From Candidatus Omnitrophota bacterium (lineage in GTDB: Bacteria; Omnitrophota; Gorgyraeia; Duberdicusellales; 4484-171), in contig PXAH01000096.1 of assembly GCA_003565945.1 (NCBI GenBank), positions 1 to 42,844 of the forward strand: 42,844 nt of DNA, written 5' to 3'. This document shows, in pieces, positions 1 through 42,844 of the stretch. Numbering within the stretch: the first letter of the stretch is position 1; each line of letters begins with the position of its first letter. The notes under the pieces are model-generated. The model was not told the origin of the DNA and made no database searches. It saw only the letters and a program-made list of their open reading frames with translations. The translations under genes were made by a program, and so were the position numbers.

Positions 1-33
1 AGGGCAGTTAAGAAGATATTGAAGATCAAATGA
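1..33 (+). CDS. possible 3' end of an upstream gene (RAVKKILKIK*), truncated by the window edge
   Basis: Frame +1 is open from base 1 to TGA at 31-33, directly followed by a hairpin cluster; too short to identify. Confidence 0.3.
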   Translation, partial: RAVKKILKIK

Positions 34-256
34 AGCCAAGACTTATGGAGCGAACGTAGTAAGCGAACATAAGTCTTTGGCTGAATTTGGCCCCCACACC
101 AATTGTAGTGATTACGTTATTTACTCAATTGGTGTGGGGGTCAATTCGACTAAACCCTTTTACAAGCCGAAGGCGCAGTAAAAGGGTAAGTCTCATTAAA
201 GAAGTGTTGATAAGCTAGGCGGTTTAGGTTATAATCCAACACTAAGCCGTTGCCTG
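34..256. repeat. cluster of four back-to-back inverted repeats upstream of rbfA
   Basis: agccaagacttatg(34-47)/cataagtctttggct(68-82); ggcccccacaccaattg(89-105)/caattggtgtgggggtc(126-142); acccttttac/gtaaaagggt within 148-192 around gccgaaggc; ggcggtttag/ctaagccgtt within ~216-256. Confidence 0.8.
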
Positions 257-266
257 ATATTTTAAT

Positions 267-617
267 ATGTCGATAAGAACTGAAAAAATCAATCATGAAA
301 TTCGCAAGCAGCTGATGGGGATAATTGAGCATGAGGTAGATGATCCCGATTTGAGGCTGTTAAGCATAGTCAGGGTCGAGGCTACTGCCGACCTTGAAGA
401 AGCTAAGGTGTATTTTAGCCTGCTTGACCAAAAGCAGTATTTAAAATGCAAAAAAGCTTTAAAAAAAATGAAAGGTTTTATTAAGTCTAATTTAGCTAAA
501 AAGATAAGGCTGAGGAAAATGCCGGAATTGTCATTTCTTTTTGATGATTCCATCAGTTACAGCGTGGGTATCCACAAGAAAATAGAAGAATTGAAAGATG
601 AAGAAGATAAGAAATAA
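267..617 (+). CDS. rbfA: ribosome-binding factor A
   Basis: 116 aa; 'RTEKINHEIRKQL...DP...VEATADLEEAKVYFS...KGFIK...IRLRKMPELSFLFDDS' is the RbfA pattern; precedes DHH-truB-ribF. Confidence 0.95.
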   Translation: MSIRTEKINHEIRKQLMGIIEHEVDDPDLRLLSIVRVEATADLEEAKVYFSLLDQKQYLKCKKALKKMKGFIKSNLAKKIRLRKMPELSFLFDDSISYSVGIHKKIEELKDEEDKK

Positions 618-1575
618 TAAAATTGAAAAAATAATCGAAATTATCAAAAAAAATAATAGCTTTTTGATAACAGCTCACATGAACCTTGAGGGAGACGCTC
701 TTGGTTCAGAGTTAGCTTTGTATTTTATTCTTAAGCGGTTTAAAAAGAAAGTTATTATTTGTAATCATGATAGTACTCCGGAAGCTTATAATTTTTTACC
801 CGGGCACCGGTTTATTAAAAACGAGGTAGGCGGGAAAAAGTTTGATGTTGCTTTTGTTTTGGATTGTTCTGATCTATCAAGGTCAGGTAGTGTAGAGGCA
901 AAGATAGCTAAGCAAGCCTTTGTGGTTAATATTGACCACCATATAAGCAATACCCGGTTTGGTGATATAAACTGGCTGGAACCAAAGGCCAGTTCAGTTT
1001 GTGAGATGATTTATCATCTGGCACGGGGGTTGAAAGTAATGGATAAGAAAATAGCTTTGTGTCTTTATACGGGTATTTTTACCGATACCGGTAATTTTAT
1101 TTATACCAATACTACCTCTGATACACATAAAGTGGCTGCTTCTCTTATGGGTTATGATATTTGTCCCCATGAGATTTACCGGAAAATTCACAGCTTGTGC
1201 CTTCCTGAAGACATTAAATTTATCGGCAGGCATATTTCACAGTTAAAGTTTAGTTCTGATAGAAAAATATGCTGGGTTATGATCTCAAGATGGCAGGAAA
1301 GAAAATATGACCTTACCGAGATAACTTTTTCAATAATGCGGCGTTTGAAAGATCCTTTAGTTTTTATTATTTTTAAAAAGGTGGGAAAGGAAAGAACAAG
1401 GGTAAATTTCCGGTCTCATTCCAAAATAGACGTGAACAAGATTGCTAAATTTTTTGGAGGCGGAGGGCATCAAAGAGCCAGCGGAACAACTATAGCCGGT
1501 AGCCTCAAAGATTCAGAAAAAAGAGTTATCTCTTTTGTGAGTGATTTTATAAATGCCGCAAAAAAAAGAAATTGA
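598..1575 (+). CDS. nrnA: DHH/DHHA1 bifunctional oligoribonuclease/pAp phosphatase
   Basis: H..EGDALGS, D, IDHH, TDTGNF and GGGGHQRASG motifs; conserved rbfA-DHH-truB context. Confidence 0.9.
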   Translation: MKKIRNNKIEKIIEIIKKNNSFLITAHMNLEGDALGSELALYFILKRFKKKVIICNHDSTPEAYNFLPGHRFIKNEVGGKKFDVAFVLDCSDLSRSGSVEAKIAKQAFVVNIDHHISNTRFGDINWLEPKASSVCEMIYHLARGLKVMDKKIALCLYTGIFTDTGNFIYTNTTSDTHKVAASLMGYDICPHEIYRKIHSLCLPEDIKFIGRHISQLKFSSDRKICWVMISRWQERKYDLTEITFSIMRRLKDPLVFIIFKKVGKERTRVNFRSHSKIDVNKIAKFFGGGGHQRASGTTIAGSLKDSEKRVISFVSDFINAAKKRN

Positions 1576-2245
1576 GGCCCGCAAAAACGGGATTATTTTA
1601 GTAAATAAACCGTCAGGCATCACCTCGCATGATGTAGTTGATATAGCCAGGCGTAAGTTAGGGTGCAGGCGTATAGGGCATGCCGGCACTCTTGATCCTC
1701 TCGCCCAAGGCCTTCTGATTATTCTGGTTGGTTCCCACACTAAAATGTTTGATAAGTTTGTTAATTTCGATAAAAAATATGAAGGCACTTTAAAGTTGGG
1801 AAAAGTGACATCTACAGGTGATTCCGAAGGCCAAATTTTAGCGGTTAAGGACTGGAAAGGGATTTCTGCTTGCCAAATAAAAAATGTTTTTGAAACTTTT
1901 CAGGGCGAGATTGAACAGGTCCCTCCTATGGTAAGTGCTTTAAGGAGGGGAGGCAAAAGATTATATAAATTAGCCAGGAAAGGGGTAATTATAAAACTTA
2001 AGCCGCGTAAAATTACTATTTATGAATGTAGCCCGCAAGAGATACGCTTGCCTTTTGTAGATTTTTTCGTTCATTGCTCAAAAGGTACCTATATCCGTAA
2101 ACTTTCCGAGGATATCGGCAGTAAACTAGGCTGCGGAGCCCATGTAACCAAGATTGTCAGGCTTAAAATCGGCCCCTTTAGCGTAGAAAAGGCAGTAAAT
2201 CCTGGAGAAATAAATGAATCTCATCTACAAAAGTTCACTTCCTAA
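1553..2245 (+). CDS. truB: tRNA pseudouridine(55) synthase (short form without C-terminal PUA domain)
   Basis: NKPSGITSHDVV, GHAGTLDPLAQG, QVPPMVSA, CSKGTYIR motifs; 230 aa. Confidence 0.95.
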   Translation: MPQKKEIEARKNGIILVNKPSGITSHDVVDIARRKLGCRRIGHAGTLDPLAQGLLIILVGSHTKMFDKFVNFDKKYEGTLKLGKVTSTGDSEGQILAVKDWKGISACQIKNVFETFQGEIEQVPPMVSALRRGGKRLYKLARKGVIIKLKPRKITIYECSPQEIRLPFVDFFVHCSKGTYIRKLSEDIGSKLGCGAHVTKIVRLKIGPFSVEKAVNPGEINESHLQKFTS

Positions 2246-3116
2246 ACCAGCTGATTCTTACGCGGTAACAATAGGGGTTTTTGACGGGCTGCATCTTGGA
2301 CATAAATATTTATTAAAAAAACTGAAGTCCGAAGCGGATAAAAGAGGCAAGCCATCCTTGGTAATTACTTTTGATTTTCCCCCTGAAAAAGTCATCTCTC
2401 CCGGTAGGCATATTGGTTATTTAACTGACTACAAGCAAAAGGCATCTCTAATTAATTCTTTAGGGATAGAAAACCTCTGGGTTTTAGAAACAAAAAAAGA
2501 TTTGCTCAGCCTTAAGGGGAGTGAATTTTTATCTTACATAAACAGCCGTTTTCCAATATGCCTTATGTTTGTGGGCAGTGATTTTCGTTTTGGCGCTAAA
2601 GCCAAAGATGATATTCAAAAATTAAAAAAACTTTCCCAGGCTTATCAGTTTGACTTAAGAGTTATTCAAAAAAAGAAGTTTAAAGGAGTTTTGGTAAGTA
2701 GTTCATTTTTAAGGAAATTAATAAGAGAGGGGAGGCTGGCTGAAGCCAAAAAATTTTTAGGCCGCGACTATGCGGTTAAGGGAAAGGTAAAAAGAGGCAA
2801 GGGACTGGGCCGGCGCTTAGGTTTTCCCACAGCTAACTTAGACACTTTTGGCTACCTTCTGCCGCGGCAGGGGGTATATTCTGCCTGGACTAAGGTAAGA
2901 GGTAAGATTTTTTTGTCAGCTGTCAACATAGGGAAAAAGGAATTTGAAAGCCATTTAATAAACTTTTCCAGAAATATTTTAAATGAAACAATAGAGGTAT
3001 TTTTACTAGAAAGAATAAGGGATGAATTGAATTTTAAATCTCAAGCCAAATTAGCTGAACATATCCAAAAAGATATTCAAACTATCACCGCAAAATATAG
3101 TATTCCTGCCAAATAA
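2214..3116 (+). CDS. ribF: bifunctional riboflavin kinase/FAD synthetase
   Basis: IGVFDGLHLGH, GSDFRFG, VSSSFLR, GRRLGFPTAN, ESH, IRDE motifs. Confidence 0.93.
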   Translation: MNLIYKSSLPKPADSYAVTIGVFDGLHLGHKYLLKKLKSEADKRGKPSLVITFDFPPEKVISPGRHIGYLTDYKQKASLINSLGIENLWVLETKKDLLSLKGSEFLSYINSRFPICLMFVGSDFRFGAKAKDDIQKLKKLSQAYQFDLRVIQKKKFKGVLVSSSFLRKLIREGRLAEAKKFLGRDYAVKGKVKRGKGLGRRLGFPTANLDTFGYLLPRQGVYSAWTKVRGKIFLSAVNIGKKEFESHLINFSRNILNETIEVFLLERIRDELNFKSQAKLAEHIQKDIQTITAKYSIPAK

Positions 3117-3135
3117 AATACACAACTTGTTGTGA
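3088..3135. promoter_or_regulatory. putative tandem NrdR-like boxes upstream of the mraZ/dcw promoter
   Basis: ccgCAAAATATAGtat (3088-3103) and acaCAACTTGTTGtga (3120-3135) resemble the NrdR consensus acaCwAtATaTwGtgt; 32-bp start-to-start spacing equals that of the pair upstream of nrdJ. Confidence 0.5.
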
Positions 3136-3161
3136 TCAAAGAATTTATTCCGCTTTAAGCC

Positions 3162-3190
3162 TTGACAGTGCTATTAATTACATATATATT
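3162..3190 (+). promoter_or_regulatory. sigma70-type promoter of the dcw operon
   Basis: TTGACA (3162-3167), 17-nt spacer, TATATT (3185-3190). Confidence 0.75.
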
Positions 3191-3196
3191 GGTGTT

Positions 3197-3220
3197 GTGG
3201 CATAAAGTGGAGTAAAGTGG
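3197..3220 (+). promoter_or_regulatory. MraZ-binding repeats
   Basis: GTGG at 3197, 3207 and 3217 (10-nt period; two as AAAGTGG) directly before the mraZ ATG, matching the known MraZ operator architecture. Confidence 0.8.
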
Positions 3221-3221
3221 A

Positions 3222-3659
3222 ATGTGGTATGGCCAATATTTACATACTTTAGATAAAAAAGACAGGTTTATTCTTCCTGCTAAGTTTCGCGAGAAGATAA
3301 AAACAGAGGAGAACCTTTATTTTTATATTACTTGCGGCTTAGAAGGTTGCCTTTTTCTTTACTCTAAGGAAGTCTGGAAGCAATTAGAGGATAAACTCCA
3401 ATCCCTTTCTTTCACAAAACAGAAACCGCGTTTTTTTAACCGTCTTTTTTTTAGCGGAGCTTCTGAAATAGAAGTAGGCCCTCAAGGCAGAATAGCCCTT
3501 CCTCATAATTTAAAGCAGTACGCGGCGATCAGAAAAGAGATAGTAATTATTGGAGTAGGCAATAGAATCGAAGTTTGGGATAAAGAAAGGTGGGATGATT
3601 TTTATTCAAAAAATAAGAGTAGTTTTGAAGATATGGCCGAAGATTTATTTCAAAATTGA
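3222..3659 (+). CDS. mraZ: division/cell wall cluster transcriptional repressor MraZ
   Basis: 145 aa; G.Y.HTLDKKDRFILPAKFR, GLEGCL, GPQGRIALP, IGVGNRIEVWD (two SpoVT-AbrB domains). Confidence 0.96.
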   Translation: MWYGQYLHTLDKKDRFILPAKFREKIKTEENLYFYITCGLEGCLFLYSKEVWKQLEDKLQSLSFTKQKPRFFNRLFFSGASEIEVGPQGRIALPHNLKQYAAIRKEIVIIGVGNRIEVWDKERWDDFYSKNKSSFEDMAEDLFQN

Positions 3660-3668
3660 GGAGGTGGT

Positions 3669-3851
3669 ATGAGTAAAAGTATCAGAAAAAGAAATTGCAA
3701 GCAAGCAAAAAAAGAGGTTAAGCAAAAAATATTGGTAGGTTCATCTATAGTGAGCCTTCCAGGCCTTTCGTTCTCTAGCTGTAAATCCAGGGAGTTAGAC
3801 CTTACTTCTTTAAGCAGTAAGCAAATAAGGAAAAAAATCGGGTGGCTTTAA
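3669..3851 (+). CDS. small basic hypothetical protein (60 aa)
   Basis: Strong RBS GAGGAGGT just upstream of ATG 3669; fills the mraZ-rsmH gap almost exactly. Confidence 0.7.
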   Translation: MSKSIRKRNCKQAKKEVKQKILVGSSIVSLPGLSFSSCKSRELDLTSLSSKQIRKKIGWL

Positions 3852-3854
3852 TTT

Positions 3855-4775
3855 ATGATTGGAGTAAAAAGTTTGGAAAAAAGAAATAAATGCCTTCACT
3901 ATCCGGTTATGTGGAAGGAAGCACTTAGCGGTTTAGGGATAGCTAAATGTAAATACGTGGTTGATTGCACGGCAGGATTAGGAGGTCACGCTTACAAAAT
4001 GCTTGAGGCTTGCCAAGAGCTTTTTTATTTAGGTATCGACAGGGATGGACAATCTTTGCGGCAAGCCGGAGATAAGCTTAAGCCTTTTGAAGGCAGATTT
4101 ACTTTAGTTCAGGAAAATTTTAGGAATATAGACTCGGTAAGCCGGCAAGTTCGGGAAGACAAAGCAGACGCTGTTTTTTTTGATTTAGGGGTTTCCTCTT
4201 ATCAATTGGCTGATCCTCAAAGAGGGTTTAGTTTCCTAAAGAATGGTTCACTGGATATGAGATTCGATGAGAATGATTTTGTTAAAGCTTTTGATTTGGT
4301 AAATAATTTAAGTCAGAGGGAATTAGTTGAAATATTTAAGAAATTTGGCCAAGAACGTTATTCACGCAGAATTGCCCGCCGGCTGGTTGAAGAGCGCAAA
4401 GATAGCCCGATTTCAACAACCCTCCAATTAGCTGGGATTATCGAAAAAAGTGTTCCTCCCAAAAGCCGCTTCGGGCGGATACACCCGGCCACCAGAGTCT
4501 TTCAAGCTTTAAGGATTGCGGTAAATAGAGAACTTGATTCACTGGAGGCGGCTCTTCCTGAGGCTATCGCTTTGCTTAAAAAAGGGGCAAGGATAGCGGT
4601 TATATCTTTTCATTCATTGGAAGACAGAATTGTTAAGCATACTTTTCGGGATTTTGCTTCCAAAAATATATTAAGCGTTATTACTAAAAAACCTTTAGTG
4701 CCTGATCAGGCTGAAATAACTTTAAATCGGCCTTCACGGCCGGCAAAGCTAAGAATTGCTGAAAAAATTAGCTAA
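3855..4775 (+). CDS. rsmH: 16S rRNA (C1402-N4)-methyltransferase
   Basis: HYPVM, DCTAGLGGHA, FDLGVSSYQL, RGFSF, LDMR, HPATRVFQALRIAVNREL, ISFHSLEDRIVK, N.PSR.AKLR. Confidence 0.97.
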   Translation: MIGVKSLEKRNKCLHYPVMWKEALSGLGIAKCKYVVDCTAGLGGHAYKMLEACQELFYLGIDRDGQSLRQAGDKLKPFEGRFTLVQENFRNIDSVSRQVREDKADAVFFDLGVSSYQLADPQRGFSFLKNGSLDMRFDENDFVKAFDLVNNLSQRELVEIFKKFGQERYSRRIARRLVEERKDSPISTTLQLAGIIEKSVPPKSRFGRIHPATRVFQALRIAVNRELDSLEAALPEAIALLKKGARIAVISFHSLEDRIVKHTFRDFASKNILSVITKKPLVPDQAEITLNRPSRPAKLRIAEKIS

Positions 4776-4779
4776 AGAG

Positions 4780-5136
4780 ATGAAAAAAACTCATTTATTG
4801 CTGGTCTTATCAATTTTTGCCTTGCTTTTATTTTATCTTCACCAAAAAATTCAAATTTACGCGGTAGCTTTTGAAGTAAGTAAGAGTTACGATGATTACC
4901 AGTTACTTGCTTCGCAAAGAGATTATTTAGGTTATAGATTTTCAAAAAGGACTTCTTTGTCTGAAGTAAGCCAATGGGTTGTAGCTGAAAATTTTTCCGC
5001 GCCGGGGAAAGAAAGGCTTCTTGCCTTTAGGCCTTATCCAGATACTGATCAGCTTCAAGTTGCCCGGCAGAAATCATTTTTTGAACGCTTACGTATTCCG
5101 GCATCAATTTCTGATGTTTTCGCGCGTGAGCGCTGA
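4780..5136 (+). CDS. ftsL: FtsL-like cell division protein
   Basis: Position between rsmH and ftsI; single N-terminal TM segment followed by a coiled-coil-like stretch; ATG 4780 preferred over TTG 4756; sequence itself is divergent. Confidence 0.6.
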   Translation: MKKTHLLLVLSIFALLLFYLHQKIQIYAVAFEVSKSYDDYQLLASQRDYLGYRFSKRTSLSEVSQWVVAENFSAPGKERLLAFRPYPDTDQLQVARQKSFFERLRIPASISDVFARER

Positions 5137-5196
5137 TAATCCTCTTCGGGCAGCGGTTTTAGCCGCCTTAGCCTGCTAACCATCTCAAAGAGCAGG

Positions 5197-6852
5197 GTGA
5201 ATAAAAAAAGACTTTTCAGGTTTAAAGTAGTATATGCGGTTTTTGTGGGTTTGTTTTTAGTTCTTTCCTTAAGGATTGCCTATTTACAGATTTATAGGCG
5301 TGATTTTTTTACTCAACTATCTGAAAGGCAGCATTACGGCCTTTTTCAAATTAAAGCTAAAAGAGGTAGAATCCTCAGCCGCAACAAAGATGTCCTGGCT
5401 GAAAGTTTAAATTTTTATTCTGTTTTTGCCGATCCCTTTTTTATAAACGATAAAGCTCGGTACGCGAAAATTCTTTCGCAAGAGTTAGGTGTTCCGCGGG
5501 AAAGATTATTGTCCAGGCTAAAAATGAAAGGCCGGCGTTTTGTTTGGGTAAAAAGAAAAATAAATTGGCATGAAAAAAAACAACTGGAAAAGCTAAATTT
5601 AAGCGGAATCGGATTTATCAGGGAAGACCAAAGGTTTTATCCGGAAGCTGGCTTGTTTTCTTCACTCCTGGGCTTGGTAGATATAGATAATAACGGCATC
5701 GAAGGTATTGAGCTCTACTATGACCATTACTTACGCGGCAAACAGGGTTGGGTTAGGGCAATGCGGGATGGCACTTCTCAACGCTTGGTATTAACGCCTT
5801 TATTGACCAGGCTTCAGGAAGGAGCTGATCTAATTCTTACCCTTGATACCCGCATTCAGTACTGGTCTGATAAATACTTAAGGGAGCAGGTTGAGGAATT
5901 TCAGGCCAAAAAGGGGTCAGTTGTGGTTATGGACGCTGCAAGCGGTGATATTTTAGCATTGGCCAATTACAACGGCACAAAGGAATCAGGCAGGGGGGAT
6001 AACCGTCTTAATTTTTCCAGAAATGACGCGGCTATAGAGATGTTTGAACCTGGTTCGGTTTTTAAGGTGGTAGCTTTGGTTGCTGCTATTGCTGAAGGAG
6101 AGGTTCCTGAAAGTATTTATTGTGAAGATGGGAGGTTTAGAATTCCGGGATCTGTTTTGCGTGACTGGCGTCCCTATGGAGAGCTTTCTTTTGAGGAGGT
6201 TTTCCATAAATCAAGCAATATTGGTGTTGCTAAAATAGTTGAGTCTATGGGCAGAGATAAATTTTACGAATATTTAAGAAAATTTGGCTTGGGGGAAAGA
6301 ACCGGGATTGATTTTCCCGGTGAAATAAGAGGAAGCTTGCGGCCAGCGGAGCAGTGGTCAAGGACTTCCACATATATAATTCCTATAGGACAAGAAATAG
6401 GGGTAAATCTACTACAGTTAGCCAGAATTTTTGCGGTTATCGCAAATGGAGGAAATTTAGTGGCTCCGCGTTTGGCCGAGGCGGTTTGCCGTCAAGCTAC
6501 CTGTAAGGGCTTTGATTCTAAAAAAGAAAATATTTTTTCTGAATCAGTCGTCAATAAGGCCAGAGATATTTTAATAGGGGCGGTAGAGCAGGGGACAGGA
6601 GAGAGGGCTGCTGTTGAAGGAGAGGTGATAGGCGGTAAAACAGGAACCGCGCAGAAGTTTGATTTGGAATTAGGTAGATACTCTCCGGACAGATATAGAG
6701 CTAATTTTGCTGGTTTTATCTTAAGCACTAGCAGGCCGGTTGTTATCGCGGTAACGATTGATGAGCCAAAGGTTTCCCATTTTGGCGGAGTTGTGGCTGC
6801 TCCTCTTTTTCAAAAAATAGCTGAAAAAATTGTTGTTTATGATGTAGAATAA
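5197..6852 (+). CDS. ftsI: peptidoglycan D,D-transpeptidase FtsI/PBP3
   Basis: N-terminal TM, RG.I.SRN, R.YP, G.EGIE, catalytic SVFK, SSN and KTG motifs. Confidence 0.93.
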   Translation: MNKKRLFRFKVVYAVFVGLFLVLSLRIAYLQIYRRDFFTQLSERQHYGLFQIKAKRGRILSRNKDVLAESLNFYSVFADPFFINDKARYAKILSQELGVPRERLLSRLKMKGRRFVWVKRKINWHEKKQLEKLNLSGIGFIREDQRFYPEAGLFSSLLGLVDIDNNGIEGIELYYDHYLRGKQGWVRAMRDGTSQRLVLTPLLTRLQEGADLILTLDTRIQYWSDKYLREQVEEFQAKKGSVVVMDAASGDILALANYNGTKESGRGDNRLNFSRNDAAIEMFEPGSVFKVVALVAAIAEGEVPESIYCEDGRFRIPGSVLRDWRPYGELSFEEVFHKSSNIGVAKIVESMGRDKFYEYLRKFGLGERTGIDFPGEIRGSLRPAEQWSRTSTYIIPIGQEIGVNLLQLARIFAVIANGGNLVAPRLAEAVCRQATCKGFDSKKENIFSESVVNKARDILIGAVEQGTGERAAVEGEVIGGKTGTAQKFDLELGRYSPDRYRANFAGFILSTSRPVVIAVTIDEPKVSHFGGVVAAPLFQKIAEKIVVYDVE

Positions 6853-6866
6853 AATTAGGCTATCAA

Positions 6867-7008
6867 GGTTTATCGTTTATCGGTTGCGTAACTGGAAACG
6901 TTAATCGTCCATCGTTAATCGTTTTTAACTTATTTACTGTTATTTATTTTTTTAACGCAACCGGTTAACGTTTAACGATTCGAGCTACGCAACCATTCAA
7001 CGATCGAC
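6867..7008. repeat. GGTTGCG-box bipartite element, copy A (opposite orientation to B and C)
   Basis: Left end ggttgcgtaactggaaacg (6882-6900), right end cgattcgagctacgcaacc (6976-6994), inner cgcaacc at 6956; embedded in atcgtt-type heptamers. Confidence 0.85.
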
Positions 7009-7039
7009 AAAATTAATAATAGTCCGGTTTAAAAAGGTT

Positions 7040-8521
7040 ATGCTGGTTATGAAAATAAGAGACATTTTAAAAATAGCTGATAATCCAAAAATAGGCAATT
7101 TAGAAATAAAAGAAATTGCTGATGATTCACGCTCACTAACTGCCGGCAGTTTATTTTTTGTGATAAAAAGGCCGCGTTTTGATATATTTTCTGTTTTGAA
7201 AAAAACCGAAAAAAAAGTATCAGCTTATGTTGCCGACTTCAAGGATAAAAAGAAGGTGGAGGAAAGAATCAATAAAAAACCGGTTATTTATGTTAAAGGA
7301 GTGGACAATTATTTTCACCAGGCGGTCTGCCGTTTTTATAAGCCGGATAGAAAGCTTAAGGTGGTTGGGGTTACCGGAACAAACGGGAAGACTTCAACCG
7401 CTTATTTTTTGTATCAATTACTTAAGAAAGCCAAGAAGAAAACCGCTTTATTTGCTACAACCGGCTATTTTTTTAATTCATCGAAGCTAAAATCAAGCCA
7501 TACCACGGCTGATTTTCTCATCTTGCATAAATTAATTAAAAAAATAAGCCAAAAAGGAATAAAATATCTAGTCTTAGAGGTTTCTTCTCATGGGATAGAC
7601 CAAGGCAGAGTGAAAGGTATAAATTTTTCCAGCTGTGTCTTTACTAATCTCAGCAGAGACCATCTTGATTATCATAAAACGATGTCTTCCTACTTTGAGA
7701 CAAAAAAAAGTTTTTTTATGGGTAATCCCCGCGCTTATTCGATTATAAACAATGATTGCGCTTACGGGCGTAAAATACCGGTTCCTGCCTCTAAAAAAAT
7801 ATCTTACGGAATAAAAAACACTGCTGATTATCAAGCAAATAATATTAACTTTTTTGGTGATCGAACCAGGTTTGATTTAGCTTGCAAGGGCCGGAAGTTT
7901 TCTATTTCTGCTTCTTTTTTGGGCCGCCATAATATTTTAAATTTACTGGCTGCCATAGCTTCGGCTCGCAGCCTGGGCCTTCCTATGCCTCAGATACTGG
8001 ACTCAGTTCCTTTCCTGAAGAAGCCGGAAGGGCGGCTTGAAAAAGTGGACGATGTGTTTATAGATTATGCTCATACTCCTGAAAGCCTTGAACTTACTCT
8101 TTCTTCATTGAGAGATGCCGGTTACCAAAAAATAATTTCTCTTTTTGGCTGTGGTGGCAACAGGGATAAGGGCAAGCGAAAGATTATGGGAAAAATTTCT
8201 TCCCGGTTGGCTGATTTTACCGTTATTACTTCTGATAACCCCCGCGGAGAAGATCCTTTGGTTATTTGCAACCAAATCAAGGAGGGGGCCAGAAATGATA
8301 ATTTTTATCTTGTTTTAGATAGAAAAGAGGCAATTGAGGCAGGGATAAAATTGCTTAAAAAATTTAAAGCTTCCGGGCAAAAAACTTGTCTTTTGGTAGC
8401 GGGCAAAGGACATGAAGGCTTACAAATAATCAAAGATAAAAAAATCAAATTTAAGGATAAAGAAGTGGTGAAACAGTTTCTACGTTTGACGTTCAACGTT
8501 CGACGTTCAACCTTGATTTGA
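7040..8521 (+). CDS. murE: UDP-MurNAc-tripeptide synthetase (meso-DAP type)
   Basis: GVTGTNGKTS, EVSSHG, FTNLSRDHLDYH, DYAHTP, FGCGGNRD, DNPR (DAP-specificity motif), AGKGHE. Confidence 0.96.
   Translation: MLVMKIRDILKIADNPKIGNLEIKEIADDSRSLTAGSLFFVIKRPRFDIFSVLKKTEKKVSAYVADFKDKKKVEERINKKPVIYVKGVDNYFHQAVCRFYKPDRKLKVVGVTGTNGKTSTAYFLYQLLKKAKKKTALFATTGYFFNSSKLKSSHTTADFLILHKLIKKISQKGIKYLVLEVSSHGIDQGRVKGINFSSCVFTNLSRDHLDYHKTMSSYFETKKSFFMGNPRAYSIINNDCAYGRKIPVPASKKISYGIKNTADYQANNINFFGDRTRFDLACKGRKFSISASFLGRHNILNLLAAIASARSLGLPMPQILDSVPFLKKPEGRLEKVDDVFIDYAHTPESLELTLSSLRDAGYQKIISLFGCGGNRDKGKRKIMGKISSRLADFTVITSDNPRGEDPLVICNQIKEGARNDNFYLVLDRKEAIEAGIKLLKKFKASGQKTCLLVAGKGHEGLQIIKDKKIKFKDKEVVKQFLRLTFNVRRSTLI
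8481..8515. repeat. tandem heptamer (R)ACGTTY x5 at the murE 3' end
   Basis: tacgttt gacgttc aacgttc gacgttc aaccttg; same unit at 42324-42365. Confidence 0.75.
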
Positions 8522-8540
8522 TTGCGTTTGAGGTTTTGTG

Positions 8541-9893
8541 ATGAATATTAATAATTTTAAATATATTGAAAAAATAGTCAATCCTTACCAGATTTATAAT
8601 CTTTACTATTTCAGGCCGGTTAGAGGTTTCAGTTTAGATTCCCGCTCGATTAAAAAAGGCGAAGCTTTTATTGCGTTAGCCGGTAAACATAAAGACGGCC
8701 ATCATTACGCGGCAGAAGCGGCAAAAAAAGGAGCGTCCTTAATTATTGCTGAGAGGAAAACAGAAACTAATCCAAAAATTCCTCAGTTTATCGTTGAGGA
8801 TAGTTATCAGGCTTTAAAGGGATTGATTATTTTTGCCCGTAAAAAAATCAATAAAGCAAAAATTTTTGGAATAACCGGTTCTTTGGGAAAGACAACAACC
8901 AAAGAAATACTTGCTTTTAGTTTAGAGCCTTACGGAAGAGTTTTAAAAAGCAAGGGCACCGAAAATAATATTTTAGGTGTAGCTAAAACTATATTTTCTT
9001 ACCAAAATCATGATTTAGTTATTTTTGAATTAGGGGCCAATCATAAAGGAGAGCTTGCTGTCTTAGCCGATTTAACCAAGCCCGACATAGGTATTATTAC
9101 TTGCGTAAAGCCTGCTCATCTTGAAGGATTTGGCACTTTAGAGCAGGTTGGGCAGGAAAAGTTATCTCTTTTAAAAAACAGCCAAACAAAAGCGGTGTTA
9201 AACGCCAAAGACCCTTTTCTTTTTAAATCTGTTTTGCCCAATAGAGTTTATTGGTTTGGCCGGGGAAAAGCTAAAGGTAGGAAAAATAACCTTTATTGCT
9301 TTTTAGAAAAAAGAGAAAAAAATAAAGTTTACTTTAAGGTATTAGGTAAGTATAGCCTTATTTTACCCTCTTATTTAGAGCATTTTATTGATAATTATTT
9401 GGCGGCATTATTGGGGGGCCATCTTTTAGGCCTGCCTTATCAGGAACTGGTCAAACGCCTAAATTCTTTCAGGGGGTTTCCTTCTATGCGTATGGAGCAA
9501 AGCCGCATAGATAATTATTTAATTTTAAATGATGCTTACAACGCTAATCCTGACTCTTTTAAGGAAGCACTTAGGGTCTTAAAAAAATTTAAAATACCTA
9601 AGGTAGTTGTAGCGGCGGACATGCTTGAACTTGGTTCAAAATCAAATTATTACCACCGTCAACTTGCTTGCCAGCTTTTGGGAAGCGGGTGTCATTATTG
9701 CCTTACTTATGGCAGTCACACTCAGGCAGTTAACCGGCAGTTGAGAGCTTTGAGCTATAGAAATGCTTTTCATTTTTCATCACATCAAAAAATAGCTCAA
9801 TTTATTAAGAAAAAAATGAACAATAAAGAGTGTCTTATTTTGCTGAAAGGCTCTAGAGCAATGGAATTGGAAAAGGTTTTGAAATTTCTATAA
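8541..9893 (+). CDS. murF: UDP-MurNAc-tripeptide--D-Ala-D-Ala ligase
   Basis: DSRSI, DGH, GITGSLGKTTTKE, ELGANHKGE, HLEGFG, NDAYNANPDS, DMLELG, KGSRAMELE. Confidence 0.96.
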   Translation: MNINNFKYIEKIVNPYQIYNLYYFRPVRGFSLDSRSIKKGEAFIALAGKHKDGHHYAAEAAKKGASLIIAERKTETNPKIPQFIVEDSYQALKGLIIFARKKINKAKIFGITGSLGKTTTKEILAFSLEPYGRVLKSKGTENNILGVAKTIFSYQNHDLVIFELGANHKGELAVLADLTKPDIGIITCVKPAHLEGFGTLEQVGQEKLSLLKNSQTKAVLNAKDPFLFKSVLPNRVYWFGRGKAKGRKNNLYCFLEKREKNKVYFKVLGKYSLILPSYLEHFIDNYLAALLGGHLLGLPYQELVKRLNSFRGFPSMRMEQSRIDNYLILNDAYNANPDSFKEALRVLKKFKIPKVVVAADMLELGSKSNYYHRQLACQLLGSGCHYCLTYGSHTQAVNRQLRALSYRNAFHFSSHQKIAQFIKKKMNNKECLILLKGSRAMELEKVLKFL

Positions 9894-9931
9894 TATTTTT
9901 TTCTTTCTGGTACAATTGAAAGTAGAGAAAT

Positions 9932-9956
9932 TCCGCCCGGTTCTGGCGAAGGCGGA
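9932..9956. repeat. TCCGCC(TTCGCC)-family short palindrome
   Basis: tccgcc-cggttctggcgaa-ggcgga; its reverse complement begins tccgccttcgcca, identical to 12668-12680. Confidence 0.65.
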
Positions 9957-9961
9957 TAGCA

Positions 9962-10127
9962 TGAATCGGTAAACGTATATCGGTTGCGTAGCTCGAATCG
10001 TTGGAGGTTAATCGGTTGCGTTAAAATATTAATATCTGATGCTCAGCGAGTTACGGCAAATACCTTTAGTTACGCAACCATTCAACGATAGACGTTTCCA
10101 GTTACGCAACCCTTCAACGATTAACGA
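9962..10127. repeat. GGTTGCG-box bipartite element, copy B
   Basis: ggttgcgtagctcgaatcg (9982-10000), ggttgcg 10014, cgcaacc 10073, cgtttccagttacgcaacc (10093-10111). Confidence 0.85.
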
Positions 10128-10175
10128 GGCTTGTGTGCGTTCAGATAAGAAACAAAATTTAATCCGTTTTTACTT

Positions 10176-11258
10176 ATGATTTACCACCTGCTACATCCCT
10201 TATCAGACTATTTTTTTATTTTCAATATTACCAGATATATTACTTTTCGGGGAGGTTTTGCCCTGGTTACTTCTTTTTTGCTCATTTTTTTCCTTTGGCG
10301 GCCGGCTGTCCAAAGGCTGCATAAGCTTAAAATAACCGAACATATTAATATGTATGGCAATTTAGATTTAGAAGCCTTACATAGAAGCAAAAAAGGCACT
10401 CCTACTATGGGGGGGATTATTATTATTTTTTCTATTCTTATTTCGGTGCTTCTTTGGTCCCGCCTGGATAATCTTTTAGTTTGGGCAGTTTTATTTATTA
10501 TGCTTGGCCTGGCTGCCTTAGGTTTTGCTGATGATTTTTTAAAAATCAAAAAGGGGCATGGTTTACGCCGAAGCCAAAAATTATTTTGGCAAAGTTTAAT
10601 TGGGTTAATTTTTGCTGTGTTTATTTTTTTCAATAAAGATATAAGTCCTACTTGGAGCCTGCCTTTCTTTAAAGATTTAGCTGTTAACTTGGGTTATTTC
10701 TATATTTTTTGGGCAGTTCTTCTGGTGGTGGGATCTTCAAACGCGGTTAATTTTACTGATGGCCTTGACGGTTTAGCTATAGGTTGTCTGGTCATCAACG
10801 CGGCGGTTTTTGCTTTAATGGCTTATTTAGTAGGCCACATGCATTTTGCTGAATATTTATTTATTCCGCATGTACCTGGATCGGGAGAGTTGACAGTTTT
10901 AGCCTTAGCTTTGGTTGGGGCCGGATTAGGTTTTCTCTGGTACAACTCTTATCCGGCTGAGGTTTTTATGGGTGATGTGGGAGCCTTAGCTTTAGGAGGA
11001 GTTATCGGAGCGATTGCTTTGCTGATTAAAAAAGAATTTGTCCTTTTTGTTAGCGGAGGGTTATTTGTAATGGAGGCTTTAAGTGTAATTCTGCAGATGC
11101 TTTCTTTAAGATTACGAAAAAGAAGAATATTTAAAGCGGCCCCGCTGCATCACCATTTTCAACTTAAGAGTTGGCCGGAAACGAAAATAATAATTCGTTT
11201 TTGGATCATTACTATTGTCTTTGCCTGCTTAGCCTTGCTGACCCTTAAACTTCGCTAG
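10176..11258 (+). CDS. mraY: phospho-MurNAc-pentapeptide transferase
   Basis: KKGTPTMGG, ADDF, SNAVNFTDGLDGLA, YNSYPAEVFMGDVG, APLHHHFQ; multi-TM. Confidence 0.97.
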   Translation: MIYHLLHPLSDYFFIFNITRYITFRGGFALVTSFLLIFFLWRPAVQRLHKLKITEHINMYGNLDLEALHRSKKGTPTMGGIIIIFSILISVLLWSRLDNLLVWAVLFIMLGLAALGFADDFLKIKKGHGLRRSQKLFWQSLIGLIFAVFIFFNKDISPTWSLPFFKDLAVNLGYFYIFWAVLLVVGSSNAVNFTDGLDGLAIGCLVINAAVFALMAYLVGHMHFAEYLFIPHVPGSGELTVLALALVGAGLGFLWYNSYPAEVFMGDVGALALGGVIGAIALLIKKEFVLFVSGGLFVMEALSVILQMLSLRLRKRRIFKAAPLHHHFQLKSWPETKIIIRFWIITIVFACLALLTLKLR

Positions 11259-11260
11259 CT

Positions 11261-12508
11261 ATGAATCTAAAGAACGCAGATAAAATTTGTGTTGCCGGCT
11301 GGGGGAAAACAGGGGCCGCGCTTGTTAAATTATTACTGTCTTTAGGTAAGAAACCTAAAGTCACTGAAATAAAAAGCCGTGCTTATTTTTCTTCTTCCTT
11401 GATTGAGGCTTTCGAAAAGAAAGGGGTTGAATTTGAATTTGGAGGCCACTCAGAAGGTTTTGTATCAGCTTCAAACCTTATTCTGTTGAGTCCCGGCATA
11501 AATTTACTTAATTCTTCGTTAGGCAAGATTGCTTATGCCAGCGGCATCCCTTGCGTAGGGGAAATTGAATTTGCTTGGTATTTTTGCCAAGCAAAAATTA
11601 TCGCGATTACCGGGACAAACGGAAAAACAACGGTTGCTCACCTGACCTATCTTCTTTTAAAAAAGGCAAGGAAAAAAGTTTTTTTGGCGGGAAATATTGG
11701 CCGGCCTTTTTCGGATATTGTGCTTGATGCTAAAGCGGGAGATTTTATTGTTTTAGAGGTAAGCTCTTTCCAGCTAGAGTCTATCTTGAAGTTTAGGCCG
11801 CACATAGCTGTTTTGCTAAATATTTATCCCGACCACCTTAACCGACACAAAGATTTTGAAGGGTACGTCAAAGCAAAGATGAAAATTTTTCAAAACCAAA
11901 AAGAGAATGATTGGGCTTTAGTCGGGAAAAATAATGAATTATTTAGGGGGATTTCTTCAAAAATTCGTTCTCAGATTATTTATTTCGGGAGTGAATTTCC
12001 TGATGACAACCTATCTTGTGTTTATAGGATTGGAAGGCTTTTCAATATAAGCAAAACAGATTCATTTTTACTATTTTCGCAATATAAAAATCTTCCGCAT
12101 AGGCGCCAACAGATCAAAACTATCAATAAAGTAAAATTTATAAATGACTCAAAAGCAACCAATCCTTCTTCAACTTTTTTTGCCCTTGATTCAATTAAAG
12201 GTTCTGTTACTTTAATCGCCGGCGGCAGGGACAAAGGAGTTAGTTATTCTGGCTTGAGGCGTTATTGCCGAAAAATAAAAAAAATTAATCTTATCGGAGA
12301 GGCAGCCGATAAAATCAGAAAGGATTTAGAAGGTAAAATCAAGTGTCAGGATTTTAGTTCTTTAAGGGAGGCAGTAATATCTTCTTATCAGGAAGCTGCT
12401 GCCGGTGAAACCGTGCTTTTTTCTCCGATGTGCTCTAGTTTTGATATGTTTTCTGATTATCGGCAAAGAGGCCGGGAATTTATTGAGATTGTGAAAACAA
12501 TCTCGTAA
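11261..12508 (+). CDS. murD: UDP-MurNAc-L-Ala--D-Glu ligase
   Basis: SPGI, AITGTNGKTT, GNIG, EVSSFQL, DHLNRH, LPHR, NDSKATN, GGRDKG, FSPMCSSFDMF..Y..RG. Confidence 0.96.
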   Translation: MNLKNADKICVAGWGKTGAALVKLLLSLGKKPKVTEIKSRAYFSSSLIEAFEKKGVEFEFGGHSEGFVSASNLILLSPGINLLNSSLGKIAYASGIPCVGEIEFAWYFCQAKIIAITGTNGKTTVAHLTYLLLKKARKKVFLAGNIGRPFSDIVLDAKAGDFIVLEVSSFQLESILKFRPHIAVLLNIYPDHLNRHKDFEGYVKAKMKIFQNQKENDWALVGKNNELFRGISSKIRSQIIYFGSEFPDDNLSCVYRIGRLFNISKTDSFLLFSQYKNLPHRRQQIKTINKVKFINDSKATNPSSTFFALDSIKGSVTLIAGGRDKGVSYSGLRRYCRKIKKINLIGEAADKIRKDLEGKIKCQDFSSLREAVISSYQEAAAGETVLFSPMCSSFDMFSDYRQRGREFIEIVKTIS

Positions 12509-12550
12509 CCAGGACCTAGCCAAAAATGGAGATAGGGTATATACAGATTC

Positions 12551-12785
12551 CGTTGATCGCTGAAAGGTTACGTAGCTCGAATCGTTGAACGTCAATCGGT
12601 TGCGTTTTTTAATTTATACGTTCAACTTTCAACGATTGTCGATTTGAGTTATCCGCCTTAGCTAAAGTCCGCCTTCGCCAAGGTCCGGCTTCGGCGAGAT
12701 TTCTCCGAAGCTCGAAGAGCGAAGGAGAGCGCAACCGTTTACCGATAACCGTTTCCAGCTACGCAACCGATAGCCGATAGACGAT
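12551..12785. repeat. GGTTGCG-box bipartite element, copy C, carrying a 78-bp nested insertion
   Basis: ggttacgtagctcgaatcg (12566-12584), ggttgcg 12598, cgcaacc 12730, cgtttccagctacgcaacc (12750-12768); insertion 12652-12729. Confidence 0.85.
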
Positions 12786-13992
12786 GGCAAAATCAGTAGG
12801 ACGTTACAAAACTCGGACATTCATGTTTTTGGCGGCTTGGAATTTTTTAAAAGTTAAGGTTAAAGGGGGGGGCTTTTCAATATTTTCCTTTTTTTCGGCT
12901 CCCCCCAAGTCGTTAAATAGGGAAAGAAGGGTTTTGTTTTTTTTAATTTTCTGCTTAACTCTTTTTGGCTTACTTTTTGTTTATGAGTCATCCAGCCTTT
13001 ATTCTTTAAAATACCGGCAGGATGCCGCTTTCTTTTTTAAAAGACAGGTTTTCTTTTTCCTTTTGGGGCTTGCCGCCTTTGGGGGAGCCCTTTTTCTTGA
13101 TTTAAATTTTATCCGGCGGCATAGCAAAAAAGGCCTCTTATTTTTATTTCTTATTTTAGCCGCGGTTTTGTTTTTTGGTGAAATTATTGGAGGTGCCCGC
13201 AGGTGGGTTGGGCCGGGTTTATTACGTTTTCAGCCTTCTGAATTGGCAAAGATATTTTTCTTAGTATATTGTGCTGACTATTGCAGCCGGAAAGAAGTTA
13301 TTCTAAAGAACTTTCGCTACGGCCTGCTTCCTTTGCTTTTTATTTTATCTCTGGTTTGTTTTTTTCTTCTTCTTCAGCCTGATTTAGGAGGTGCGATCTT
13401 TTGGGTAGCTTGGCTTTTAATTTTTTCTTACTTATTTGGAGCTAAGCTTAAACATTTACTGGCAATTATTTTAGGGGGAGGGGTAAGTGTCGCGGCCTTG
13501 ATAGTACTTTATCCTTACAGGGTACGTAGAATAACAGCTTATCTTAATCCTTTTGCCGACCCCTTAGGAGCGGGCTTTCAGCTTGTTCAGTCTCAATTAG
13601 CTTACGGAAGGGGAGGGTTATTCGGAGTGGGTTTAGGCGAGGGAAGGCAAAAGCTTTTTTTTCTTCCGGCGGCGCACACAGATTTTATATTTTCGATTAT
13701 TGCCGAAGAATTAGGTTTTTTAGTAACTTTGGGGATTATATTTATATTTTTTCTTATTATTCATAAGATGCTCAAGATTGCTAAATTTTGTACTAACCAA
13801 TTCAGAAGAGGGCTGCTTTTGGGAATAGCCGTTATTTTTTTTCTGGAGGTATTTATAAATATAGGCGTTACCTGCGGCCTGCTTCCTACCAAGGGCATGC
13901 CCTTGCCGTTTATTAGTTACGGGGGAACCAGTTTAGTTGTACATTTTTTTCTTTTGGGGTTATTTTTTAACGCCTCAAAGGCATCTGAATGA
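12784..13992 (+). CDS. ftsW: cell division SEDS glycosyltransferase FtsW (start uncertain)
   Basis: GARRW, FQPSELAK, LQPDLG, PYR..RI, G.QL.QS, G.GLGEG.QK..FLPAAHTDFIFSIIAEELG, LPTKG..LPFISYGG. Confidence 0.95.
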   Translation: MAKSVGRYKTRTFMFLAAWNFLKVKVKGGGFSIFSFFSAPPKSLNRERRVLFFLIFCLTLFGLLFVYESSSLYSLKYRQDAAFFFKRQVFFFLLGLAAFGGALFLDLNFIRRHSKKGLLFLFLILAAVLFFGEIIGGARRWVGPGLLRFQPSELAKIFFLVYCADYCSRKEVILKNFRYGLLPLLFILSLVCFFLLLQPDLGGAIFWVAWLLIFSYLFGAKLKHLLAIILGGGVSVAALIVLYPYRVRRITAYLNPFADPLGAGFQLVQSQLAYGRGGLFGVGLGEGRQKLFFLPAAHTDFIFSIIAEELGFLVTLGIIFIFFLIIHKMLKIAKFCTNQFRRGLLLGIAVIFFLEVFINIGVTCGLLPTKGMPLPFISYGGTSLVVHFFLLGLFFNASKASE

Positions 13993-15059
13993 AAAAAAGA
14001 ATTTTGTTAGTTTCAGAAAGGAGCGGCGGCCATGTTTACCCGGCTTTGGCTGTAGGGGAAAAAATAGGAAGAAATATCCCCGGCAACGAAATTTTTTTCT
14101 TTACAAGTTCGAGCTTTTTTAAAAAACACATAAAAAGCAAAGGGTATCCGGTTTTTGGAACAGCCTTTAGTTTTAGAAATATATTTATTGAATTTTTTTG
14201 GCGTGCTTGGGAGGCTCTGTATATTCTTTTAAAAGTCCGGCCGGCATTGGTTATTGGCTTTGGAGGCAGAGATAGTTTTTGTTTGACTTTATTTAGTTGT
14301 TTGCTGGCAAAAAAAACTTTTATTTATGAACCCAATGTTAAAATGGGAAAATCAAACCGGGCTCTTTCCCGTTTTGTAAAGGTTATTTTTAGAGGTTTGC
14401 CTCCTTCAGAAAAAAGCAAAAAGGAAAAAATCGTGGGAGTTGTCTTAGAGGAAAAAATGCTGCTAAAGGTAAACAAAAATCAGGCTTTGCAGAATTTAGA
14501 TTTTAATAGAGACCCGGTAGTACTCTGCTTTGGGGGCAGCCAGGGGGCTAGTTTTATAAATAATAATTTTATGCGCTTCGCCGGCCGACACAATCAAAAA
14601 CCTTATCAAATTATTCATATTACCGGCCGCCAGGATTATAGCCGGGCTCTTGCTTTTTACAAAGATATAAAGAATAATAAAATTATTAAAGCTTTTTCCT
14701 GGCAGATGCCCCTTCTCTATAGCGCCGCTGATTTAGTTGTTTGCCGCAGTGGCGCTCTTACCTTGCCTGGCCTTTCTTTTTATAATTTGCCGGCCTTGTT
14801 AATTCCTCATCCGCAGGCTGGTGGGCATCAAGAGTCAAATGCGGCTCTCTTAGGCGAAAGGGAAGCCGCGCTGGTATTTAAGCAGGATGATTTTAATTTT
14901 ACACTTTTTGAGGATTGTTTAGAAAAAATGCTTTGGAATATTAGTTTTCGGAGTAAAATAAAAAATAATTTAGCAAAAATAAAATTGCACTCAGGTGGCT
15001 TCAACCAAAAAGAAGAATTTATGAAAGAGCTAGGTGTTAACGGAGCCAGCGGGAGCTAA
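13989..15059 (+). CDS. murG: undecaprenyl-PP-MurNAc-pentapeptide GlcNAc transferase
   Basis: SGGHVYPA, GFGG, EPN...G.SNR, GGSQGA, ADLVVCRSGALT, HQ..NA. Confidence 0.93.
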   Translation: MKKRILLVSERSGGHVYPALAVGEKIGRNIPGNEIFFFTSSSFFKKHIKSKGYPVFGTAFSFRNIFIEFFWRAWEALYILLKVRPALVIGFGGRDSFCLTLFSCLLAKKTFIYEPNVKMGKSNRALSRFVKVIFRGLPPSEKSKKEKIVGVVLEEKMLLKVNKNQALQNLDFNRDPVVLCFGGSQGASFINNNFMRFAGRHNQKPYQIIHITGRQDYSRALAFYKDIKNNKIIKAFSWQMPLLYSAADLVVCRSGALTLPGLSFYNLPALLIPHPQAGGHQESNAALLGEREAALVFKQDDFNFTLFEDCLEKMLWNISFRSKIKNNLAKIKLHSGGFNQKEEFMKELGVNGASGS

Positions 15060-15066
15060 AAAGAGC

Positions 15067-16434
15067 ATGAATTTAAAAAAGGTGCATTTAATCGGGATTG
15101 GTGGAGCTGGAATGAGTGGCTTAGCTTGCATTTTGCAGGATAGGGGGTTTTTAGTACAGGGGTCGGATATTGCCGATAGCCCTAAAATAGAGATGTTGAG
15201 AAAGAGGGGAATAAAGACCTATATTGGCCATAGGGAAAGTAATCTTTCCGATGATGTTTCTCTTGTTTGTTACTCTTCGGCTGTTGGGCCAGATAATAGT
15301 GAATTAAGCGGTGCGGCCAAGAAAGGGGTAGAAATTATAAAAAGGGGAAAGCTTCTGGCTTCTTTGTGCCAAGGTACAAAAATTATTGCTGTAGCCGGCA
15401 GTCACGGCAAGACCACAGTGGTTTCTTTATTGAGTTATCTTTTTAGAAAAGCGGGATTAAGCCCTACAGTTTTTATTGGCGGCTTGCCCGTGGATGGTTC
15501 TTTATCCGCTGCTTGGGGGCAAGGCTTTTCCATAATAGAAACTGATGAAAGTGACGGTACTTTTCTTGATTACCAGCCTTACCTATCGGTTATTACCAAT
15601 ATCGACAAAGAGCATCTTAATTATTATAAGAATTTAGCCAACTTGCGGAAATCTTTTTTATCTTTTGCCCAAAGCACTGAGGCAAAAGTTTTTGGCTGTG
15701 CCGATGATCTTAAAGTCAAGCAAATAATAGATAAAGTGGGCGGTTTTTCTTTCGGCCTGAACTCCGGCAGCGGCTTGAGAGCCAAAAATATAAAATTATC
15801 GGGAAATTTTAGTTATTTTGATTTGTTTAAAAACCGAAAATTTTGTTTTCCGGTGAAAGTTCCTCTTGCCGGAATCCATAACTGCTTAAATGTATTGGCT
15901 GCTTTAAGTGTAATTGATTATCTGGAGATTGGCCTTGAAGAAGCTAAGAAAAATCTGGTTGGCTTCAAAGGTACAAAGAGGCGTTTTCAGCTGAAGGCAG
16001 ATTGCTTTGGGGTAACTTTTATAGATGATTACGCGCACCATCCCACTGAAATTAAGGCTGCTTTAGAGGCGGCTACGTCCTTGGGTAAAAGATTGTTGGT
16101 GGTTTTACAGCCACACAGGCCCTCAAGGGTTGAAGCACTTTTTAAGGAGTTTTCAGGCTGCCTGGAGAGGGCGGATTTAGCTGTAGTAACTGATATCTAT
16201 AGTGCGTCTGAATCTTGCCAGGGGAGCTTAAGCGGTTTGGAGCTAGCCAAGGCTATGCGGGGTAAATACCTCCAGAGGGCTCTTTATATCAAAAAAGAGG
16301 AATTGGCATTAAAAATCCCCGGGATGATTAGAGAGGGTGATGTGGTCATTGGCCTTGGGGCCGGGGATATAAACAAAGAAATGAGTAAAATTGTTTATGC
16401 GTTTAAAAAAAATAGGCGTCAAAGAAAATATTAA
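15067..16434 (+). CDS. murC: UDP-MurNAc--L-alanine ligase
   Basis: HLIGIGGAGMSGLA, GSD, AGSHGKTT, ETDESDG, TNID.EHL, G..RRF, DDYAHHPTE, QPHR, GAGDI; ATG 15067 preferred over GTG 15034. Confidence 0.96.
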   Translation: MNLKKVHLIGIGGAGMSGLACILQDRGFLVQGSDIADSPKIEMLRKRGIKTYIGHRESNLSDDVSLVCYSSAVGPDNSELSGAAKKGVEIIKRGKLLASLCQGTKIIAVAGSHGKTTVVSLLSYLFRKAGLSPTVFIGGLPVDGSLSAAWGQGFSIIETDESDGTFLDYQPYLSVITNIDKEHLNYYKNLANLRKSFLSFAQSTEAKVFGCADDLKVKQIIDKVGGFSFGLNSGSGLRAKNIKLSGNFSYFDLFKNRKFCFPVKVPLAGIHNCLNVLAALSVIDYLEIGLEEAKKNLVGFKGTKRRFQLKADCFGVTFIDDYAHHPTEIKAALEAATSLGKRLLVVLQPHRPSRVEALFKEFSGCLERADLAVVTDIYSASESCQGSLSGLELAKAMRGKYLQRALYIKKEELALKIPGMIREGDVVIGLGAGDINKEMSKIVYAFKKNRRQRKY

Positions 16435-17257
16435 TCTAGGTGCCCTTACATCCTTAAAGATAGGAGGAAAAGCCAGGTATTTTTACTTGGCTGAAAATAT
16501 AGAGGCATTAAGGAATCTGCTTCAGAAATTAAAAGATTATTTTTATCTTTTGGGTAATGGATCAAATCTGCTTATCAAAGACAAAGTAATAAGGAATCCG
16601 GTTATAAGATTGGGGCAAGGCTTTAAAGGGGTTACTTCCGCTTGTGGGTTGCTGGAGGTAGGGTCTTCAACTTTGCTTTCTTTTTTGATACAATATTGTG
16701 TTCAAAATGATTTAGCCGGGCTAGAAGGGTTGGCCGGGATGCCCGCGACAATCGGGGGGATGCTTGCTTCGAACGCTTCTTCTTTCGGGGTGAGTATTTT
16801 TGATTGTTTGGAAGAAGTTGAATGTGTAGATGCCCGCGGTGATATTTTACGAATTAAAAAAAATGAGATAAATTATAGTTACCGCTGTTCTAGCCTTAAA
16901 GATAAAATAGTTTTAAAGGCTTATTTTCGGTTTTTACCGGGAAGAGGTAAGGTTAGAAAAAATGTTCAAAAAATAACCGAAGACCGCTGGAGGTTGCAGG
17001 ACTTTTCTTTTCCTAGTTGCGGGTCAGTCTTTAAAAATCCTTCTGAATTTGTGGCAGCAGGAAAGTTAATTGAGGAGGCCGGGTTCAAAGGAAAGGAGAA
17101 AGGACGTATAAGGGTTTCCGAAAAGCACGCTAATTTTATTTTGAATCTAGGCGGGGGTAAATATAAAGATGCTGACTATTTAATCAAAAAGATGAAAGAC
17201 TCTGTTTATAAAAGAGAGAGGATTATTCTAGAAGAAGAAATAGAGAGATGGACTTAA
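16397..17257 (+). CDS. murB: UDP-N-acetylenolpyruvoylglucosamine reductase
   Basis: T..KIGG.A, LGNGSNLL, GLEGLAGMPATIGG, YR.S, SCGSVFKNP, AGKLIE, SEKHANF. Confidence 0.95.
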   Translation: MRLKKIGVKENINLGALTSLKIGGKARYFYLAENIEALRNLLQKLKDYFYLLGNGSNLLIKDKVIRNPVIRLGQGFKGVTSACGLLEVGSSTLLSFLIQYCVQNDLAGLEGLAGMPATIGGMLASNASSFGVSIFDCLEEVECVDARGDILRIKKNEINYSYRCSSLKDKIVLKAYFRFLPGRGKVRKNVQKITEDRWRLQDFSFPSCGSVFKNPSEFVAAGKLIEEAGFKGKEKGRIRVSEKHANFILNLGGGKYKDADYLIKKMKDSVYKRERIILEEEIERWT

Positions 17258-18210
17258 AAGTTATTAGAGTAGGTGTTTTAGCCGGGGGGGTCTCTGAAGA
17301 AAGGGAAATTTCTTTGCTTTCAGGCAAGCAGGTTTTTTCTTCTTTGCGGCAGGGAGGGGTTAGGGCTGTTTTGATAGACTTAAAAAGTTCAAGACAGGAT
17401 CAAATCAAGAAAATTATCAAAAAAGAAAAAATAGATTTAGCTTTTATTGCTTTGCACGGTGCTTTTGGAGAAGACGGGAGCCTGCAGTGCATCTTAGAGA
17501 AGCTTTCTTTAGCCTATACCGGATCTAATCCGGAAGCAAGCCGTTTAGCTATGGATAAAATTGCTTCTAAAAAAAGGTTTAAGCAAGAAGGGGTACCGGT
17601 TGCCGGTTTTCAGATTTTTTCCGGTGAAAAAAAGGAGGGGCAAAGTTCTAATAATTTTCCTTCTTGCTTTCCGGTCGTAGTAAAACCTAATTCTTCTGGT
17701 TCAAGTTTTGGGGTTTCGATTGTTAAAAATAAAGATAATTTTTGGCCGGCTGTCAAAAGTGCTTTCAACTTCAGTAATACGGTTATTGCTGAAGATTATA
17801 TAGAAGGCCCGGAGTTAACGGTAGGTATTCTAAATGATAAACCTTTAGCTGTGGTTGAGATTATTCCCAAGGGGGAATATTTTGATTTTGAGAATAAATA
17901 TACTGCAGGCAGTTCTAATTTTATTGTGCCGGCCAAGCTTGAGCCTCGGGTGTATAAAAGGGTACAAGAAGTAGCTCAAGCTGCCCACAAGGCTTTGGGT
18001 TGCCGTGATTTTTCAAGAGTAGACATAAAACTTAAAGGTAAAATCCCCTATGTTCTTGAAATTAACTCAATACCGGGGTTTACTTCCAAAAGTTTACTTC
18101 CGCTTTCAGCTTCAGCTTGCGGGATAGATTTTAAAAAAATGATTCAAATTATCATGGGGAGTGCTCTAGCAAGAAGCAGAGTGCAAGCCGGCGGGAACTT
18201 GCCGGTTTAA
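17248..18210 (+). CDS. ddl: D-alanine--D-alanine ligase
   Basis: GG.SEEREISL.SG, LHGAFGEDG, MDK..SK, VVKP..SGSS.G, FD..NKY, RVD, LEINSIPG.T. Confidence 0.96.
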   Translation: MDLKVIRVGVLAGGVSEEREISLLSGKQVFSSLRQGGVRAVLIDLKSSRQDQIKKIIKKEKIDLAFIALHGAFGEDGSLQCILEKLSLAYTGSNPEASRLAMDKIASKKRFKQEGVPVAGFQIFSGEKKEGQSSNNFPSCFPVVVKPNSSGSSFGVSIVKNKDNFWPAVKSAFNFSNTVIAEDYIEGPELTVGILNDKPLAVVEIIPKGEYFDFENKYTAGSSNFIVPAKLEPRVYKRVQEVAQAAHKALGCRDFSRVDIKLKGKIPYVLEINSIPGFTSKSLLPLSASACGIDFKKMIQIIMGSALARSRVQAGGNLPV

Positions 18211-18290
18211 ATAATAGATAGTGTAGCCCGCAAGAGCTTAGAGCCTGCTAACCTTTGACAGCAAGCAGCCACCAATAAGGAGTTTTCATT

Positions 18291-19142
18291 ATGCCTAGAA
18301 GAAAAAAAAGAAGGAAAAAGAGGTTAAAATCAAAAGATAAACGTTTAAGGTTTTTCACGCCTAAGTTTTTTGTTTGGCTTTTTTCAGCTTTAGTTGGGGC
18401 GGGCATAATTTGGTTGGCCGGGTATAAAACTTACACTTCAGCTTTTTTTCTTATTAACCCTGATAATGTTCACTCAGAAATTGAATTAAACAGAAACATA
18501 GTAAGTAAAATAGAAAATAAATCTATTTTTTCTGTGAACCCAGCCTTAATTTATTCAGAAATCAAAGAAAGCTATCCGGAATATAAAGATATAGCCGTAA
18601 CTAAGATTTTTCCCAATGCTTTAGAGGTTAAAGCAAAGAAACGAGAGCCGCTAGTCCAGGTAAATGGCCGGGAATTTTATTTGGTTGATGACCAGGGAGT
18701 AGTTATCGGTAAAAATAGAGTTAGGCATTTTCAGGAGTTTCCGGCGATAGAAGGTATCCTCAACAACCTACACCTCAATCTAGGAGATAATGTTTTTGAG
18801 AAAGCGAAGGAAAACGATAAAAGCCAGAGCTTGAAGGCCGCCTTTAGGTTAATTCTTTCTGCGGAAGAACAAAATCTATTAGAGAAAATAAATTCTTTGG
18901 ATGAATCTTATCGGTTCAAGTTAAGTTCGGTTAATTTTTTACTGCCTCAAACGGTTTATTTTTATTTGGTAAACGATGACTCCTCCGGTAACCGGATCAA
19001 GGTCATAATAAACGAAAATGAGGTAGAAGAAAAAGTAGGGCTTCTGGCTCAGTTGATGGCAGATAAATTAAAAGATAAGGTTTCTTTACTTCAGTATATT
19101 GATTTTCGTTTTCAAAAAGTTGTGGTTGGTTTTAGAAGATAA
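18291..19142 (+). CDS. ftsQ: cell division protein FtsQ/DivIB-like
   Basis: RBS AAGGAG; basic N-terminus, one TM, 'K.FPN.L.V...R.P', 'LVD..G.V', C-terminal YIDFRF; follows ddl. Confidence 0.8.
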   Translation: MPRRKKRRKKRLKSKDKRLRFFTPKFFVWLFSALVGAGIIWLAGYKTYTSAFFLINPDNVHSEIELNRNIVSKIENKSIFSVNPALIYSEIKESYPEYKDIAVTKIFPNALEVKAKKREPLVQVNGREFYLVDDQGVVIGKNRVRHFQEFPAIEGILNNLHLNLGDNVFEKAKENDKSQSLKAAFRLILSAEEQNLLEKINSLDESYRFKLSSVNFLLPQTVYFYLVNDDSSGNRIKVIINENEVEEKVGLLAQLMADKLKDKVSLLQYIDFRFQKVVVGFRR

Positions 19143-19144
19143 CT

Positions 19145-20290
19145 ATGCGGGGTATTTGCGGAATTGTTTTAGAAGAGGATAAAGCTTTCCTTTCTTTTTC
19201 AGGCTTGAAAAAGAAAAGTTTCATTTTTTTTCGGGAAAAACAAATATCACTATCGGTAAGTGATGATTTTATCAGGCGTCTGAAAATAAATGCCGCGGCT
19301 ATAGATGAGGCAATAAGCAGTTTTGAGAAAGAAAATTCTTTAGGGGTTGACCAGATATTTATTGAGTTACCTGCCGGATTGCTTCAGGAAAAGGAAATAG
19401 CCGAAAGAATTGTTTTAGCAAAAAGAAAAAGAATTAGGCCCGCGGACATAGAGGCAGGCAAAAAATATATTGAAAATAAATTTTTGGAATGGGATGAGCG
19501 CTGTCTGCACCATCTTATTTTAGATTATCAAACTGAAGGCATAAAGTATGAATCTCCTCCCTTAGGCCTATTAACTGATAAATTAAAGCTAAATTCTCTG
19601 CTTTTTTATATAAAAGATAATCTTTATAAAGAGGCAGCGGATATTTTTTATAATTTAGAAAGAAATTTTGCCGGATTCGTCGCTCACAAATTAAGTTCAT
19701 TCTCTCAGGGTTTTAAGCGGATTCAAAAAAATCAAATTTTAATCAGCGTTAATAATGATAAAACATACACTCAAATAAGAGATGAAAAAGGAAGGATTAA
19801 AGAAGAGAGCTCTGGTTTTAGTATTGCGGGGATAATTGATCAATTATCCAGCCAATACGCGGTTACACCGGCTTTGGCAGAAGAATTACTGGAGAGATAC
19901 GGCACCTTTAAAGTAATTCCTTATTTTAAAGAAGTGTCAGTTAAAAAAGATGATAGCTATCTGAATATAAGCGTTAAAGCTCTTGCTGATTTTCTGAAAA
20001 AAATTTTCTCCGAGCAGTCTAAAGGCATACTTGAGAAAGTGTTGAAGGCTGATTCGCTAAACGAAGAAAAGGCAACTTTTTCTTTTATTGGCCCTCTTTC
20101 AGTTAAAGAAGGTTTTTACGGTTACGTTAAGGATTTGTTGCCTTATCGGCTTGAAGTTCCAACTTATAAATGCAGGTCTTCTTCTCTTGGCTGTGCTAGG
20201 TATGGAGCTTTACGGCCATTGGAGGAGATTCACCGGAGGGATATCTCCTTTTTAGGTAAACTAAAAAAAATTTACCGTGAATACTTTTAA
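19145..20290 (+). CDS. ftsA: highly divergent FtsA-like protein
   Basis: Position after ftsQ; 381 aa; residual FtsA-like segments (HH.I.DY...PPLG, AEELLERYG) and a C-terminal amphipathic helix FLGKLKKIYREYF; nucleotide-binding motifs not recognisable. Confidence 0.6.
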   Translation: MRGICGIVLEEDKAFLSFSGLKKKSFIFFREKQISLSVSDDFIRRLKINAAAIDEAISSFEKENSLGVDQIFIELPAGLLQEKEIAERIVLAKRKRIRPADIEAGKKYIENKFLEWDERCLHHLILDYQTEGIKYESPPLGLLTDKLKLNSLLFYIKDNLYKEAADIFYNLERNFAGFVAHKLSSFSQGFKRIQKNQILISVNNDKTYTQIRDEKGRIKEESSGFSIAGIIDQLSSQYAVTPALAEELLERYGTFKVIPYFKEVSVKKDDSYLNISVKALADFLKKIFSEQSKGILEKVLKADSLNEEKATFSFIGPLSVKEGFYGYVKDLLPYRLEVPTYKCRSSSLGCARYGALRPLEEIHRRDISFLGKLKKIYREYF

Positions 20291-21746
20291 AATACCTAAA
20301 ATACTTTTAATTTTTATAAGCGGCTTGGCTACTGCCTTGGCTTTTCTTTTTCCGGGCCTTTCCTTTTTGGTTTGGTTTTGCCTGGTTCCGCTTCTTTTTT
20401 TACTGCCGGGAAAAATTTCCTTTGGGAAAATACTTCTTTTTCTTTTTTTTGGCCTCATTTATTATGGTATGTCGATTTACTGGATAACTCAGGTAAGCTT
20501 TTTGGGTTTTGTTCTTTTGGTTTTTTATCTAGCTTCTTTTTGCCTTCTTTTTTATTTTCTTGGTAATTTTTTTATTCAAAAGCCTTTAAGGTGGTTATCT
20601 ATACCAGCGGCTTGGGTAGTAATTGAATTTCTTAAAGAGATTATTTGGTGCGGTTTTGGCTGGAATAACTTGGGTTATTCACAATTTAGGAATCTTTATT
20701 TAATCCAGATTGCTGACATCGGCGGAACAAAGATGATTAGTTTTCTAATCGTATTGGTAAATTTTTTAATCTGGGAAGGGTTAAGTTCTTGTATAAACAA
20801 AAAGAAATCTTACAAAGTTTTTTTAAGAAACGGATTTTTCATTTTATTTATTTTAGGGGCAATGTCAGCCTATTCTTTTTTTCGCGTTCAACAAGTTCAG
20901 GCTAATCAAGGGGAAAAAATAAGTATTTCTTTAATTCAGCCTAATGTGTTGGCGCGGCAGCTCCTAGCCCAAAGAGAGAAAGAAGAAACTATAAGAGATC
21001 TAACTGATTTACTGAGGAATACTCCGGAGGAAAATTTAGTTATTTTTCCGGAGGCTGCCTGGCCGTTTACGCTTGAGGAAAAAGGTCTCAGCCGGCTTAT
21101 GAGCTTCGCGCAAGATGATAAACGAGATATTCTCATCGGTGTGGTTAACCAAAGAGAAGGAAAGTATTATAATTCAGCTTTTTTTATAAATCGGCGGGGA
21201 TTGGCTCAAGTATACGATAAGATAGTGCTTGTGCCTTTTGGTGAGTATGTTCCTCTGAGGATGTATTTAACCTTTATTGATGTTTTAAACCAAATAGGAG
21301 ATATCACTCCCGGAAAAGAGGTCAAAAAATTTAAATATAAAGGTAAGTCTTTTTCGGTTCTTATTTGTTTTGAGGATATTATCCCTCTTTTTACCGCCAG
21401 GGCCGCTGAAGGAAGAGATTTTTTAGTAAATATTACTGATGACAGCTGGTTTGGCGGTAATCCACAGGCATTTCAACATTTATCAATTATGGTGTTGCGT
21501 GCGGTAGAAAATAGGATTCCTATTGTTAGGTCCGCTAACAGCGGGATTAGCGGCTGGGTTTCACCTACTGGCTCTGTTCAGAAATTAAAAAAGGATTCAA
21601 AGAGTTTATTTGTACAAGCGGGAGGAGATTTTGATATCCCTACTTATAGCTTGAGAAGTTTTTATAATCAAAAAAGAGAGTGGTTAGTTTGGTTTTCCTT
21701 TATTTTTTTAGCAGTGGTAGCTTGGTGTAAAACAGGAAAAGAATGA
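20277..21746 (+). CDS. lnt: apolipoprotein N-acyltransferase
   Basis: Multi-TM N-terminus, GF.W..LGYSQ, QPN, FPEAA (E), YDK..LVPFGEYVP (K), LICFE (C), RAVENR...RSANSGIS. Confidence 0.95.
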   Translation: MNTFKIPKILLIFISGLATALAFLFPGLSFLVWFCLVPLLFLLPGKISFGKILLFLFFGLIYYGMSIYWITQVSFLGFVLLVFYLASFCLLFYFLGNFFIQKPLRWLSIPAAWVVIEFLKEIIWCGFGWNNLGYSQFRNLYLIQIADIGGTKMISFLIVLVNFLIWEGLSSCINKKKSYKVFLRNGFFILFILGAMSAYSFFRVQQVQANQGEKISISLIQPNVLARQLLAQREKEETIRDLTDLLRNTPEENLVIFPEAAWPFTLEEKGLSRLMSFAQDDKRDILIGVVNQREGKYYNSAFFINRRGLAQVYDKIVLVPFGEYVPLRMYLTFIDVLNQIGDITPGKEVKKFKYKGKSFSVLICFEDIIPLFTARAAEGRDFLVNITDDSWFGGNPQAFQHLSIMVLRAVENRIPIVRSANSGISGWVSPTGSVQKLKKDSKSLFVQAGGDFDIPTYSLRSFYNQKREWLVWFSFIFLAVVAWCKTGKE

Positions 21747-22675
21747 TGGCAAAAAAAGAAACAAAGAAAACAATTCAAAGAAGGGCAGGCCTTTTTTTTA
21801 TAAAACTTTTTACTTTAGTTTGCGGGTTAGTCCCTCTTGGAGTTAATATTTTTTTCGGTAAGGTTTTTGGAGTTATGGTTTACTGGTCTTTGCGGCGTCA
21901 TCGCCGTGCTTCTATAGAGAGTTTGTCTATAGCTTTTCCTGAGATATCTTTTGTAGCCAGAAAAAAGCTTACCAAAAAGTTTTTTATTTTTATGGTAGAG
22001 GGAGGCTTTGAGCTGCTTTACTATCTTAAAAACGCGGATAAAATTAAACGGGTAGTCAAGATTAAGGGGAAAAGATTTTTGGATAAAGCTTTGGCCAGAG
22101 GGAAGGGAGTGATTTTAGTAACTGCTCATTATGGTAACTTTCCTTTGATGAGTTTGCGCTTGGCCGCTGAAGGCTATCCGGTTCATTTTGTAGCCAGGCC
22201 AATGCGTGATAAGTACGCCGAAGGCCATTTTGATAGGTTAAGGACCCAAGCCGGGGTAAAAACTATTTCAGCTTATCCGCGCAAAGCCTGTGTTTCCGGG
22301 ATAATTAACGCTCTAGCTAAAAATGAAATTGTTATAATCCAAATGGACCAAAATTTCGGGACAGGCGGGGTTTGGGTAGATTTTTTCGGAAAATTAGCAG
22401 CTACTCCCACTGGCCCGATAGTGCTTTCTTTGCGTACAAGGGCTGCTCTTGTTCCGTCTTATATCAGTCAAGTCCAAGGCCGGAAACATATAGTTAATAT
22501 TTTCCCTGAAGAAGAATTGTCCTTACTTGAAAATAAGGAGAAAACTATTTTAACTAACGCGGCTAAGTTCACTAAAATTATCGAAGGGTGGATAAGAGAG
22601 GAGCCTTATCAGTGGAGCTGGATTCATCGGCGTTGGAAATCCCGCCCGCCGAAAATGAACTCTCAAAAAAAGTAA
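21743..22675 (+). CDS. lipid A biosynthesis / lysophospholipid acyltransferase (LpxL/HtrB family)
   Basis: GKGVILVTAH.GN, DQ, V.FFG..A.T..GP, I...P.QW.W.HRRWK. Confidence 0.85.
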   Translation: MMAKKETKKTIQRRAGLFFIKLFTLVCGLVPLGVNIFFGKVFGVMVYWSLRRHRRASIESLSIAFPEISFVARKKLTKKFFIFMVEGGFELLYYLKNADKIKRVVKIKGKRFLDKALARGKGVILVTAHYGNFPLMSLRLAAEGYPVHFVARPMRDKYAEGHFDRLRTQAGVKTISAYPRKACVSGIINALAKNEIVIIQMDQNFGTGGVWVDFFGKLAATPTGPIVLSLRTRAALVPSYISQVQGRKHIVNIFPEEELSLLENKEKTILTNAAKFTKIIEGWIREEPYQWSWIHRRWKSRPPKMNSQKK

Positions 22676-22703
22676 AAATAATAAAATTAATAAAACAAAA
22701 CCC

Positions 22704-22732
22704 TTTACATAGAATAAAGGTGATGATAAAAT
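22704..22732 (+). promoter_or_regulatory. sigma70-type promoter with extended -10
   Basis: TTTACA (22704-22709), 17 nt, TG-a-TAAAAT (-10 at 22727-22732); RBS AGGGGAGG at 22771. Confidence 0.55.
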
Positions 22733-22782
22733 TAGAGAGTAATCAGTCAAAATAAATTTGAACTGAAAAAAGGGGAGGATTA

Positions 22783-23943
22783 ATGGATAAAGCAAAAATT
22801 TTTCCTGTCATTTTCATAATTATCATGTTGGCAGCCGCGGTTGTATGTTGGCATTTTTGGACAGAAAATGAAAAGTTGACTGAAAGTAACCAGCGCCTAC
22901 AGCAAATGACAAGAGAGCTTCAAGATGAAAAAGCCGAACTAGAACAAAGGCATCGAAGGGCGGCAGAAGAAAATAGGGTATTAAGCCAGCGAATGGACAG
23001 CATAAGAGACCAGCTTGCTAATATTGAAAGAGAAAGAGATAGTTTAAGAGATAGGTATCAGCGAGTTGTTGAAGAAAGAGATAGATTAACAGAACAGTTA
23101 AGTGAAAGGCCTCAGCCGCAGCAGGTTCGCAGGACAACTCCGTCTCCTGAGCATCGGGATGATGATTACTGGAGTGACTTTATCCAGGAAAAAGCTAAGC
23201 TGGAAGTTGAGCTAGAGCAATTTGAGCAGAGAATGCTTGACCTTCAAAGCGAAATGGCCCAGCTGCGTAAGGAAAATAGAGAGTTGAGCCTTAACATGGA
23301 TGAGCTCAAAAAGGAAAGAGAAAGGCTTGAACAAGATTTAAGGACAAGAGAAAGGGCTTTTCGGATAGCTAGTATGGATTTAGTCGCCGAACGCCAAAAA
23401 AGAGGCGAGGCAGTTGATGAGGTTCACAAGTTACGTAGAGAAACTACTGATCTTAAGCGTGAATTAGTGGTAACCAATGAACGCAAGAGCCGGGTGCAGA
23501 CTAGGCTTAAAGATGTTTTAGATGAAAGAAATACATTACAGCAAAAAATGGTTGAAGCTGAAAGTATCTTGAAAGAAAAGTCCTTAACCTTGGGAGACCT
23601 GCAGACAGGATTAAGCCGGACATTAAAAGAGGGTAGACAGGTTTCTGCCTTTGATCCTGGTTCTGTGGAGTTGCCGCCGATTGTAGTTAGGCCGCAAACC
23701 CCGGGATTAAGAGGCTTACGTGGAGAAGTTATCGCGGTTAATCCCCATGAAAGATTTGTAGTGCTTGATTTAGGAGAGGACTCAGGGGTTAGGCCGGGAG
23801 CCTTGTTAAGAGTTATGAGGGGAGAAAGAGAAATTGCTACGGTAGAAGTTATTGAGACAAGGCAAAGTATATCTGCTGCGGATATCAAAGAGGTTGTTGG
23901 CGGTTTTAATATTAGTGAAGGCGATATTGTAATCGCAAGATAG
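22783..23943 (+). CDS. membrane-anchored long coiled-coil protein with C-terminal beta domain
   Basis: N-terminal hydrophobic helix, ~270 aa of E/R/L/Q heptads, C-terminal 'GEVIAVN...FVVLDLG..SGV.PG' beta-rich domain; strong RBS. Confidence 0.8.
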   Translation: MDKAKIFPVIFIIIMLAAAVVCWHFWTENEKLTESNQRLQQMTRELQDEKAELEQRHRRAAEENRVLSQRMDSIRDQLANIERERDSLRDRYQRVVEERDRLTEQLSERPQPQQVRRTTPSPEHRDDDYWSDFIQEKAKLEVELEQFEQRMLDLQSEMAQLRKENRELSLNMDELKKERERLEQDLRTRERAFRIASMDLVAERQKRGEAVDEVHKLRRETTDLKRELVVTNERKSRVQTRLKDVLDERNTLQQKMVEAESILKEKSLTLGDLQTGLSRTLKEGRQVSAFDPGSVELPPIVVRPQTPGLRGLRGEVIAVNPHERFVVLDLGEDSGVRPGALLRVMRGEREIATVEVIETRQSISAADIKEVVGGFNISEGDIVIAR

Positions 23944-23947
23944 ATGC

Positions 23948-24952
23948 TTGGTGGCTTCATCCAGGGTTACCATAAAAGACGTAGCTAAAAGAGCCGGGGT
24001 TTCTATTGCGTCTGTGTCCCGCTACATCAATAAATCCTTCCAAGTAGGCAAGAATAAGCGCCTCAAAATTGAAGAAGCGATAAAAGAACTAAACTACCGG
24101 CCTTCGCTTTATGCTCGCCGTCTTGCCGGGGGAAAGCTTAACACTTTTGGTTTGATTATACCTGGCTATGAGGGAATATTTTATTCCTATTATGCTCTCT
24201 CCATAATTAGAGAAGTCGCTTCCGCCTTGGATAACGCGGGAATAGATTTACATCTTAATATTTATCGTAAAAAAGATTTATTTAACCCTTCCCTTGTTGA
24301 TGGAGTTATTGTCGCGGATATAGTTTCTAACCAGGAACAGGTATCAAGGTTAATAAAAGAAGATGTACCTCTTGTAGTCATCAACAGAAGGGTTTCCGAT
24401 TCTGGTGTAAGTTTTGTAGCGGTCGATAACTATAAGGGGGCTTACGAGGCTGTAGAGTTTTTAATTAACCATGGGCATAAGAAAATTGCTCATTTAGCCG
24501 GAGATTTAAAAGTTCAGTGCGCTCAGGATAGGCTTGGCGGATACAAGGATGCTTTCAGTAAGAACGGGCTTAAGGTGAACGATAAGTATGTTGGGGTTAC
24601 CAATTTTTCCCGAATTCAGGCCAGGGAAGAGTTGGAAAAGATGTTTTCTTCTAAAGAACCTCCTACTGCTTTTTTTTGCTGCAGCGATGAGGTTGCCAGT
24701 GAGGTTATAAGTTTTGGCGAAGAGAATTCAATAAAGATTCCGGAGAAACTAAGTGTAATTGGTTTTGATGATAATCCCAACTGCCTGCATAGCGGCCTTA
24801 TGTTGACTACAGTCCGCCAGCCCTTTGCCCGAATGGCTCAAGAAGCGGTTAAAATTTTGCAAGAAAAAACCGCCAAAGAAACACCTCCTAAAAGACTGAC
24901 TCTTGAGTCTAAATTGATTATTCGGGATACTGTAAGTTTTTTAAAGAAGTAA
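23948..24952 (+). CDS. LacI-family transcriptional regulator
   Basis: TIKDVAKRAGVSIASVSR HTH, LNYRP...AR.L, V.VDNY.GA, R..GY, IPE.LSVIGFDD, LTTVRQP. Confidence 0.95.
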   Translation: MVASSRVTIKDVAKRAGVSIASVSRYINKSFQVGKNKRLKIEEAIKELNYRPSLYARRLAGGKLNTFGLIIPGYEGIFYSYYALSIIREVASALDNAGIDLHLNIYRKKDLFNPSLVDGVIVADIVSNQEQVSRLIKEDVPLVVINRRVSDSGVSFVAVDNYKGAYEAVEFLINHGHKKIAHLAGDLKVQCAQDRLGGYKDAFSKNGLKVNDKYVGVTNFSRIQAREELEKMFSSKEPPTAFFCCSDEVASEVISFGEENSIKIPEKLSVIGFDDNPNCLHSGLMLTTVRQPFARMAQEAVKILQEKTAKETPPKRLTLESKLIIRDTVSFLKK

Positions 24953-25064
24953 GTGATTGATTGGACTGGGAATTTTTCATTTTATTTTTCTTCCCATTCT
25001 GAGGTAAAGTCTAAAAATTTCCTTTAATTTAGACAGAATAGTTTTCCAGTTGAAAGCTATTGGA

Positions 25065-25112
25065 TAGCTATATATTGTGGTATATTTGATATTTAAACAC
25101 AATATTTAGTGT
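25065..25112. promoter_or_regulatory. tandem NrdR boxes upstream of nrdJ
   Basis: tagCTATATATTGtgg (25065-25080) and acaCAATATTTAGtgt (25097-25112); match to acaCwAtATaTwGtgt, 32-bp spacing, upstream of an RNR gene. Confidence 0.85.
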
Positions 25113-25118
25113 TTTTCC

Positions 25119-25147
25119 TTGACATTACTTTTCTTCTGTGATATAAA
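25119..25147 (+). promoter_or_regulatory. nrdJ promoter
   Basis: TTGACA (25119-25124), 17 nt, TG-a-TATAAA (25142-25147), adjacent to the NrdR box. Confidence 0.7.
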
Positions 25148-25196
25148 AAATTCATTCAGCGATGCACACCAAAAATAATTTCAAAAAAGCAATCAT

Positions 25197-25367
25197 TTAT
25201 CCTCCTTCGCCGAATACCTCTTGACACTAGAAGGTGTCAAGGGGATGAAAGCGAAAAGGAGGATAATCCTACCAAGCTTTCTTCTCTGAAATTCTTCTTC
25301 AGAGGCGAAGTAGGATTCATCCGGATATTCGGCTTCGAAGGATGAACTGGATAAAAGTAATAAGGTG
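25197..25367. repeat. three abutting hairpins (two with inner stems) plus a 31-bp dispersed repeat in the nrdJ leader
   Basis: ttatcctccttcgc/gcgaaaaggaggataa enclosing cctcttgacac/gtgtcaagggg; aatcctac/gtaggatt enclosing ctctgaa/ttcagag; ttcatcc/ggatgaa; 25337-25367 matches 33108-33138. Confidence 0.75.
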
Positions 25368-25399
25368 TTTCATAAAGTTTAATCAAAAAGGGGGATGTT

Positions 25400-27745
25400 A
25401 TGGAGAAGAACGGAAGTTTTTCCAGAAACGCGATTGTTGTTTTAAGGCGAAGGTATCTTGCCAAAGACGGGGAGGGAAACATAATTGAAACTCCCGAAGC
25501 GATGATTCGACGGGTTGCCCGTACGGTTGCCGCGGTAGAAAAAAATTACGGAACTAAAGAAAATCAAATAAAGGAATTAGAAAATGTCTTTTTTCAGGTA
25601 ATGAATAATTTAGATTTTATGCCTAACTCACCTACCTTAATGAACGCGGGGAGGGAATTAGGACAGCTTTCAGCTTGTTTTGTTGTGCCGGTTGAGGATT
25701 CAATGGAGTCTATTTTTGACGCGATAAAATCAACGGCTCTTATCCATAAGACGGGGGGAGGAACCGGCTTTAGCTTTTCCTCTTTGCGTCCCCAAAACAG
25801 CGTGGTAAAAACTACAGGAGGAGTTGCTTCCGGGCCTATATCTTTTATGAGGGTTTTTGATTCAGCTACTCAGGCAGTTAAACAGGGTGGAACAAGGCGG
25901 GGGGCAAATATGGGTATTTTGAGAGTAGACCATCCTGATATTTTAAGTTTTATTGAATGCAAAGCCAAAGATGGAGAAATATCTAATTTTAATATTTCAG
26001 TCGCGATAACCGATGAGTTTATTGAAAAAGTTTTAAGCGGCAAAAATTATAATTTAATTGATCCTAAAAGTAAAAAAGCGGTGGGTAGCCTGGATGCTTC
26101 CAAGGTTTTTAACCGTATAGCCGAATGCGCTTACAACAATGGTGAACCTGGCATAGTTTTTATTGATAAAATAAATAAAGATAATCCGGTTTTACATCTA
26201 GGTGAAGTTGAAAGCACAAACCCTTGCGGCGAGCAGCCGCTTTTGCCCTATGAGTCATGTAACCTTGGTTCAGTAAATCTTTATAAAATGCTTAAGAAAA
26301 AAGACGGTTGCTTTGAGATAGACTGGGAAAAGCTTAAAAGAACGGTTAAAGCTGCTGTTCATTTTTTAGATAATGTTATCGACGCCAATAAATTTCCTTT
26401 GCCTCAGATAGCTGAAAATACCCGTAAGACTAGAAAAATTGGCCTAGGTGTTATGGGTTGGGCTACTTTGCTTGGCTTTTTAGAGATTCCTTACGACAGC
26501 AAGGAAGCTGTTAATTTAGCTAAAGATATAATGGGTTTTATCCGAAAGGAAGCTCAAGATGTTTCTGTTGATTTAGCTGCTAAAAAAGGGGAGTTTCCCG
26601 CTTGGGAAGGAAGCTTTTGGCAGAAGAAAGGAGTAAGGTTAAGAAACGCTACCCTCACCACTATCGCGCCTACCGGAACAATAAGCATTATCAGCGGTCC
26701 CACCTCTTCCGGAATAGAGCCTAATTATTTTCTATCCTATTTTCGTAATGTTCTAGACGGGGAGAAGTTGCTTGAAGCTGACCCGGCTTTTGAGTATTTT
26801 GCTAAAAAAGAAGGTTTTTATTCTGAAGAACTTATGGAGAAAATCGCCTCCGGAGAAAGTATTCAGAAAATGGAAGAGGTTCCGGAAAAAGCTAAAAGAA
26901 TTTTTAAAACAGCTATGGATATATCTCCCTTTTGGCACATAAAAATGCAGGCGGCTTTTCAGGAAGATACTGATAATGCTGTATCTAAAACAATTAACTT
27001 AGCTTCAAGCGCAGAGCTTAACGATGTAAAGGAAGCCTATCTTTTAGCTTACAAGTTAGGATGTAAAGGGATTACTGTTTATAGGGACGGCAGCAGGACC
27101 GGCCAGGTTTTGACTGTTGACAAGAAAAAGGAAGAAAAAGAAAAAGTGAGTTCAGCGGCAGTTCCTTACCCTAAACCAAGGCCGGAAGTAATTTTAGGTA
27201 CAACCACCAAGGTTACTACCGGGTGTGGGAATTTATACATTACTCTGAATCAAGATGAGAGCGGTAATTTCTTCGAAGTGTTTACTCAAATGGGTAAAGC
27301 CGGAGGTTGTGCGGCTTCTCAGCTGGAAGCGGTAGGCAGGTTAGTTTCTCTTGCTTTGCGGGGAGGTATTGATATTAAAATAATAGTTGAGCAGCTAAAG
27401 GGTATAAGGTGTCCTTCTCCTTCTTGGGATAAAGGCAAGAAGATATTTTCTTGTTCAGATGCTATATCAAGAGTGCTTGAGAAGCGCGGTGTTGACCAAA
27501 AAAATAAATTAAAAAGTACAGATAATGCTAATTCTTTTTCAGAGGCTAAAGAAATAAAACTGCCTGAACCGAAAAAATTTAGCTCTATTGAAACGGAAAA
27601 AACTAAAACAGTAAAAGTGCTTGGGGCAGCATCTAAAGCTAATGACTCTTATAATGTGGTAGGAGTTTGTCCTGGCTGTGGATATGCTTTGCGTCATCAG
27701 GAAGGCTGCCTTGTTTGCAGTGCTTGCGGTTATTCAAAGTGTTAA
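25400..27745 (+). CDS. nrdJ: adenosylcobalamin-dependent (class II) ribonucleotide reductase
   Basis: PNSPTLMNAG, QLSACFV, GGGTG, QGGTRRGANMG, TNPCGEQPL, CNLGS, TIAPTGTIS, GCKGITVYRDGSR, C-terminal TSCPD-like domain and Zn ribbon; no nrdB adjacent. Confidence 0.95.
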   Translation: MEKNGSFSRNAIVVLRRRYLAKDGEGNIIETPEAMIRRVARTVAAVEKNYGTKENQIKELENVFFQVMNNLDFMPNSPTLMNAGRELGQLSACFVVPVEDSMESIFDAIKSTALIHKTGGGTGFSFSSLRPQNSVVKTTGGVASGPISFMRVFDSATQAVKQGGTRRGANMGILRVDHPDILSFIECKAKDGEISNFNISVAITDEFIEKVLSGKNYNLIDPKSKKAVGSLDASKVFNRIAECAYNNGEPGIVFIDKINKDNPVLHLGEVESTNPCGEQPLLPYESCNLGSVNLYKMLKKKDGCFEIDWEKLKRTVKAAVHFLDNVIDANKFPLPQIAENTRKTRKIGLGVMGWATLLGFLEIPYDSKEAVNLAKDIMGFIRKEAQDVSVDLAAKKGEFPAWEGSFWQKKGVRLRNATLTTIAPTGTISIISGPTSSGIEPNYFLSYFRNVLDGEKLLEADPAFEYFAKKEGFYSEELMEKIASGESIQKMEEVPEKAKRIFKTAMDISPFWHIKMQAAFQEDTDNAVSKTINLASSAELNDVKEAYLLAYKLGCKGITVYRDGSRTGQVLTVDKKKEEKEKVSSAAVPYPKPRPEVILGTTTKVTTGCGNLYITLNQDESGNFFEVFTQMGKAGGCAASQLEAVGRLVSLALRGGIDIKIIVEQLKGIRCPSPSWDKGKKIFSCSDAISRVLEKRGVDQKNKLKSTDNANSFSEAKEIKLPEPKKFSSIETEKTKTVKVLGAASKANDSYNVVGVCPGCGYALRHQEGCLVCSACGYSKC

Positions 27746-27749
27746 TTTT

Positions 27750-28496
27750 GTGGAATTAGAAGAAAAAATAGTTAATTATTTTGCTCTTTTGAAGGAAAGA
27801 GAAGCAGTAGGTTCTTCTTATATATTTATCGGAGACAATCCTTCAGTGATTGACCGGCTGCTGAAGGTAATCAATTGTGTTAAAAGCAAAACTTATTGTC
27901 AAAAGTGCTGGAGTTGCGTAAGAGTTGATAACCGGCGTAATCCGGATTTAATGGTTGTTAAACCGGAAGGTTTAAGTATCAAGATTGAATCGATAAGAGA
28001 AGGAATCCGCTTTTTATCCCTTAAAAGCTATTATTGTCCTAAAAAAATTCTGATTGTTGAAAAAGCTCATAAAATGAGCCAGGAGGCTTCTAATCTTTTT
28101 TTAAAAACTCTTGAGGAACCGCCAAATGATTGTGTTATTGGGCTTTTAGTTCCTAAATTGGGTGATGTTTTGCCTACAATAACTTCACGCTGCCGAAAAA
28201 TATATTTGCCCTGGCAGGAAAAAAAAGTGAAAGTTTCTTTTTTTTCGGGTAAAAAACCATTTATTCCGGCCGCGCCCTCTCTGAAAAACCGAAAAGATTT
28301 TGCCTTATTTTTAGAAAACCTTATTTTGTCTTTACATAGCCAGTTAAAAGAGTTACTATTTAAGGGAAAAGATGAAGGTTTTTTGGGTTTAGATAAACTT
28401 ATTGAGGGCATTGAAGAAACTTTGAAGATTTATAAAGCTCACCACACTATTAATATAAATTTAGCCTTAAATTTAATTCGGATGAGGTTGCAATGA
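27750..28496 (+). CDS. holB: DNA polymerase III delta' subunit (shortened)
   Basis: C..C..C Zn cluster, PD, I.IE.IR, ASN.FLKTLEEPP, LPTI.SRC; holB-PSP1-metG-tatD synteny; GTG 27750 preferred over ATG 27678, which lies inside nrdJ. Confidence 0.85.
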   Translation: MELEEKIVNYFALLKEREAVGSSYIFIGDNPSVIDRLLKVINCVKSKTYCQKCWSCVRVDNRRNPDLMVVKPEGLSIKIESIREGIRFLSLKSYYCPKKILIVEKAHKMSQEASNLFLKTLEEPPNDCVIGLLVPKLGDVLPTITSRCRKIYLPWQEKKVKVSFFSGKKPFIPAAPSLKNRKDFALFLENLILSLHSQLKELLFKGKDEGFLGLDKLIEGIEETLKIYKAHHTININLALNLIRMRLQ

Positions 28497-29272
28497 AATT
28501 AGTATTAGTAAGGTTAAGAGAAGCGGGACAGATATCTACCTACAAGGCACACGAGCCCTTGAAGGTGCATGATTTTGTGATTGTAGAAGCTGATCGAGGA
28601 ACTGATTATGGCCAAGTCTTTGAAATAACTGAAGCTGAGAAGCCGGAAATTATTCAAAAGCTTCAAGGCTATAAGAACATCATCAGAAAGATGTCAGCCC
28701 AAGATAAAAAATCTATGGAAGCTAACCGCAAAGAAGCTAAGGATGCGATGAATCTTTGCCAGCGTAAAATAAAAGATTATGGCTTAGAAATGAAGTTAGT
28801 TGATGTAGAGTATTCATTTGATAAAAAGAAGCTTGTTTTTTATTTTCTTTCCGAAAAGCGGGTTGATTTTCGTGAATTAGTTAAAGAGTTAGCCAAAGTT
28901 TTTAAAGTAAGAATAGAGATGCGTCAAATCGGGGCCAGGGATGAAGCTAAGCTTTTTGGCGGTTTTGGGCCTTGCGGCCAAAAACTTTGTTGTTGCCGTT
29001 TTCTGAAAAACTTTGAACCGGTTACCATGAAAATGGCTAAGGCTCAAAAGCTTCCTTTGGGTTCGGGTAAGATTTCCGGAATATGCGGTAGGTTGATGTG
29101 TTGTCTTTCCTATGAATACAAAACATATAAGGATTTATCTAAAAATTTACCCAAAGAAGGGCAAAAAATTAATACTACTGAAGGAAAGGGAAAAGTGCTT
29201 GCGGTTAATGTCTTAAAAAGAATTCTTTATGTAGAGCTGGAAGATGGAAAGATAGAAAAAAAATCCTTATAA
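28493..29272 (+). CDS. ricT: PSP1 domain protein (RicT/YaaT, 'stage 0 sporulation' family)
   Basis: RVDFRELVKELA..F..RIEMRQIG.RDEAK..GG.GPCG..LCC, KISG.CGRLMCCL.YE. Confidence 0.9.
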   Translation: MKLVLVRLREAGQISTYKAHEPLKVHDFVIVEADRGTDYGQVFEITEAEKPEIIQKLQGYKNIIRKMSAQDKKSMEANRKEAKDAMNLCQRKIKDYGLEMKLVDVEYSFDKKKLVFYFLSEKRVDFRELVKELAKVFKVRIEMRQIGARDEAKLFGGFGPCGQKLCCCRFLKNFEPVTMKMAKAQKLPLGSGKISGICGRLMCCLSYEYKTYKDLSKNLPKEGQKINTTEGKGKVLAVNVLKRILYVELEDGKIEKKSL

Positions 29273-29275
29273 GCT

Positions 29276-30829
29276 ATGAATAAATTTTATCTAACCACAC
29301 CTATTTATTATGTAAATGCTAATCCTCATATAGGGCATGCTTATACAAACGTAATTTGTGATTGCTTGGCTCGCTTTCGAAGGATGAGAGGAGAGAAGGT
29401 TTTTTTTCTTACCGGCAGTGACGAGCATGGTGAAAAGATTCAGCAGGCAGCTTTAAAAGAGGGCCTTGATGTTGATGATTTTATTGGCGGTAAAGTAGAG
29501 ATTTTTCGGCAGTTGTGGAAGAAGCTTGGTTTATCCCATGATTTTTTTGTCCGAACAAGCTGGCCTGAGCACAAAAGAGTAGTCAAAGGTATTATAGAGA
29601 AACTTTATCAAAACGGGGATATTTATAAATCGCGCTACAGCGCTTTTTATTGTGTAGGGTGTGAAACTTTTTGGACTAAAGTCCAGCTTGATCAGCAAGG
29701 TAACTGCCCGGAATGCGGTCGAATATCGGAGCAAATATCAGAGGAGAATTATTTTTTTAAGTTATCTAAATATGAAAGCTGGTTTAAAGACTACTTAGAG
29801 AAAAATCCTGATTTTATTAAGCCCCGAATCCGCTACAATGAAGTAAAAAAATTCTTAGAGGGCCATCCCTTAACTGATTTGTGCGTATCGCGGCCAAAAA
29901 AAAGGATTTCTTGGGGGATAAGTTTGCCTATAGATGAAGATTATATTGTTTATGTTTGGTTTGACGCCTTAATTAATTATATAAGTGGCATAGGTTATGG
30001 GTCTGATCAGGAAAAGTTTAATACTTTTTGGCCGGCAGATGTACACTATATTGGAAAAGATATTTTAAGGCATCATGCTGTTTTTTGGCCAATTATGCTT
30101 AAGGCTATGGGGCTTGAGTTGCCTAGGTGTATTTTTGCTCATGGCTGGTGGAAGATAGAAGAAGAAAAAATGTCTAAATCAAAGGGCAATATAGTTAATC
30201 CTTTCAATTTAATTGATCAGCTATCCGGCTTGATGGGTGGTAACCAGGAGATGGCAGCCGATGCTTTCAGGTATTTTCTTATGCGGGAGATACCGGCCGG
30301 ATTAGACGGTAATTTTTCCTTACGGGCTTTAATCGGTAGAATTAATTCTGATTTAGCTAATGATTTAGGCAATTTAGTGTATCGCAGCCTTAATATGGCT
30401 TGTAAATACGCTCAAGGTAAAGTTGAATCCACCTCCAGGCAGGTACCTCCGGAATTTGAAAAATCCTTAATGAATTTAGAGGAAAATTATGGCTTTCTTG
30501 CCCAAGAGGGCAATTTTTTTAAAGCCTTGGATTATCTTTTTGAATTTATCCGAAGAATCAATAAATACATTGAAGAAGTTAAGCCCTGGAACCTAAACAA
30601 GGAAAAAAAAGAGAAACAGCTAGCCCATTTTCTCTATTCTATTTGCGAGGGAATCAAGATAGTTTCTTTCTACCTCTACCCGGTTATGCCCAAGGCTTCT
30701 TTGTCCATACAACGTCAGTTGGGCATAGATAGTAAAACTTTTTCCCTTAAGCAAGCTCGGTGGGGGATGACTGATGTTTTTCAGATAAAAAAAGAAAAGC
30801 CACTCTTTCCCCGGATTGATGTTAATTGA
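29276..30829 (+). CDS. metG: methionine--tRNA ligase (short form)
   Basis: TTPIYYVN..PHIGHAY, GSDEHG, YVWFDAL, GKDILRHH, KMSKS, LANDLGNL, LFPRI. Confidence 0.97.
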   Translation: MNKFYLTTPIYYVNANPHIGHAYTNVICDCLARFRRMRGEKVFFLTGSDEHGEKIQQAALKEGLDVDDFIGGKVEIFRQLWKKLGLSHDFFVRTSWPEHKRVVKGIIEKLYQNGDIYKSRYSAFYCVGCETFWTKVQLDQQGNCPECGRISEQISEENYFFKLSKYESWFKDYLEKNPDFIKPRIRYNEVKKFLEGHPLTDLCVSRPKKRISWGISLPIDEDYIVYVWFDALINYISGIGYGSDQEKFNTFWPADVHYIGKDILRHHAVFWPIMLKAMGLELPRCIFAHGWWKIEEEKMSKSKGNIVNPFNLIDQLSGLMGGNQEMAADAFRYFLMREIPAGLDGNFSLRALIGRINSDLANDLGNLVYRSLNMACKYAQGKVESTSRQVPPEFEKSLMNLEENYGFLAQEGNFFKALDYLFEFIRRINKYIEEVKPWNLNKEKKEKQLAHFLYSICEGIKIVSFYLYPVMPKASLSIQRQLGIDSKTFSLKQARWGMTDVFQIKKEKPLFPRIDVN

Positions 30830-31604
30830 CGCCCATTGCCACCTAAATTCTTTAGCCCAAAGCGTAAAAGATGAGGTTATCAGTCATTTTTCCGCCGCGG
30901 GAGTTCTTATTGATTCTAGCATAGACTTAAAAAGTAGCAGGGAATCTTTGAGTTTATCTAGCCAATATTCATTTATCTATAATTCGCTTGGGTTTCATCC
31001 TTTTGCCTGCGCTTCCTTTTCCTCTGATATTTACCAGCAATATAAAAATTTACTTAAAAAAAATCCTGATAAAATTATTGCTTTAGGAGAGATTGGCTTG
31101 GACTATAAGGCGGATATTTCTCTCCTACGGCAAGAAGAAATATTCAGGCAGTGGCTTCTTTTGGCTAAAGAAGAAAACCTACCGGCCCTAATTCATGTCC
31201 GTTTAGATAAAAACAGCTGGTCAAGCAGCCGTTTTCCTGGTCATTGCCGAATTTTATCGGTACTTGATGATTATTTTTCTGATTATCAAAAAATAGTATT
31301 TCATTGTTTTTCTTATTCTTTTGATTTTCTTAAAAAAATTGTTGATAAGGGAGGCTTTATTTCTTTTTCGCTTAATGTCCTGCGCGAAAATAAAAAGATT
31401 ATAGGCGCGCTAACCGGCTGTCCCTTAGAAAATTTATTGCTTGAGACTGATTCACCCTACATGAGGCTAAGGGGAAATTTTTCTACTCCTCTTGATATTT
31501 CAGTACTTTATTCTTATGTATCTAAGCTGAAAGGGAAAGAAGAGGGCAGATTGAAGGAAATTATTCAAAGTAACGCAAGGCGAGTTTTTAAAGGTTTGAG
31601 TTGA
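30819..31604 (+). CDS. tatD: TatD family hydrolase
   Basis: IDAHCHL, G.HP, GEIGLDY, IH.R, FHCFS, LLETDSPY. Confidence 0.93.
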   Translation: MLIDAHCHLNSLAQSVKDEVISHFSAAGVLIDSSIDLKSSRESLSLSSQYSFIYNSLGFHPFACASFSSDIYQQYKNLLKKNPDKIIALGEIGLDYKADISLLRQEEIFRQWLLLAKEENLPALIHVRLDKNSWSSSRFPGHCRILSVLDDYFSDYQKIVFHCFSYSFDFLKKIVDKGGFISFSLNVLRENKKIIGALTGCPLENLLLETDSPYMRLRGNFSTPLDISVLYSYVSKLKGKEEGRLKEIIQSNARRVFKGLS

Positions 31605-31606
31605 TT

Positions 31607-32638
31607 ATGCAAGCGGTAAGATTCAAGGATAAAAATCTTTTTTACCTAGACCAAACTAAATTGCCGTCTAAAGAAGTTTGGCGCAGGTGCTCTAAGCTTG
31701 AAGCCGGATACCAGGCCATAAAAGAATTAAGGGTCAGAGGTGCTCCATTAATTGGAGTTTTTGCCGCCTACTGTGTTTGTATTCACCTAGACTGCCTTTC
31801 GAGAAACAAGAATATTTTTTTCAGCCAGCTAAAAAAATCTCTTGATTACCTTAGATCATCCCGGCCGACAGCAGTTAATTTATTTTGGGCTTTGGATAGG
31901 CTTGCTGTAGTTGCTTTGCAAAACAAGCAAAAAGAGCTTTCGCAAATAAAAAAATTACTAATAAAAGAAGCTGAGCTTATTCATCGTCAGGATCAATTAG
32001 TTTGCCAAAAATTATCAGATTACGGTTCGACTTTGATAGAAAAAAAAGATATAGTTCTTACTCATTGCAATACAGGTTATTTGGCAACTTCCGGCCAGGG
32101 TACGGCTTTAGGAATTATTTACCAAGCTAAAAAACAAGGTAAAGGCCTGACGGTCTATGCCACCGAAACTCGCCCCTTGCTTCAAGGTTCTCGCTTAACA
32201 GCTTGGGAGTTGGCTAAGAAGAAAATAAAATATTTTTTGATTACCGACAGTACAGCCGCTTTTTTGATGCGGCAAAATAAAATTGATAAAGTTTTTGTTG
32301 GAGCCGACAGGATAACCGCATCCGGAGAAACAGCCAATAAGATTGGAACCTATGGCCTTGCGGTTCTATCCAGGTATCACCGGATCCCTTTTTATGTGGC
32401 GGCCCCTGCCAGTACCTTTGATTTGAATTTAAATAAAGGAGCAGATATAATAATTGAGCAAAGAAATCAGGAAGAGGTAAGAAAAGTTTTAGGAAAGTCA
32501 ATTAGCCCTCGAAAGGCAAAATGCGTTAACTTTGCTTTTGATGTTACGCCTTCTCGATTAATAACGGCAATAGTTACCGAAAAAGGAATAATTTATCCTC
32601 CTTATAAAAAAAATATCAAAAAATTGATTCAATGTTAA
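31607..32638 (+). CDS. mtnA: S-methyl-5-thioribose-1-phosphate isomerase
   Basis: LDQT.LP, VRGAPLIG, RPTAVNL, LTHCN.G.LAT, ETRPLLQGSRLTAWEL, GADRI, ANKIGTY, AFDVTP. Confidence 0.95.
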   Translation: MQAVRFKDKNLFYLDQTKLPSKEVWRRCSKLEAGYQAIKELRVRGAPLIGVFAAYCVCIHLDCLSRNKNIFFSQLKKSLDYLRSSRPTAVNLFWALDRLAVVALQNKQKELSQIKKLLIKEAELIHRQDQLVCQKLSDYGSTLIEKKDIVLTHCNTGYLATSGQGTALGIIYQAKKQGKGLTVYATETRPLLQGSRLTAWELAKKKIKYFLITDSTAAFLMRQNKIDKVFVGADRITASGETANKIGTYGLAVLSRYHRIPFYVAAPASTFDLNLNKGADIIIEQRNQEEVRKVLGKSISPRKAKCVNFAFDVTPSRLITAIVTEKGIIYPPYKKNIKKLIQC

Positions 32639-33078
32639 ATAAAATTAGTGAATCGCCCGCTCAAACAGAATTATTAGGCAAAGACTTTTCTGCCTTACTG
32701 GATAAACAGGATGTTGTTTTACTGCAAGGCCAGTTAGGTGGTGGCAAAACAACATTTGTGAAAGGCTTGGCCAAGGGTTTTGGTTACAGGGGGCGCGTTT
32801 TAAGCCCTTCTTTTACTTTGGCCCGCAAATATCCGGCTAAAAAGGCAAGGATTCATCATCTGGATCTATACAGGTTGGCACAAGAAGAATTCAAATCAAT
32901 AGATATTGATGGCTACTTGTATGACCGGCAGGGAGTTTGTCTTATTGAGTGGGGAGAGAAAATAGAAGATTATTTAGATAGGTACTTAAAAATAGTTTTT
33001 TTATTTTTCGGCCCGGATAAAAGAAAGTTAATGGTTTCTCAAAAAGGTTACGGCAGAGATAAAATCAAAAATTGGTAA
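32632..33078 (+). CDS. tsaE: t6A37 biosynthesis ATPase
   Basis: G.LGGGKTTFVKG, SPSF, H.DLYRL, IEW. Confidence 0.95.
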   Translation: MLNKISESPAQTELLGKDFSALLDKQDVVLLQGQLGGGKTTFVKGLAKGFGYRGRVLSPSFTLARKYPAKKARIHHLDLYRLAQEEFKSIDIDGYLYDRQGVCLIEWGEKIEDYLDRYLKIVFLFFGPDKRKLMVSQKGYGRDKIKNW

Positions 33079-33080
33079 GG

Positions 33081-33138
33081 GGTTTTACCTTTCCTCGCTA
33101 AAGTTTTGGAGGATAAACTGGATAAAAGCAATAAGGTG
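33081..33138. repeat. degenerate CCTTCGCTAAAG-type hairpin plus 31-bp dispersed repeat
   Basis: tcctcgctaaagttttggagga followed by taaactggataaaagcaataaggtg; 28/31 identity of 33108-33138 with 25337-25367. Confidence 0.7.
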
Positions 33139-33142
33139 ATTT

Positions 33143-33799
33143 ATGAACATATTAGCAGTTGATTCTTCTTCCAGTAAGTTATCATATAGTATTACCGCCA
33201 AAGGCAATCTTATTTATGAATATAACCGGATTGCTGGGCGAGGCGCGTCTAGTTTTATTGATAAATTAGATAAAACTTTTAAGAAATTATCTTTAAATAT
33301 GGGTTTTTTTGATTCTTTTTTTGTTGGGGCCGGGCCGGGCTCTTTTACTGGTTTACGGATTTCATTTAGCGCGATAAAAGCTTTAGCTTTGGCAACCGGA
33401 AAGCCGGTTTTTTCTCCTAATAGTTTTTTTGCCTGCGCTTATCCCTTTCGGGAAAAAAGCGAGAAGATTGCTGTTATTTCTGACGCTCGCAGGGGACTGG
33501 CCTATGCTGCTTTTTTTGTTTCTGAGGGAAAAGGTTTTCAGCAAGAGTCGGATATCAAGCTTATGAAGTTAAAGGAATGCTTAAGAGGAAGGAGTGATTA
33601 TTTATTTCTTACCTATGATCAGTCAATTCGCCAAGAGGTCTCTAATTTGGATAGAAATTTTAAAGTTTGGCCAAAGGATGTATACCCTCAGGCTAAATAT
33701 TTAATAGAAAGTTTAAACTATAAAAATTGGAAAAAGGGTTTAACTAATTTGAGTAATTTAGAACCCCTTTATTTGCATTCGGTCAGGCCAAGTGAGTAG
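33143..33799 (+). CDS. tsaB: t6A37 biosynthesis protein TsaB
   Basis: ILAVDSS, GPGSFTGLRI, K.LA, DARRG, LEPLYL. Confidence 0.93.
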   Translation: MNILAVDSSSSKLSYSITAKGNLIYEYNRIAGRGASSFIDKLDKTFKKLSLNMGFFDSFFVGAGPGSFTGLRISFSAIKALALATGKPVFSPNSFFACAYPFREKSEKIAVISDARRGLAYAAFFVSEGKGFQQESDIKLMKLKECLRGRSDYLFLTYDQSIRQEVSNLDRNFKVWPKDVYPQAKYLIESLNYKNWKKGLTNLSNLEPLYLHSVRPSE

Positions 33800-33862
33800 C
33801 GAGTAGAGAGTTAGTAAGAGTAACCAGAAACCAGAAGCTCTGGTTGCTGTACTCTGGTTACT
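33794..33862. repeat. heptamer-based inverted repeat between tsaB and alr
   Basis: gagtagc gagtaga gagttag ... agtaaccaga aaccaga agc tctggtt gctgtac tctggttact. Confidence 0.65.
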
Positions 33863-33898
33863 ATTTTAACTTAACCAGAGGTATTATGCGGGGATAAT

Positions 33899-35011
33899 AT
33901 GATGCGTCCGGCTTGGATTAATGTTGATTTAGGCGCGATTTCCGAAAATGTTCGGCAAATACAGCGCGTTACGGGTAAATCAATAAAAATAGCTGCTGTT
34001 ATTAAGCAATTTGCCTATGGACACGGCCTTCTTCCAGTAGCTAGAAAGCTTTATGGGGCGGGTATTGATTTTCTCGCTGTTGGAAGCCTGGAAGAAGCAA
34101 TTGCTCTTCGAGATGACGGTTATCAGGGAAGGATACTCTTTTTAAGCGCGGCTAATCCGGATTCGGTTTCTTATTTTTTTAACTATAAAATTACTCCTGC
34201 CGTAACAGATGAGGCTTTTGTTCATGCTTTAAATAGTTTTGGGAAAAAAAATAGCCGGAGCATTCCGGTGCATGTTAAAATTGATACCGGTATGGGGCGT
34301 TTAGGTTTTTATCCGGATCAAGTTAAAACTTTTCTAGCTAAAATCAAAGATTTAAAATTTGTTTCTTTGGAGGGGATTTTCACCCATTTCCCAGTTGCCG
34401 ATACTGATTCTAATTTTACCGCCGGCCAATTAAAAATTTTCCAAGATTTAATTAGCCAACTTAAAAACCAAAATATTTATTTTAAATATTGCCATTGCGC
34501 TAATAGCTTAGGGGTGGCTAATTATCCTGATTCTCATTTTAATATGATAAGGCCGGGACTGATTCTCTACGGCGTGAAGCCGGCTCAGAAAGTTAAAATA
34601 AAGCTTAAACCGGCCCTAAGCCTTAAATCAAAGGTGATTTTTATTAAAGATGTTTCCCGCGGCACGACCGTTGGCTATGGACGTGAATTTACCGCTAAAT
34701 CAAAAACAAGAATTGCTACGGTATCTATAGGTTACGCCGATGGCTACCCTTGGTCTTTATCAGGCCGTTCTAAAGTATTAATTAATGGTAAGTTTTTTAA
34801 TTTAGCCGGTAGAGTTTGCATGGACCATATAATGGTTGATATAGGCAGTACTAATCAAGTGCGGGTGGGAGACACCGTGACCTTGATCGGTAAAGACAAA
34901 AAAAATCAAATAAAAGCTGAAGATTTAGCTTCCTGGGCAGGGACTATTCCCTATGAGATTACAACCTGCTTGTCCAGAGATTTACCCCGCCACTACTCAA
35001 ACCCCGATTAG
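33899..35011 (+). CDS. alr: alanine racemase
   Basis: AVIKQFAYGHG (PLP Lys), HVKIDTGMGRLG, THF, H.ANS, RPG..LYG, GYADGY, GRVCMD, TIPYE. Confidence 0.96.
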   Translation: MMRPAWINVDLGAISENVRQIQRVTGKSIKIAAVIKQFAYGHGLLPVARKLYGAGIDFLAVGSLEEAIALRDDGYQGRILFLSAANPDSVSYFFNYKITPAVTDEAFVHALNSFGKKNSRSIPVHVKIDTGMGRLGFYPDQVKTFLAKIKDLKFVSLEGIFTHFPVADTDSNFTAGQLKIFQDLISQLKNQNIYFKYCHCANSLGVANYPDSHFNMIRPGLILYGVKPAQKVKIKLKPALSLKSKVIFIKDVSRGTTVGYGREFTAKSKTRIATVSIGYADGYPWSLSGRSKVLINGKFFNLAGRVCMDHIMVDIGSTNQVRVGDTVTLIGKDKKNQIKAEDLASWAGTIPYEITTCLSRDLPRHYSNPD

Positions 35012-35027
35012 TTGTAGGACGTCTACT

Positions 35028-36113
35028 CTAACGCATCAAAAGTAGGCCGGTTATGCCTATACTTACAAAAAAAAGTGGTGCTAGCCAAGCAGAGAAGAGG
35101 GGAAGAATTATTTCCGACTTACCTAAAGCAAGGCTTACCGAGTCTATCAAAAAGTATGCTAAAGCAAAAAGTAAACCTATTCCGATAGCCACAAAAGCCC
35201 CTTTTTTCTTTTTTATTTCAAGAGCTAACGGTAAAGAGCCGATAATCAGGAAAAGATGAGAAAATGGGAAGGCAATTTTTCTGTGAAATTCCACTCGTAG
35301 GGAGGCTAACAGGGCTCCCGGGCTAAATCTTTGAAGGCTAGAAATTTGTTCGCTGATTGATTTGAGGGGGGCAAATTCAATGAATATGCTTTGCTCAAAG
35401 GCCAGCTCTTCTGGTTTTTTAGTAAGTTCAATATCTTTTTCTTCTGTGATTATCGGAAACCGCGCCAGCCTGCCGCTGGCCTCAAAATTATATTCAACCG
35501 CGTCGTAAGCTATCCACCTGTCCTGCCTGTATTTTATAGATTCACTTTCTATTTTTCCGGTGAGGGCCCCCTGGCTGTCATGCTTAAAAATGATAGCATT
35601 TTTTAATTCCTTTTCTTTAGGTAAAAAGGTTTCAATAAAAAAAATAGAGCCATCGGACTTAAAGGCTAAATTATTTATTTGGGATTCAGCATCTTCTTTT
35701 TCGATATACCTGCTTTTGATTTGTTCCATTCGAAACTGAGAGTCTCTTAGCACTTTTTCCTGCAGAAAAAAAGTAAGAAAAGATATAAAAATCGCTAAAA
35801 CTATAGCCGGATAAGCGGTTCGCAGGGCGCTTATGCCTGAGGTGCGTATGCTTATTAGTTCGTTATTTTTTCCTAAGTTGCTGTAATTATAGAGAACACT
35901 CATCAAAAGCGCCATAGGGCTTACTCGTAAAATTATCAGGGGCATATAAAAGAGGTAATATTGGACAATGATACTAAGGGGCGGTTTATTTTGCAGTATA
36001 TCTGAAAGGGTTGAAAAAAGGTCTATTACCACATGCAGGCCTATAAACAGAAGAAGTATAAACAAATAAGAGAGTATAACATTTTTTAAAATATATTTAT
36101 CTAAAATGCGCAT
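35028..36113 (-). CDS. lptG: LPS export permease LptG (YjgP/YjgQ family)
   Basis: ILDKYI, 3 TM + periplasmic domain + 3 TM, NELISIRTSGIS, P..SAWLAP; second of a tandem pair. Confidence 0.8.
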   Translation of the reverse strand: MRILDKYILKNVILSYLFILLLFIGLHVVIDLFSTLSDILQNKPPLSIIVQYYLFYMPLIILRVSPMALLMSVLYNYSNLGKNNELISIRTSGISALRTAYPAIVLAIFISFLTFFLQEKVLRDSQFRMEQIKSRYIEKEDAESQINNLAFKSDGSIFFIETFLPKEKELKNAIIFKHDSQGALTGKIESESIKYRQDRWIAYDAVEYNFEASGRLARFPIITEEKDIELTKKPEELAFEQSIFIEFAPLKSISEQISSLQRFSPGALLASLRVEFHRKIAFPFSHLFLIIGSLPLALEIKKKKGAFVAIGIGLLFALAYFLIDSVSLALGKSEIILPLFSAWLAPLFFVSIGITGLLLMR

Positions 36114-37206
36114 ATTTATAAAAAAGGAAGATTCCGACTGAGGTTATGGTTATATTTGGCAGCCACATTGCTAAAACCGCCGGCAAAAAGTGGGATTCAG
36201 CTAAAGTTTCTCCTAAAAGAAATAAAAGGTAATAGATTCCGGCTGTAAGCAAAGCAATAATAAAATTTATTGATTTCTCTCTGTGCTTTATAGTCATTGA
36301 AACACCAAAGCCTAGGATAACAAAGGCTAGAGGCGCGAAAGAAAAGCTAATTCGCCTGTGGAATTCGGTCAAAAATCTAGCTAACATTCTATTTTCGATT
36401 TTTTTATCGCTTGTAGTTCTGAAATTATTTATTTTTTGCCTTAGTTGGCTAAGATGCATATTTCTGTGAGTTCTTGGTATTTCGGTTATTTCTTCTTCCT
36501 GAAGGGGAAGGTTCATGAAGATTCTATCAAAATCTAAACGGTAGGGGCCGCTTTCATCTCCGGATCCGGTTATATCCCGGAAGCCCTGGCTTAGCTTTAC
36601 CCTGAGGGTATTGTTATCGACCACAAACCTGCCTTGCTTGGCTACGGTAATTTCGGTTATATTTGCTTCCTGGTCAGTTTTGTAAATATAGACATTTTTT
36701 AGTTGGTGGCCGCTTTTATCTCCGGCATAAAGAACAAAGCCGTCAAAAGCATCAAGAAATACGCCCGGCTCTATAAGAGCTGATATATTTGAAGAATACA
36801 TCTTCCTTAACTGAGTCCTGTATCCGTAGTGGATATCGGGAAAAACTGTGCTTTTAAGGAAAAGGAGAGAGAGGGAAAAAATAAAGCTGACTGTAAGAAA
36901 AAGAGAAAATATTTTCATTATCGATACCCCGGAACTTTGGATAGCTACTAGTTCGTTATCAGCTATAATTCTTCCCATAGAAAGTAAAACCGCAAAGAGG
37001 AAGGCTAGCGGCATAGTGTATTCTACGCTACGGGGAATAATAAAATAAAACAGCCTCAAGGCGGAAAGAAAGGGGACACCTTTGCGGATTATCATATCAG
37101 AAATTTGATAGAGATTTCCACCAAGAAAAAAAATGTTTATTACCAAAAAAGAAAAAACAAAAATTATCAGAAATTCTTTTAATATGTAGTTTCTTAATAT
37201 TTTCAT
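36097..37206 (-). CDS. lptF: LPS export permease LptF (YjgP/YjgQ family)
   Basis: ILRNYI, GR..ADNELVA..SSGVS, IEPGVF, EFHRRIS, AMWLPN. Confidence 0.85.
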   Translation of the reverse strand: MKILRNYILKEFLIIFVFSFLVINIFFLGGNLYQISDMIIRKGVPFLSALRLFYFIIPRSVEYTMPLAFLFAVLLSMGRIIADNELVAIQSSGVSIMKIFSLFLTVSFIFSLSLLFLKSTVFPDIHYGYRTQLRKMYSSNISALIEPGVFLDAFDGFVLYAGDKSGHQLKNVYIYKTDQEANITEITVAKQGRFVVDNNTLRVKLSQGFRDITGSGDESGPYRLDFDRIFMNLPLQEEEITEIPRTHRNMHLSQLRQKINNFRTTSDKKIENRMLARFLTEFHRRISFSFAPLAFVILGFGVSMTIKHREKSINFIIALLTAGIYYLLFLLGETLAESHFLPAVLAMWLPNITITSVGIFLFYKYAHFR

Positions 37207-37214
37207 TTTTATGG

Positions 37215-37901
37215 TTATTTAGCTAAAGTTATCGCTTCAATTTGACCGGCTTCGCTTTCCCTTAGGGCTGCCGCGCAGGCGGATAATGTTGAACCGGTAG
37301 TCAATACATCATCTACTAAGATTATGTTTTGTTTTTTTAAGTTCTCTTTTGCCGCAAATTTTCCTTTCGTGTTTTTTCGGCGACTTAAAGGATCAAGTTC
37401 AGTTTGGGATTTTTTCATATAGTCAGAGCGCATTATATCATTTTTTAAGGGGATTTTAAAATAATTTGCTAATTGCTTAGCTAGCAGCTCTGATTGGTTA
37501 TAACCGCGTGATTTTATTTTATAAGGATGCAAAGGAATCGGGATAAGCAAGTCATATCCGGAAGGGTTAAATTTAAGTTCTTTAAGCTGCTCAAGCATCA
37601 TCTGCCCTAAGGACTGGGCTAAATAATCCAGGCGTTTATATTTAAAGTAATGAATTACTTTTTTTATTGGGCCTTGGTATTTGTAGGTGCTTGTTATTTT
37701 TATTTTTTCTCCTGAAGCAGGTTTGGGAAAGTTATCGTTTTGGTGGAGGCTTATTGCCGTATAACAGGCCGGCGGCATAAGTTTTTTTGTTTGGCTTTGG
37801 CAGGTATAGCAGAGATAGTCTTTTTTTATTTTTTTGCCGCATTCTAAGCAGAGCAAAGGAAAAAAGATATTTTTTAAGGCTGCTATCCATTTTTTACGCA
37901 T
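37215..37901 (-). CDS. comF: ComF family amidophosphoribosyltransferase-like protein
   Basis: FP..C..C...LC..C Zn ribbon, I..FKY, PIPLH....RGYNQS, LVDDVLTTGST. Confidence 0.92.
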   Translation of the reverse strand: MRKKWIAALKNIFFPLLCLECGKKIKKDYLCYTCQSQTKKLMPPACYTAISLHQNDNFPKPASGEKIKITSTYKYQGPIKKVIHYFKYKRLDYLAQSLGQMMLEQLKELKFNPSGYDLLIPIPLHPYKIKSRGYNQSELLAKQLANYFKIPLKNDIMRSDYMKKSQTELDPLSRRKNTKGKFAAKENLKKQNIILVDDVLTTGSTLSACAAALRESEAGQIEAITLAK

Positions 37902-37954
37902 AGATTATCATTTTAGATTCTTCTTCTATTTATACAAGTATTTTTTACTCTTTT

Positions 37955-37975
37955 TTTCCGATCCGGGATCGGAAA
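37955..37975. other. perfect 10-bp inverted repeat in the divergent comF/kinase spacer
   Basis: tttccgatcc-g-ggatcggaaa. Confidence 0.6.
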
Positions 37976-38240
37976 GAGAGGCGTTTATAAGTTTTTATTT
38001 ATCAATGAGTTATAATGCGGATTTTGAAAAATAATTTTTTTTTGAAAAACTTAATTTTAAGCCTATATCAGAATAAAATTAAGGCTTTTTCATTATCTGA
38101 TAACGGCTGATTTTTTTTGATAAGGTTTACTTTTTTCATTCTCATATAGTATAATAGAATAAATGCCAAGTTTATATAATCAGTATGAGATTGGTTCTTT
38201 CAAAAGCAACTTAAGTGCTTTCTCCATTTGGTGATTTGAT

Positions 38241-40253
38241 ATGGCTTTGACTTTTATTTTAATTTTAGCTTATTGGCTTATTCTAAGTTTTTTTTCTTTT
38301 CTAGGGGAAGGTGGCAGTTTTTTTCAGGCCATTTTCCCGGTTGCTACTCAACAGTTAATTATTCGTTTCAGCGGTGCGTTCTTTATTGGGTTAGGAAATT
38401 ATTTGCTACTTAAAAAAAATAGAAGCATTCCAAATAAAGCTGCCTATTACGCAAGCCTGCCAAAAGAGGAAAATAAAATTACATCTAAGAAAAATGATTT
38501 TGATTTCAGCTTACCGGAACAAGCTAAAAAAGACTTTAAAAATGAATATCTAAACTATAAAGTAACCAGCTCTATATTGAGGTTATCTTTTGCCCACATT
38601 TCTCTAGAGTCTTTTATTAAATTAGCGCTTAGCTTGATTATTTCCGATAAACATTTTTTAAATTGTTTAGGGGCTATGGTTTTTTGCTTGGGTGAACAGT
38701 CAAATCTTCTTCATTTGAAAGGCTATCATAATATTTCCGCTTCTTTGTCTGATGATTGCCGTGCTATCGGCCTGAAAGACTGCATTTGCGGCAAGGCTGC
38801 CGGAGAAAAAAATATTCAATTTGCTTCTGATTCCGGAGAATGCCCTGTTTCTTTTACCCAGCGCTTTTCTGCCAAGCATAAGCATTATTGCCTTCCTTTG
38901 TTTCATCAGGGAAGCCTAATCGGTGCGGTTGACTTTATTCTTGACCCTCAATGCCAAAGAAGTAAGGAGGTTGATGAATACCTAATGCAGTTATCAAATC
39001 TTATCGCGATGGGAATTAAAAATAAACAGGAAACAAAGCAAATTACTGAAATCAATAAATGCCTTGCCGGCCTTTCTGAAGATCCCGCTGAGGGTATTCA
39101 TAATTTAGTTGATTTATACGGGAAGATTTTCGTGGCTTCTTTTGCTTGCTATAAAAGGGTTGACCAAGAGGGTGGCCGGCTCATTTCGGCCTTTCAGTAT
39201 AACCCTTCCGGATATAGTGATAGCTGGGAAAGCAAGGATTTAATAGGAGATGAAATTGTCTCCGGCAATAAAGATTTTATTGTTATCAAGGGATTAGCCG
39301 GCTCTAAATACGCCGACAATAATGCCAGCATTAAACACAATGATTTTTCTGTATGTGTAGGTGTAAAAGTTGAGCAAGCCGGCCGCTTGGTAGGGGTGAT
39401 CTATGCGTTTTACAAAAGGGATTTTTCTCCCGGGAAAAGAGAGGAAGATAAGTTAAAGGCTATAGCTTCGGCTATAAGTATTGAAGAAGGGCGTATCTAT
39501 GAAAATAAAGTATTTCAAGAAGCTTGCTTAAAATTAAAAAAAACTCAAAGCAGCCTAATTCAGTCAAAAAAATTAGCGGATGTGGGGCAGTTTTCTTCGG
39601 GTATAGTCCATGAGGTAAGAAATCCTATAGGTGTTATTTTAGGAGGAATTGAATTTTTAGAAAAAAAAATCGGCACCACGGATAAAGAAATTGGTTTTGC
39701 TTTAAAGCGAATTAAAGAATCTACTTTACGGGCTAACAGCATAGTTGATAACTTACTTACTTTTGCTAAACCTTCCGGGAAAAGAGATGAAATTCTTGAT
39801 TTAAAAGGTTTAGTTGAGGAAACTGTATCTTTACTTCATTACAAAACTTCTTTAGAAAATATTAAGGTAATCAATCAGGTAAGAAAATCCCCGTTTGGCA
39901 TTAGGGCCAACAGAAATCAAATCCAGCAAATTTTATTCAATTTATTTTTAAACGCGGTTGAAGCTATGCCTCAAGGAGGAAAACTAAAAATTAGGGTTCT
40001 TGAAAGCAAAGTTTTAAAAAAGCAGAATAAATGCGTGGTTCAGATTGTAGACACCGGAGAAGGTATAAAAAAGGAAGATTTATCTAAAATGTTTGAACCG
40101 TTTTTCACCACTAAAGGCCAGGCTAAAGGAACCGGGCTCGGGCTTGCGATGTGTAAGATGTTGGCCGAAGACAATAAAGCTCAGCTTTTAATATCGAGCC
40201 AATGGGGCAAGGGAACAACGGCTAAGCTGATTTTTCCGGTTATTTCCGGCTAA
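38241..40253 (+). CDS. membrane sensor histidine kinase with two GAF-like domains
   Basis: Two N-terminal TM helices, GAF-like 'CICGKAA...HYCLPL', H-box IVHEVRNP, N-box NLFLNAVEAM, DTGEGI, FEPFFTTK, GTGLGL. Confidence 0.93.
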   Translation: MALTFILILAYWLILSFFSFLGEGGSFFQAIFPVATQQLIIRFSGAFFIGLGNYLLLKKNRSIPNKAAYYASLPKEENKITSKKNDFDFSLPEQAKKDFKNEYLNYKVTSSILRLSFAHISLESFIKLALSLIISDKHFLNCLGAMVFCLGEQSNLLHLKGYHNISASLSDDCRAIGLKDCICGKAAGEKNIQFASDSGECPVSFTQRFSAKHKHYCLPLFHQGSLIGAVDFILDPQCQRSKEVDEYLMQLSNLIAMGIKNKQETKQITEINKCLAGLSEDPAEGIHNLVDLYGKIFVASFACYKRVDQEGGRLISAFQYNPSGYSDSWESKDLIGDEIVSGNKDFIVIKGLAGSKYADNNASIKHNDFSVCVGVKVEQAGRLVGVIYAFYKRDFSPGKREEDKLKAIASAISIEEGRIYENKVFQEACLKLKKTQSSLIQSKKLADVGQFSSGIVHEVRNPIGVILGGIEFLEKKIGTTDKEIGFALKRIKESTLRANSIVDNLLTFAKPSGKRDEILDLKGLVEETVSLLHYKTSLENIKVINQVRKSPFGIRANRNQIQQILFNLFLNAVEAMPQGGKLKIRVLESKVLKKQNKCVVQIVDTGEGIKKEDLSKMFEPFFTTKGQAKGTGLGLAMCKMLAEDNKAQLLISSQWGKGTTAKLIFPVISG

Positions 40254-40255
40254 GC

Positions 40256-40283
40256 TTGACAGCCTAAATACTAGTGTTATTAT
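40256..40283 (+). promoter_or_regulatory. internal sigma70-type promoter for the response regulator
   Basis: TTGACA (40256-40261), 16 nt, TG-t-TATTAT (40278-40283); RBS AAGGAGG at 40291. Confidence 0.55.
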
Positions 40284-40302
40284 TAAAGGTAAGGAGGCAC
40301 AA

Positions 40303-40692
40303 ATGGGAAATAAAACTAAAAAAATACTAGTAGTCGATGATGAAGAAGATATGGCTTATTTTTTGAAAGCTAACCTGGAATTAGAAGGCGAGTATGAGGT
40401 TATTACGGTTACAAAGGGGAAAGACGCGTTTAGGACAGCTGCCAAACATATGCCTGATTTGATTATGCTGGATATAAAAATGCCTCAGGTAGACGGCATC
40501 CAGGTTTTAAAAAAACTAAAAGAATCCCCTAAGACCTTACGTATTCCGGTTATTATCTTGAGTGCTAAGACAGACGATGCTACAAAGATCGAGGCGGCTC
40601 GTCTATACGATGACCATTACATCACCAAGCCCGTACAGATAGAAGAAATTAAATCCAAGATAAAAGAAGTTTTGGAAAGATACCAAGCATAA
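40303..40692 (+). CDS. single-domain response regulator (receiver only)
   Basis: ILVVDDE, PDLIMLDIKMP.VDG, VIILSA, YITKP; 129 aa, no output domain. Confidence 0.95.
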   Translation: MGNKTKKILVVDDEEDMAYFLKANLELEGEYEVITVTKGKDAFRTAAKHMPDLIMLDIKMPQVDGIQVLKKLKESPKTLRIPVIILSAKTDDATKIEAARLYDDHYITKPVQIEEIKSKIKEVLERYQA

Positions 40693-40729
40693 GCCTATTT
40701 CTTCTATCCCCGCGAAGGTTTTCGAAATT

Positions 40730-41377
40730 ATGAACAAAGCTTTTAATATTCTTTTCGAAGATGAACATATTTTAGTTATTAATAAGATTGCCCGGATAGT
40801 AGTTGTGCCTACTCCGAAAAAAGAAGCAAAGACATTAATATCTTTATTGGCAAAAGAATTAGGCAGAAAGATTTACGCTTGTCATCGGTTAGATAAGGAT
40901 ACGCAAGGGTTAATGATTTTTGCTAAATCTGCCTCAATCGAACAAGATATTACCGGCCAGTTTAGAAAAAGGCAAATCAGAAAAAAGTACTTAGCTTTTA
41001 GCAAGGGAAATCTTAAAAAAAAGGAAGGGGTTTTTAAGGGCCCGGTTTTAGATAAAGCTGGGAAAAGATTTGGGGAAAGGCCCAAGCAAGCAAAAACCGG
41101 CTATAAAGTTTTAACGAAGTGTAAGGGTTTTGATTTTTTAGAGATTACCCCTAAAACAGGCAGAACTAATCAGATCAGAATTCATCTTTCTCGGGCCGGC
41201 CATCCTATTTTGGGGGAAAAAAAATATGCTTTCCGGCGTGATTTTGTGATAAAATTTAACAAACTCGCGTTGTGTGCTTATTTTTTGAGCTTTTGCCATC
41301 CGGTGAGCAGGAAAAAAATAGAAGTAAAGATAGCTATTCCTGAGTATATGAATGAATTCTTAAAAAAATGGGGGTGA
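40730..41377 (+). CDS. RluA/RluD-family RNA pseudouridine synthase (no S4 domain)
   Basis: ILFEDE..LVINK, HRLDKDTQG (catalytic Asp), K.Y.A, TGRTNQIRIH, GHPILGE. Confidence 0.92.
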   Translation: MNKAFNILFEDEHILVINKIARIVVVPTPKKEAKTLISLLAKELGRKIYACHRLDKDTQGLMIFAKSASIEQDITGQFRKRQIRKKYLAFSKGNLKKKEGVFKGPVLDKAGKRFGERPKQAKTGYKVLTKCKGFDFLEITPKTGRTNQIRIHLSRAGHPILGEKKYAFRRDFVIKFNKLALCAYFLSFCHPVSRKKIEVKIAIPEYMNEFLKKWG

Positions 41378-41379
41378 TT

Positions 41380-41565
41380 ATGCTTTTTGGAATTATTTTA
41401 ATCCTGGCCGGTATTTTGATTGCTGCTTATCCGCCTTTGCTTTCCTGGATAGTCGCGGCTGTTTTGTTTCTTGCCGGCTTTTTTCTTATTTTTATTGGTT
41501 ATCAGTTTCGAAAAGCGGACCGTAAATTCGGCAATTCATTTATTGATTTTTTCTTCAAGTTGTAG
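41380..41565 (+). CDS. small two-TM membrane protein (DUF3096-like)
   Basis: 'LAGILIAAYPPLLSWIVA..L...G' hydrophobic hairpin; GGGGTG RBS before ATG 41380; family assignment from memory only. Confidence 0.65.
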   Translation: MLFGIILILAGILIAAYPPLLSWIVAAVLFLAGFFLIFIGYQFRKADRKFGNSFIDFFFKL

Positions 41566-41598
41566 TTTATTATTAAAAAGTAGTTTTTCTAAAAAAGC

Positions 41599-41976
41599 AT
41601 GCACAAAATAAATAAAAAAGTATATTATCATGATACCGATTGCGGCGGAATAGTTTATTACGCTAATTATCTTAAATATTTTGAGGAAGCCAGAACCGAA
41701 TTCTTCCTATCGCGTGGCATTGAACTTACCGGAGGAGATTTTTTTTTCGTAGTTAAGAGCTTGAATATTTCTTACCGGAGGCCGGCTCGTTATGGCCAGG
41801 TTATTGAGGTAAAGACCGATTTAGTGCAGGTAAAAAATGCCTCTTTGCTTTTTAATCAAACTGTTGAGCTGGAAAATATAATCTTGGTTTCAGCCGAAAC
41901 CAAGATTGCCTGCATCAATAAAAATTTTCAGGCCTCTCTTATTCCCGAGGTAGTAGTGAATAGGTTAAAAAAATGA
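41599..41976 (+). CDS. YbgC/FadM-family acyl-CoA thioesterase
   Basis: VYYHDTDCGGIVYYANYLKYFEEARTE hot-dog fold motif. Confidence 0.92.
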   Translation: MHKINKKVYYHDTDCGGIVYYANYLKYFEEARTEFFLSRGIELTGGDFFFVVKSLNISYRRPARYGQVIEVKTDLVQVKNASLLFNQTVELENIILVSAETKIACINKNFQASLIPEVVVNRLKK

Positions 41977-42323
41977 TTGATAAAATAGTTGATAAAAACA
42001 AAGACACTGTCATATCTTCTTCTCCCAAGATTGCTGCCGGTTTTTTTAGCCGCTTTTTAGGGCTTATGTTTAGGCGAAAAATGAATCAAGAAGAAGCGCT
42101 TGTTTTTTATCGGGCTCCTTCAATCCATACTTTCTTTATGTTTTTTCCCATTGATATTGTGTTCTTGGGGCGCCAGATGAAGGTAAAGCGGTTAGTCAAA
42201 AGTTTGCGGCCGTGGAGGGCAGTTATTTGCAAGGGAGCCTATGCAACGCTTGAATTGCCCGCGGGTAGAATAGATCAAACCAATATTTCCGTCGGTGATC
42301 AGATAGAGATTCGGGAGGGATAG
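41973..42323 (+). CDS. DUF192 domain protein
   Basis: A..FFSR..GLMFR, IHTFFM.FPIDIVFL, LELPAG, GD.I. Confidence 0.88.
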   Translation: MIDKIVDKNKDTVISSSPKIAAGFFSRFLGLMFRRKMNQEEALVFYRAPSIHTFFMFFPIDIVFLGRQMKVKRLVKSLRPWRAVICKGAYATLELPAGRIDQTNISVGDQIEIREG

Positions 42324-42365
42324 TGCGTTCAACGTTCAACGTTCGACGTTTGACGTTTGATCTTT
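42324..42365. repeat. tandem heptamer (R)ACGTTY x6
   Basis: tgcgttc aacgttc aacgttc gacgttt gacgttt gatcttt immediately after the DUF192 stop codon. Confidence 0.8.
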
Positions 42366-42367
42366 GT

Positions 42368-42395
42368 TTGACAGCTTTTTGAATGTAGCTATAAT
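42368..42395 (+). promoter_or_regulatory. consensus sigma70 promoter for the tRNA genes
   Basis: TTGACA (42368-42373), 16 nt, TATAAT (42390-42395), 25 nt before tRNA-Pro. Confidence 0.8.
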
Positions 42396-42420
42396 AAGGC
42401 TTTGTTTTTTCGAAAATTTT

Positions 42421-42496
42421 CGGGAGGTGGCGCAGTTTGGCTTAGCGCACTTGCTTTGGGAGCAAGGGGTCGTGGGTTCGAATCCCACTCTCCCGA
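42421..42496 (+). tRNA. tRNA-Pro (TGG)
   Basis: Acceptor cgggagg/tctcccg, anticodon arm cttgc-ttTGGga-gcaag, T arm gtggg-ttcgaat-cccac; CCA not encoded. Confidence 0.96.
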
Positions 42497-42661
42497 CTTT
42501 TATTCGCGAATAACGGAAACCTTTACCAACCTCCGAGGTTAACAGAAATAAGGATTGATTTTATTAGGTTTTTTCTATCGCTCTTTGTCTTCAACTTGTA
42601 GTATTGTTCTGTGTAATCTGTAAACGAGCGTTTACGAGTGTTCAGTGTAATCTGTGGTTCT

Positions 42662-42735
42662 GCGCCTGTAGCTCAATCGGATAGAGCATCGGCCTTCTAA
42701 GCCGAGGGTTGCAGGTTCGATTCCTGCCGGGCGCA
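42662..42735 (+). tRNA. tRNA-Arg (TCT)
   Basis: Acceptor gcgcctg/cgggcgc, anticodon arm tcggc-ctTCTaa-gccga, T arm gcagg-ttcgatt-cctgc; CCA not encoded. Confidence 0.96.
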
Positions 42736-42844
42736 TGTTCTTTTTAGTTCAAAGCTTTTTATTGCCAATTGAGTTCTTACTTTGTTTTTGGCAATTATCG
42801 GAACAAATAAAGTAGTTAAGGTGAGCAAGGAAACTTCGCCTTCG

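What the first reader, a model, noticed from the sequence alone, without database searches (positions are those of the whole stretch)
6867..12785. Oriented non-coding element with distinct ends and GGTTGCG boxes at fixed 32-bp spacing, present three times inside the dcw operon
Seen: the ftsI/murE (6867-7008), murF/mraY (9962-10127) and murD/ftsW (12551-12785) gaps each hold the same architecture. One end is Y=GGTT(G/A)CGTAGCTCGAATCG (9982, 12566; reverse strand at 6976-6994). The other, facing inward, is X=GGTTGCGTA(A/G)CTGGAAACG (6882; reverse strand at 10093-10111 and 12750-12768). X and Y are imperfect inverted repeats whose differences (CTGGAAA vs CTCGAAT) are kept in all three copies, so the element has polarity, and copy A is flipped relative to B and C. 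In 5 of 6 arms a second GGTTGCG box lies exactly 32 bp inward (6956/6988, 9982/10014, 10073/10105, 12566/12598, 12730/12762). The filler is degenerate ATCGTT/AACGAT heptamers and the AT-rich centres are unrelated. Established: dcw genes usually abut or overlap. Inference: conserved asymmetric ends, ~3-helical-turn box spacing, both orientations and variable cores suggest a non-autonomous mobile cassette or recombination site recognised by a dedicated protein. Alternatively it is an mRNA intervening hairpin that is tolerated or processed inside an essential operon. No transposase is in the window and I cannot assign it to a named family.
Basis: partly seen in the sequence, partly recalled or inferred. 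Interest (0 to 1): 0.78.

Follow-up and report, generated by a model that had tools for sequence, protein, structure and literature searches.

The report
Gene-less hairpin copies of IVS-protein cassette
The three repeats in the cell-wall operon are gene-less copies of a small hairpin-armed cassette that in full form carries a "23S rRNA intervening-sequence" four-helix-bundle gene and appears to spread between bacterial phyla without any recognisable transposase.

Summary
Boxes X and Y sit at the stated coordinates: 6 matches in the window, none in 100 shuffles. The 32-nt box spacing holds genome-wide, in 18 of 26 neighbour pairs.

The elements belong to a family with 37 X/Y-type ends in this 1.19-Mb genome. 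"Filled" copies exist. X lies upstream and Y downstream of a 145-aa PF05635/TIGR02436 four-helix-bundle ("23S rRNA IVS protein") gene. The dcw copies are therefore ORF-less, MITE-like derivatives.

The sites are empty in same-genus relatives. Copy A is missing from a ~98%-identical strain. Protein relatives at 60-79% identity, with homologous arms, occur in several bacterial phyla and one archaeal record.

Each gap folds into a long bulged hairpin. No mobilising enzyme was identified:
- RAYT-like genes are not linked to the element.
- Integron sites lack the boxes.
- RNase III, which excises classical IVSs, was not found in this lineage.

Verdict: a new variant of a known kind. The architecture is IVS-like, but the location is outside rRNA and the copies behave like MITEs.

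The parts
6855..7043 (+). Copy A, compact ORF-less element, with X->Y in the same direction as the dcw genes. This is the 189-nt stretch replaced by 17 other letters in a close strain.
6882..6900 (+). X box of copy A (GGTTGCGTAACTGGAAACG)
6956..6994 (-). Y arm of copy A: Y box 6976-6994, and inner GGTTGCG box 6956-6962 lying 32 nt inward
9933..10137 (-). Copy B, mosaic element antisense to the dcw genes. It begins with a remnant of the GC-rich module (9933-9956) and a partial Y unit (9957-9968).
9982..10020 (+). Y box (9982-10000) and inner box (10014-10020) of copy B
10061..10111 (-). X box (10093-10111) and a third arm type Z (GGTTGCGTAACTAAAGG..., 10061-10079) 32 nt inward. The same Z arm occurs on contig C63.
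12541..12785 (-). Copy C, mosaic element antisense to the dcw genes. Its right end supplies or overlaps the ftsW start codon (12784).
12566..12604 (+). Y box (12566-12584) and inner box (12598-12604) of copy C
12652..12729 (-). GC-rich palindromic module nested exactly between GGTTGCG (12730-12736) and the rest of a box. It is one of 9 copies in the genome.
12730..12768 (-). X box (12750-12768) and second box (12730-12736) of copy C

Best explanation
The three dcw-gap elements are ORF-less, miniature derivatives of a small selfish cassette.

SHOWN
- The arms are arrays of 7-nt units. They include a 19-nt box headed by GGTTGCG, and the Y arm repeats that heptamer 32 nt further in.
- X and Y pair into a long stem with conserved mismatches.
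- The elements were inserted into intercistronic spacers that are 0-18 nt long in congeners.
- Copy A is still polymorphic between strains.
- The X-ORF-Y unit recurs with homologous arms in distant phyla.

INFERRED
- Once inserted, the element is co-transcribed with the operon in either orientation.
- It sits in the mRNA as a long bulged hairpin without a terminator tail, so downstream genes are still expressed.
- In this RNase III-less lineage it is probably not cut out as rRNA IVSs are.
- The conserved boxes are the cis sites through which copies are made or maintained. The most likely trans factor is the cassette's own four-helix-bundle protein (the C93 copy in this genome), acting with host replication or recombination enzymes.
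- Recombination at the GGTTGCG^TAGCT box would explain both the nested module and the flipping of the core relative to the outer flanks.
For: Family size: 37 X/Y-type ends (14 X, 18 Y, 5 hybrid) on 22 of the 146 contigs, and several contigs end in them.

Filled copies:
- Own contig C93, 1160-1597(-), 145 aa. It starts at a TTG inside a GGTTGCG box and ends in the Y arm.
- It matches PF05635 at 69.9 bits (cut-off 33.8) and TIGR02436 at 61 bits (cut-off 24).
- Filled copies also occur in G022 and G013, with 80% and 79% protein identity.

Compact copies equal the full copy minus the ORF.

Generality: 6 of 8 IVS-type PF05635 genes in this genome are bracketed by inverted repeats of 17-57 nt, each with its own heptamer unit.

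Empty sites:
- ftsI stop and murE ATG are 1-2 nt apart in 6 of 6 congeners.
- The murD-ftsW gap is 0-18 nt in 5 of 5 congeners.
- A contig of run X3 (15 differences in 688 nt) joins 6854 to 7044 with 17 other letters. A contig of run X1 carries copy A without any difference.

Spread:
- 168 relatives were confirmed and the best 80 kept, from records titled Omnitrophota, Desulfobacterales, Pirellulales, Phycisphaerae, Chloroflexota, Cloacimonadota, Bacteroidales, Patescibacteria and Thermoplasmata.
- Of the 47 top-ranked loci for which both flanks were held (52-79% identity), 22 have forward boxes upstream and reverse boxes downstream. Background is 0.51 boxes per kb.
- An exact X box occurs in 35 metagenome stretches: 22 compact, 5 with the ORF, 4 unrelated, 4 unclear.

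Hairpin:
- MFE -44.9, -75.7 and -87.2 kcal/mol, with z-scores -3.47, -2.43 and -3.01.
- X pairs with Y in the consensus of 37 copies.
- No terminator-like site lies inside the elements on the + strand.

In this genome 8 of the 9 copies of the nested GC-rich module follow GGTTGCG directly.
Against: - No enzyme for movement was identified, and a four-helix bundle has no known catalytic activity.
- No target-site duplication is visible at copy A. There, 189 nt stand in place of 17 unrelated nt, so a clean insertion event is not demonstrated. For A alone, deletion in the other strain cannot be excluded.
- Copies within the genome are only about 75% alike, against 68% between genomes. That does not look like a very recent burst.
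- G004 and G032 hold ORF-less copies but no close C93-like ORF in what is assembled.
- Covariation is almost uninformative, with 1 compensatory pair among 19. The copies were also picked by their boxes, so box conservation in that alignment is partly by construction.
- No expression data: no RNA run holding the stretch was listed.
- RNase III, which the classical IVS model needs, was not found in 0 of 21 genomes of the lineage.
Confidence: 0.72

Rival explanations
1. REP/REPIN-like elements. The hairpins would be mobilised in trans by one of the genome's REP-associated tyrosine transposases (RAYT, Y1_Tnp), and the four-helix-bundle ORF would be a passenger.
For: - Four Y1_Tnp matches over the cut-off in this genome, on C30, C71, C101 and C66.
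- The elements are intergenic imperfect palindromes, found in both orientations.
- The box contains GTAG, and conserved mismatches could give strand choice on single-stranded DNA. That REPs carry GTAG is recalled, not tested here.
Against: - None of the four RAYT-like genes is flanked by X/Y boxes. The only box within 3 kb is a lone GGTTGCG on C66.
- Y1_Tnp occurs in 34 of 41 relatives, while the X/Y pattern occurs in 6 of 41, so there is no specific association.
- Across phyla the arms travel with the PF05635 ORF.
Confidence: 0.1
2. Integron-type recombination sites. The compact hairpin would be an attC-like site handled by an integron integrase, which would explain cross-domain spread of a one-gene cassette.
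For: - Many heptamers fit GTTRRRY/RYYYAAC (for example GTTGAAC).
- The hairpin is imperfect, with conserved unpaired positions.
- Integron integrases over the curated cut-off occur in 7 of 41 relatives, among them 3 of the 6 genomes that hold X/Y.

The attC consensus is recalled.
Against: - No integron integrase over the cut-off in this genome (best 113 bits against a cut-off of 265).
- Of the 6 integron loci fetched, 5 hold no GGTTRCG box and one holds a single reverse box. Their attC-like sites look different.
- Here the ORF lies inside the hairpin rather than beside it.
- Copies are scattered singly in operon spacers, not arranged in arrays.
Confidence: 0.04
3. Host-owned regulatory RNA structures. 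These would be intercistronic stabiliser or processing hairpins of the dcw mRNA, vertically inherited rather than mobile.
For: - Stable folds.
- In congeners the murF-mraY gap always holds some hairpin behind a conserved promoter-like TGGTACAAT motif.
- G-U cells outnumber A-C cells on the X->Y strand, 46 to 15 (my tally; the cells are not independent).
Against: - The ftsI-murE and murD-ftsW spacers are empty in all congeners examined.
- Copy A is absent in a 98%-identical strain.
- Copies lie in both orientations: 7 sense and 9 antisense among 16 copies between co-directional genes (my reading).
- The same element sits at 20 or more unrelated loci and, with an ORF, in other phyla.
Confidence: 0.08

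Closest known systems
23S rRNA intervening sequences (IVS) with an S23p/PF05635 ORF, as in Coxiella, Leptospira and Xanthomonas-type homologues
   Same: - The same protein family (PDB 2gsc chain at E 1.7e-4).
- The ORF sits in the loop of a long stem made of inverted repeats.
- Tandem heptameric repeats lie next to the ORF start and vary in number between strains. Passages read in PMC4990558 report GACAGAT heptamers and 2 or 3 copies by strain. Here a 28-nt, four-heptamer indel separates strains.
- Origin and mobility have been discussed as open questions since the 1990s (same passages).
   Different: - These copies lie in mRNA spacers of an essential operon, not in rRNA.
- Most copies lack the ORF.
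- In 5 relatives with long 23S genes, no PF05635 match falls inside the rRNA gene.
- The enzyme that excises IVSs, RNase III, was not found in 0 of 21 genomes of this lineage, although it was found in 33 of 35 sampled genomes from other classes of the phylum.
MITEs of bacteria, e.g. Correia/NEMIS elements of Neisseria (recalled, no call)
   Same: - Length of 100-250 bp, non-coding, with inverted ends and tens of copies.
- Inserted between co-transcribed genes and folding in the mRNA.
- A longer relative shares the ends.
   Different: - The longer relative encodes a four-helix-bundle protein, not a transposase.
- No target-site duplication was seen at copy A.
- The ends are arrays of heptamers with internal boxes rather than simple terminal inverted repeats.
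REP/BIME/REPIN elements with RAYT
   Same: - A mosaic of oppositely oriented, slightly different palindromic units (X, Y, Z), as in the Y/Z REPs of BIMEs.
- Intergenic position inside operons, with a hairpin doublet.
   Different: No RAYT gene is flanked by the units, and RAYT presence does not track the family.
DGR accessory protein Avd
   Same: The same Pfam family. This genome has one Avd-like ORF next to a reverse transcriptase on contig C36.
   Different: The cassette protein scores 16.7 bits against the Avd model (cut-off 80). It stands alone, with no reverse transcriptase beside it.

Membership tests
IVS-type PF05635 cassette (23S rRNA intervening sequence element) | ORF of the PF05635/TIGR02436 family between the inverted arms | tested here: met
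   Met for the family: filled copies on C93, G022:C11 and G013:C34. The three window copies themselves carry no ORF, which makes them derivatives.
IVS-type PF05635 cassette (23S rRNA intervening sequence element) | Arms form a long stem, with heptameric repeats next to the ORF | tested here: met
   Heptamers in the Coxiella IVS are described in passages of PMC4990558.
IVS-type PF05635 cassette (23S rRNA intervening sequence element) | Located inside a 23S (or 16S) rRNA gene | tested here: not met
   The window copies lie between dcw genes. No 23S gene is assembled in this genome. In 5 relatives with long 23S genes, none of the PF05635 matches lies in the rRNA gene.
IVS-type PF05635 cassette (23S rRNA intervening sequence element) | Excised from the transcript by RNase III | not testable with these tools
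   No RNA data. The RNase III gene was not found: PF14622 in own genome, TIGR02191 in 0 of 21 and PF00636 in 0 of 21.
MITE | Short, non-coding, multi-copy, with inverted ends | tested here: met
MITE | An autonomous relative with the same ends that encodes a transposase | tested here: not met
   The relative with the same ends encodes only a four-helix-bundle protein.
MITE | Target-site duplication | tested here: inconclusive
   Only one filled/empty pair was available (copy A). It shows 189 nt against 17 unrelated nt and no direct repeat.
REP/REPIN-RAYT | A RAYT gene flanked by the repeat units | tested here: not met
Integron attC site | Occurs in arrays next to an integron integrase and shares the attC architecture | tested here: not met
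   No IntI over the cut-off in this genome. The 6 integron loci of relatives are essentially without boxes: 5 have none and 1 has a single reverse box. An attC covariance model was not available.
Rfam RNA families | Match to any curated model | tested here: not met
   No match other than two tRNAs at gathering score. No match at E<=1 in 6700-12900.

The most novel reading that the evidence does not exclude
PF05635 four-helix-bundle genes, together with their heptamer-repeat hairpin arms, would form a distinct class of mobile cassette that carries no transposase.

Under this reading:
- The four-helix-bundle protein, a relative of the DGR accessory protein Avd, is the element's own factor. It recognises the X/Y boxes and recruits host enzymes.
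- ORF-less hairpins are the element's MITEs.
- Insertion aims at hairpin tips and intercistronic spacers of transcribed DNA.
- The classical rRNA intervening sequences are only the special case that happened to be seen first.
- Loss of RNase III in this Omnitrophota lineage may be what lets such hairpins accumulate inside essential operons.
Probability: 0.3. Interest if true: 0.85.

Novelty: new variant of a known kind. Interest (0 to 1): 0.68.

Why it matters
The "23S rRNA IVS protein" family is large and is found inside rRNA genes, CRISPR-cas operons and many other loci. The passages I read say its function, and the way IVSs arise, are still unknown (PMC4990558; PMC11270868; PMC3936711).

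This locus offers a tractable handle on that problem:
- A 470-bp unit with conserved, polar boxes.
- A single intact protein-coding copy in the genome.
- About 20 ORF-less copies.
- A natural filled/empty polymorphism.
- Homologous units in distant phyla.

Together these turn "what does S23p do, and are IVSs mobile?" into binding and mobility experiments. The locus also shows that an essential, normally tightly packed operon can carry three 190-280-nt hairpin inserts. It points to a lineage where RNase III is not found and such hairpins are common.

My five literature searches found no description of ORF-less, dispersed derivatives of IVS-type cassettes. Supplements could not be seen, and subscription journals are not in the library.

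Tried and rejected
- **Earlier findings.** No earlier findings were seen.
- **RNA evidence.** No RNA holder was listed for window 5200-14000, so nothing can be said about expression or RNA ends.
- **Copies B and C in the other strains.** The contigs laid do not bridge them cleanly. The many short-sided joints around 12606-12743 are other copies of the family, so presence or absence of B and C cannot be told.
- **Rfam.** Nothing at gathering score or at E<=1.
- **Viral contigs.** No close relative of the cassette protein.
- **rRNA link.** No 23S gene in this assembly. The long 23S genes of 5 relatives hold no PF05635 match.
- **RAYT link.** Rejected.
- **Integron link.** Rejected.
- **Covariation.** Only 1 compensatory pair in 19. 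The boxes hardly vary, and the heptamer filler pairs in shifting registers.
- **Outer-flank rule.** In this genome every paired element has one TTGAAR-type and one TATC-type flank. That is 10 of 10 by my reading, with X next to TTGAAR in 7. In the wider set of 37 copies the rule does not hold: 18 a/b, 8 b/a, 9 b/b and 2 a/a by a rough classifier. I therefore report it only as a hint of core inversion.
- It failed because my coordinates gave stop codons. The proteins were scanned later with correct coordinates.
Full report
**1. The observation**

The three gaps were read directly and placed on the ORF map:
- ftsI ends at 6852 and murE starts at 7040. Comparison with relatives makes 7049 more likely.
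- murF ends at 9893 and mraY starts at 10176.
- murD ends at 12508 and ftsW starts at 12784.

It hit nothing in 100 dinucleotide-preserving shuffles. X (…CTGGAAACG) and Y (…CTCGAATCG) are arranged as described, and copy A is inverted relative to B and C.

The 32-nt spacing appears as repeat families D1-D3. It is a property of the whole genome. There are 26 pairs of neighbouring same-strand GGTTRCG boxes lying 120 nt apart or less, and 18 of them are exactly 32 nt apart.

Two refinements:
- Copy B begins earlier than stated, near 9933, with a remnant of a nested module.
- In the canonical element only the Y arm has the inner box. The second boxes on the X arms of B and C belong to extra nested modules.

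**2. A genome-wide family**

The window is contig C137 of a 1.19-Mb, 146-contig, 39.5% G+C assembly that is 88% complete.

With up to 4 mismatches there are 37 X/Y-type ends (14 X, 18 Y, 5 hybrids) on 22 contigs. Several sit at contig ends, so the copy number is a lower bound.

Aligned compact copies give this consensus: outer flank, then X, then about three heptamers, then an AT-rich loop, then the inner box ACGCAACC, then 32 nt on to Y', then the outer flank. In many copies this is enclosed by ACACAGAT … ATCTGTGT. The whole arm is an array of 7-nt units with a conserved CG(T).

Among the copies with long ORFs on both sides, 16 of 19 lie between co-directional genes. By my reading of the same table, 7 are sense and 9 antisense to those genes.

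**3. Filled copies**

Three X…Y pairs about 465 bp apart, in three genomes, contain an ORF.
- The own copy is at C93:1160-1597(-) and is 145 aa long.
- It starts at a TTG inside a GGTTGCG box and runs through the inner box into the Y arm.
- It matches PF05635 (23S_rRNA_IVP, 69.9 bits, cut-off 33.8), TIGR02436 ("four helix bundle protein", 61 bits, cut-off 24) and the Xanthomonas protein of PDB 2gsc.
- It does not reach the Avd model (16.7 bits against a cut-off of 80).

Copy A is "sense" to the dcw genes, while B and C are antisense. The compact elements are the full element with the ORF deleted.

The genome holds 9 PF05635 matches. One lies beside a reverse transcriptase on C36 and is a DGR-type Avd. 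Of the other 8, 6 are bracketed by inverted repeats of 17-57 nt lying 343-448 nt apart. Each has its own heptamer unit, for example GTTCGAC, AAATTCC/ACAAATT, AACCAGA or GACGAAG. Heptamer-array arms are therefore a general trait of these cassettes here.

The passages I read of the Coxiella IVS paper describe the same thing: tandem GACAGAT heptamers before the S23p ORF, in 2 or 3 copies depending on the strain (PMC4990558).

**4. Insertion and polymorphism**

MurE is only 58-62% identical in the six same-genus genomes. Sites can therefore be compared only at the level of genes.
- In 6 of 6 congeners the ftsI stop and murE ATG are separated by 1-2 nt. Here the distance is 187-196 nt.
- In 5 of 5 congeners (one contig ends too early) murD and ftsW are 0-18 nt apart or overlap. 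Here the gap is 275 nt.
- The murF-mraY gap is 62-255 nt in 5 of 5 congeners. It holds different heptamer hairpins, such as (AGTCACA)n…(TGTGACC)n in G006.
- A member of the X/Y family sits in that same gap in another genus, G013.

At strain level, a 705-nt contig of run X3 matches 6522-6854 and 7044-7398 with 15 differences in 688 nt. It has 17 unrelated letters where this genome has the 189 nt of copy A. A contig of run X1 spans 6551-7072 with no difference. Copy A is therefore polymorphic among close strains.

No direct repeat marks the junction, so the event cannot be called a clean transposition. The same call shows a 28-nt (four-heptamer) indel at 8496.

**5. Distribution**

The Y pattern (up to 2 mismatches) occurs in 6 of 41 related genomes including this one:
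- 26 hits in this genome
- 24 in G022
- 20 in G013
- 8 in G032
- 6 in G021
- 4 in G004

The reversed control pattern gave 1 hit in all. C93-like ORFs at 55% identity or more occur in 7 of the 41, among them 4 of the 6 pattern holders.

In the species-representative genome collection, 168 stretches encode relatives and the best 80 were kept. Identities of 60-79% occur in records titled Omnitrophota, Desulfobacterales, Pirellulales, Phycisphaerae, Sedimentisphaerales, Chloroflexota, Dehalococcoidia, Cloacimonadota, Bacteroidales, several Patescibacteria and a Thermoplasmata archaeon. From these titles I infer that the host is an Omnitrophota bacterium.

I examined the 47 top-ranked loci for which both flanks were held (52-79% identity). 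In 22, forward GGTTRCG boxes lie within 130 nt upstream and reverse boxes within 130 nt downstream. Elsewhere in the same loci the density is 0.51 boxes per kb. The arms change by lineage but stay homologous. For example, they read GGTTGCGCAACTCGTATCG upstream and CGAAACGAGCAGCGCAACC downstream in Desulfobacterota and Planctomycetota. They keep an A·A mismatch at the same place as in this genome (my reading).

Exact X occurs in 35 metagenome stretches. Of these, 22 are compact elements, 5 have the ORF, 4 are unrelated coding sequence and 4 are unclear. No close relative was found in viral contigs.

**6. Structure**

As RNA the three gaps fold into long bulged hairpins in which X pairs with Y:
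- -44.9 kcal/mol, z -3.47
- -75.7 kcal/mol, z -2.43
- -87.2 kcal/mol, z -3.01
- 0, 1 and 0 of 200 shuffles fold as well

In this family the X/Y differences produce a G·G and an A·A mismatch in the stem.

The consensus of 37 compact copies has 19 pairs, only one with a compensatory change. The set was chosen by its boxes, so this is weak evidence either way. On the X→Y strand, 46 cells are G-U/U-G and 15 are A-C/C-A (my tally; the cells are not independent). This leans slightly towards pairing in an RNA of the ORF's sense.

No terminator-like site lies within the elements on the + strand, and no Rfam family matches.

**7. Nested modules and flipping**

A GC-rich palindromic module of about 55 nt occurs 9 times. 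In 8 of those it is inserted exactly between GGTTGCG and TAGCT… of a box, as in copy C at 12652-12729. A remnant precedes copy B.

In this genome each of 10 paired elements has one TTGAAR-type and one TATC-type outer flank. X lies next to TTGAAR in 7 and Y in 3 (my reading). In a wider set the rule is looser.

Both facts point to breakage and rejoining at the box. This is an inference.

**8. What moves it**

This was not resolved.
- RAYT-like genes exist (4 here) but are not flanked by X/Y. They occur in 34 of 41 relatives regardless of the family.
- Integron integrases over the cut-off occur in 7 of 41 relatives but not in this genome. Of the six integron loci fetched, five hold no box and one holds a single reverse box.
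- The classical IVS enzyme, RNase III, was not found: PF14622 in the own genome, TIGR02191 in 0 of 21 and PF00636 in 0 of 21.
- The same RNase III model is found in 33 of 35 sampled genomes from other classes of the phylum. The search therefore works in this phylum, and the lineage seems to lack the gene.
- No 23S gene is assembled here. The long 23S genes of 5 relatives contain no PF05635 match.

**9. Verdict**

The elements are ORF-less derivatives of an IVS-type four-helix-bundle cassette. They are inserted in operon spacers and are probably carried in the mRNA as uncleaved hairpins. They work like MITEs or REPINs, but their "autonomous" partner encodes no known transposase. They resemble rRNA IVSs in architecture and protein family, but they are not in rRNA and cannot depend on RNase III here.

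In five searches and the passages read, I found no description of such dispersed ORF-less derivatives. One paper notes PF05635 genes between cas genes (PMC3936711), which fits the same behaviour. Supplements were closed and may hold relevant lists.

Noticed in passing
window 8477-8519: A one-armed array of GTTCRAC heptamers, the unit of the arms of another PF05635 cassette on contig C72. It forms the last ~13 codons and the stop of murE (…LRLTFNVRRSTLI*). A close strain (run X3) has 28 extra letters, four heptamers, at 8496.
   Followed up: partly
window 12652-12729 and 9933-9956; contigs C13, C35, C49, C56, C58, C64, C81, C131: A GC-rich palindromic module of about 55 nt with 9 copies. In 8 it is inserted exactly between GGTTGCG and TAGCT of a box. 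It looks like a second, smaller element that targets the box.
   Followed up: partly
whole genome and relatives G001-G032: No RNase III gene was found with three models in 21 genomes of this order and its neighbours, 12 of them at least 90% complete. The same model is found in 33 of 35 sampled genomes from other classes of the phylum.
   Followed up: partly
own genome contig C36:167-1761: An Avd-like PF05635 ORF followed by a reverse transcriptase, which is a probable diversity-generating retroelement.
   Followed up: no
loci L052-L057 (murF-mraY gap of same-genus genomes): Behind a conserved promoter-like TTTTTGGTACAATATAAT motif, each genome has a different pure heptamer hairpin, for example (AGTCACA)n/(TGTGACC)n. 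This spacer is a recurrent site for such hairpins. The window has TTCTGGTACAATTGAAAG at 9906-9923.
   Followed up: partly
relatives G002, G004, G009, G014, G021, G022, G023: Integron integrases over the curated cut-off, with ordinary-looking attC sites beside them.
   Followed up: partly
relatives G024, G025, G029, G031, G035, G039: 23S rRNA genes of 3.4-4.5 kb, that is with large insertions. In the 5 that were checked, these insertions do not contain PF05635 matches.
   Followed up: partly
own genome contigs C12 (40149), C117 (67), C122 (85), C131 (25), C58 (180): Contigs begin or end in or next to X/Y elements. The family evidently breaks the assembly, so copy numbers are lower bounds.
   Followed up: no
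own genome contigs C30, C71, C66, C101: Four RAYT-like Y1_Tnp ORFs. One has a long C-terminal extension (412-aa frame) and one has a C-terminal helix-turn-helix-like tail (338 aa). None has X/Y boxes beside it.
   Followed up: partly
locus L073 (G022:C25) and many own copies: X/Y elements sit in the centre of other palindromes, either TAATTTCTAATTGG…CCAATTAGAAATTA or ACACAGAT…ATCTGTGT. This suggests insertion into the tips of existing hairpins.
   Followed up: no
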